DNA of 63,299 nucleotides, counting the filler, from Reticulomyxa filosa (lineage: Eukaryota > Protista > Foraminifera), in assembly GCA_000512085.1 (NCBI GenBank). It is 9 parts of 9 records of this genome, joined end to end, with 100 filler letters (N's around TTAATTAATTAA, not from the genome) between each part and the next. Parts side by side here need not be neighbours in the genome. Positions count along the whole stretch, not along the records: positions 1 to 24,678 come from ASPP01000595.1; 8 more parts are not named here. The stretch is one strand, 5' to 3'. The position numbers were made by a program, and so were the translations under genes. Shown piece by piece: positions 1 to 63,299 of this stretch (position 1 is its first letter; every line of letters starts with the position of its first letter). A model generated the notes under the pieces. That model was not told where the DNA came from, searched no databases, and saw only the letters and a list, made by a program, of their open reading frames with translations.

Positions 1-132
1 ATACTTGACTTGACTTTCAAAATCTCCTTCAAAACTTAATAGATGTCGAAGTATCTTGACATCCAACCACAATCTCTTTCAAAATACAACTTTTTAAGAA
101 AGTTAATATTAATGATGAAGTGGGTAAATATT
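1..132 (+). repeat. Arm 1 of a diverged ~130-bp inverted repeat (partner at 726-858)
   Basis: Reverse complement of 1-132 aligns by eye with 726-858 (ccacttcatcattaatattaactt, aaaagttgtattttgaa, tgtcaagatacttc, attttgaaagtc), with scattered substitutions. Confidence 0.85.
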
Positions 133-603
133 AATTTTTTTTTTTTTGCAATGATGCTATAATCAAATAATTCACCATTTGCGATTTTCAATGAGCCAAC
201 ATCAGAAGATTTTGTTATCGTTGAACTTTACAATGATTGTCGAATTGCTTCGATTTTATTGTTGTAATTCCTTTAATTGGGAATTCCATCAATCCATTGT
301 GATTGATTTGGATCTTGCATAATGTCGAGATTTTTTTTTATACAACGCGTCAATATATCTTATTGTGTTGGTTTAATACAAATAGAGACTTTATTAAGTG
401 CAATTTGTATTTGCAATTTGCTTTGGTGTGGACATTGATCAGATTGCAAATCTGGAACACTAACTTCAATGCATGGATATATGCTTTTAACAATTTAGAT
501 ATTTTTTTTAGATATGTTGCAGTGGGGGCCTGTCAAGTGTTGGACTACTCTCTTGCTTCATCCTCAAGTTTCACTCTACTTGTACAAACTCATGTCTTTC
601 AAT

Positions 604-636
604 AGTATCTCGTTCTAAGAAATAGAATACAGTACT
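604..636 (-). repeat. Copy of a dispersed stem-loop motif AGTAC-TGT-[stem]-GAG-RTRCT
   Basis: Minus strand reads AGTAC TGT ATTCTA TTTCT TAGAAC GAG ATACT, the same layout as 33144-33173 and 34169-34198. Confidence 0.6.
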
Positions 637-725
637 CAAAAAAGAAACAAAGACACAAAATCTTTCAATTTCATCTTCTTCACACCAAATATAATCAGTA
701 GAATCTAATCTTTGAATAAAAAATC

Positions 726-858
726 ATATTTATCCACTTCATCATTAATATTAACTTTTCTTTAAAAGTTGTATTTTGAAGAAATTGTGCTTGTAAGTGT
801 CAAGATACTTCATTATCTCTTAAATTTTGAAGAAAATTTTGAAAGTCTATTTAAGTAT
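726..858 (-). repeat. Arm 2 of the diverged inverted repeat (partner at 1-132)
   Basis: See arm 1. Confidence 0.85.
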
Positions 859-1279
859 TACAAAGCAGTTTACCATAATCTGATCTACTGCAAGCCATGC
901 TAGTACAAAATACCACATATGTTTGGATCAAGCATCAAATCTAATTTTAAGTCAGACATGTTAACTACATTTATGAACATGTCTGCATCTAGATAAAACT
1001 AAAATACACAAATACATTAACAAGACATGATCTTGCAGAAACCCAAACAATTATTAAATCACTCAACGCTGACAAATATATTGTCAACCTACCTGACGAA
1101 AAGGATTAAGAGAAATATCCAAACTCATCATATGATGAAAACGCCTCTTTGCAAGAAAGTGAATTAGATTCAAGAAATTATATTTATTTGGACATATGTA
1201 ACAGCCATTCAGTGATAAACTAATCGTCAAACAAGTTTGCCCAATCTCTAATTGTTGATATTCAACAAATTCTCAAAAG

Positions 1280-2180
1280 CTTCGCGTTCTTTTCACATCA
1301 GGCGACTGTCTTGGAACATTTCAGAAAGTTTCCTTGAGAAACATAATCGAATAATTTGTTCAAACAGCACATCCAATTGAAAACTTAATCTGCCTTCAGC
1401 AGTCCCACAGTTTGTAATAAATATCAACAAATACGAATGGCTTGCAGAATGAACAGCCACTCCACGTGCGTCATTCCAGTCAATTATTTCATCATTGCAA
1501 ATTTACTGATCTTCTGTATAATTTTGCCAAAACATTTGATAGTATATAAATCCTCTTTTATCGTCTCATCCGTAAATGCCAGCCTCACGTTGCCTACCAT
1601 CTTAGCCACATCATCAATTGTTGGATATGTCAAGTTGAAATCAACAATGCGATCTTCCATTTCAATCAAAATGTTTCCTCACATTGCAGCTTCAGCGATT
1701 AAACTACACCCACATTATCTAAACGCATAGTCTATACAATTAATACATTGATACAACATCATCAGAAAGATTTAACAAATCATTAACTTCATTGTCAATC
1801 AACTAATCATTTTCATATTTGCGCCGTCTTCAACAGATTTTTGCATATCTACTTCGAGAACACCGAATTCTACTATATCCTTGAGTTTCGTTTGTGAATT
1901 GAAGTTGCCACAAGCACGATTTGCCACTGAGTAACCGAATATCTGACCACAATGGATCCATGGAGACCATGCCTTACATTGCAAATACGTCAAATGTCGT
2001 ATATCCAGACACGACAAAATATTGTCTTGCATTTCCAATTTTTTAAAAGAGCCAATATTATGATGAAGTCGTTTGAACATAATACGTTAAATTCTTTGAT
2101 GTCAAATTTACCGACATAATTATTGAAAATCAGACAAGCCCGTCTCCAGACGACACATGGTCATTTCGACACTAAAACAG
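1280..2180 (-). pseudogene. Decayed coding sequence of unknown family
   Basis: Short protein-like ORF fragments (1484-1669, 1799-2080) broken by stops and frameshifts, with no clear intron signals. Confidence 0.3.
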
Positions 2181-2627
2181 AAAGCATAAACAAATAAGTC
2201 GTCAGTGTGATTCATAGTACATTCAATAGATCGTATAGACCACCGGCGGTTGGCACCAAATGGCCAAAAACTTTTTTCCGGGCAAGTACTAGCCAACAGA
2301 GAAAGAACTCAATTGACAAAGCCAAGCAAACTATCTATCGAGCATTGAGCGTTGCCCTCCAAAAGGGTAATGCCATCTCATTTGTCACACTGCAAGTAAC
2401 CAAGTCCAGTCATATCATCAATAAGGTATCAGCAAGCTCAAATACCAAAAGCCCAAGAAAACGACAGTATATAATGACAAGGAAAGAAGCATAAAGCTAA
2501 TATAAGATGTCATTGACATGATTATTTATATTATTGTAAAGTTTGATGTTCAACTTTTTTGTGACTGTTGAGTAAAATAAAATTTCGTTTGTCTTATTTA
2601 AGTTTATATTTAATCCTGGTACCACAT

Positions 2628-3167
2628 TCACCGTTTTGCCACTATCAAAAAAACGAAATTAAACCCTTTTTCATGTGCATAATTAAGCAAAAATTGTTTT
2701 TGCTTCTTGTCTGTTATTTCTTTGTGTCTGTGAGCAGTTGTATAACGGCACCATTTCATAAGTATAATGCAAAGACCAACGTCGTCAGACGTGACGATTT
2801 CCTTTGAAAACAACAAAGCAAATAATGAAAACACTTTTCTTTGTCGCTTCAATCTTTGTTCCAACTTACGGATGTTGATGATCGTCAAAACTCTTCAAAC
2901 CATTCATTTGAAAAGTCTCAAATTTCCCTCAACACTTTGCCGAAAATAATAATTCTTCAATTTGACACAGTCAAACTTTGACAAACTGATTTTACTTGCA
3001 ACCAAAAACCACTCCCGACCTTTGATTTTCCAAATGTATCGTTGATCCCCATCGTCATCGGACAACAAACATATTAGTAACGCAATTCTGCAACCATATG
3101 TAGACAAAGTTGTAAAAGGCCCCAATGCATTAATAATAAGTAGTTGCAAAAAAAATCGTACACCCAA
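2628..3167 (-). pseudogene. Decayed helical (HEAT-like) repeat gene fragment
   Basis: Fragments ASKISLSKFDCVKL and IRKLEQRLKRQRKVFSLFALL resemble HEAT-like repeats and are interrupted by stops. Weak call. Confidence 0.25.
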
Positions 3168-3684
3168 AAAAGTGGTGGTTTTTTAGTATTTGACTTGTAT
3201 ATCTTTATTAAAAAGAGCTAAAGTAAAAATAATTTTGTAGATACATAGAACAAATCAGATACTATCTTTCATCTACGTTGTACTATCTTATATCTTGCAT
3301 TTATTTAAAAGATTACACATTCAATTTTTTCAGCTGGCTTTTACAGTATGTCTTTTTTTTTAACAAAAATTTTTTTATTAAACTGTAAAGAAAACATAAT
3401 CCATTTAACAATATTTACACTTGTATTTAAAAGGAGCTTTTATGTTTAATTTACCACTTGGTGGCATCGACTTTGGCCTTTATCACAGCATGAATGCGCT
3501 TATGTATTGAAACAATAAGCATATAACATAAATCACCTTCAATCGAGTACCATTGATTGCTAAACTCGTCGGTTTCTTTTGATCAAGTATCAACGAAAAA
3601 GATTAAATAAAGAAAAGGAAAACAAATGTGTGGAAATGAGTACACCGAAACACCAGATTAAAACGAGAAAAGAAAAACACTGTT

Positions 3685-3770
3685 GAGTGAAAAGTGTTAG
3701 TAAAGTTTAACCCACAGGGAGCTCATCAGCCCCTTTAACGATTCTATCTATATAGTAGGAGCTTCTCCTA
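3685..3770 (-). repeat. Dispersed structured repeat with hammerhead-like core and hairpin (paralog at 26335-26418)
   Basis: Hairpin TAGGAG-CTT-CTCCTA at 3756-3770. Minus strand has CTGATGA GCTC cctgt GGGT TAAAC. Confidence 0.5.
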
Positions 3771-4063
3771 AAAAAAGAACTGTACTACTGATTTCCTAGA
3801 AAATTTATTTTACACGAAGAAACAAATATTAGTTTTTACGGCTTTTTTGTAGTTGTGTCACGACTTTTGTTGTCAAAACTGATCACATATTCAAAAAAAA
3901 TTTTAGAAAACGAATTTACTAGTTTTTAAAATCTAAAAAAAAATTGAGTTCGTTTTTTGCAAATAGTTTCCTTTACTTTTAAAATTACATTTTTCGCTTT
4001 GATAAGTCAATCCAACGCTAATGCAGATCAAATTCACTAAAAAAAGATTCAAGGTAAGACTAT

Positions 4064-7000
4064 TCATTCCGTGCTTTCTTCAGATTTTCTCAATTTTTTT
4101 TTATTTCTGGTTTTGGAGTTTTGAGCATTGAAAGAATTTTGGGCACCGAGCAATGGTGTAATTGCTTTCAACAAATTTGGGAATAAAGTAGGATGCAAGT
4201 GCTCTTGAGCAGCCAAAATCTGTTTACATCGTTGTCTTTCTTTTGGGGAATCAAAACAAGCGGGGCAATTTTCATCAATTACTGGCAAATGAAAAGCCTT
4301 GGAAAATTCTCTTGTGCAATGTTCTCTGACATAAATCATGGGACGAATAATTCGAACGTCTCCATCTTGGCAGTAATAATTGGCTTTCATAGTTTGAACT
4401 TGCCCATTGAAAAAAGCGCTCATGAGAAAAGATTCACATAAATCGTCTAAATGCTGGCCCATAGCCAATACATTATATCCATGTGTTCTACAGACCTCAT
4501 ATAATAGTCCACGTTTCATTCGACTGCAAAAACTACAAAAAGACTTTTTTTTTTCATCCATATGTTCTTTGGCTAATTCCATAATTGGTTCGTTGATATA
4601 ATGATATTTAATATCTTTCAATAAATTGTCTGCACTTTTATTTTCATTGAAAAACGTTTTCAAATATGATGGATCGAATTGAGGATGTTGTGGATCGATC
4701 GTGCATGCAGCAACTTCAAACTCAATAGGGGCCTTTTTCTGTAAGTGTCGCAAAATATATAATAACGTCAACGAATCTTTGCCACCAGACAAGGCCACTA
4801 AAACGCGATCATTATTTTTGATCATATTGTAATCTTTAATGGCCTTGCCAATGTCATGACTTAATTTCTTAATGAGTTTTTGTCTGTTATTCGCACTGTC
4901 ATTGGAAATAGAATCGTGTTTGTTATTCTTTTCGTTGTCATTGTATCCATTCCATGGTTTGTAATCAACACATTGACAATGTAAACACTCTTTCTTGTTT
5001 TTTTGGTGATAGTGATTGCAATTGTTGCACTGTTTTGTGTAATCGTCATGCTCATATTTTCCCCATAGGTTGACATTGTCGTTTTGTACTTTTGTCGTTT
5101 GCTGTGTTTGATTTATCAACGAGCCAAAGAAAAAATAGACAAATATTGCGGTGAATGCATTGGTTGTAGCCAACATTAAAAAGAAATTTGGATTGGTCTC
5201 GTTCCATCGGGTAACAATTGCAAGAGCAAACACAATCCAAAAAATGTGATGCGTCTGCAAATTTATTGTTTTAATCAAGGATAATCTTAACCATGAGAAT
5301 GAAAGTGGAAAATTTACCAAAGTACGATTATTTGCATCACTTATATCTTTTTTCTTTTCCTCAATATTTTCACCTTGATCTTTATTTGTACTTGTGATTG
5401 TATTTGTGGTTGTATTTGTTTTGGTACTTATATTTCCGTCAATAGGAGTGTTCAATGCCTCACTCGGTAATATGAACCATCGGCGTGAATTTTGCAATAA
5501 GCTGCTGTCATCACTAATAAAAGGTGGGTATTTGAGATTGTCTACAATGCTTTTAGCTTCTTTGAGATAGTCATCCATTTCTTGTTCATCCCAAGTATCA
5601 TCTCCCGGTGTGGGCCATTCCAATCTCCACTGCTCATCGTGTTCTACCAATTGTATATGACTCAATGACTTTTTATCCAAGATTGGCGTTTTGAAGCAGT
5701 TGCGATGACAAAAATGACCAGAATCTACATGATATTGATAGAGAGGTAATAACTGTAGGGCATGTTCAATCACAAAGATTATGCAATCAATGATATATTG
5801 CAATTCTCGACGTGTCAATAAATAATGTAAATTAATACGAGTAAAACCTGGTCGCAATATTTCTTGTTTCTTAAATAATTCTTCTTCTAATTCGAGACAC
5901 GAAATAGGATCAGACATTCCCAGTAACCTTAGTGCGTACGGCCCAGCGCATGCACAACCACCACGAGACTGAATCCCAAATAAATCATTTAATAATAAAC
6001 AAATGTAATTGTAATGATAAAAGTAAACACGCTTTTTATCGTTGCTCTCACCGGTAGTGTCAAAGTTATTACATGGAATTAGAAAAGATAAAATTGGTAA
6101 TCGTTTAGTAGCATTTAGAGTATCATTAGAATCGTAGCCCAAAAAATATATTTTTTTTTTATCAATAAAAGGTTTCATTTGTGATAAAAATATATTTAAA
6201 TAAGTTTGCTCAATCGTTTCAATGTTTGAGATACCTACCCATTCGTTTTTGACTTGTAATGCCAATGCACATCGAAGTGAAGCGATAACATTTGGGGTTC
6301 CACCTTTAGAAGTATGTGTTTGTGAGCCAAAGTGTGAAACAGAGTTAAAATAAAAACAAACAAAAAAAACCTTGTTCGCGTTCTTCAACATCTTGCAAAT
6401 ACACATGATGTTCTGGCGTAACAAAAAATACAGTCCCTCCACCGGGTGTTGAGGGAGGTAATTTTAACAAATCAAAGCGATTGAATATAGCTTGATTAAT
6501 AACTAAAACTCCACAACTGCCGACTCCACCCAAAAACTTGTGTCCACTGAAATAAATACAATCCATTCCATCCATCATGTTAATACTGAGATATGGAGCA
6601 CTACCCGAATAGTCAAAGGCACAAATGCCCTTGTACTTGTGAATGAGGTCGCAGATTTTGTCAATGTTCGGTTGAATAATACCGGTAATATTACTTGCTG
6701 CTGAAAATGAACCAATTATTAACACATCTTTTTGACTTGGATTTGACTGTGATGAAAATATATCCTTTAGCGTTTGATCTAATTGCTTTAAATCAATGCC
6801 CTTTTCCAATTCGGTGCTTTCTGGAATCATTCTAATTTTGCATCCGTAGATTTCCATTTCTTTCCAAGGCAGCAAATTGCTATGATGTTCATAACATCCC
6901 AGGACGATGTGCACGCTATATTTTTCACATAAATCTCGCAATTTAATCATATTTATAAATTTATTGATACATTCTGTTGCGCCGTTTCCTACAAATAATA

Positions 7001-7394
7001 CACTATCGCTCTTTCGACAATGCAGTTGACTGTGGACGTAATTCCTTGCTTCTTTTCGCAACATTGTTGTCTGTATTCCTGCGAGTGAGCTGCTTGTATG
7101 AGTGTTTCCGTAACTTGGCATCACATAATTTTTTATGCAGTCTTCAATGCAGGACAAATTGCGCCCACTTGCTGTCCAGTCACAATATAAAATGCGTCGC
7201 TTTTGTTTTTTCTTAGTGTAGTTGTTATTGCCTTTGTCGCTGCTCTCCGCATCGTTCCACTTTCCATCAAACGGGGAGACGAACTGTGAATAGTATCCTA
7301 GCGTCTCTTTCCGCAAATAATCCAGCTTTGACTCCAAGGATGATATTCCTTCCGCGTGTTTTTGTTCATAGCTGTCTTTTTCGTCGTGATTCAT
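4064..7394 (-). CDS. ttcA: Fusion of class-V PLP aminotransferase (SufS-like cysteine desulfurase) and TtcA-like PP-loop tRNA thiolase; 2 exons (7394-6371, 6303-4064), ~1087 aa
   Basis: N-half has YCDWTASG, YGNTHT, EHHSNLLPW, FSAASNITG, SGHKF (PLP Lys), EREQGGTP (restored by removing GT-AG intron 6304-6370) and RGGCACAG (catalytic Cys). C-half has SGGKDS, CSFCSRMKRG, GQHLDD, IIRPM and ENCPAC. Confidence 0.9.
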
Positions 7395-7704
7395 TATTTC
7401 TTCACTTTTTTTTTGAGGAAGCCGGTATTTGTAAAAAAAACTTTGTTTACCCACAACGTTCGTTTAGATAGGCACTTTTTATCGTTCTGCAAATTCTTCG
7501 AGCGATTGTTATATTTACTACCTTTACTCTAATGTGTTTTTATAACCAAGTTTAAAAATTAACTGCCACTAGTGTTTCTCATAACCAAAACAGTAGATGT
7601 ATAATAACTGACCTTAGAAAAAGTTTTAAAATTCAACAACGCAAAACAACCAAAAACAAAATTTCCCTTTCGGACGTGTCATTTTTCACTAGATAAGAGG
7701 AAAA
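7395..7704. promoter_or_regulatory. Probable compact bidirectional promoter between the desulfurase-TtcA gene and NUDC
   Basis: Head-to-head ATGs 310 bp apart. No specific motif identified. Confidence 0.4.
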
Positions 7705-8941
7705 ATGTCAGTAAACAAAAACAAACCCCAAATTGATGAGTTACTGGGTCAAGTTTGGGCAAAACATACAAACATTATACCTGAACTTGATTTCTTGCAT
7801 TCAGGTGGGTTTGTTGTGTGCTTTTTATCCATACGCAATAGTATACATTTGTTCAAATAAAAATAAAAACAATATAGTATTTTCATTCGTAAACCAGAAG
7901 AGCACTTATTTGAGCGATCCTGGAAATGCGAAGAAAGTGCAGCAACTGGTAAACAAGTACATTGACGAAGCAAAAGAACTAAGACTACAAAAAGAAAAAC
8001 AAAAGCCAGAAGAACCCCCAAAACAAGAGACAGCAACTCCACAAACCAACACAACTCAAACTCCTTCCGTAAAGAAAGAAAAGGAAGTGAGTGAAAATAA
8101 TCCAAAACCGGGAGCAACTACTCAAGAACCAGAGAAAGCCAAAGAAAATGGAGAAGAAAAACAGAAAGATGAACAAAAAGATGAAAAAAGAAAGGTTAGG
8201 CTTTGTTTTGATTTATATTTTTTATGAAATACATAACCGCAATCTCGAAACATAAAAAAAGCCAACGATCCGGTAAATAATGGTGGAGTAACTGACAACT
8301 ACGTATGGACACAAACATTGCAAGATGTTGATGTACGTATTCCTATTCCATCAAACTTGAAAGGAAAAGATTTGACAGTCACCTTTGATAAACGCAAGTT
8401 GTTTGTTGGAATTAAAGGCAAACCACCTATTATCAATGTATGATATGTGTAAGGTTTGTTCTTTGGAGAGAGGGCGAAAAGAAAACCAAAATGATGTTTG
8501 TTTTGCAATTCAACAAAACAGGGTCAACTGCACGAGGCAGTGTCAGTTGATGAATGCGCATGGACACTGGACAGAGAACACGGAAAAACAGACAAGACTT
8601 TGACAGTGTCATTGCGAAAGGAAACAGGCATGTGTTGGTGGAAAAGGGTAATCATTGGGGACCCTGAAATTGACACAAGCAAAATCGAACCAGAAAATTC
8701 CTCATTGAATGACTTGGATCCGGAAACAAAACAAACGGTTGAAAAAATGATGGTATGTTCTACATTTTCATTTTTTTTTAAAGATGAGGATTAAAGATTT
8801 TTTAATGTGTTTCAACAGGTTGAACAACGACAAAAAATGATGGGAATACCAACCCAAAAAGAAATCGAGCAACAACAAATGATTGAAAAATTAAAACAAA
8901 AATTCCCAAACATGGACTTCAGCCAAACTAAATTTTCTTGA
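7705..8941 (+). CDS. NUDC: Nuclear distribution protein NudC (CS/p23 domain), 5 exons
   Basis: Spliced product contains NNGGVTDNYVWTQTLQDV, WWKRVIIGDPEIDTSKIEPENSSLNDLDPETKQTVEKMM and FPNMDFSQTKFS*. One apparent 1-nt deletion in the A-run at ~8184-8189. Confidence 0.93.
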
Positions 8942-9728
8942 ACATCTTTGTTGGATCGGTTGCGTTGCCTTAAGATTTGCTGCTCTATTTTTCTTAAATC
9001 TCGCATTTTGTTAGAGTGCGATTTAAACTTATTTGAAAACGATTAGACATAACAAATGTTTCGGTCATGTTTTCCTATTCAAGCATGAGCATCACCTATG
9101 CAAAGTCAATGTTACTTAGCAAAATTAATTCATTCTCTGAGCATTTTGCATATTCTCAGAGCTTTTTACTATATCCCCGCTACTAAAATATTTGCTCTGC
9201 CAAATTTAGTTACGATAAAAGCAATCATGAGGCACAATGCATACATACGAGCTGTAGGTTTGCGATCGTAGCTTTTTTTTACAAATTTTTGTTAAATTGC
9301 AAAAAAAAGTTGAGAATAACACAACTAAAGTGAAAGTTCCAAAAAAATAGTGAAAATTTGTGGTAACTCTTTCATTTTCCACCAGTTTTGGACATCAATT
9401 TGTTTTTGAGGTATTTCACTCACAATAGTAATAATAAAAACAGATAACAAAAACATCACTATTTCTCACACAAATACTATGTGAGGAAAAAGAGGGAAAA
9501 AGCAGAGTTAATTTATTCTTCCCCCTCCCAATAGTGTCTGCCAACAAGAAAAATATTATGGTTAGAAGACTAAATAACAAACAAGCAGTTCAGACAATAA
9601 TACAGTGACAAGAAGATGAACCGATAAATGAATAAGACAAGGAAAAATCAAAGATAATGGTATCATCGCTCTTTTATTGTTTATGCCTTGCTGTTTGTTC
9701 CTTCTTAAATTTGGGAATTGCTTTTGTT

Positions 9729-12700
9729 CTATTTTAAATTGCGTTCCGGATTTGTTAACTCTTTTAGCTCAACCTCACATACCCTCTCGACATTCTGGAA
9801 AAAGCGAACTTCCGTTTTTTGAAACAGTAAAGATATGATATGTATAGAGGAATCGTCACGCCTGTGCAAGCCATTCGTTTGGTATATTGGTCAAACACAT
9901 GCAAGTTGTGATTTATTATCACACGAGCTTGAGTTTTCCACAATTGATGCACCTAATTATACAAAGACAAACAAGTCAATGTCACAACAACAAAAAAAAA
10001 AATTTAAAGCTTAACTGGAGATTTTCCAAAGCAAATTAGATATTGGCACTTCCCTTTGACAAAATCTTCAATGGCTGTGTTTGATTCTTGTCCAAACACT
10101 CGATCATTTATTTGAGCAACAATTTCTTCTTGTTGCAATTCTTTTTGAATGGATTCAGCCTATTGAGAATATTTTTTGTGGATAGTATGAACTTTTAATT
10201 TGCTTGTTCTTTGGTCTCATTCCCTCGCAAAATTATAATGCAATAAAAGGAGTATATGTTTCGAGGTAGAAGAACTTGTTGAAAAATAGAACACCAAATA
10301 ATCCCAGATTTAAGAGGATTGGTTTTGCATAAATTTACGAGTGCTTTGTCTCGTTCTTCGTCATGTGCCTCTTCCTCTTTCAAAGGCACATACCAATGGA
10401 AAAAGCGCTGTTCAGATCTTAGATCAATCAAAGTGGGCTTGGTCACAAGTAGGGAAGCAGTTTCACCAACAGTTTTGCACCAAGAATTGGAAAATAATGC
10501 GCATGGGATACCTTGAGGAATTTTAGAAAAGGCATTTTCAACATTCCTCCCATCATGATACCCTAATAATGAGTCACAATCTAACAAATATACTGCAGTT
10601 AGATTTTCTGTCAAATTTTTGCTGTTTGTATCCACAACGATGGCCATGGCCTTTGCCGTTCCTTTTTTTTTTTAATATGTATTGTCATTTTCTAAAAAAA
10701 CTTGGAATTAGATTGCCGTTTCAATGTGCGGATACAATTTCAAAAAGAAAAGAAAGATCACACAAAGTGTACCAATCAAAATGTTTCGGCCATACGATGC
10801 CGCTTTGAAAATATTTGACTTTCGCTCGGAATAAAATCTGACGTTTAAGTCGGGAACATCTTTTCCCATCCTTCGAATGAATTGATTCATGTAAACACAG
10901 TGTGATTCATCACCACATATGATAATCACAAACGAGGGGTCTTTTCTTACGTACAATCGATACAAGGCGGCAATGGCCAACAAAGTGGACTTACCACTTC
11001 CCGCTGGCGATAACACGGTCGAATCTTCTCCAAGAGTTAATCCAGGCAATCCCTGTTCTTGCACTTTTTTCCATGTCTCAATGCCTTCCGCAACTAGTCC
11101 CGATTGTAGAAATATTGGCAGCTGCGCAGTTTGTGTGACTCTCTCAGGAGAATATGACATCGCAGCATGTTCCGATACTTGTCGCAAGGGTTTTCGACCC
11201 TCGCGGGTTTTCATTTCATCATATCCACGTCTTGAATCATAACCACCCCGTTGGTCTCGATTGTGGAATCGACCCCCACGTCTTGGATCTCGAGCTCTTT
11301 CCTGCCTTCGTCGGTCGTCGTATCTGTTACCTGTTGAATATCTTTCCGCACTCACAGTGTCGTCAGCTTGCCCTTCTCTTGTGATTTGGCCCTGATACGA
11401 AGTCCTTGTATCCATTGAGCTTCCAGAGTACTGGGCTCTTCCTTGTCGCTCATCAGGAGGAAAGAACATTCCATTTTTGTCTTTTTGTATCTTCGTGCCT
11501 ATGTTGGGTGGCAGTTGCACATACGAGACTTCAGGAATATCTCGGGTAGTGCTGACATAACCACGCTGTGAAGCTTCAAATAAAGCCCTTTTTAAAAAAT
11601 GTTCGACTCTCTCTTCGCGTGTGTTGATACACAAAAAGCGAAACCAATCAATCCAGTTTTCGCATTTTCTCATTTTATTCCATGCGTCCTGTATTCACAC
11701 ACCACGTCAGTATTAAGCAAGACAGTCTGATACAGATGTAATTTGTTCTATTTCATCATATTTTTACATTCGAATGGTATTACAACAAAAAAAACAAACG
11801 TATACCTCTAATTGAACTCGAGCAGTCGGGTTGTATCCACCATATTTGCGATTGTAGTCAGCAAAAGGTCGATTGAATTGCTCCAAAAATGTGAATTGCC
11901 ACATAAGACATTGTCGGGCATTTTGAGTTGCCTGAAGGTGATTTGCAGTCTCTGTTTTATTGGTGCTTCTAAATCCTCTAATTGCTTATGCTTAGATATG
12001 TAGGATGACACATCTCGACAAAAATGCTCCTCGATGAATGATTTACTGATATCGGCCCAAGTTCGATTTGGCGTTAATAGTAAATACATTAAGACTTTGC
12101 CCAAATGAGGCCAGTTTTCTTGGCTACGCGATTCGCTATCCGTAACAAATTTATCAATGGCATCTTCTGCGTCTTGACTCATCTCCGGATATTTGGAGTT
12201 CAAAAATAACAGTAGATGATGCAGACATGACCAAACAGACAAGAAGTGATGAATTTGCTTGCTGTCGAGAGTTTTGACGTTCGTAAATTGTTGGTTTAGC
12301 AATTCGATATTTCTATTTGCAAAGCGAATAAATCATATGTACATATATGCAAATATAACTTATATATATATACATATATGTGTATGTGTTTGTAATAGGA
12401 AAAGCAAGCAAGAACACGATGCAACAAGAAATTGGTACTTTGCTGAGCAATTCACAGATGATATCCATTGCACCTTTTGACGAAAACGTTTTCTGAGGTG
12501 TCAACAGTGCCAAGTGTTGTTTGATTTCGACTAAAGATTTTTCACCATGTGTGAGATTAATAACAAGAGGTAGGAAGTGTGTAAATTTCTCTTTTGTCGA
12601 ATCGATTCGAATTCCAAGCTTAGACCACGCTGGCAAGGAAATGTAGTCAGAAGACACTTTGAATTTTGACACATAATATTTCTTTGCATTGTCGTTTATA

Positions 12701-14806
12701 TTCTTTTTTTTGGAAGCACGTTTCATTTCATTTTGGGATATCATTTCATATTGGAGCATCATTCCAATCATCGTTTTTGTAAAGCTCTCTTTGGAATAGA
12801 AGCATCTCAATTCGGATCTGCGAAGTAATGAGGCATTTTTTAGAATAAAATTCCACAGCCCACAAACTTGATCTGTGTGTATGGGCGTACATAGCATTCA
12901 CACGTACGTGTAATGTATGTATTGTATATTGCAAGTGTGTGTATTAATTGTGAATGGGAAATGTGGCAAACAATGGCGGTTATGGATAAGACGTAACGAC
13001 ATTGAACCAATTCATGTTGTGACAAATATTCAAAAACACCAATGATACTGTCATGGAGACGAGTAAGCATGGGATCAATTGACGTGTGATTATCTTGAAC
13101 GCCATATTTAAATAGCTGTATCCAATCAACCCGCTGTCGTGTGTCCCATAAGTACTGCCCTTTATTTTGATAAAAGGCCTCCTCGACGGTCAAGTGATTG
13201 TCCAACTGTAGAATTGGTTTCGTTAGCTCACAAAAGTTTAGTTTCACGCAAGCGGACTGTGATTAAGTACGAACGTGATTATATTTTTGTTTGCGCATTT
13301 GCAACGGCAGTATGTTCATAATAAAAAATAAAAAAATAAAAAAATGAAAAACAAACAAACAAACCGCCAAGCCGACAAAGGGATGTAAGGTTCCTTCTCG
13401 AAAGGACTCGGGCATAGGATGTTTAACACATAGCTTGCCATTGATAAAGAATCTCAATACTTGATCTTCGAAGTCGGCAGCGCACACCACAATATCTCCT
13501 TCGGTAAAACCAACAGATAACTCTTGGGTGAGGGCGACACGATAGGGTTGCTTATGTGTCAACACCGACTTTACTTCATTCGCAAAATAGCGATTGCCCA
13601 GCGCTATAAATTCACATTCTCCGGTCATTTCTTCAAAGCTCTCTTTTAAACACCATCCCAAACGCACTGCCGTTACGTTATTAATTCCCAAATTCACTCG
13701 AATTATTTGCGCTTCGAAGTACACCCGCGCAAAGCTACATTCTATGTTTTGTCGACACACACACATCCACATACATATATACGGCTAAAAAATAAAAATA
13801 CACAATGTATGAACCAATGACTTAACCGACATCAGGCACCCGAACATCGTGCCAATCTTGATCGTGATCAATAATCATTGGCTCTCGTGCTTTCAACACA
13901 GTCATTTCATTTTTGGCTGATCCATAACACAGGCCTTTGGCAGGCACTGATCGATCATGGCTATGGCCACACCATATGCATGTATACTCGCTCAGTTGTT
14001 GTTTCACTTTCTCTATTTCAGCTTTCTTTTTCCCGTTGTCAGATGTCTCGTTGAGAATTCGATTTACCTCGGTTAGAATGTCTATCACTCTTGTCGTGGG
14101 TGACCACTCCATTGCTTTATTTTTTATCACATATTATTATTTGTCATTTTTTATTTTGTTTACAAGCTTGTTAATAAAATTACTTGCTCTTTTTTTTTAT
14201 TATTATTTTTTATAAAAAAAATAAATATACGCAATTTTGTGTGTTAGTAAGTTGCGAGATTGGAAGATTTACACACGTTGTAGCAACTGTAATTTGACCA
14301 TGAGTTTGTGATTTACATCTACAATCAACGGATGTTTGAAAGGAATATTCGCAATGGTGATTGGTGATACAATTTCAACATTGGGCGGTTTCTTTGGGAA
14401 TTCTCTGGGAAATTCCAATATTCCATGGATGCACAATTTTGCATATTTGCCACTTTTTGGCCATATGTTAAAATGCCTTTTGTTGAAAAATAAGTCAATG
14501 CCAATAACAATACAAAATAAATGTATAAGTAAATACAGTTCACGTAATGAACATACCATTCTTCGGGCTTTTCTTTCAGAGGAAATACATTCATCTGAAA
14601 AGGTTTTTTTTGTGGTTTGTTTCAATATTGTTAGCACATACATAAAAATCAATGTCTCTAAGTTTTTTCGTTTTGCATCAACATAATTTCTCAACATTCA
14701 AATCCTTTTGCTGCAGTTGTGAATGAAATGATGTCAAGCTTTCTTCGATCCATTTTTTTGCACTTTCTTCTACAAATCGTCTTGTCTCATTATCGTCATA
14801 AGACAT
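9729..14806 (-). CDS. Multi-exon multidomain protein: inactive E2/UBC fold, SPRY, unknown helical domain, RG-rich linker, degenerate DEAD-box (eIF4A-like) helicase
   Basis: UBC: PEEWHFNIWP..LEFPREFPKKPP..HPLI..EWSPTTRVIDIL. SPRY: YFEAQI..RLGW..EGDIVVCAADF..FFINGK..LHPFVGL. Helicase: VQEQGLP, SPAGSGKS, ILIGT, LLDCDSLL, LFSNS, YTKRMACTG(R). Exons join in frame apart from 1-nt deletions at ~11934 and ~9861. Confidence 0.72.
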
Positions 14807-15321
14807 TGTCGTTTATTTCTTTTACAGGCTACACACTGATCTACACCAAAGCAAGTTGTTTTGGTTGAACTTAAATGTTCCAAATTCTAAATGAGAACTT
14901 GTCACCACACAAGGGCAAAATATAAATCCAATTGTACTAAATTATCCTTTTTGAGACTTCAGAACGATGTTATATATATATGATGTTTAAAAGGGGGAAA
15001 AATAAAGCAAACATTCCTTTGGACCCCCAACACCTTGTTCGAAAACAAAAAAGCGGAAAAAATTAACAAAGTAACCGTCAATTGTTTATCATCGGTCCAT
15101 AAAGCATGAATTCAGCAAAAAAAAGGTTAGGTTCTATAGTTGAACAATGTTGAAAATGGATTGTTATTACAACTATTATTGTAATTAAACAAAGTTTGTT
15201 CATAAACAATAAATAAATATGTTGACGGCTCACAGTTCCCATAAAATAAGTTATTATTTCCTTGTAATTTTAAATGTGAGAAAGTACTAATCAGTGATTA
15301 GTCAAGGACAACAATTTCAAA

Positions 15322-17235
15322 TTAAGTATTTGGGGAAAGAAAAAAAACAATAAAAAAAAGAATAAAATTTTGTGTGTGCACGCCGATATAACAAAAATGT
15401 AAAAAAAAAAAATAAAAAAAATAAACAAGATGAAAATCAATCCGAAAGACAATAGTTTGATAGAAATTGCAAACTATTTTTGCTTTGTTTTTTCCCTTCC
15501 TCTTTTCCGTTTCCTTTTTCTTCTCTTCCTCTTCCTGTTTTTCCTTCGTCAGCAAGTATTGGCCATGTAATGACTCAAGTATTGAAAACAACAACAGGTT
15601 CATTTTCTCCCACCGAAATGGACACATGTTGAGGATTATTGACAGGGTCTGGTATTTCCACTGTCAAGAACCGATCAGTATTATTTCTTGTGGTCGCAGT
15701 GGCAGGACACTTGAGCAAGAGTTGAAAAGCGATAAGTTGTTGAATAATCTTTTGTTCGATGCAGAGATAGTCATTGACACTAACTCCCAAAATAGAACAC
15801 AGTTTGCTAAGTTTGGAATCTGTGTTTGTTTGGAGTTGTTTATTGGTGATGCGAACACTTTTGTCATATTTTTTAGAAGGGACAGAATGTCGAGTTCCAA
15901 TATGACCTTTTATACGTTTATCTTCTATCAAATGATTTTTATTATTGTCATTGCTGTTGTTACTGTCATGATGCTGTTCATCCGTATTTTCCTTGTTTGG
16001 TTTTGTGGGTTGGAAGGACTTGACATAGTCCAATCGTTTCTGCTCTTTGTCCTCGTTGTTCAAAATGGACCCGCATTTCAAGAGCAGGTTGATGGAGAAG
16101 GCGGCACCAGAGTTTCTTTTTTCGATCATTCGTTTGGACTTGGTGACATGGTGTGAAGAAGACTTGATTTTGTGTAGTTTTTGGCATGCAAGGATGGATT
16201 GTGTAATGGAGAAATACTTGTGCAGCTCCTCCAAGGAAAAGCTGTCGTTATCCTTTCCATTTGCAAATCTTGCAGCAACACTATCAATTCTGGCCACCAC
16301 GTCTTCATTCACAAAAGATAATAGCGACTTTTGCAATGTGCGATGGGTCATATTTTCGGGACAAAGCAAATGTTGAGTGTACGCAACGCGATGCAATATT
16401 TTTTCTTTGTCGCTTTTGCACGTTGCGACTTCGATATTTTTATCCCAGCACAGACATAGCCGTTCTAAGCTGATTATGTCGGTCATGCGAGTGACACCTT
16501 TGGTAATACATTATTGATAAATCATTGATAAATCATTGATGAATCATATAATCAATTATATTTACAAGTGTTATTGTTATGTTTAAAAAATAAATAAATA
16601 AATAGAAAGAGACGCATACCATTGAGTAAGTAATGATAAATGCGATCAATTTGTCCTCGTAACTTTTGTTCTTCCGCCAATCCATGCAATAAAATCTTCC
16701 AATTTTTTTTTTGTTTTCCAACATAGTCTTTTCCTCTTGCTCTTTGGTTTTGAGATTGTTGCCCTTTGCATCGTGATGATACAGCTGCGTTCTTTTTTTT
16801 GTTCGTTGTCGTGTTCATCCACACTGACAGTGGTGATGGAGCTAGAGCTAGAGCTAGAGCTAGGAGCCAGCAGATCATTCACGCTTGCGTGTGCAATGCA
16901 AGAGGGCCGACACTATCATTGTTGATGTGCGTAACATAGCGAAGGAACTCACAAATGTTTTGATGCAACGGGAGGTATTGGTAGTACTTTGGAACATTTT
17001 TCAAATTTTTATTCCATTTCATTTGTGTCGGCTTCTTATGCAATACTGTCGTCCTGTTGGTTTCATTCCATTCCTTTTTTCGCATTGACTTGGTGCAAGG
17101 CCAGTCGCCTCTTGCGCTATGGTCATATTCACATCCGTTGTCATTGTCTTCCTTGCTCGCGTCGTGCGCTGTAGTGCCACGGCCTTCGTGACCGACATCA
17201 CTGTCATTGTTATCATCATCATCATCATCATTATC

Positions 17236-17288
<53 letters not shown>

Positions 17289-19156
17289 CATCATCATCAT
17301 CATTACCATTGGCATTATCATTATCATTATCATTGCCATTAGAATTAATATTGTCATTGACATCGCCGTCCGTCGTCGAGTGACTATACGCATGATCACT
17401 GTCGTCCAAAGGATCATTCGAACTGTGAAAGTTGAAAATGTCGCAGCCGTAGTCCAACAAAAAGTTGCCGCGGATCTGTCTTTCGTTCAAAACGTGGGTG
17501 TTGTACCACTGCAACGCTTGACGCTTCATGATCCGCTCTTGTGGCGTGTCATATTCATTCCAGTTCAAATCGCACACCACCGACTCGCCCTCCTCCTCGC
17601 GCCACTCGTTGATGAACTCTTCTCTCCACTCACTATACAAGTCCGTCAGTCCGTTGTGCTCGATCGCCGACGAATGTCTGGACTTGTGTGTTGCATCATG
17701 AGAGCGAGTACGATTGTGAGTTTTGGTTTTGGTTTTAGTTTTTGTCTTTGTTTTTATTTGAGATTGAGATTGAGATTGAGATTGGGATTGGGATTGAGAT
17801 GGAAGTGAAGGCTGAAGATGGGAATTAAAGCAAGACTGAGACTGAGATTGAACATGGGAATGAGAGTGAGAATGTGATCGAGATCGAGAATGAGAATGAG
17901 AATGAGATGAAACGGGGTCGTTGCTGAACCATCGTTATGTTTGTGCTCATTGGGAGTGTGGTTTCTTGAAACACCGCGAGTGGCGTCACCCAAATGCTTG
18001 GTTAAGAAATGACGACGAATATCTTCACAAGTTTTGTCAACAAAGTTACAAGGCAGATACGAATCCATTACCTCCATTGTCATTGATTGTGAGTTTTGCT
18101 TTTTTTATTACTTGTCATTTTCTTTGTGTGTTTATCAATATTATTGTTATTGTTATTGTTATTGCTATTGTCATTGTCATTGTCATTGCCATTATTATTA
18201 TTATTATTATTACTATTATTATTATTGCTATGGCTATGATAATAGAAATGATCTTTCTTATATTTTTTATTGAAATGATATTTTCTATCATTGAATTGTT
18301 TCAATTGCTCTTGTTTCAACAAGTCCCAATTCCCAATTCCATAACGCTTTGACATCCCGTGAATCAGATTCCATTCTTCGCGTAACGACCAGCGTTGTGG
18401 TTCATTTTTGCTCTTTTTTTTCTTTTGCGTGCTGCTCGAGGATATCTCCTCGCTCTTTTCTTCCTTTGTGGTCGACGAAGGACAACACAGCGGCAATATG
18501 GGAGGAATGATTTGGTAACAATGAAACTTCTTATGATATTTGGTCTCTCTTCCATGAACATAACAATCTCCACATATCATCGATCGATGCTTCCAAGTCC
18601 ATTCTTTTTCCCCGCTTTCTTTTTCTTTTCGTTGGCTACATTCCACACATTGGATAAATGCGTCGGTGGGATCCATCTCCACTTCACATAAGTCACACTT
18701 CGGCGTATACCACTTGGCTTCGTTTATACTCTTACTTTCGTTTGAGTCCTTATCCAACTGCATTTCCTTTTTCAGCTCTTCTGCATGTGTGTCTGTCAGT
18801 GTATTTTTTTTTTTTCATATCACATATATCACAATTCACATTTTACATTATACCTCTTTTTGTTCATTATATGTTTTTTTTAAAAAAAAAAAAAAGTGAT
18901 TTGTCTCAGATCCAACAATAAATCCTTGCTTTACAATACTCAATGAGTAATCTCGTCTCTTTTTTTCCCTCATTCCATTTTCTCCCCTACCCGAAATACC
19001 TCCTATTTCCGTTTTCTCGTTGCTTGTCATTAGACAAACTCTTTTGGTCGAAGGTCTCGCTGGGGAATCCTCCAAGTCGGCAGGACGTTTCCGCTTACGT
19101 CTTTTTGGAATATGACCATCTGCTACAGAAGAACCACTACCCTCAGTTATGTTCAT
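15322..19156 (-). CDS. ADA2: Transcriptional adaptor ADA2-like (ZZ zinc finger, SANT, ADA boxes, SWIRM) with low-complexity inserts; ends approximate; several apparent frameshifts
   Basis: CDLC..CVEC..CGDC..H..H (ZZ), WSLREEWNLI..YGIGNWD..KTCEDIRRHF (SANT), REEFINEW..ESVVCDL, GLAEEQKLRGQI and KLCSILGVSVNDYLCIEQKII (SWIRM-like) occur in ADA2 order. Confidence 0.8.
17203..17345. repeat. (ATC/ATT)n microsatellite encoding a poly-Asp/Asn tract in ADA2
   Basis: Direct trinucleotide runs; a similar tract lies at 18140-18240. Confidence 0.9.
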
Positions 19157-19580
19157 CTTCTAAGATTAAGATATTTTCAAATGTGTCTTCAGAAAAATGA
19201 ACACTAAACTCCAAACTTGTTTTGTTTGTGTTTTTATGTCTTCCTCCCTCAGACATTTTATCCATTTGTTTCATTCTATTCAATTTTGGTAGAGCATAAT
19301 AAACAAAATGTTAGCGGCTTGTTTCGTAACTTCGAGTAAATAATTAAAAAAAGTATCGTGTTATTTTACTTCAAGTAGACTTGTTAAAGTAATCTAAAGC
19401 CAAAGAAAAAAAAATGTACGACCAGAATATCCTCCATCTTTGCTGAAAAAACGACAATTTCTATTAAGTTAACCAAGATAGATCCAGGAATGTCAAAGGG
19501 GTCCTTTGTTACCCAAATTTGTGGAGAAGGAGAAATATATCACTTCTTCTTCGAATCAACCAATAATACATAAACTATAA

Positions 19581-22500
19581 ATGTCAAGAGACACAAATTC
19601 GGTTTCGTTGGAAGAAACCAACAGAATACGTTCCCAATTGGGAATGCCACTTTTGAGAGTTTCGCGTACTTATTTATTTTACAACAACCTCTGTTTGCCT
19701 CGACCTTCCTTCCCTTCCCTTTTTTTTTTTGACAGGATTGTGTTGTGTTTTTTCTTTTTTTTGGAATTTTTTTTACCTATTCGTTAGAAAAACGATTGTG
19801 TGCGAAATTTCGGGCATGGTGACATGTTGGACTAACTTGATGAAGAGAAAGGACAAAATAAAAACAAAAACAAAAAACAGGCAAGCGGCGGAGACAAACA
19901 AGGAAGAGACAGTGATGAGGATGAAAGAGAGAGTCAACATGAGAATGATGACCGCAGTGGTAGTGATAAAGACAACGACACAGAATCTTCCAAATCAGGG
20001 CTTTTGCTCCAAAAATTACACGAAATGAAAGAACAAAGAAATCGGGTTTTTTTGTGTGTGTGCATATGTGCTTCAATCTTATGTTTTGCAAGGAAAGGAT
20101 TTCGAAAGACTTTATTAGAGGAGCAAAACGACAACAAAAAAAAAAAGATATCAATTAAATTAATGTTATGTTTGTTATGACAATAGAAAGTCAAAACTGG
20201 AGGAATATCTTTAGCAGAAGAGCTCCTGGAAGATACTATTTATTCAGGCTCTTCTGTTTTGGACTGGTATATTTGCATATACATATACATGCTTTTTTTT
20301 TTTTTTATTTAAAAAACATTTATACAATAATTTTAAAAAAATTGGAACGAAGGGTTCAAAAATCCCGCAGCTTGGAAGAAAAGAAAAAAGAAAATGAAGA
20401 ACTGGCCAAAGCACGGAAGCAATTCGAGGAGGAAGAGGATGAACTGCTACACAATAGACAGAAAAAGGAAGACAATGATAACGAAAGCGGCTTGGGCGGG
20501 AAAAAAGTGAGACATGATTTGAGTCAATTCAAGTCAGGCGAAACGAAAATATTGATATTAAAAGACCGTGGCATACTGGACAAGCGCTTGAATGTGATCA
20601 ACGACGAAGACGAGTTGGTCAATGTGGAATTGTTGGAGAACGACAAATTAGCCTTGAAAAAAGCCAGATCGCGCAAGCTGCCTGGATACAACCCTTTTGA
20701 TGAAGATATGAGTAAGAACGAGGTCGGAGAGAGACTGTTGCTGCCCCAATACGAAGAGGAAAAACGGGAACGTGATGGGTTTGCATTGGACAAAACAGGA
20801 AATGCAAATGTTCCACAATTTGAGCGAATCAACGCAACAGAAGGAGCGGCGCCAACAGGTCGCGCCTACGATCTGATGGAAGGACTGCCCACCGTTGAAC
20901 GAGACTATTACACGACAGAGGAATTGGAAGGCAAGTTTCGAAAACGAAAGCGAAAAAGCAAAAAAAATGGAAGCATAAACATTGATGTGCAAGACAAGGG
21001 ACTCAATCCACAAAACCACGCAACCACTGACACAAAAGATGGAAACCATTTGAAAAGCGACTCATTGCAAATGTCAGCTAATGTCTCGACAGATGATAGC
21101 AATAGTCATGCGAATGACAATGGCAATAACGCGATTCATAACAAAAAGCGAAGAAAGCTTAACAATGGACAAACAAGGTACGACTTTTTGGGTGGCGAAA
21201 ATATCGATGAAGAGTCTAGAGGACAAAGAGACGAAACTGCACAGCTGTCAAGAAAAGAGCAACAAAGGGAGGAAGAAAGGTTTGAGCGAATGCAGAAATA
21301 TCGTCTTGCAATTCAAAAAAATAATTTAATGATGGTAAGTATATACATACATGATATTTTTTTTCTCTTGATTCAAGTGAAGTTTTATTCGTGTCTTGTC
21401 TTTATCTCTTTACTATTAAAAAAAAAAAAAAAGCAAGCAAAAGCAGAAGAAGAGCGAGCAGCTCTTCATACACAAGACGACGAAGAAGGATTGGATTCAG
21501 AAACGTCACGCGCGCTTGAACGAGCTGCTTTGTTGGAAAAAAAGAGACAGACCACGGAAGACACTACGCGCAAATTAGTAACAGTAATCAATGAAATGAA
21601 AGACGAAGAGACCAAAATAAAAAAAGAGGAAAAGAAAGATATACTGAGTGAACCAATGATACTCGACGAAAAACCCGAATCCACCAATGGCTTAATGTTC
21701 ACACAGGCCACCGAGTTTTCGCAGGGATTGAAAGATGCCGTGGGTGAAATGGAGGAGGACGTTGAACAGATGAGACGTAGAAAGTTTGGAGTGTTGCATA
21801 TGAATGGAGCCAATGGAGTTGCTCCCAATGGCCATCCAAACAGCAAAGGCAATCCATATGACAACGAAGATATGCCCGCTATCATTGATCCCAAAACAGG
21901 TCTTCCAGTGTCTCGTTCAAGACATCATTTGGATCATTTATTGGAGTTGCGAGAATCAACGACCAACGTCGGCGGGGTGTGGATCGCTCCCGAGGAAAAT
22001 GGCGGAAAAGACAACAACAAAAATGGAGTTTCGCAACAAATTGCTTCGGGCATTGTTAAAGAAGGAGTGAGCAGCAATGATTTTGTATTGCTGGAAAATG
22101 AACCGCTTGTTGCACGCTCCATCGCTGATACATTGAAACACGTCCGAAGACGAGGATTTATGGACGATGAAGAATTTGATGAGCTGGCAGGAGGGAAAAT
22201 CCAACAATTTCGTCCAATCGACATCGAGAAGAAAGGCAATAAAGACCATTTGGAATGGGACGTACCAAAAGTGCTGAAATGGCTACGTGAAGTGGGATTA
22301 GCGCGCTATCAAAACACGTTTCAAAAAAAACAAGTCGACGGACGTGTTTTGGATTCGGTGACATTGGAATTTGGGGTTCGTGTTTTGCAAATGGATGACG
22401 AAGATTGTCACAAGCTATTACAGGCATTGGGAGAGTTAAAAGTTAGCAACGTTGTTCTTCTGACTCTTGTGCAAAACATTTGGCCTTTGAACACAAACTC

Positions 22501-22851
22501 AAAACTATGATTTCACAGGGAGATCCTGCTCCTGACGTCCACTTGTCTTACTTGGATGATACTGGCAGACCAATGACCGCCAAAGAGGCCTTTCGCAAAT
22601 TATCCCATCGTTTCCACGGCAAAAAACCCGGCAAACGAAAACAAGAAAAGAGAATCAAAAAAAGAGAGGAAGAATTTTTTAGAAAAAATCGTAACGGTGT
22701 GGATACTCCTCTAGGAACTTTAGAGAAACTAAAACAAGCCACCGAGTACAGCGGCAAACCATTTATCGTGCTGAATGGCAAAGAAACAACAAAAATGGCA
22801 CAAACAATTGACTATTCCGATGAGAAATATGACGCTAAACGCCGACTTTGA
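19581..22851 (+). CDS. SART1: U4/U6.U5 tri-snRNP protein SART1/Snu66 with an inserted SAM domain; multi-exon
   Basis: N-terminal HIND motif SLEETNRIRSQLGMPLL, KVRHDL..GETKILILKDRGILD..DELVNVEL, and C-terminal YLDDTGRPMTAKEAFRKLSHRFHGKKPGKRKQEKR. Confidence 0.93.
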
Positions 22852-23747
22852 TGTCGGGCTGATGTCAAACCATTATTTCCTAGGGTGTGTTTGCTTTGTT
22901 TGCATTTTGGAGTCACTACCATCATTTTGGGGCAATCAACAATAAGCAAATGAAATCACAGTGTCATGATTACGTCCATTTTCTTTATTTGGCGAGATTC
23001 GATTTCTTTTTTTTTAAGAGATGAAAAATAAAAAGTAAAATTCTTTCTTTCATTACTTTCTAGGCAATTTTCAAAAATAAGTCACAACAATGTAAGAAAG
23101 ACAAATTTTCTTCATATAAGATATTTTCGAAAAATCAAAGAATACTCAAATACCCGTCTTTGCCTTGTGCGACAATTAAGAAAAATATAATAAATTGTGG
23201 GCAGTGTGCAATTGGTATCTACAATTCATTGGACAGAGATCGATCATCAATAAACTCTTGACCTGAACTTTTTAAAAAACCTAAAATTCTTCCTTGTCTT
23301 GTCAAAGCCTTGCGGTTTATTCTTTTGTATTTGCAATTTCATTCCTCAGGACAAATTGTGATATATCTGACACAGGATCAGTAATAGATTTACTGTCAAG
23401 ATGACAAAAAGCAAACTAGTCAACGTTGGCAGTGGTTAGTGAGACATCGCAATTTTGTTGACCAGAAACGAGTGTTGTAGATGTTATGAACATATTGACA
23501 AAAAAGTAAATATGGCATTACGTAATGATTTAAAAATAGTGAGAGAAAATTACTTTTTAAAAAGTGTAAAACGAAAGTGAGTATTAAAGTAGGTTGATTT
23601 AGCAATTTAAGTAAATTGAGAAAAATGATTTTTTGGTCGGTTATTAAGGAGTACTTCAATACATACTTAAAAAAAATGACAAAAGACTTTTCTTCTGCTC
23701 AAAGTGTGTCGGTTTACTTCAAAAACTCTGCTAGTTTTCTCGACAAA

Positions 23748-24678
23748 ATGAACAGTCAACACGTTTCCAGCTTGCCTTTTATTGGCATGGTTGAATTTTT
23801 CCTCCAATCGAAATGTATTTGGCTTTTGTGGCTTGTTATTAATTTGGTGGGAGTGGTAAACGGTGTAGATTTCCAGTTTCAAGTGTGCAACCACGGGGCA
23901 TATGTCGCAGATTGCACAATGTGGTATGGTTCAACAAGTGTAGACTGGGATTCATTTCCTGTTTCCACGTGTAAAAATTATGGAGTTCCTGCCTATTCTT
24001 CAAGCCCTCGTTTGCAATGTTGGGCAGTTCTTGGTTTGTAACACTTTTTTTATATTGCCACTTAAAAAAATAAAAATAAAAGCAGAGACAACAAACGAAA
24101 ACAGGATCAACAATTTTCGACTTGTCGTGGTCGACAATGAACGATCACCATTGCTTTGGAGTGAGTGGAACAACATTAATTCATAGTTATTCAACAGAAA
24201 CATGGTAAGTTTTTCAGATAATGATGCGCAAAGTCCAAATTTTTTTTTTTTCAAACATACGCACCCATTACAAAATTACAACAATAAGTATAACACATTT
24301 TCTAAAACTTTTACATGTACGTGTGCAAAAAAAATGCGTTGTGGTAGCCACGACATTATGGCAAAAAAAAAGGTTTCTTGTGGTTGCACCATTTTCATTC
24401 TGGGAGCACTATTTTTTTTTTTTGTATGAACCCATGACACGTCTCAAATAGTCCCTACACAAAGATTCCCACACGTGGTCCCACGAAACTACCGACAACG
24501 AACCCAACGATGCGTCCGACAGCTAGGCCAACAACGAGGCCCCCAACAACGAATCCAACAAAACGTCCGACCAAAAATCCGACAAAACAGCCAACTAAGC
24601 AGCCGTCTAAACAGCCACTAAACAGCCATCTAAACAGCCATCTAAACAGCCATCTAAACAGCCAACAAACAGCCGTCT
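23748..24678 (+). CDS. Secreted or surface protein: signal peptide, cytolysin (CDC) domain-4-like module, Pro/Thr-rich stalk; exons 23748-24033, 24105-24204, 24452->24678; 3' truncated
   Basis: Hydrophobic leader IWLLWLVINLVGVVNG, then NHGAYVA...VPAYSSSPRLQC...GVSGTTL, then PTxx repeats. All splice junctions are GT-AG and in frame. Confidence 0.7.
24583..24678 (+). repeat. 12-bp tandem repeat (AAACAGCCATCT)n encoding KQPS/T
   Basis: Direct repeats running to the contig end. Confidence 0.9.
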
Positions 24679-24778
24679 NNNNNNNNNNNNNNNNNNNNNN
24701 NNNNNNNNNNNNNNNNNNNNNNTTAATTAATTAANNNNNNNNNNNNNNNNNNNNNNNNNNNNNNNNNNNNNNNNNNNN
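24679..24778. other. Artificial contig spacer
   Basis: N44-TTAATTAATTAA-N44; stops in all six frames. Confidence 0.99.
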
Positions 24779-25236
24779 TGTTGTTGTTGTTGTAGCGATC
24801 CCTACCGTTGACGTAGTGCTTAACATCAATGGCTGCGCATTTGTCAATCGATGGTTTTGGGTCGTTTCGGCTGTGTCATTAATATTCATTGCATTTTTTG
24901 GACGATTGTACCTTTGGCTAGCCGAAATTGTGTTGGCTGCATCGCCTGGGACAGTATCAGAGGCTAACTCTTTTTCTTTGCCTTCTTCTTGCTCTTGTTC
25001 TTCTTCACTCTTGTAAGGGTCGTCAATCATCTTCCCATTTTCTTCACTTGCGTCGATCTTTCGCTTCGATTTCAACACTTGCTGCGACTCTTCTGCCAAT
25101 TTCCTAAACCTTGCTGCCGCGTCGTCGTTCAACGAACTGGGGTTTGAATTCTTCTTTTGCGGGCGCTTATCTTCACCCTCTCCTACGTTTGAAGTTCGAG
25201 GAGGGGGCTGCGGAATTGGACGGCTCTGTTCAACCG
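24779..25236 (-). CDS. Exon fragment of a hypothetical low-complexity protein, truncated at the contig end
   Basis: Open frame (SRPIPQPPP..ARFRKLAEESQQVLK..EEEQEQEE) with coding-like GC; no recognisable domain. Confidence 0.5.
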
Positions 25237-26334
25237 TGTTTTTTTAAATGAATTAATACCCACAAGTCACGTCCAGAAATAGGGCATGTCATGTGCAAAA
25301 CAAAAATTAAAATAAACAGCATAATCGCACCATGAGATAGGGGATTGACAAAAGGGCACGCTACTTTTTTCCTACTGTTGTTTCATATACAATGTCGAAA
25401 TCCAATATTTTTCATTGTGATAACTTGTTGTATAACTAAATCAACACAGGATTCTTTTTTTCTTCCAGAAATACATTTTGCACTTGCACATTTTTTTATT
25501 TATATTAAATGAATGACCAATGTATGCGTTTTCCAAAAAGTGTTTCGCAAGTGCAAATGACGGGCTAATAGCATTTACATAAAATGTTGTTTAGTTTTTT
25601 AAGCTAAATTTTTTTGTTCAATGTTAAAAGGATAATATATCTGATGATTTAATTGCATAACTTTATAATAATATACAACAAGTGAATTGAATCATTAAAT
25701 TACATGATCCGGGCATAGTGTTCGTTTCTAAAGAAATGTCGAACTTCAAAATAATGTCTTAAAAGTGTTATTATAGATATTATTAACATTTAACTATATA
25801 CCAACAATACTTATGATGTTATTGGCATCTATCTTTAAATTAAAGGATTATTTTCTTGTATTTTTAATTGCAGTTGTATTGTGAAAGTGTTATTTGTCGG
25901 TTTTTAGACGTCAAAACACAAAACTTTAAGTTAAAATGTCATAAACAACATACATTATAGTAAAAAAGTTAAATAAAATATCAATTGTATATAATCGATT
26001 TTCTCAAGAAAAAACAATATTAAATGACAACTTTGCAGGTAAAACATATAATGAATCATAATTTGCTTTAAAGTTGTATCAAATAACTATCCCTCCCTTT
26101 TTAACAACAATTCTTCTTATCATTAATTAATAAGCACATTAAATTCCCTCGTAACATATAGCACTTCCTACAACTTTTTAAAAATATACAGACAGTCTTG
26201 TGGGATGGAAGAGGTTATACTAAATGTAATACGAAAAGGGTTTTACTCAGGAAACCAGTGTCCGGTAAAACAAAAGTGAATTAAATAAAAGAAAGATGAA
26301 TGACGCAACAAAAGAAGAAAACAAAACAAAAGAG

Positions 26335-26418
26335 TAAGTGAAGTTGGTTACGGAGTTTTAGCCCACTGGGGACTCCCAGGTTCCTTCAACGTTCAGACAT
26401 TTATAGGGCCTTGCCCTA
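26335..26418 (-). repeat. Second copy of the structured repeat at 3685-3770
   Basis: Hairpin TAGGGC-CTT-GCCCTA at 26404-26418. Minus strand has CTGGGA GTCC ccagt GGGC TAAAAC TCC GTA. Confidence 0.5.
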
Positions 26419-27248
26419 CAGCCTTTTAAATGTCGTCTTGCTTTTATTTCATATTTGGAAATTTTTCAAAAATTTAAAATTTCTTAAATTTTTGAAAAAA
26501 AGTTGATCGTCTTGTTTTCTCGTATCATGAAATTCGACAATTTTTGTAAGCGTTTTAAAAAAAATGCTATTCTAAATAAATTTTTTTTGCGTTTTTGTTT
26601 TCGCAATTTTTTAATAAATGTATTGACAGAAATGTTATTTTGTTTTTTTGCATTTGATGTATTTATTACTCTGATTGCTTATTATTTTCTTTAACTTTAA
26701 CTTAAAAAGATAATCATTTATTGCATAGAAAATTTTTCAAACTTTTCCAAAAGAAAAAATGCACTGAAAAAGCAAATGGCTCAAAATAAAAATTGGCATT
26801 TTTGAAAAATTTGCAGTATTTCTACTCAGAAAAGAACATTGTTTGTGTCAACAAACAATCTTGTATAAAAAATAAAACAGAAAAGCAAAACACGAGATAA
26901 AACTTAAACAAATAAAAACCGTCAAAAACAGTTAACATATAATGAGAATACATTAAAAATTTGTAAAAAATTGCAGATTTGTAGATGTTTTTAAAAATTT
27001 ATTAAATCGTATTTCATTGAGAAAATTAACTATTTCTGTATGTGCATTTTAGGTGCTTTTTTTAAATCTACTGTACAAATAAGATGAGAAATAGAATAAA
27101 AACATTAAACGCCTTTGAACAAATGCTATCTTTGTAAAATAGATTTGAAAAAGAGATAGTGATTCAGTTGTTTGTCTTAAACTGTTTTTTTAGTCCTTTT
27201 AAAAGTTCCTTGTTCAAACTACAATAAAAAAACAAACTTTCTTGCAGT

Positions 27249-28247
27249 ATGTTGCAGTCTATCCGCAAAAATTCTTCCCTATTTTTGGCTTCATTGGTAT
27301 TTTGTTTTGTCTCAGTGACTATACTATGTTGGTTTTGGATAAGCCCCTCATTGAGAAGAGATGACGCGAAGATAGAGTCATTGGGAGTATTTGCAATAAC
27401 AAACGGAGATGACAAATATTGGTTGGAGCTTATGAACAGCATAAAATCAGCGCAAAATCAACCCTCGGACGATGCAAAGGTGATAATGGACTCCAAAGCG
27501 GTAGAAGCACTGAAAAACGAGCGAGAGAAAATAATAAAATATGGAGGGAGTGATAAAGATCCAGAGCATTTGGGAGGATTCGTAACAAATGACACAGATA
27601 CGTACGAACGAGAGTTGTGGGAATGGATAATCGGTGTATTCAACATATCGAGTATAATGGATGTAGGTTGTGGAATGGGTTATTCCACACAGTTTTTCAA
27701 AAAGTATTTGAATGCAAAATGGCACGGTCAAGAAAATGTGCTGTGCGTGGAAGGTTCAAAAGATGCAATCGATCAGAGTTTAGTTCCGGAGTTGTCCATC
27801 CACCACGATTATGCCAAAGGCCCATGGTGGCCTGATGCCATTTTTGACATGGTTTGGAGTGCCGAGTTTTTGGAGCACGTTGATGAAGAGTTTATGAACA
27901 ATTACATGGCTACATTTAAAAAAGCCAAACTTATTTTGGTAACACACAGCGTTTGGGGAGGATGGCATCATACCTGCGTCCATGACAGTCCGTGGTGGAT
28001 TGCCAAGTTCGAGTCCTTTGGATTCCAATATCAACCCGAACTCACGGAAATGGCCAGACAACATTGCCCGATGGCTGGGGACAGACTCAAATACTCGTAC
28101 CACGACGTCACTGCGCAAGGACACAGAAAAATGTCGCATTTCCAACGACACGGTCTGGTGTTCCTCAATCGATTGTTCTTGCGCCACTTCACACTATTTG
28201 ACCAAATGCTTTTCCAAAGAATTGCTGAATCTCCATCATTTTGGTGA
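27249..28247 (+). CDS. Intronless class I SAM-dependent methyltransferase with N-terminal membrane anchor
   Basis: TM segment LFLASLVFCFVSVTILCWFWI, motif I IMDVGCGMG, acidic VEGS, and FDMVWSAEFLEHV. Confidence 0.85.
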   Translation: MLQSIRKNSSLFLASLVFCFVSVTILCWFWISPSLRRDDAKIESLGVFAITNGDDKYWLELMNSIKSAQNQPSDDAKVIMDSKAVEALKNEREKIIKYGGSDKDPEHLGGFVTNDTDTYERELWEWIIGVFNISSIMDVGCGMGYSTQFFKKYLNAKWHGQENVLCVEGSKDAIDQSLVPELSIHHDYAKGPWWPDAIFDMVWSAEFLEHVDEEFMNNYMATFKKAKLILVTHSVWGGWHHTCVHDSPWWIAKFESFGFQYQPELTEMARQHCPMAGDRLKYSYHDVTAQGHRKMSHFQRHGLVFLNRLFLRHFTLFDQMLFQRIAESPSFW

Positions 28248-28790
28248 TAATTTTTTTTTTTTTGTCTCTTTGATGTATTCCTATTTCCTTCTTCAACTCA
28301 ATGTTTTGAGTGGCAAGCTTTTATGTTTATTCCTTTTTTTTTTTTTTTTCCCCCTCTCTCTTTTGCATGATTTAGATTCGTCGTCGATGTTTTTCTTTTC
28401 AATCCTTGCTTTTATTTTTTCATTGTGTCGTGTTTGCTACAAGTTTTGCACAATTGTTTTGTATTTTGCTTTACCTTGTGTGTCTCTTAGTTTTCTTGTG
28501 CAATTGTATCCCGACGCATAGATAAATCATAATTTTTTATTTGTTTATACGAAAATTGACAAAATGTTTTTTTTTTGGATCAAAAACCAAAAAAAAAAAA
28601 TAAGAGGCGCCTTTGTCAAAGGCTTGTGAATACTGCCTTTTTTAGTTACAATCGAGTGGCTACATTTCACTGCACTCAACCCATTCAAAAAAAAAAAGAA
28701 AGCATGCACAAAACTTAATTTTTTTTTCCATTTTTTTAAAAAAAACTTTTTGCAAGAAAAAAAAAAAAGGAATAAAAAAAATTTTAAAAA

Positions 28791-29920
28791 TCAAAGCACG
28801 TCAGTGATAATGGTCGCGGTAGTAGTATCTTTATGCGTACCAAGGAATAGATTTTTGGCGTTGCATGTTGTAATTTCGGCAATCTCTTGCACCGAAGTTT
28901 GATGGATTTGTGCGATTTTATTCAAGGAATGAACAATTTCAGCGGGTTCATTTCTTTCTCCTTTTTGTTTTGCCAAAGCAGGAGAATCACTTTCTAGGCA
29001 GATAAACTTTTTTGGCAACAATGAAACTAACTTCGTCATTTCCGGGGATCGAACAATGGAAGGGGGAATACTGAAATAAAAATTATTGTTTGAGGAAACA
29101 CATTTCAGTGCATAAGAAGGTTTGCCATCAAATGCATGCATCAACACGGAAGATTTTTTGTGATCATTATGTTCCATCAAAAACTCCAACGTATAATGTC
29201 CTGCGCCTCTGGAGTGAACATTCAATGGAAGGTTGTACTTGTTTGCCAATTGAATATGAGTCTGCAAACAGGGACGAAAAGAGAAAAAAAAATTGACAAC
29301 AATAATTTGTGCACGCGATTTGAAACAAAACAATTAAATAAATAAATTTTTTTTTTTATTCTCAAAAATAAACCTTAAAAATTTTTTTTGGGTTTCGGTC
29401 AGCTCATTCCTTTTTTTTGCCACCTCATCATTTTGCGAATCGGTCTTGACTTGCTTTCCAATTACATGTGGAGAATAATCCAATCCCACTTCTCCAATCC
29501 CAATCAATTTCTTGTGATTCTTGTCGATGAATTCTACCATTTGCGGCAATTCATCCAAATTTGCCTTGGATCAATATGCAAGGAAAAAATAAAAAAGTTT
29601 TTTTAATGCCCACCTTCTTTTCTTCCTCCCTCCCAGTATTTTTTTTTGGTATGTTTCAAAGTCGTTTTTACAGCGCAACACACTTGACATGGGTGCATTC
29701 CTGCACAAATCTCAATTATATTTGGATGCTTAGTTTGCAGTTCAAGCAATTTCACACAATCTTGATAATTCTCACCAACACAAATTATCTTTTCCACGCC
29801 TGCTTGCTTTGCTCGATTAATTACTATCTCCACATCTTTCTCAAAATCTGAGTATGTTAAGTGTGCATGGCAGTCCCATACAACATATTTTTTATTCTCT
29901 ATGCTAGTGTCTTGTGACAT
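28791..29920 (-). CDS. tatD: TatD-family nuclease (TATDN3-like), 3 exons
   Basis: DCHAH, GMHP, GIGEVGLDY, LNVHSR, MHAFDG and LESDSP motifs in order. Confidence 0.93.
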
Positions 29921-30340
29921 GGTCTAGTGGTTGCTTCAAGTTTTTTTTGGGTAAAAGACCTATTTATAGTCACCTAAAATTCGTCAAATAAATTTTTTTT
30001 TTGCAAATGAGTTTGCTTTTTTGAAAGAAAAAAATAAAAATTTGTGTTATTTGTCCATAAGTTAGTTTGTTGGAAGAAGGGTCGAAATTAAGAGCAAAGA
30101 TTACGTGTCAAAGCAAAGAAGTAAAAAAGATTATGTTTACGTTTCGGTATGGTCTTTGTCATATTAATATATGAATCAAACACCAAATTAAAATATAACA
30201 ACTATTCCAAAGAATAAACACAAGAGCGAATCCGGATCGATCAGGGTAAGCCAAATGCCAAAACAATAGAAAATAAAAATATAATAAAAAAAAGATAAAA
30301 AAACAAACGAAAGGAAAATTACTGTTAAAGAAAATTCAAT

Positions 30341-31400
30341 TTAATTAGGACGAGCAACAGTTCCTATCAACTCATCAATGATTTTGGTCGCGACATCAGT
30401 GATGGTTTCATCATCTTGATACTTTTTGGGCTGTTGCTTTTTCGCAATTTCTTTTTCATTGACAAATACACTGGACATTGGGACAAACATCCTTTTATTT
30501 CTGTGGAACACATTATAAATAACCAAGCAATTTTTTTTTTTAAAAAAAAAGGAATGAAAGGATGGAGCCACTCTCTTTTTTTTTCTTAAAGATGAAGAAC
30601 GAAAAGGACATTACAAAACAAATAAGGGCTTCTGGTTTCAAGGAGCTGCGTCAAAGATATATCCTCACGGGAAACAGAAGCAGCTTCGTCCCAAACGATG
30701 GATGGAAGACTTGCATTTTTATTTGCATTAGTGGGTGACCTGTTGGCGAAGGACTCCAAATCTTCCGGCGCAACGGAGAAGTCATTGGAAGGTATGGAGT
30801 CCAACACTTCCGCTTCAAACTGTCTCTTGTAATCCTCCATCAACTCCTTCAGTCGCACCGCCATGCAAATTATTTTTATGCCCGCGCGCAACTTCGCTTG
30901 GCAATGCGTCATGCGCAGTCGGTTTCTGCGCACTTTACTCAGAGTCTGAGTTGGAGTCTTGGTAATGAAGGGATGGAGCAATGCTTGGCTGGCAGTGATG
31001 CGTCGACTTGGGTCTCGTTGCATCAGCTTTTTCAACAAATCAATGCCTTCTGCCGATACCTCTTTGAAGATTGGGTCTTGCTGTAATTTCTTATCTATTT
31101 TCATTTGTTTTCATTTGTTTTTTTTTTTTTGTTTGTTAGAAAAGACACAACTGATATTAAATTGCATGACGTCAACAGCAATTTGATGAAAGTCGACGAA
31201 TTTGAAAGGCGGAACCCCAAACAATAGGATATATAGCACACACCCTGCGGACCACATATCCACTGCTGTGCCATATGACTCCATTCGGTGCGCTTCTGGA
31301 GCCATAAATATTGGAGTGCCTCGGTATCCTTTCACCTTTTGCCATTGAACCTATTCATACGTATATCACGACACGATATAAAACAGTAGTAATTATACCT

Positions 31401-31432
<32 letters not shown>

Positions 31433-32896
31433 CATATATATTAGACATTGATAACATGAAACAAACCGTTTTATTAGAGTCGACAGTAAGTGACATTTGC
31501 TGAGCCAGTCCAAAGTCAATAAGCTTCAATTTGGCGCCAAAAGCGACGGATTCGAACAAAATGTTGCCCGGTTTGATATCGCTGTGAACAATACCTCTGT
31601 CGTGGATGTATTCCAAAGCGCAGAGGATTTGCGTGAAAAACGCGGCGCAATGGCATTCGCGGAAGTATTGAGAGAAGTGGCTCCCACTGAGACTGCTGTT
31701 CGCATCACGCTTTGGCGGCGACAGCGCGCCTTTGATGGAAGAGTTGGGATTGGAATTGGTTATGGAGCCAGAGTCGGAGTCGGAGTCGGAGTCAGACATG
31801 GACAACACACGACGGTTGGAAGGTTCGACGGCGGGATCCACGTCCAAGCGTTGCATACTGTCCCGAGTTTGCCGAGCCAACTGCACGATGACATGGAGTA
31901 GGTCGCCACCGGGCAAGTACTGCAATATTATCCGTATCTCATGCGCATTTTCAAACGAGTCGAGAAACGTCACCACATTCTCATGGTTCAAGCTCCGCAA
32001 CATTAATATTTCCCGATAGCCACGCATTATATCACGTACATCCGTTAATTTACTTTTATTTAAAATCTTGCCACCCCCCCATTTCAATTATATATATATA
32101 TATATATATGTACATACATATATCTGTACATACATATATCTGTACATATATATTTTAAAACTTTGCATGCGTAGACGCTCGTGGTTTCGGCTTTGTGTTT
32201 CACCAATCGTACACTGCCATAACCACCACGGCCTAAGATTTGTTTGGAGCGATAAAACTCGAAGCACTCTTGAAAAGGTACCAATCGCAAGCGATAGGTG
32301 TGATGATTGCGACAGGTGCACATGCTCAAAAGTGCATATAGCTCGTGGATCAGTTCCATCTCTTGCCCTTTCCAACTGTCCAACACGTTATCAATCAGCA
32401 CGTAAGGAATCATGGTCGTCTCTCGCCGATATGGATTGCCGCAAATGCTTTCGATCGATTCGTCTCTGCTCATCTCACTTGTCGATATTACCGAATTGAC
32501 TGTGATCGATTGCGCCATTGCGATGTGATTCTCTTGCGCCGACACTATTATCCAGTGGTCGATGAGAAACTTTCGTATCAATTGACATGAGTAAGGATCT
32601 GCTACAGTTATTCCTTCTCTCTTCTTTCGCTTCTCCACACTTTCCTGACGCTCTCTTACCATGTCTACCCATTCGTAGCATTCCTTCACGCTTTCCTTTT
32701 CATAGACCGTCTCTTCTTCTTTTTCTTCTTCCTCCTCTCTTTTTGACCTTACTGTCACTACACTCTTGCCAAACACATTATAGTGAGGACTCTTCTTTAT
32801 TAATGTACGCATCGCTTCACGAAATATTTTTCCAGTCATTGGGCTTTGCCGATTTTTTTTTTTTTTTGGTGGTCCCCCCCTCTTTTTTTTGTTCAC
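30341..32896 (-). CDS. CAMK-group Ser/Thr protein kinase, multi-exon; 5' end uncertain (contig edge)
   Basis: [51 protein letters not shown], then a CaM-binding-like basic helix [16 protein letters not shown]. Confidence 0.9.
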
Positions 32897-32908
32897 ATAT
32901 ACACACCC

Positions 32909-33008
32909 NNNNNNNNNNNNNNNNNNNNNNNNNNNNNNNNNNNNNNNNNNNNTTAATTAATTAANNNNNNNNNNNNNNNNNNNNNNNNNNNNNNNNNNNN
33001 NNNNNNNN
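32909..33008. other. Artificial contig spacer
   Basis: N44-TTAATTAATTAA-N44. Confidence 0.99.
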
Positions 33009-33143
33009 TGTTTTCGCAACCGTTGATTGATCTCACCTTACAACCTTTGAGAATTTTTTGATATTTTAAAGATTAAATTAAAACTTAAAATTTTTTTTTC
33101 ACTTGTTTGTTGATCTTTTCCATTTTTTGTTTATTTTCATTAG

Positions 33144-33173
33144 AGTACTGTGTCCCTTTTGGGACGAGGTGCT
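33144..33173 (+). repeat. Stem-loop motif followed by an A-tract (~33205-33221)
   Basis: AGTAC TGT GTCCC TTTT GGGAC GAG GTGCT. Confidence 0.7.
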
Positions 33174-33227
33174 TATTTTAACTTGGATAAGGTCTCATTC
33201 TTGCTAAAAAAAAAAAAAAAATTTCCA

Positions 33228-34260
33228 ATGAAATTAACCGAACCAACCAAGCAAAATAAGAAGTTATCGTAAATCAAAAGACTCCAATCAAATTGTCACG
33301 AGATCTTCGAAAAAATATTGTGAAACCATATGAACAGTTATTGAAAATAACGTATACGTCTACAATTACAAAGGCTAATAAATTAGTATTTCGCCTTAAC
33401 AGAAATAGTAATGAAGATAATATTCAAGATATTGTGAATGATATTAATGCAGCAGTATCAGGCAAATACATCATTTGTCATGTACCAGATAGCGAATTCA
33501 AGACGAAAGGAGTGGTTGTGAAAGGAATTTATCCTGAAGAAGATATTGCTGATATTCAATCAGAATTGGAGAATGAAGGTCATGCGATTAGAACAGTTTA
33601 TCGTTCAAAGAAATCGCAAACAGTCATTCATATACATTACAAGTCTATAAATCAAGCCAAGCAAGTTGCGAAATTGCGTATTGGTTTCATCTATGCGACT
33701 ATTATAAATTAACATAAAAAATATAGAAACAAAAGAACAACAATATCAAAATGTTATTGATTAGGAACAACAGCAAGAGATAACATACAAAAATGAAATT
33801 TTGGACCCAAATACAGCAATAAAATTGGATAGATTAACATTCTAAGATTTACGAAACACAATGACATTCATACGGTCATTGAGTAAACAAGACCGTATGG
33901 ATATGTATAAAAACACTTCTCATTGGAAAGAATATGTTTCCAAAGATTATAAATACATTACAAGCACCAATGTGGAAATTGTTGAAAGATATAAATCCAA
34001 GTCTTTCTGCAAGATTACCTTCAATGATGCAATTGGAGCTGCAGTATTCAAAGACTGCTTCATCCAAGCGATATTAGTATATGAACTACCACAAAAACAT
34101 TGAAGATACTTATTTTTGTTTTTTGTAATGTTGTTTGTTGTTTACTTTTTGTATTGAATTGTGTATTTAGTACTGTACTCATTTTTGGGTGAGGTGCTTG
34201 TTCACATTGTTTTTCTTTATGAATTCAAAAGCGACATTCTATCTCCAAAAAAAAATAAAC
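33228..34260 (+). mobile_element. Decayed non-LTR-retroelement-like fragment: Gag/ORF1-like ORF 33293-33712, second ORF 33861-34103, T-rich tail, stem-loop 34169-34198, A-tract
   Basis: VVVKGIYPEEDIADIQSELENEGHAIRTVYR resembles the pre-zinc-knuckle region of LINE ORF1 proteins. No introns; paralog at 41340-41640. No RT domain seen. Confidence 0.5.
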
Positions 34261-36491
34261 ATATGTGGGGCTGCTTCTGCTATAATGTTTATGCCTTAGA
34301 ATAAAATCCGTTAATATTATTCTAGAATGCATTTGGTTTCACAATGTAATTTCATCTCTTGTTCGATTACCAACCCTAATCTACATCAACGTCTGGTTAA
34401 TTAATTGTAATAAGAATTGTAATTGCTGGAATGATTATTTAATTTCTGCTAATGCACGTCTTAGCGCTAATATCAACCGCAAAATAGACAAATTTTGCAA
34501 TGAAATTTCCATGAAGTCTCGCGCTAATATCTTTCTGGACATAATATTCTTGTTCTTTAATCCCATGGACTTAATCACCGAATTATCTGATTTTTGTCCT
34601 TTGTACTTAATTGAAGGAACGACAATTGTTGGAGTATTTGCACACAGTAATTGTCGTCGAACTTGTATATTCTTTTTCCACACGTTCTCAAATGTAATCT
34701 CACACAACGACTTGCAAGTCTTGTCTAGAATACTTCGCGCTTCTTCACATCACAAACCGGTGTTTTCCTTGGAATTCCGACCTTCGTAGTTCTGCCAAAC
34801 AGAAAAAACATTGTATTCACATCGATATTGCCACTTCCTCAAAGGCTTAAGGCAAGCAATGTTCGATCTTCTCCTACAAACCTCCCATTTCCAGTAAAAT
34901 GGTTACTATCCCTTTTGATTTTCCAATGACTATCTTCAAGGTTTCAAATAACTCTTCCAATTAATTTGTCCTAATTTTCTTAATGAAAATTTTTCCAAGA
35001 TCTTGAATACTGATATTCCAAAATTAGCTTCAAATTTTGAAAGATCTTGCTTTACTTACCTAAATCCCTTCAAAAAAAAACTTTTGCAGTAAGTTGAAAA
35101 TGATAAATTGTGATAAAAAAATTTTTTCTTCTTTGATCTGAATACTTCTTGCAATAAACATACATTTGGCTGCTTCTGATGCAAATTCCGTTCTAATGTT
35201 TAGTATTCTCAATGTTGATTTCATTTCTTAACCCGATGTTGATGCATATGTTGATTGGAAATCGATCAAGCAATTTCCAATTCACACCTTATCGATGAAA
35301 TTTCATTATCATCATGTTTTCAAAGTGTTGAAGTATCATAAAATATTGCAATTCAATATACTTCTTTCAACATGAAAGAAAACCAAACAAAAAAAAATTT
35401 AAACAATCATTATAATCAAAAAAGGCGCAAAGTTATTTGATTGACTTGTTTAGTAATCCAAGAATTGATTCCTGAAATTAATATATTAATTACCTTTGTA
35501 AACCAGACATCATGACCAATTTTGTTAACGCAGTATCTAAGTTTGTTATTAATACCAATATATTTGAACAATTTTCAAATTCCTTTAAGACAAATTTCAA
35601 TTTAAATTGATTATTTTAGTCGTTGTAAGATTTGTATTATTTCTTTTTTTTTTATTACTTTCTTATGCGAGATCATACTTTGCCCATTAATTTTTACGCT
35701 TTTTTTCCGTTGGAAAAAACTACATCATTAGACCTAATGCTTGATAGAAATGAAAACCAGTGACAATTACTAGAACCAAAGTGGTATATTATGTTTTGCT
35801 TCAGACTTTTAATTGCAGCAAAATACAATTAGAATACGATCACAAAGTGCAGAATACAAAACAAGTTCTTTGGTCCTTTGGAAACAGAACCAGTAAACTG
35901 AGGAGAAAAAAAAAGTGAACAGTACGAATTATTTGCTCAAAGTGACAAAAATATCCAAAGATTGGATTGTTCCATGTATTTATTTCTAGTACAAAAAATT
36001 TAATTTTTTCTTTAAGATCACGATCAACATCCATTATTTTCTGTAAAGTACGATACAAAAAAAAAATGAACAGTAAAAAAATTGAAATAAATCCGTGATC
36101 TTTATTGTTTAAACAGGTCACTGAACTGCTTTTTGAAGAAAAATAAAAACAAAGCTTGTCAGTTTGTCTCATTGGTTTCATCCCATCATAAATTTTTCAT
36201 AAAAAAAACCAAACACAAAACAGCAATAAAAAGGATTTGGAAAACAATATGAAAAAATAAAATTAAAAAAAAACAACACAAACTTTTTTGAAAAAATAAT
36301 ATATATATCAAATGATGGATTAGGAAGATATAACATGAAAACAACCCAAACAGGAAGTGAGTCCGACTCAATTCAAATTAAAAAAAAAATTTGTTTTCGT
36401 TCTGCCTTGCAACAGAGGACATGATCACCTCTTCAGTAAGTTTCGAGATGTGAAGCAAACGCAACTCTCATGCATAACTGGAATAAAAAGA

Positions 36492-40054
<3,563 letters not shown>

Positions 40055-41339
40055 TGATCATTCCTTCCCCAAAAATTTTTTTTAAATTTTCAAACTGTCA
40101 ACAATAAATTACTTATTCCTTTTGCAATAAATTAAATAAGTATGAAAATGATCAGCTTTCTTTTGTTTTCTCTTAGACACTTCTGTCTTTACAACGAAAA
40201 TAGCAATTTTAAAAAATATTTGTACTGTGTTCAGTAATACTTGCAAATTTAAGTTGCAGTAACTTCGATAATTAAAACCTTATCATAATTAAAATAGAAC
40301 CTCGTCCTAAAGGCGCATATTATTATAAAGAACAAAAAAAAGGAAAAGATCAACAAAATTTGTCAAACTTACACCTGATGACAAGCAAGAAAACAATTAT
40401 TTTAAGTTTTATTTAAACTTTTAAAGATTAAAAAAACAAATTAAATGTCAAGTGTCGAATGTCGATGTCAATCAACAGTTATGAAAACAATTTTGGCTTT
40501 TACATCGGATTTGTCAGTTATATTCTAGGCAAAATAATCTTAGTCATTGTTTTCGAATTGTTCAATTATAATAAATATTGATATTCAATACTTCTTTCAA
40601 AAAATCAAGAAAATAAAACAAAAAATATATTTAATCCCATTTTTGTTTGTTATATTGTGGATATCTGACTTAACTCGATATTATAATATATTTATATGTA
40701 TTTTCAACTATTATAAAAAATTTTACTAATAAAAAAAGAAACTAATTTCTTTTTTAAGATGCAATGCGCAACTAGCGATAAACTTGAAAACCGAGTTAGT
40801 CCGCATTATTCAAAAGAACATAGCGCACATTAAAAAAAAGAAAACGAAACAAATAATAATGCACACAAATACTTAAAATAGAAAAAATTTATCATGTTGT
40901 AATATTTGTTGGTCTTACATTGTTTTGTTTTTTCTGACTTTGTTTTTTGATATAATTCTGTAGCTGATTTAATGCTATCTGAATTGTTTGAACCTCCATA
41001 TTAAGCTCTTCAGCTTCTTTTATCAAAGAAAAAATGATCTCTTTATCTGTTTATTTTCTTTTGATCGTTGAAATTTTTTCTAAATTTTTCAAATGATTGT
41101 TATATTTGCACATTTTGCTTTCCTTTTGATTTAGAATGTCAGCTTTTTCAATATTTTCAATTTATTATTTTTCTTCGAAACTTTTTCTTTAATTGCCATC
41201 TTGTAAAATCAGCATGTTTTTAACAGCATTAACATCTGATTTTTATTGTTTTACTTGTTTTGTTTATTATTGTTACTTGTATAAAACAAATTATTAGATT
41301 TTTTTTTGTTTTCTATCTTGTTTGACCGAATTGTAATGA

Positions 41340-41640
41340 ATGTAAATAACATATTGTGATTTCGAATCTCGATTGCTTTTATATTATGACATTCATCCAC
41401 AAGTTCTGCCTTGATGCAGTCGACGTTTTCATCTAGCCCAATACCCTTAATAGCAACTTCTTTTTGCTTGTATTCGTTGTCAAAAATATAACATGTAATA
41501 TCTTTATTAACTGTTTATTCATTTATCTTTTCAACAATTTTTGCTAGTTGTTGATTGTTACTCTTGGTCTAGACATATCATTAACTTCATGTTTTTATAA
41601 TCGAAAATGAATCAAATATTCCAATAACTTACGATATGTT
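41340..41640 (-). mobile_element. Second decayed Gag/ORF1-like fragment, paralogous to 33293-33712
   Basis: Minus strand encodes KDITCYIFDNEYKQKEVAIKGIGLDENVDCIKAEL, which aligns with KYIICHVPDSEFKTKGVVVKGIYPEEDIADIQSEL. Confidence 0.6.
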
Positions 41641-41643
41641 CAA

Positions 41644-41759
41644 TTACAGTAAGTTGCAAAGAAAACTGAACGCCTAAAACATATATTATGATGATAATTG
41701 ATTTTCTCAATGAAAAATCAACATTTAGACCTAATTTTTTTTTAAAAATATCTACAAGT
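41644..41759 (-). repeat. ~115-bp dispersed repeat; near-identical copy at 49852-49965, diverged copy at ~26977-27075
   Basis: Reverse complement matches 49852-49965 with about 4 substitutions and a small indel. Confidence 0.9.
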
Positions 41760-41762
41760 CTT

Positions 41763-41862
41763 NNNNNNNNNNNNNNNNNNNNNNNNNNNNNNNNNNNNNN
41801 NNNNNNTTAATTAATTAANNNNNNNNNNNNNNNNNNNNNNNNNNNNNNNNNNNNNNNNNNNN
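41763..41862. other. Artificial contig spacer
   Basis: N44-TTAATTAATTAA-N44. Confidence 0.99.
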
Positions 41863-41954
41863 AAGTTGGTTTTGCCGGGATGAAAGGTTGCAGATATATC
41901 GTCCAGAATAACCCGGTCGTTAAAACTCTTTTTAATATGAACCAGTTCAATCAT
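41863..41954 (-). CDS. mlaF: ABC transporter ATP-binding protein MlaF-like, N-terminal fragment (bacterial)
   Basis: MIELVHIKKSFNDRVILDDISATFHPGKTN. Its ATG overlaps the mlaE stop (TAATG). Confidence 0.75.
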
Positions 41955-42697
41955 TATTTGCTCAATAAGATGTCTGACAGGATATAATCGAAAATAATAA
42001 CCGCAACGGCGCTGTATACCACCGATTTGGTGCTGCTCTGACCAACTTCTAATGCACCACCTTCTGTACGGTAGCCATGGTATGCGCTAATGCTGGTAAT
42101 TAAAAAAGCAAAGGTGGTGGCTTTAATCAGCGAGAAGGTTACTGAAAAAGGCAGAAAATCGGTACGTAAACCACGTACATAATAATCAACACTAATTAAC
42201 TCTCCAAGTATGCCTGAAAGCGCACCTCCGATAATAGACAAAGCCATGGCGTATACCACCAGTAGAGGGAAAGTAACAATGGCTGCTATAATTTTAGGCA
42301 ACACCAGGTAATTGGCAGAGTTGATACCCATAATTTCCAGCGCATCAATTTGCTCTGTAACTTTCATCGTACCCATTTCGGATGCGATGCTGCTGCCTAC
42401 CTTGCCCGCAAGTACCAGGCTGGTAATGGTGGGAGAAAACTCCAGAATGTTACTGTCGCGCACAAATGTACCCAACATATACTCGGGTACTAAACCGCTT
42501 ACCAACTGTACACCAATTTGAATGGTAGATACAGCTCCGGTAAACACAGAAATGAGCGATACGATACCAAATGAGCCTACTCCAATGGAATACATTTCGT
42601 GTATGGTTTGACGGAAGAACACAGACGACCGCTCAGGACGCTTAAATAGGCCTAGCAGGAAGAGGGTGTAATTGCCGAAATGCTCAAAAAACTTCAT
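41954..42697 (-). CDS. mlaE: MlaE-family ABC transporter permease (bacterial, Bacteroidota-like)
   Basis: LEFSPTITSLVLAGKVGSSIASEMGTMKVTEQIDALEIMG, GGALEVGQSSTKSVV; multiple TM helices; intronless. Confidence 0.95.
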   Translation of the reverse strand: MKFFEHFGNYTLFLLGLFKRPERSSVFFRQTIHEMYSIGVGSFGIVSLISVFTGAVSTIQIGVQLVSGLVPEYMLGTFVRDSNILEFSPTITSLVLAGKVGSSIASEMGTMKVTEQIDALEIMGINSANYLVLPKIIAAIVTFPLLVVYAMALSIIGGALSGILGELISVDYYVRGLRTDFLPFSVTFSLIKATTFAFLITSISAYHGYRTEGGALEVGQSSTKSVVYSAVAVIIFDYILSDILLSK

Positions 42698-42777
42698 AAA
42701 ACGCCATTGTTGTATCGGGCGGTAAATATATGCATACTTAACCCTATTTTTGACGTTTTAATTTTTACCTTTCATTC

Positions 42778-42923
42778 ATGAATAAATCAGTTGTAGTTAC
42801 CGGATGTACCAAAGGAATTGGGTTGGCTGTGGCAACCGCATTTGCTAATGCCGGATTTAGGGTGCTGGGATGTGCTCGTAATCAGGCTGATATTAAAGCG
42901 TTACAACAGTTACTCGGCCAAAT
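42778..42923 (+). CDS. Short-chain dehydrogenase/reductase, N-terminal fragment (bacterial)
   Basis: VVVTGCTKGIG (TGxxxGIG) Rossmann motif, GCARN. Confidence 0.9.
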
Positions 42924-43023
42924 NNNNNNNNNNNNNNNNNNNNNNNNNNNNNNNNNNNNNNNNNNNNTTAATTAATTAANNNNNNNNNNNNNNNNNNNNN
43001 NNNNNNNNNNNNNNNNNNNNNNN
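42924..43023. other. Artificial contig spacer
   Basis: N44-TTAATTAATTAA-N44. Confidence 0.99.
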
Positions 43024-44293
43024 GCTGGAAATTTGCGGAGTTCTTCAACGCAACAACGTTATGATGAGATCCAAGAGAAGTTGGTTTTCGAGCTTTTATT
43101 GCGAGAAGCAGACTTGGACCGTACGATATTGTTGCAAGTGTTGAACGAGAGGCAAATCAACGGCCTGGATAAGTTGAACACTGCACAAGCGTTACAAACA
43201 ATAGTAACCATGACAAGACAGCGTATGCATGAAAGAAACGCAAGCAAAAAAGGAGCAGAAGCAGAAGCAGACGAAGAAGAATACGAAAATGAACACGAAA
43301 ACGGAGTGGAAGACAAAAAGAACCAAAAAACAAAAAATCCAGACGGCAAGTCGCAACATTTGCCTATACAGATACAAATCGGTCTCCATCGAGACAGCAC
43401 GAGATTGTTTTGCAACCAATTAAAAAATTTCAAGGCGAGGATGAATGAAATAACAGTGCGAATCCAATGTCATTCGGCACTGAATGAAATGGTGAATAAA
43501 GTAAACGAACGACTGCAGCATAGCGAGTTGAGAGAGCTGTGCGAAGAAAAAGCGCATCTGAAGCTGACACAAAAGCAAGTGGAAAACGATCACACTCGCG
43601 ATTCAGACGCGCTGCAACAGGCTATTCACTCATTGCAACAGCAGACAGAAAATGAAAAAAAGTCGCAAGAAAATTATTTGCTGACCAAAATTGCATTGGA
43701 TAATAATATTATCACAAGTCGAAACCATTTGGACGAACTCATCCTGCAATCCAAAAAATTTTCTCTGCTTAAAGACGTATCTCAATTTTCCGATTCAAAT
43801 AAACGACGTCTTTTGCAGTTAATTTATTTATTATTATAAAAAAAAAAAAAGTATGCATTGATTGTTATTACACCCTTTTTTTTTTTTTACCAAGTTTTTT
43901 TTAGGATAATTTTTTTTCGTTTTCAAAAACAGGTTTTTGGATTTGGAAGATTGGCGCGAACTTTGCTTGACTTCGAAGGCGTGGTATTACAATTATTACA
44001 GGCCCAAGTTTTTAATGCAATTGACTGCAATCAGACTGAAGAGATATTGCTGGGAACCCCCGGCTCCTGGCACACCCGCCTCCGTCGTCGAAGCATCGTC
44101 TAAGCAAGTACGTAGCGCAATACTTACACTCAAGTTTGATGAAGGGAGCAGCACCAATATCCTTGTTTCCCGGCGCGTGCAGGCTAAGCCTGATGATATT
44201 TACCAGCGATGTATGCAGCAGTTGCAAATGCTTATAGCACAAGCCGAGCAAGACAGAGACGAATTGGAAGAGCGTTCTAAAGCAGGTCACTAA
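43024..44293 (+). CDS. 3' part of a eukaryotic coiled-coil protein with a possible F-box-like motif; 2 exons
   Basis: Coiled-coil ORF 43033-43839, AT-rich intron, then FLDLEDWRELCLTSKAWY resembling the F-box pattern FLxxxDLxxLxxVxKxW. Confidence 0.5.
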
Positions 44294-44333
44294 ACTTTTT
44301 TTTATAGATAAGAGAGAGACGACGAGGCGGGGG

Positions 44334-44433
44334 NNNNNNNNNNNNNNNNNNNNNNNNNNNNNNNNNNNNNNNNNNNNTTAATTAATTAANNNNNNNNNNN
44401 NNNNNNNNNNNNNNNNNNNNNNNNNNNNNNNNN
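44334..44433. other. Artificial contig spacer
   Basis: N44-TTAATTAATTAA-N44. Confidence 0.99.
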
Positions 44434-44536
44434 AAATATATACATATATATATTATAACAAAAAAAAAAAAAATTTAAAAAAATTGTCACTTATATTATA
44501 TACTATTGCTGTTGTTATTGTTATTTGTAAAAATAT

Positions 44537-45738
44537 TTAAATTATAACCAAATTGAAATCCTTGAGATTGACACAAATCACCCCAATCCAATATTGCACG
44601 TTTGCATCCATTGACCATTCTAAATAAAGGTCATGATAAGTCCAGCGATAGCTAGCAACAGCTTGATTAGAATCTTTTCCAGAACAAGTATCCCAATAAT
44701 TTACCCATTGCCGGCCACAATCGTTGTAAAAATATGAAGCAAAAATAAGTGGTATTACAATACATATCAATGTTTGTAAGCATAATGTTATATAACTATA
44801 CCATTTTTGAGATAGTTTGCGATTGTGAATACCGGCAATATAAAATATTAATTCAATTATATAAATAGAAAGATTTGGTGCTATCAAAGAATTATGTAAA
44901 GATAATGCCAATGACATTATCACTTGAATAGTATAAACCAATTTTGTAGATATATGTAGAGTATTATTATCTGGAAATGATTCAAATGCAAAATATAACA
45001 TCACAATAGTAGCAATTAAAGTCCAGCCAATAAATAATAATACCAATATTATTCCTTTTTGCCAAGTAAAAGAATCTACTGTATCATCGAAAGTATCCTC
45101 AGAAATATCTGTTGTAATAAATGAAGGATTTACAGTCCATTGGAATGCATATACTAAAACAACAATGTTGGATAATAAAACAATGATTATCAATAGAATT
45201 ATGGCAGTCAATGACAAATCTTCAACGTACGCCAATGAAAAATGAGACAACAAATATCCTTTCTCATAATATGTGGTATTCATTGCATAGATTATCACCA
45301 AAGAAATGACAACTACTGCCGCAAACCAATTATTAAACCATTTCAATAATGTTTTCATTTGTTTGAACCCGATATGATCTGGAAGCTTTCGAATTTTGAA
45401 ACAGCATATCATTTTGTTATTACACAATCTCTTGACAGTCGAGCAGCTCATTAATTTTCGCAAAGATAAAAATAAAATGATTAGCATAATAAATCCAATT
45501 AACATTGTTTCAGTAAAATCACTTTCTTTTGTAACATATAGATTTTTTGCATTTCTTTCATCTTTTGACACATACTCTGGTAACTCCTGATTTCGGAATA
45601 TTTGATACCATTCCTTGCTTGCTGAAAATCGGTTGCCTAATAAATATAATCCATTTTCCAATTTGGTGCTGACATTAAATGATAGCAGCAGTTCTATTTT
45701 TAATTCAATGCTTTTTTTAAAATAATATATAAAAACAC

Positions 45739-45770
<32 letters not shown>

Positions 45771-47371
45771 ACCTGATCCATCATAAATGGTCGCAATAGT
45801 GTTTATTTTGTTAGCATTCGTTTGAATTAAATTACTTGGCATTACACCGGACAAACGATTTTGTATTAATGTAACAAATCTAATGCTTCCTTGAACGTCA
45901 CTCGATGGCAACACTCCATTAATTTCACATCCATGTGCAAGAAACATTTCTAATGCGATATCATACAAACTGCTTGGAAGATGTCCTGTCAAATGTGGAT
46001 TATCATAAATGGATAATATCTGTAATGCTGGTGCTTTCTTAAATAATTTATTCAACCTTAAATTATTTATATTTGATTTTAAATTTGCAAAAAAAAAAAA
46101 TAAAACAACTTTTTTCTTTTTTTTTTTTTTTTTTGAATATATACACACATATATATACCAATCATGTAAATTGTGATCTGAAAATTGATTCATATGCAGT
46201 GTCAAAATTGATGTAAAATTCATTTGATCAGGTAATTTCGGCAAATCTCCACTAAACATATTCTTTTCCAAAGAGAGCATAAATAATTCTTTCCAATGAT
46301 AAGAATCGCCAAATGGAATAGTCCCACTCAACATATTATTATTGAGTACTATAATTTGCAAGAATGGTAATATATCCAATTGTGGTAACTCACCACTCAA
46401 TCTATTAAAAAAAAAAAAAAAATTTTTTTTGATAAGTAAATCAAATTAATTTAAAAAAAAAAAAAAAAAACTTATTGTCCCCCAGCATCAAATATTGTAA
46501 ACCACTCATATTTTCAATTCCTTTTGGTATTGTACCAGTCAATTTATTTCGAGATAATCCCAAAAGGACCAAATACAATAGATTTTCAATTTCTACTGGA
46601 ATTGTGCCAGTCAATTCATTTTGATTGAGAAATAAATATCCCAAATTAACTAGATTTCCAATCTCTTTTGGTATTGTGCCAGAGAGCCTACAAACAAAAA
46701 AGAAAAAAAAAAAAAAATGCACATTTTCTAAAGGAAAAAAAGAAGGCTTACCAATTTTGATCCAAACCCAAATAATTGAGTTCGATTAAATTTCCAATTT
46801 CTGATGGAATGGTACCATTTAATCTTTTTTATTATATAAACATAAAGAGTTAAAATTTTTTTTTTTTTTTCTTTTTTTGGTATATTTAACTCATTTCGTC
46901 TAAGATATAATACCATTAAATTTGTTAAATTTTTAATTTCAAGTGGTATTGTACCGGTTAAACTAATCGATTTCATTGAAAAAGCATATCTATTTTTTGT
47001 ATTTTAAAAAAAATGTAATGCAATGTCAAACTCAACTTATTAGCACTCAGATCCAATGTCACTAATTCCGTTAAATTTCCGACCTCTTTGGGTATGGAGC
47101 CAGATAGCCTTTTTAGATTATTTAAGAATTGCGTTTATTTTGTGCTATGTATAATATAAAACTAAACTGATTATTATGCAACGAAAGAGTGTTCAATTCA
47201 GTCAAAAGGCCAATTTCTGGAGGGATTGTGCCACTTAGTCTTGAAGTATTCACAAATTGCACAGATATGTATTTTGCTTAAAAAAAAAAAGACTTTTCAA
47301 TATATGTGTATACACATTTCTCAAACCTCATTGAATACAGATACAAAAATTGCAAATTGATCAAATTTCCA
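44537..47371 (-). CDS. LRR ectodomain plus multipass membrane protein (receptor-like); probably partial at both ends
   Basis: 24-aa LRRs of type LxGxIPxEIGNLxxLxxLxLxxN, followed by at least 6 hydrophobic helices in 44740-45520. Confidence 0.88.
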
Positions 47372-47471
47372 NNNNNNNNNNNNNNNNNNNNNNNNNNNNN
47401 NNNNNNNNNNNNNNNTTAATTAATTAANNNNNNNNNNNNNNNNNNNNNNNNNNNNNNNNNNNNNNNNNNNN
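47372..47471. other. Artificial contig spacer
   Basis: N44-TTAATTAATTAA-N44. Confidence 0.99.
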
Positions 47472-47475
47472 TAAG

Positions 47476-47506
<31 letters not shown>

Positions 47507-47524
47507 GGGTAAAAAAAAAAATAG

Positions 47525-47549
<25 letters not shown>

Positions 47550-47558
<9 letters not shown>

Positions 47559-48363
47559 AAACATAACAATAGCACCCGAAATATTGATCAAAGCAATAAT
47601 TTTGTGGTGTTTGATTGGTGGAGATGGAGTACGTTCGGAGAGTTTGGAGTTGGAATTGGAATTGGAATTGGGTGGAATGGGATGGAAAAAAAATCTCGTC
47701 TTGATTCTGTTGGAGCAATTGAAGGGACTTTTTAAACTTGTATCGCGAAGTGGCAAGATATTGAGCGGGAGTGACGGAGTCGATAGATTGAGATGGAGGC
47801 ACCTGTTTTTGCAAGTAACACATTTCCGACAGTTTGCATTGGAATTGTCTCCAATGAATCTCTTCATCCGCCAAACGCAATGCAATGGCTTCATCGGGCG
47901 TTAATGGAGACGTGTCGATAATGCGTTGAGCCTCTTCAAATGTGATGTTCAACTTTTCGGCAATAAAAAACAAATACTGGTCAAATAGATCTTTGCCGAT
48001 ACTTTCCATCGCTTCGCGACATTCTTTGGAAAAGCCCTCCAATAGAAATCGGTCCATCAGCGACTTGTACTTTTCTCGCTTTACCACAAAGGGTACAATG
48101 CCAAGTCGATCCAATAGTCCTTTGTAAAACACGCCTGCTATCGACACTCCGTTCGTGTTTATCACCGCCGTCGGCTGCAAGTATATGTTGTCACTGCACG
48201 ACGCCAATACTAAGTCTTTCAAAGATATCGTCTTTCCATATGACATTACAAATTTGCCTTGCCTTTGAAACTCGCGTAATTCTTCTACTATCTCTTGTGT
48301 CTATTGCAATTATTTGTTTAAATATTCATATACATATATATACATATATATACATATATATAC

Positions 48364-48415
<52 letters not shown>

Positions 48416-49037
48416 GTATATAATATAATAAGTCCACAACCCCTTCTCGAAATTCAACTTTAGCTAAGCCTATGGTCGAACCTTGCTCCAACACTAATGA
48501 TATCCCCAACACCGTATCATCATGTGCTGCTCTTCGAATCAATTTGATCAAGTTCGAAAAGGTCACTGTGTCTCCTGCAAACCAAGCAGACCGCGCTTCT
48601 GATACTGAATTTCGAATATTTGCGGTTCGGATTTGGATTACTTTTTTTTCTGTCTTTCTTCCTTTTTTTTTTTTTTAAAAAAAAAAAATATTCCAATCCA
48701 ACTCATACATACTCTTTTTTTCCCTCTCAACTTCTTGCTTCACTTTTCCATTTGCGACCATTAAAAACAATAAACATAATATCACTGGCGTAAAACGCAC
48801 GTTTTGAAAAGAAAACCACGATTGAAATTTATTTCTTTTCTTCAAACTTTTCAATTGAGTTTCGATTTGCTCCAATTGTTCTCCCATCCCTTTTGTTTTC
48901 CTCTCTCCAATGTTCTTTGCGCTGGTTCCAAAAGGCTTTCGAGACACTACCCAAGTGGAGAGCAACAACGAACGCCTTTGTAACACTGAATAAGGATGAG
49001 AACAATGTGGACGCAGTGAGGTTAAGAAAGATGTCAT
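47550..49037 (-). CDS. sppA: Signal peptide peptidase A / protease IV (S49, long form); spliced; probable mitochondrial presequence; 3' truncated
   Basis: IRRAAHDDTVLGI, LASCSDNIYLQP, FYKGLLDRLGI..REKYKS, IALINISGAI. N-terminus is R/S/L-rich with no acidic residues and is followed by a TM segment. Confidence 0.85.
48325..48421. repeat. (TA)n/(TACATA)n intronic microsatellite
   Basis: Direct dinucleotide run inside an sppA intron. Confidence 0.9.
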
Positions 49038-49317
49038 TTCAGATGCAAATATTCCTAAAAAAGGATATTATAGTTTTATATATCTATTAACTAATCCCCC
49101 TTTTTTTAGTTTAGAAAGTTCTGTGACTGTACCCTATATAAAATGATTTTCACACTCAAACTATTTTGTCTTATTATTTCAGATGCTTACGCAAATGCTT
49201 GTTTGCTTATTCAGAGTTTTGTTTTGTTGATGTGCAAAAGCCATGGATATGAAATGCATGAAATTCATTATTATTGGAAGGGAGAAAAAAAGACACATAA
49301 GGACAAACGTAAAGTGA

Positions 49318-49635
49318 TCAACTATCAAATGTCGAAACAAAAAAAAAAAAAAGAGAAGTGAAGAAATTAGTCAAGAACAGCACGAGAAAGCAAAGGTTTG
49401 GAGTGTCGCACAAAGAGCACTGATTGACAGACTTGTGATTTTTCAAAGTGCATTGTGGACATGACCATTCAAACTCGCCCAGTTCATTAACAGAACGTGG
49501 ATTGTCAGAGGCATTCTTGTGGCTGGTGCTATTGCTAAGCTGTGAATTTGAGTTAGTAGTTTTAGGGATATTGACAATTGTATCTGTTTCAACATCAAAT
49601 GCGTTGGAACCGAAAGGGTTTGAATTCGGTTCCAA
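49318..49635 (-). CDS. Fragment of a protein with a RanBP2/NZF-type zinc finger
   Basis: WSCPQCTLKNHKSVNQCSLCDTP matches W-x-C-x2-C-x3-N-x6-C-x2-C. Confidence 0.8.
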   Translation of the reverse strand: MEPNSNPFGSNAFDVETDTIVNIPKTTNSNSQLSNSTSHKNASDNPRSVNELGEFEWSCPQCTLKNHKSVNQCSLCDTPNLCFLVLFLTNFFTSLFFFFVSTFDS

Positions 49636-49686
49636 CGTTGGAACCGAAAGGGTTTGAATTCCGGGTTTTTTAAAAACCCGGGAATT

Positions 49687-49786
49687 NNNNNNNNNNNNNN
49701 NNNNNNNNNNNNNNNNNNNNNNNNNNNNNNTTAATTAATTAANNNNNNNNNNNNNNNNNNNNNNNNNNNNNNNNNNNNNNNNNNNN
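49687..49786. other. Artificial contig spacer
   Basis: N44-TTAATTAATTAA-N44. Confidence 0.99.
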
Positions 49787-49851
49787 TGTTGATTTCATCT
49801 AACAAAAAAAAAAGTTATTAAAAAATCAATATCATATTTAAAAACTACAAT

Positions 49852-49965
49852 ACTTGTAGATATTTAAAAAAAAATTAGGTCTAAATGTTGATTTTTCATT
49901 GATAAAATCAATTATCATCATAAGATATGTTTTATGCGTTCAGTTTTCTTTGCAACCTACTGTAA
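49852..49965 (+). repeat. Copy of the ~115-bp dispersed repeat at 41644-41759
   Basis: acttgtagatattt...aattaggtctaaatgttgatttttcattga...cagttttctttgcaac.tactgtaa. Confidence 0.9.
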
Positions 49966-50751
49966 AAGGATTCAATGCAATTGAAATCAAAGTAAATACA
50001 AAAGAAATTACAACTAAGCGTATTGATATGCTTTGTCAAATATTATATAGCAAATAAATTTAGTCAATTCTAATATAATGTTCAAGGTATCATATTCATG
50101 TGATTATAACACTCTAACATAAATTGAAATAACTTCATGTGTAGTAATAATTATAATACAGCATTCAGAGGATTTTTGTTCGACTTAAGATTCTTCATAA
50201 ATTTATTTTGTTAGAGTGTACTAAGTATAATTCAATGTTGTAAAAAAACAAAAATATTGCAACTAATAAAATTGTAAAAAAAATAGATTGTATTTTGAAA
50301 CACTTGAAGATTTGTAGATATTTCAAAGATAATTTTGAAAAAATATTGATTTTTACATAGAAAACCAATAAGGTGCAATTTTCGTGTGTCAATACTTTTG
50401 TTTCGTTTGTCTTTACTTTGCATGTTTTGTTTTTCTTCTTAATTTTTTGCAATGGGTAACTAATCAATGTAAGTTTTGGAAAATAGCTTTTGAGTTTTCA
50501 AAGCTTTCCTTACAGTTATTATATCATTGCCCTACAAATATTGTGTTTTATGGAGAAATCGATAGTCATTTTATACACTATTTTAATATAATATAAAAAT
50601 ACATTCAAAATAATAACTTAAAGCCGAATGATGTATATTCGAAAGCGTTATTTTGTGGCCTGTGCTAGTGCACACAATTGTGGGTAACATCATAAAACTT
50701 GTAGTCGGTAATAACTAGGTTAAAAGGATATTTTCAGCAAAAAAATTAATA

Positions 50752-52333
50752 ATGTTGGACATGAAGAATTCAAGCCAAGTGGACAATACCACAGTTCCAC
50801 AATCCCCAAAACAAAATGAAATGGAACAAAATAGTCGTTTAGATAATCGAGTGAGAAATTACACGTGGCCAAAATGTGTTCGTCCAAGTGGAAGAGCGCA
50901 CTGGGGGGAATGGGAAGAAACGGATGTTGACCAAATACTTGTGCGATCTGCAGATTACTTTACAGTTGAAATGCATGCAGATAAGGGAAAATGAGCCAAA
51001 AAAAAAATTTATTTTTGGTGTAAGAACTATAGTTCCAACAGTTTGTGCTTTAAATGAATGAAGTCTAAAAAAAAAAAAAACTTATTAAAAATAAATAAAA
51101 AAGTCGCGACAAAAAACGAAATCAAAACGATCATTGTTTAAATTGGCATATCAAGAAATGATAATAGCAGAGTTGGAAGAGTCACAACATATGGCAAATA
51201 AGAAGCACTCTTGGTACAAAATAAGCCAACAGCAACTGCCTGAGGACACATTTCATTTGATAATAAATATCCAATTGAAGAGTTTGAATTTGGCGATAGT
51301 AAGTTATTTCGTGATGCGAACCGACGATGAGTTGTACAAAAGCTTGGAAGAGGAGACAGGGACGATGAGAGCACATCAGTCAACCAGTAGCGAGCATATT
51401 TCAACGGAAGAGACGGCGAATAAGAGCCACTCCGACGTCAATCCCACGACGAGCGAAAGCAGTGGCTCCATGAGTGCATTGGTGGACGAAACACTCGAAA
51501 GTGCAGATATGATGGAATTGAATGCAGAGCAGCTAACATTGTATAACCAGTTGATGGCATTGGAGGGGCAAAAGCTCGACAAACAGTATATCGTCGACAG
51601 CAATGTCGATGTCACTGTTGGCAGTATTGGTAATGTTGATCGTGTTGATAGTGCTGATGGTATTGTTGGTGAGAAGAAAGACATGTCTGATGGACGTAGC
51701 AATAACCAAAAGAAAAAAGAAGAAGAAAAAGAAAAGACGGACGACAACGATCCGACAGGGGGATATTATGTCAATCCGCGGATGCATTTGCCGAAAATCC
51801 ATTATAGACCTTTGGACGTCACTGTGAGTTTGCAGAAGTCGGAACCGAATGTCACTATGCATGGCAGCATTTGGAAACAGTTTCTTCGCAATGATCAACC
51901 TTTTATCAACAGCCGACTGAAATTGATACCGCATATTGTCAAGTCCCCTTGGTACTTACGTATACCGAACAAACCAGTCCTGCTCGGCAAGTACTCGCCC
52001 TCATCTACGTATCGCGGAGAAAACTACTTGGAGATTGACTTCCAAGCGGATTCCACCAAAATTGCTCAATCTATTGTCAAGGCCGCTCACACCGTTAGCA
52101 AAAAAATTGTCGTTGATATCGTTTGGGTCATTGAGGGTTGCCAGCTTGCAGAGCTGCCGGAGCGCTGCTTAGGAGGGGTCCGTCTCTTCAATGTCGATGC
52201 CTCCAAAGTCATGCGTTTGGGACAGTCGAGTGATCCTCCCTATGACTCCAACAATGATATTGACGCGCAAACCAGTACCGAAGATAGCCAACGTGATATG
52301 GAGGAACTCTTTCAAGAAATGGAAAAAGAGTAG
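50752..52333 (+). CDS. EDR2 C-terminal (DUF1336)-domain protein with a long acidic insertion; 2 exons
   Basis: VRSADYF, LIINIQL, SRLKLIPHIVKSPW, KPVLLGK, GENYLEID, VVDIVWVIEG..ELPERCLGGVRL. Confidence 0.85.
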
Positions 52334-53069
52334 CTGTTACTATATGCCTTTGCGTGTGGTGTTACTGTGTATTGTGTTCTTGTGTATGCGTGTGTCGGTC
52401 ACTGCTAACACTGATATCATAAACTGTCTTCGTTATATTATATCTACTTTTGGGCTGTACCGTCATCACTTTTGGATGCATTGACTGTGTGAAAAATATC
52501 ATTTGCAAACACTTTGTTTTCTTGCGGGTCTCTTTGTATCAAACAGTAGTATTTGCCTTTTTTTTGCTTTTATTTTCTGGGATTGTCCCAACAAATTTTG
52601 AAACTTTTTTTTCTGTTCTCCATGAATCTTAGTTTTTTATTTGAGTTGTTTGCTTGGGTTTTTTTTGGTGTATCTTTCATTGCCAAAACTCCTACTCTTT
52701 CTTTTTAGATGGTGTACTTTAGTGCTCTGCTTAAGCGCGCTTGATTCTGATGGTGTGCAGAACACTGAAAATTTAAGTGAAGGACTGGTCTGGACACGCA
52801 ATTTGAAGGCAAAAGCTGTATATCTCACATAATCTGATGATGGTTTTCCTTTTTTTGTTTTTGCTTGGTTTGGTTTTAATTGCACATTTATGTTGAAAGT
52901 GAAGTGAACAAAAGGACACTTCTATTGCGCAGTAAAATAAAAAAAGATAACACTGTCCGAAACAATATAAACTATTTGACACGAATGAAAGGGAACTAAA
53001 TTAGTTTTTAAATAAAAAAAGTTGCTATGTATCCACTAGAAAATTGTTTCAGTCAAAAAAAAGGGTATT

Positions 53070-55100
53070 TCAATTATCTTTTTTTTCCGAATTAGTTGCT
53101 TGACGATTAGTGAAAATAAGATAACTGTCCAAATTATCTGTGCAATCTATCCAATATGTATTCGACTGCAATCCGCTAGCAGGTGTTTTAACTTTGCATG
53201 AAAGGCATTGCTTTGAGCATTCCATGTTCAGAGCTTTACACCGGGTAACAATTTTTGTTGTCAGCTCATCCTTTTGTTCGGCCTTCATTCCAATACAATA
53301 TCTGTGCAATAAATAACAGCGGTAGTTAGACACAGAAGAAAAAAAGACCTTAATATAGTGTAAGCTGATAACCTTGGTGTTTCAACAATTGCTAAGGCAT
53401 TGTTTTTGATTGTTTTTGCCCCAATCTGATTTAATAAATGTAGTGAATAAGGTCCCCAAACGGTACAATGAAATAACTCATTATAGGCTTTTGACTTTTT
53501 TTCAAAAGTTGCTGCTAATTCTCCACTTAGCAAAGTTATTTTCAGTAAACCGTAGTTATTTTTTTGTGAGTCGCTGGTTAGCGACTCAAACATTTCCTTA
53601 ATGTTATGTTCTGAGACGTATTGTGCATTCTATTTCAAAAAGTAGAGCCACGCTTAGTTACCTTTTAGAAAAAACAGAGGGTGAAAAAAGAAACATTTCC
53701 GCAAAGGAAAAAACTCCTAACATGGAGGTGCTGTTGATTGGATATTTTAAACAATGACTTGTCCGCCTCTCTGCATTTGATTCCAAAGCTGAAAAACGGT
53801 GAATTGAGAATATCTGACCAATAACCTCGTAACAAAGCCGGATTATGGTTTTGCTTCTACGTAATATTTGTGACATGTTGAACATCTTGCAGAAAATGAG
53901 ATATTTTTTTAAAAAAGAAATAAAATTTGCTATTGGGAAGCATGACAAACAAGCCTACATTTTGAACACGAGCGTAAGTGTACAACGTTTTGTTTGGATA
54001 TTCATATTGACAATCTCTTATACGAAAGGCAATACCTTTGAGAAACAAGAATTATAAAAAAAAATAACGTAATTGCAAACGTTTTGCTTTTAAAAATAAC
54101 AAAGTTTTTAAAAAGGTTTGTGAAGAAGCAAACCTGTCTCCCTCCAATCCGTATATTGAATTTTGTGAATGATGGATGCATAAGGGAATACATTCATGAC
54201 ATAATCCCAGTCAATTAAATTTAGTCTTGCATCAAAGCGTTCTTTATAAAACTGCCTTAGTCGGTCATCTCGTGACCTTGCAATTTCGCAGGGTTGCTGG
54301 CAATCCGAACACCAATATTTTATTATTTGTTCGAGTTCATCTCTTTCTTTATATTTCAATTGGGAGCAATCCACCAATTTACTTAGCAATGACTCTTCTT
54401 TTTCTTGCAGCATGCTATGTAAACGCAGTTGGACTTGTGCACATTGAATATACGCATACGTATACGCGTACATATTTTTTGTTGTTTTTGTATTTGAACT
54501 TGAGTAAAATTTTAGCAATGTGTTGCAAGTAGTGATGTGTTTTAGAACGTAATAAAATGTTTCCATAAATTTCTAGAAACATTTGAGCTCGATCTTTATT
54601 TGTTTATTTCGTGACAACACTTCAACTAGAACTATGCCAGGAATGTCAAAAAAACCTTACTTACCTTGAATCGAAGTGGAGTAGTCCAGCGTGATTTGAA
54701 GAAACAAAAGATTACGTGCCAAGCCATACATGCAATGTTCCCACATGTACATCTGCAAATGTTTGTTTTTTTAAGTAAAATTTGGTGTTACGTGAACTTA
54801 ACAAAATAAAAAACATGCGTGGATAGGTCTTTGTTTTTCAGGCGGCAAAGCACTCCGTCCCCACATTGTATAAAGCAGATGACGAACGTCTCCAGTACCG
54901 ATACAACAAAAGCTTAAACTAGTTTGATCATCATTTTTTTCTTCAATCGATTTGCAGTAGCCGTTATACACACCAGTCAAATCTAAGGCAGGGCTGTAAC
55001 CTAATGTTCAAAAAGGACGTTGAAACTCTCCCGAAAAACAACATTTTTTTTTCTTTATACCCCACAGCTGTCTTTTCCCAAATTTTGATGCTGTCTGCAT
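53070..55100 (-). CDS. DNAAF3: Dynein axonemal assembly factor 3 (PF22), multi-exon
   Basis: WG-YSPALDL, GTGDVRHLLYT, LARNLLFL, FLEIYGN, LKYKERDELE, DDRLRQFYKERFDARLNLIDWDY, WRETG, YPNKTL, RGYWSDILNSPFFSFGI. Confidence 0.9.
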
Positions 55101-55473
55101 TGCCAGAAGAATATAATTTTCAGTAGAATAAGAAAAACTTTGTGTATTTAAAATCTGACGTCATTTACTCCTAATACGTATCTGTTTTATTTCCAAATGT
55201 GTATCGTTACCTGTTGTTCTTTAAAAACTGCTATTTTTTTAATTTTAAGCCATCAAAATAATCTCATTGACATGAAAATTATCAATATTTATATGAAATA
55301 TCCAATCATATGAAATGTTATCGACTACACATGAATTTTTTTGAGAATGTTTCTTCAAGAGAATCTGATCCACCCACGAAAGCGCTTTTTTTTCGTTAAA
55401 AAAACGAATTAACAATCCAAAAAAGCCAAAAAAAAAAAAAATAAGATGATAAAAAAAAACAAAAAGAAAAATT

Positions 55474-57132
55474 TTATTGAGGATCAGGGCTAATACTTTG
55501 TACTTTGATTCTTTTGTTGAACGGCCTTGAGATATGAGAAACGGATTTATCTTCATTTTTAGATTTCGGGGTATCAGTTTGTTGCATTTCTTGCAAATTT
55601 CTTTTAGCCCGTTTTTTTTGTTTTTTCTCTTGTTTTTTCTCTTGTCCTTTCTCTTGTTTTTTCCTTTCTTGTTTCTGCATTCGCTTTTTTTTGCTGCTTT
55701 TTTTGCTTTTCTTTATTTCTTTGCCGTCGTTCCGATTTGATTTGTTTTACATTGGTAGGGATTACGTTCAAGGTGGTGTTGTTTCTCTTTTTTCCTTCAT
55801 CAAGTGCATTATAGCGATAAAAATGCAGCTTCTGCCAAGGGTCTTCATCTCCGAGAGATAAGGAATCGAGATCTATTGAAAAGCAAATTGCGAAGCAATT
55901 GAATCAAGAGGATACTGTGCGTATAAAAAAAAAAAAAAAAAAGATTAACATCTTAACTTAAGATGGATTGTTGGTAGCGGCTCTTACAAATCTGAAAAGC
56001 GTCATGAACAAAATTAGTGATTTCGTTCCACGTGTCATCCTCAATATGTCGGGCCACATTGTTATTATAATCTACGGGGTCAAGAATTACACATTTGCTT
56101 TCACAGGCGTGATATGGTTTCCCGTTCGTCTCTATTCGTTCCAACAATTAATTATACATCAAAGTCATTTGAGTTTGCAAAAAAAATTAAAAAAAACAAA
56201 CCTGCGCTTGTGATTTGAATGTGATTTTTCTTCCAATCGAATTCTAATATGAATCGAAAGAAAGCATAGAGTAAGCCACCCAATTGATATTGAGATTGGG
56301 TTTGCTTCGTGATGTCTTGTGTCTCCTCTTTGTCCTGTTGCTTATAGACAATTGAAAGAGGATACACTGGAATTATCTTGTACTTTTGTAACAACTTTAA
56401 TGCCAAAATTGTTATGCCAAACGAGTTGAAATATCCGCAATATGCGTCGACCAACTTACAGCTCTTTGCCCAATGCTTCACCGCGATTACAAACGGCTTC
56501 ACCAAAGGATGGCTATTCATGTATTTCTTCATATATGCATTTGTGACTGATACCAATGGCGTCGTTACCGAGATATCGGCTTCAAAACGTGTATCTGAAC
56601 GATACACACATCTTATTATTGGAACGCGTGCAAACAATACAGCGGCTGTCTAAAGATCATATACATATATATATATATATATTTTTTTTTAATTGTTTAC
56701 GAATCACTACTTCGAAAATAAAATGACGTTGAAAAAGGGTGTATTACTAAAAAAAAAATTTTGACCCCTATGGAAAATCGCAACTATACAAATCGGTGTC
56801 AGCTGGAATTTCAACTCTTGAATCACCCTTCTGATTCGTTGTTTGTTGTTTTGGGAATTCGGATCCAATTCTGGCAGGAGAATTCCAATATCTAAATCAC
56901 TGCCTATGGTACTAATTCCCCACGCTGTACTTCCGAAGATCACCAAAGCACTTGGTTTCAAATTTATTTTTTTTAGCGCTTGGTGAACGGACTGTTTTAG
57001 AACTTCTTCAAAATGTTTTTGAGCGAGCAAATATGGGTCCTTTGGTGTATGGTGCTCATAATGTTCCCATAACCTCTCCGAAAAATCTTTCCAAATTTTT
57101 TCTTGGGATATAATATTGGAGGTGTCTTCCAT
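55474..57132 (-). CDS. Non-canonical poly(A)/poly(U) polymerase (Cid1/TUTase-like) with Lys-rich tail; multi-exon
   Basis: FGS..GSDLDI, ARVPII, EADIS, VKHWAK, LGGLLYAFFRF and ILDPVDYNNNVA (PAP-associated domain). Confidence 0.9.
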
Positions 57133-57462
57133 TATTTAGTTCGAAAGTTTTTTTTGGGCTGCCGTTGGATTGCAATCTTTTACCCTTTTGCTTAATACAG
57201 AAATCGAAAAATGATTTTGCAGGGGCCAATAATAATGTGAAACTATTTCTTCCCGTACATGCTTGTATAACTGTGACAAATAGAGATTTTTTCCAGTTAG
57301 CGTTGCTGTTAACTTGGAAATTTGGTGCGTGATGGTTATTTCAATATTTGTAAAAATATGAACTTTATTTTCCGTTGTGATTAGTAGAGTATCAAAACTT
57401 GGGTTCTAAAAAAATTTTTTTACAAGGAAAAAAAAAATTGATAATTTTACTTGGTTTATGAA

Positions 57463-58624
57463 ATGACTGCCTCGAAGCAGCTGTCCTATAGTGATACTCC
57501 ATACAACATCTATTTCGATACTTTACCTCCCTTGCCCAGTTCACTTGGGTGGGGCCAAGTTGTGCCGTTCAAAAACGAGCTGATTATTTGTGGTTGTGAA
57601 AAAAACGAGTGTTATTCGTACCACACCCAAAGAAAGGAATATAAGCATATATGTTTTTATCCCTCAGATATATATCTCCACCACTTTGTACTACTTGCAT
57701 ATCCTTACGCAAGCGACTCAGATACCATCACGCTACTTGCATTTGGTGGTCATCGAGGGGATACCTACCACACCACAACAATGCAATATAAAAGTGTGTG
57801 GGACCAAAACACTAACGAATGGGTCCCTCTAGGAAATTACGCAACCTTTGGAATGGAGCGTTACTATGATTTGGATGGAGCTCGAGGATTGATCGGGGGG
57901 TTAAACAATGACTTATTATTTACAACACGTTCGGAAAATAACGTCGACGTTATTAGTTTGGGTACGTATAAATATATAAACACCGAAGAAAATGTTTTGC
58001 CGGTGAAAAAAAAACTAAAATGGCTCGGTTTCATTGTTTTCTCTCAATAAGTCCCAATGAATTTATTTTCATTTCGCGACATAAAAGTCTTTTAATCCAT
58101 TATAATGAACAAAAGAAACGTTTTTCGTATGAGACCTTGCCAGCATGTCCATTTTTGAAAAATTGCTGGATGTGTACGTACTTTCGTTTCGAGGACTCTA
58201 TTTTTATTCTTGGAGGGAGAAATTGTACCGACAAAATTTTGATATTTGCTATCAAAGAAAGAAGATGGCATGAGTCGCATATCAGATTGCCATTTCCAAT
58301 GTCCGGTATTGCCGCTGTCGTCTGCGACGCTGACTCCACTGTTCACATTTTTGGGGGCAAGGACAAACATCGTCGAGATCTACGTATCCATTTCACGATT
58401 GACCTTTCACATTTAAGAGGAGTTGAGTTTACTTCCTTTTCCTTCCAATCTTTTTTATATTGTGTTGTAATGTAAGCCCATTTGATTCATTTTGTTTTGC
58501 GGTCGCGAAGTTGACCTTGAACAGCATTCGATTCATTTGTGCATACTGGTTTCGGAATTGCACTCTACAGAAAATTGGATGGATTCACGAATTTCATCTT
58601 ATTATCTTGTGGTATTGCAACTAA
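57463..58624 (+). CDS. Kelch-like beta-propeller protein of a lineage-expanded family; apparent 1-nt deletion in the A-run at ~58006-58014
   Basis: FDTLPPLP, ELIICG, CYSYHT..EYKHICFYP, LLAFGG, IFILGG, VHIFGG; last exon YWFRN..KIGWIHEF. Recalled as typical of Reticulomyxa families. Confidence 0.75.
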
Positions 58625-60667
58625 ACACTAGTTTTTTTTTGTATATTGTCAGTTAGCAGCTCTATTCTTTCTTTCTTTTTTTTTGGCGAGTCCTTTCTTC
58701 GGATTGTTGGCAAACTCTAATGTTTTTGTTTTTCAGATTGCAATTTAAAGCCTTCCCTTCGTTTGCATTTTTGTTATTGATTTTTCTCTTTTATTTGTTT
58801 TAGTTCAATAACAGAGATTCGGGAAAAAATTGCAGTTTATTTTTAATTCTTATTGTCCATATTTTTAAACCTTTTTTGCATCACTAATTCCACTAACACC
58901 GATACAAGATAGACAACTGCCTATATTTGCTATCTTCATTATTATGCTACCGTTAACACTTCTTTTTACAGTTTTTTCACATTGCTATTCAATTATTGTT
59001 TTTCATTTTTATTGTTACGTGTTAAATGCGTAATTTACTGTTGCAATCATTTGTATGGTATTAACTATTATCACTTTTATTCGTAATTGAATGAAGTGTC
59101 AATATGTCAATCGCTGCTACACCTTTTTCTTTCTTACAAAATAGTTACTGTTTTATTTGATTTTAGATAGTTTGGTGAAAATTTCAAATTTAAATGTTTT
59201 TCTTTTTGATTACTTTTATTTAAAACAAATTTCCGCCTAAGAAAACATTATAAAGATTTGATATTTCTCAAGAATTGTATTTATTTGCATGACTGACAAT
59301 CGTATGCAAGATGTAGCGTTTACTTTGAAACAACGAAGTCGATGTTTTATCCTGTGTCAAAAGGATAACATTGTTAAGTATTTGAAACTGGTAAGAGATG
59401 AAAATTCTAAAAAATATTATTCAAGAAAACGTTAACAATAAAAAAAATGTTTAACATCATAAATGCCAAACAACAGAAAACTAGATATGGCGGAAAACAA
59501 AAAAAGTTAGTTATGCCATAAGCCCAAAGTTCAAAATGGTAATCTAAACTACAAGTTCATAATGTGGAAGTCAAAGAATTACAAATAGAAAGCAACTAAA
59601 GTAAACGAATACGGAAAAATGAGGACACATAAACATAAACAAAAATGTGTATGTGGTTGCAAACTCCAAATACAATTTGCCAAATGGATAAGTAAAAACG
59701 AGAAATAAGAAACTGGAACTGTAGGGATACTCCTATGTCATTTCATCTTTTTTTAAATTAAACAATAAAACTCATTTTCTCTTTTCTCAAAAACTTACTT
59801 TCCTGCTCCAGATTCTCTAAGAACCCAAACAAAAGAAAAAGTTACCATTCATAATATTTAACTATCATACAAATTGTAGCTATTTTTATTTTTTATTTAA
59901 TTTAAAATTGAATTAATTAATACCACTTTTGTATTTCAAAGTCATACAAAAAATTGAGAAAATTTGCACACATAATGATAAGGATAATCAGTTGACATAA
60001 TATACTAACACATATTGCGATATTCATAGTATGACTAAAGCAATTGCACTTTTTGTTTATCTAAATACAGGAGTGAACACTTAAATGTAATGAAAAGTTG
60101 TTACTGGAATGAACTTTCAACAAAACAAAAGTAAATTAATAAGAAGATAAAGCACAAGATACAAGACAAAAATGAAAATAAAGAAACAAGGAAAAGACTT
60201 TCGGTGAAAGTGAAAAGGAAAAGTTTTAGTGACAAAAAGGTTCAAGTACCGTCACACTTTGGTCACAGTTAAAGAGCGTTGCCCTGCATAAACTTGAAAT
60301 TTTTTGTTTGTTTTATGTGAGTGCTACGCCATGTTCGGATAGGGATGCAAATGATTGTAATTTTAACACTGATTGAATTTAATCTCAACAGTTATATTTT
60401 GCTTCGCAAAATCGAAACTCGAAACCTTTCTGAGCCTAAACACAAAGAAAAAATGTTGGTGTTTGACAGTGACAATCAACTTTTTTATTAATTAAATATA
60501 AAAGCAAGAATAAGCAAATCAATTGCAATTTTTTATAAAATAGATAAAACTGGAGTGAACAACGCAAAGCTAAGAGCGCTCACTGGTGTGTTTGTTGAAC
60601 GTTCGACCCCTGGTCGGAAATTTAGGAATCTTTTGCCAAAGATCTCCCTTTTAGATTACATTCAGTA

Positions 60668-62089
60668 ATGAATGATACGTGGAGTTGTAGCTGTTGTACT
60701 CTTATAAATCCAAATACAACAAAAACTTGTTCTGTCTGTGGAACAATATCAGAACAGCCAGCACCACTGTCAGGATGGATAAAAAAAAAAGTGAAAGGAA
60801 GTAAAGCAGTGCATAGTGAAGAAACAAAAGAGAACATGAAAGAAGTGAAGAAAGAAAAAAAAAAAAGAGGACGAATAATCTACCAAACAGACAAAATAAC
60901 TGACGGACAAGTTGCACAAATGTTCGAAGACTACATAACAAATCCAAGTAAGTACACAATTATAGTATTTGGAGACAATGACGTGGATGCACTGCGACCG
61001 AATGACACGGAAAGGGAATACAATGGTGGTTTGGCAAGCGTCTGTGGTATATTTGATCGAAGCGTGTGTTATGGGATCGTGACGACCTATTACACATGGG
61101 CCGGAACAATGAAAAATGAAAATAGAGGAAGGAGACCACGATGGAATGATTTCAAGGCCCGAATAAACCAACATTTTGAGGAGCTTGAGACTAAGTATAT
61201 TAATAATGGACACGACATAATTATACCTGCACCCAATCACGAAGATTTATGCCACCCTCTGTGGGGCCCACATTACTTTGACATTGACAGATTATTGGGG
61301 ACAAAGCAACAAATCATTTTCCACAATTTGGGCACCGGCATTGCGCAGCTGCCATCGCAATACCTGAAATATATTCAATTTAAAATTGATCAATTGCAAG
61401 CACATGCGCTGCAAGGATGGGAGAGTGATGCTGAGTCGGCATGTGTCAATCATGGCAAGAATACTGACATTGCTATGGATATTGACATTGACATTGACAA
61501 TCATACACTCAATTCCAAATCCAAATTGCATTACAATGATAATAATGACAATGGCGATGTGGAAATGAAAAGAATGGAGTCGATCAATTATTGGAGCCAG
61601 TACGAACAATCAAAAGAAATGGAGAGTGTTGCATTTGAACATTATAACTCGGGAGAGCACGTTCGCGTGTTTGATGAAAATGCCCAGCAGTGGTTCGATG
61701 GAGTCATTCATGGCTTGGAGCGCGTGGACGAAGACACGAAATGCCAAGAACCGAGCTATTTTGTGGAAGTCCAAAAACACTCGTTTGTCGGGGAATCCTA
61801 CTCGTATTTCCTCCAAGTCACGCCCAAGGATCTACGGAAGCAGAGATGTGAGCCGTCCGCAAATGACACCGACGAGTGGGAACAAAAGAACGATTTTGTT
61901 TTCACCGAGTATATTCGGTCGGTACTGGACACCATCGACAACCCTTTTCAAAATGTGGAGGGGTTCATTCAACAAATGGAGGCACTCGGAGTCGAAACAG
62001 AGCGCTCACGAAGTAGAGCCTTTCGTTTGTTAGATGATTTAAAAAAAGAGAGGATGTCTGAAGATGAAGTTTTTTTTAATTTTTTTTAA
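60668..62089 (+). CDS. NZF/RanBP2 zinc finger, macrodomain-like domain and Tudor/SH3-like domain; probably continues past an intron at ~62069
   Basis: WSCSCCTLINPNTTKTCSVCG; IIVFGDND..NGGLA..YGIVT..IIIP..LGTGIAQLP; GEHVRVFDENAQQWFDGVI. Confidence 0.7.
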   Translation: MNDTWSCSCCTLINPNTTKTCSVCGTISEQPAPLSGWIKKKVKGSKAVHSEETKENMKEVKKEKKKRGRIIYQTDKITDGQVAQMFEDYITNPSKYTIIVFGDNDVDALRPNDTEREYNGGLASVCGIFDRSVCYGIVTTYYTWAGTMKNENRGRRPRWNDFKARINQHFEELETKYINNGHDIIIPAPNHEDLCHPLWGPHYFDIDRLLGTKQQIIFHNLGTGIAQLPSQYLKYIQFKIDQLQAHALQGWESDAESACVNHGKNTDIAMDIDIDIDNHTLNSKSKLHYNDNNDNGDVEMKRMESINYWSQYEQSKEMESVAFEHYNSGEHVRVFDENAQQWFDGVIHGLERVDEDTKCQEPSYFVEVQKHSFVGESYSYFLQVTPKDLRKQRCEPSANDTDEWEQKNDFVFTEYIRSVLDTIDNPFQNVEGFIQQMEALGVETERSRSRAFRLLDDLKKERMSEDEVFFNFF

Positions 62090-62101
62090 TTAGTTAATTC
62101 C

Positions 62102-62139
<38 letters not shown>

Positions 62140-62239
62140 NNNNNNNNNNNNNNNNNNNNNNNNNNNNNNNNNNNNNNNNNNNNTTAATTAATTAANNNNN
62201 NNNNNNNNNNNNNNNNNNNNNNNNNNNNNNNNNNNNNNN
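62140..62239. other. Artificial contig spacer
   Basis: N44-TTAATTAATTAA-N44. Confidence 0.99.
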
Positions 62240-63007
62240 GATACCTCGGCCGTGGCCATGGCTGCCGCGCTGAACGCCGACGAATGCCAGATCTACACCG
62301 ACGTGGATGGCGTGTACACCACCGACCCGCGCGTGGTGCCGGAAGCCCGCCGCCTGAAGACCATCACCTTCGAGGAGATGATCGAGATGGCCAGCCTGGG
62401 TTCCAAGGTGCTGCAGATCCGCTCGGTAGAGTTTGCCGGCAAATACAAGGTACGCCTGCGCGTGCTCTCCAGTTTCGAAGACGAGGGCGAAGGCACACTG
62501 ATTACGTTTGAGGAAGATGAAAACATGGAAAAGGCCGTAGTGGCAGGTATCGCGTTTGACCGTAACGAAGCACGCATCAACGTGAAAGGCGTACCGGACA
62601 AGCCGGGCATCGCTTACCAGATCCTGGGCCCGATCGCCGACGCCAACATCGAAGTGGACATGATCATCCAGAATGTCGGCGAGAACGGTACCACCGACTT
62701 CTCCTTCACCGTGCCGCGTGGCGAATACCAGCAGGCGCTGTCCATCCTGCGTGACGTGCAGACCCACATCGGTGCCGGCAAGATCGACTCCGACGACAAG
62801 GTTGCCAAGGTGTCCATCGTGGGCGTGGGCATGCGTTCGCACTGCGGCGTGGCCTCCACCATGTTCCGTACCCTGGCGGAAGAGGGCATCAATATCCAGA
62901 TGATCTCCACCTCCGAAATCAAGGTGTCGGTACTGATCGACGAGAAGTACCTGGAGCTGGCCGTACGCGTGCTGCACAAGGTGTTTGGCCTGGATCAGCC
63001 GGCCTAA
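62240..63007 (+). CDS. lysC: Aspartate kinase, 5'-truncated (bacterial, probably Betaproteobacteria/Neisseriales)
   Basis: [36 protein letters not shown], two ACT domains (GVPDKPGIA; [12 protein letters not shown]; [10 protein letters not shown]); high GC3. Confidence 0.97.
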
Positions 63008-63029
63008 GCAAAATTATTGCAAGTAGTGC

Positions 63030-63058
63030 TTGACAGGGGGCGTCGTGTTAATTAATAT
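63030..63058 (+). promoter_or_regulatory. Sigma70-type promoter of the tRNA operon
   Basis: TTGACA (63030-63035), 17-nt spacer, TAATAT (63053-63058), then GGCG discriminator, just upstream of tRNA-Ser. Confidence 0.75.
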
Positions 63059-63072
63059 GGCGTTCTCTTGAC

Positions 63073-63166
63073 GGAGAAATGGCCGAGAGGTCGAAGGCAC
63101 TTCCCTGCTAAGGAAGCATACGGGCTTAAACCTGTATCGAGGGTTCGAATCCCTCTTTCTCCGCCA
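63073..63166 (+). tRNA. tRNA-Ser(GCT)
   Basis: GGAGAAA/TTTCTCC acceptor stem, CTTCC-CT-GCT-AA-GGAAG anticodon arm, long variable arm, GTTCGAATC, encoded CCA. Confidence 0.97.
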
Positions 63167-63173
63167 AAACCGC

Positions 63174-63250
63174 GCACCCGTAGCTCAGTTGGATAGAGTA
63201 TTTGGCTACGAACCAAAGGGTCGGGCGTTCGAATCGCTCCGGGTGCGCCA
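63174..63250 (+). tRNA. tRNA-Arg(ACG)
   Basis: GCACCCG/CGGGTGC acceptor stem, TTTGG-CT-ACG-AA-CCAAA anticodon arm, GTTCGAATC, CCA; 77 nt. Confidence 0.97.
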
Positions 63251-63256
63251 CAATCT

Positions 63257-63299
63257 GTCCCCATCGTCTAGAGGCCTAGGACACCGCCCTTTCACGGCG
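63257..63299 (+). tRNA. tRNA-Glu(TTC), truncated by the window end
   Basis: GTCCCCATCGTCTAGAGGCCTAGGACA then CCGCC-CT-TTC-AC-GGCG. Confidence 0.93.

What the first reader, a model, noticed from the sequence alone, without database searches (positions are those of the whole stretch)
4064..7394. Eukaryotic single-chain sulfur relay: SufS-like cysteine desulfurase fused to bacterial-type TtcA tRNA thiolase
Seen: one ~1087-aa spliced gene joins a complete PLP desulfurase (SGHK lysine, RGGCACAG cysteine) to a complete PP-loop enzyme (SGGKDS, CSFC, GQHLDD, CPAC). The intron falls exactly inside EREQ/GGTP, so the gene is nuclear and not a bacterial contaminant. Known: bacterial TtcA makes 2-thiocytidine at tRNA position 32 using a [4Fe-4S] cluster and sulfur from a separate IscS. 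Eukaryotic cytosolic thiolation (s2U34) uses Nfs1-Uba4-Urm1-Ncs6/Ncs2, and s2C32 is not an established eukaryotic modification. The C-domain has the two-CxxC TtcA layout and lacks the C-terminal zinc finger of Ncs6/TtuA. The acidic N-terminus (MNHDEKDSYEQ) is not a mitochondrial presequence. Inference: a self-sufficient extra-mitochondrial RNA thiolation system with an unknown target. I recall similar automated annotations in other protists and invertebrates (not verified), so the novelty would be mainly functional.
Basis: partly seen in the sequence, partly recalled or inferred. Interest (0 to 1): 0.85.

Follow-up and report, generated by a model that had tools for sequence, protein, structure and literature searches.

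The report
Fused eukaryotic tRNA cytidine-thiolating enzyme
This foraminiferan gene joins an enzyme that pulls sulfur from cysteine to one that puts sulfur on tRNA; the same fusion was reported weeks ago in sea slugs with the matching tRNA mark, and it turns out to be spread over many major eukaryote lineages.

Summary
A two-exon minus-strand gene (7394-4064, 67-nt GT-AG intron, 1087 aa; Reticulomyxa filosa RFI_00557) joins a SufS-type cysteine desulfurase to a TtcA-type thiolase, with the catalytic residues intact. It is not a new system. A September 2026 preprint describes the same fusion in Aplysia and 28 molluscs and maps 2-thiocytidine to C32 of Aplysia tRNA-Lys(UUU); no enzyme test was done. 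Added here: (1) 116 of 119 top relatives carry both domains, from Rhizaria, stramenopiles, alveolates, cryptophytes, Telonema, Amoebozoa, Discoba and choanoflagellates, plus molluscs; one origin is not rejected. (2) The second Cys of an invariant GCxCAG motif (C460) aligns with SufS C364, the catalytic cysteine the preprint could not place. (3) The thiolase belongs to a 'CPAC' subclade shared with stand-alone proteobacterial TtcA (48-58% identity; E. coli 33%). (4) Only 1 of 104 N-termini looks like a mitochondrial presequence. Best reading: a cytosolic s2C32 tRNA writer with its own sulfur donor (0.75). It would still need outside Fe-S assembly. Expression, activity and target in Reticulomyxa are untested.

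The parts
6371..7394 (-). Exon 1 (Met1 to first base of Gly342 codon): acidic N-terminus and the PLP-binding part of the desulfurase
6304..6370 (-). Intron, 67 nt, GT..AG, phase 1; splits EREQG/GTP
   Evidence: same model as RFI_00557; not shown by reads
4064..6303 (-). Exon 2: rest of the desulfurase, linker, TtcA domain, stop codon
5723..7205 (-). SufS-type (group II) cysteine desulfurase domain, about residues 64-535 (spans the intron)
   Evidence: fold of relative P0003: Z 31, rmsd 2.2 A over 400 residues to SufS
6537..6548 (-). SGHK motif; K286 is the PLP lysine (E. coli SufS K226)
   Evidence: K in 103/103 relatives
5942..5965 (-). RGGCACAG motif; C460 = SufS C364 (predicted persulfide cysteine); C458 is an extra invariant Cys at the place of SufS H362
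   Evidence: both Cys in 103/103
5453..5722 (-). Family-specific extension after the SufS fold (about residues 536-625, conserved WF); confidently folded in the relative's model, essentially not matched by SufS
5255..5317 (-). Candidate in-frame 63-nt intron (GTAAAT..TTGCAG) in the linker; probably coding, since P0002 aligns weakly across it; unresolved
5108..5278 (-). Two hydrophobic segments (possible membrane hairpin), about residues 684-740; shared only with closest relative P0002
4970..5029 (-). CxxCxHxH..CxxCxC putative metal-binding motif, residues 767-786; found in a subset of the family
4148..4915 (-). TtcA-type PP-loop thiolase domain, about residues 805-1060
4772..4789 (-). PP-loop SGGKDS (847-852), ATP binding
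4526..4537 (-). CSFC (C931, C934 = E. coli TtcA C122, C125, cluster ligands)
4256..4267 (-). CPAC (C1021, C1024; C1024 = third cluster ligand, C213 in MG1655 numbering, C222 in Bouvier et al.)

Best explanation
A cytosolic, single-chain writer of 2-thiocytidine at tRNA position 32. Step 1 (residues shown, chemistry inferred from SufS): the N-domain binds PLP at K286, strips sulfur from L-cysteine and holds it as a persulfide on C460. Step 2 (inferred): the sulfur passes, perhaps through the neighbouring invariant C458 or the family-specific extension that may replace a SufE/SufU carrier, to the [4Fe-4S] cluster held by C931, C934 and C1024 of the TtcA domain. Step 3 (residues shown, chemistry inferred from E. 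coli TtcA): the PP-loop adenylates O2 of C32 with ATP and the sulfur displaces AMP. The cluster itself probably comes from the cell's Fe-S machinery. The target is probably cytosolic tRNA with C32, such as tRNA-Lys(UUU) as in Aplysia. The Reticulomyxa gene is an ordinary member of an old, widespread eukaryotic family.
For: Best family match is TtcA (222.6 bits against TtuA 69, TilS 63, NcsA 35). All three essential TtcA cysteines and the PP-loop align with E. coli TtcA and are conserved in at least 99% of relatives for the cysteines. The domain nests among TtcA proteins, in a clade with stand-alone bacterial TtcA, SH-aLRT 99-100. SufS active-site residues H123, N175, D200, K226, T278, R359 and C364 all have identical counterparts; the family profile scores SufS 116, CsdA 78, IscS 28 bits. 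Both domains lie in one ORF in 116 of 119 relatives, including complete ORFs with transcriptome-assembly names from Leptophrys, Didymoeca, Choanoeca and Telonema. The mollusc counterpart (Elysia P0364) has the same motifs and 50% identity in the TtcA domain. In Aplysia s2C32 is detected on tRNA-Lys(UUU) and this fusion was the hit that a search with E. coli TtcA returned. Only 1 of 104 N-termini looks like a presequence.
Against: No enzyme or knockout test exists for any member; the Aplysia link is a correlation. No Reticulomyxa RNA run or tRNA was available. The domain scores under the NCBIfam TtcA cut-off (222.6 against 272), and I found no tested member of its bacterial subclade. SufS Q203 is replaced by G (family T/A/S). 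SufS-type enzymes normally need a carrier protein (own knowledge) and none is fused. The foram-type linker has a possible membrane hairpin with no known role.
Confidence: 0.75

Rival explanations
1. The TtcA domain makes s2C32, but the fused desulfurase mainly builds or repairs its oxygen-sensitive cluster, or the two halves act apart after cleavage of the linker; substrate sulfur can come from elsewhere.
For: TtcA clusters are oxygen-labile and can be rebuilt in vitro with IscS, cysteine and iron. The linker is variable and disordered. The preprint itself raises cleavage. The bacterial relatives of each half were not found next to each other.
Against: The fusion is kept across many supergroups. 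pTM 0.73 for the 993-aa relative is higher than two independent domains would usually give, a weak hint of docking (inter-domain error was not available).
Confidence: 0.1
2. The enzyme thiolates another position or another RNA (or a small molecule), since it belongs to an untested TtcA subclade.
For: Only 33% identical to E. coli TtcA; below the TtcA cut-off; separated by a long branch from the characterised TtcA clade; lineage-specific metal-binding motif in the linker.
Against: Aplysia has s2C32 and this gene was the TtcA hit in its genome. The two-CxxC layout is that of TtcA, and TtuA/NcsA score far lower.
Confidence: 0.08
3. The enzyme works in mitochondria (or another organelle) on bacterial-type tRNAs.
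For: Proteobacterial closest relatives; Fe-S chemistry is centred in mitochondria (own knowledge).
Against: 1 of 104 N-termini is presequence-like and 95 of 104 are neutral or acidic. The Aplysia target is treated as a cytoplasmic tRNA. The sister bacteria are gamma/beta-type, and the alphaproteobacterial TtcA sampled lies in the other clade.
Confidence: 0.04
4. The Reticulomyxa model is wrong: two genes, a pseudogene or a contaminant.
For: No RNA reads were available; the splice donor is a weak GTTTTT.
Against: Most of the fusion lies in one 746-codon open frame. The intron restores a family motif. Neighbours are eukaryotic (SART-1). The protein groups with other eukaryotic, partly rhizarian, sequences.
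Confidence: 0.03

Closest known systems
Aplysia 'IscS-TtcA' fusion LOC101861551 (bioRxiv 10.64898/2026.09.27.754811)
   Same: Same order of domains, similar size (1177 aa), PLP Lys, CxC pair, SGGKDS, CSFC, CPAC, variable linker. By spacing, Aplysia K301/C448/C450/C588 match Elysia K282/C432/C434/C572, and the first three match K286/C458/C460 here.
   Different: Here a rhizarian protist. The third mollusc Cys (C588/C572) is not kept in Reticulomyxa, so it is unlikely to be the general catalytic residue. The linker has a CxxCxHxH..CxxCxC motif and a hydrophobic hairpin not seen in Elysia. The donor is SufS/CsdA-like, not IscS-like.
E. coli / Salmonella TtcA (tRNA C32 2-sulfurtransferase; Bouvier 2014, PMC4081106)
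   Same: PP-loop, two CxxC motifs, three cluster ligands at aligned positions, no TtuA-type C-terminal zinc finger.
   Different: 33% identity, separate clade; takes sulfur from a separate group I desulfurase (IscS); stand-alone; targets Arg and Ser tRNAs.
Stand-alone 'CPAC-type' TtcA of Thiotrichales, Hydrogenophilus and the Solemya symbiont
   Same: 48-58% identity, shared ENCPAC motif, same clade.
   Different: About 250 aa, unfused; no desulfurase of this subfamily nearby in the loci examined; no functional test found.
SufS / CsdA group II cysteine desulfurases
   Same: Fold (Z 31, rmsd 2.2 A for relative P0003), PLP Lys, RxGxxCA cysteine, most active-site residues.
   Different: GCxCAG with a second Cys in place of GHHCA; Q203 replaced; an extra C-terminal region; no SufE/SufU partner in the chain; forms its own subfamily with stand-alone bacterial members.
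Ncs6/Ctu1, NcsA and TtuA [4Fe-4S] thiouridine synthases
   Same: Same PP-loop fold (TM 0.65-0.72, about 20% identity) and cluster-based chemistry.
   Different: HMM scores 35-69 bits against 223 for TtcA; no C-terminal zinc finger; those enzymes use ubiquitin-like carriers or free sulfide and modify uridine (own knowledge).

Membership tests
Eukaryotic desulfurase-TtcA fusion (Aplysia preprint) | N-terminal CsdA/SufS-like domain and C-terminal TtcA-like domain in one chain of over 1000 aa | tested here: met
Eukaryotic desulfurase-TtcA fusion (Aplysia preprint) | PLP Lys, conserved CxC, SGGKDS, CSFC and CPAC motifs | tested here: met
Eukaryotic desulfurase-TtcA fusion (Aplysia preprint) | Common descent with the mollusc protein | tested here: inconclusive
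   Elysia falls in the same CPAC clade; one eukaryotic clade is not rejected (p-AU 0.93, constrained tree had higher likelihood), but it is not strongly supported in free trees
Eukaryotic desulfurase-TtcA fusion (Aplysia preprint) | Host tRNA carries s2C32 | not testable with these tools
   no tRNA in the window, no RNA run listed
TtcA | PP-loop SGGKDS | tested here: met
   847-852
TtcA | Three cluster cysteines (C122, C125 and the last Cys of the second CxxC) | tested here: met
   C931, C934, C1024
TtcA | Closer to TtcA than to TtuA, NcsA or TilS | tested here: met
   222.6 against 69, 35 and 63 bits; nests among TtcA when rooted on TilS. No TtuA or Ncs6 sequence could be fetched for the tree
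TtcA equivalog NF007972 (E. coli type) | Score above the curated cut-off of 272 bits | tested here: not met
   222.6 bits; by their E-values the bacterial CPAC-type members also stay under it. So it is TtcA-like, not the E. coli-type equivalog
TtcA | [4Fe-4S] binding and ATP-dependent s2C32 formation | not testable with these tools
   needs enzymology
Group II (SufS/CsdA-type) cysteine desulfurase | PLP lysine in SxHK and persulfide Cys in RxGxxCA | tested here: met
   K286 = K226, C460 = C364
Group II (SufS/CsdA-type) cysteine desulfurase | SufS fold | tested here: met
   on relative P0003, not on the window's own joined protein: Z 31.4, rmsd 2.2 A, 400 residues
SufS proper (TIGR01979) | GHHCA motif, PLP-contact Gln203, curated cut-off 475 bits | tested here: not met
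   GCACA; G264; 96 bits for exon 1 alone. It is a separate subfamily
IscS/Nfs1 (group I) | Catalytic Cys on the long SSGSAC loop | tested here: not met
   the family profile does not align to IscS beyond residue 234
Ncs6/Ctu1, NcsA, TtuA | C-terminal zinc finger and best HMM match | tested here: not met
   no Cys after 1034; scores 35-69 bits

The most novel reading that the evidence does not exclude
2-thiocytidine-32 is an ancient eukaryotic tRNA modification, present at or near the last eukaryotic common ancestor and missed because the usual model organisms lack it. It is written by one fused enzyme that gives the cytosol its own cysteine desulfurase and hands sulfur over through a CxC pair without a carrier protein.
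Probability: 0.4. Interest if true: 0.72.

Novelty: new member of a known kind. Interest (0 to 1): 0.5.

Why it matters
s2C has been treated as a bacterial marker, even proposed as an indicator of contamination in eukaryotic tRNA samples (PMC6356711). One preprint now finds it in a sea slug. The spread shown here suggests it is common in protists, including tractable or important ones (dictyostelids, Stentor, choanoflagellates, oomycetes, Plasmodiophora), which makes the writer testable by knockout. Naming C460 as the SufS-equivalent cysteine gives a precise mutant to test. A dedicated cytosolic desulfurase would also bear on how sulfur reaches cytosolic tRNA apart from the Nfs1-Uba4-Urm1 route.

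Tried and rejected
As the operators required, the spliced model was searched exon by exon by reference; the joined protein was never searched or folded, and the full-length fold was run on a natural relative (Leptophrys P0003). The database copy P0001 was used only in local scripts, to compare with each exon and read off motifs. Bacterial operon precursor: not found. No bacterial TtcA locus fetched had this desulfurase nearby; the metagenome loci with both domains whose ORFs I listed (L022, L036, L038, L041, L043, L046) look eukaryotic and nest among eukaryotes where put in the tree; L028 and L055 were not examined further. Three bacterial desulfurase loci had no ttcA. Viral contigs: only ordinary bacterial-type TtcA, no fusion. 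Ncs6/TtuA/TilS membership rejected. A 60-nt candidate intron at 6028-5969 was rejected because it would remove conserved residues. The linker Cys/His motif has no convincing Pfam match and is nearly confined to this family. The careful bootstrap tree did not finish; quick trees were used. The label 'foram' on P0002 in my trees is a guess; its organism was not identified. Absence from fungi, plants or mammals was not tested. Eight literature searches found only the one preprint on this fusion.

Full report
Gene model. The gene lies on the minus strand: exon 1 7394-6371, a 67-nt GT..AG intron 6370-6304 inside the Gly342 codon, and exon 2 6303-4064, giving 1087 residues. Without splicing the first frame stops at 6347. 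Each exon translates exactly to its part of database protein P0001, Reticulomyxa filosa RFI_00557, whose contig has the length of this piece. Neighbouring genes are eukaryotic, for example the spliceosomal SART-1. No RNA run was listed, so splicing is inferred from the restored family motif (EREEGGT in 90 of 119 relatives), not from reads.

N-terminal domain. Exon 1 matches Aminotran_5 and scores best on SufS models and structures. A profile of 103 relatives scores E. coli SufS 116 bits, CsdA 78 and IscS 28. Mapped on that profile, SufS H123, N175, D200, K226, T278, R359 and C364 correspond to H170, N235, D261, K286, T344, R455 and C460; the direct pairwise alignment also puts RTGHHCA on SRGGCACA. 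Two departures stand out: SufS H362 is an invariant second cysteine (C458, 103 of 103), and Q203 is G here and T, A or S in the family. The predicted structure of a full-length relative (Leptophrys P0003; mean pLDDT 83.7, pTM 0.73) superposes on SufS at Z 31 and 2.2 A over 400 residues, followed by a folded extension that SufS lacks. Stand-alone members of this subfamily occur in Vibrionales, Xenorhabdus, Streptomyces and Rhodobacterales; the exon-1 tree does not resolve the origin.

C-terminal domain. It scores 222.6 bits on the TtcA model (cut-off 272), 69 on TtuA, 63 on TilS and 35 on NcsA. It aligns with E. coli TtcA at 33%, with C931, C934 and C1024 on the three cysteines that Bouvier et al. 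showed to be essential (C122, C125 and the last Cys of the second CxxC). Its model (pLDDT 86.9) has the TtuA/NcsA/TilS fold; the PDB search returned no TtcA structure. Its closest stand-alone relatives are proteins of about 250 aa from Thiothrix, Thiomicrorhabdus, the Solemya symbiont and Hydrogenophilus, at 48-58% identity. Trees put the eukaryotic fusions and these bacterial proteins in one clade (SH-aLRT 99-100), apart from E. coli, Pseudomonas, Neisseria, Sinorhizobium and clostridial TtcA. Eukaryotes form one group at 84 under LG+G4 and are unresolved under the mixture model; an AU test does not reject one eukaryotic clade (p 0.93). The direction of transfer is therefore open. No bacterial locus fetched had the two genes together.

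Distribution. Of the 119 best relatives of exon 2, 116 carry both Pfam domains. Named sources cover Rhizaria (Plasmodiophora, Leptophrys), stramenopiles (oomycetes, chrysophytes), alveolates (Stentor, Amoebophrya), Guillardia, Telonema, Amoebozoa (Dictyostelium purpureum, Polysphondylium), Discoba (Diplonema, Percolomonas, Acrasis) and choanoflagellates, with a full fusion in the sea slug Elysia and partial desulfurase pieces from insects, an ostracod and a rotifer. Several are complete ORFs with transcriptome-assembly names, which points to single transcripts. Only 1 of 104 N-termini looks like a mitochondrial presequence (a simple charge count, not a targeting predictor). Absence from yeast, plants or mammals was not tested.

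Linker. Residues about 640-810 are poorly conserved. They hold a CxxCxHxH..CxxCxC motif (767-786) shared with rhizarian, dictyostelid and unnamed relatives and nearly confined to this family, and two hydrophobic segments shared only with the closest relative P0002. A hairpin would leave both catalytic domains on the same side of a membrane (inference). A 63-nt in-frame candidate intron at 5317-5255 cannot be excluded without reads.

What is known. bioRxiv 10.64898/2026.09.27.754811 (28 Sept 2026) reports the first eukaryotic s2C, mapped to C32 of Aplysia tRNA-Lys(UUU), and identifies a 1177-aa desulfurase-TtcA fusion in Aplysia and 28 molluscs, with hits in birds and insects. It did no enzyme test, did not place the catalytic cysteine (candidates C448, C450, C588), did not discuss the fusion in protists and left the origin open. 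By spacing in Elysia, C448/C450 are the GCxCAG pair and C588 is not kept in Reticulomyxa; so C450 is the SufS C364 equivalent. Automatic annotations such as 'ttcA' already sit on several protist members.

Mechanism and verdict. Most likely (0.75) this is a cytosolic s2C32 writer: persulfide on C460, transfer to a three-cysteine [4Fe-4S] cluster, ATP activation of C32. The residues and the fusion are shown; the chemistry, hand-over, location and target are inferred. Rivals are cluster repair or separate action (0.10), another target (0.08), an organellar role (0.04) and a wrong model (0.03). The finding is real and biologically interesting, but the system has been reported. What remains new is the reach across eukaryotes, the SufS-type assignment with a named catalytic cysteine, and the link to a specific proteobacterial TtcA subclade. 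Novelty: new member of a known kind. Interest 0.5.

Noticed in passing
L013:4780-6717 (+), metagenome contig PDWJ01000976.1: A bacterial 646-aa protein fuses an amidohydrolase (Amidohydro_1, NagA_N) to a CPAC-type TtcA domain; one instance, could be a read-through.
   Followed up: partly
L098 (Photobacterium), gene 6001-7539 and upstream genes: A stand-alone member of the same GCxCAG desulfurase subfamily sits with ThiS, JAB, ThiF-rhodanese, CoA transferase, a TonB receptor and a methyltransferase. This resembles thiocarboxylate siderophore clusters (from memory) and fits a sulfur-donor role for the subfamily. In Xenorhabdus (L099) it also follows a methyltransferase.
   Followed up: partly
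P0032, P0073, P0033, P0097: Some family members carry extra domains: thioredoxin-like (PF00085) in P0032 and P0073, HMG box (PF00505) in P0033 and P0097. A fused thioredoxin would fit the reductant that TtcA needs.
   Followed up: no
L004:6001-7670, L005:6001-7334: The bacterial CPAC-type ttcA is followed directly by a lipid A acyltransferase gene in Thiomicrorhabdus and the Solemya symbiont.
   Followed up: no
window 7706-8794 (+): Divergent neighbour about 310 nt upstream; its later exon reads like the C-terminus of NudC (recognised from memory; Pfam gave no hit on the piece).
   Followed up: partly
window 20168-22851 (+): Spliced SART-1 gene.
   Followed up: partly
window 18080-18763 (-), 10708-11673 (-), 14269-14697 (-): Weak ADA2-type ZZ finger, a weak DEAD-box piece and a ubiquitin-conjugating-like fragment (by eye); low-complexity Asn/Asp triplet runs at about 17000-17400 and 18100-18300.
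   Followed up: no
PMC4081106 against L002:3014-3949: Bouvier et al. number the later E. coli TtcA cysteines 200, 219, 222; the MG1655 record has them at 191, 210, 213.
   Followed up: yes
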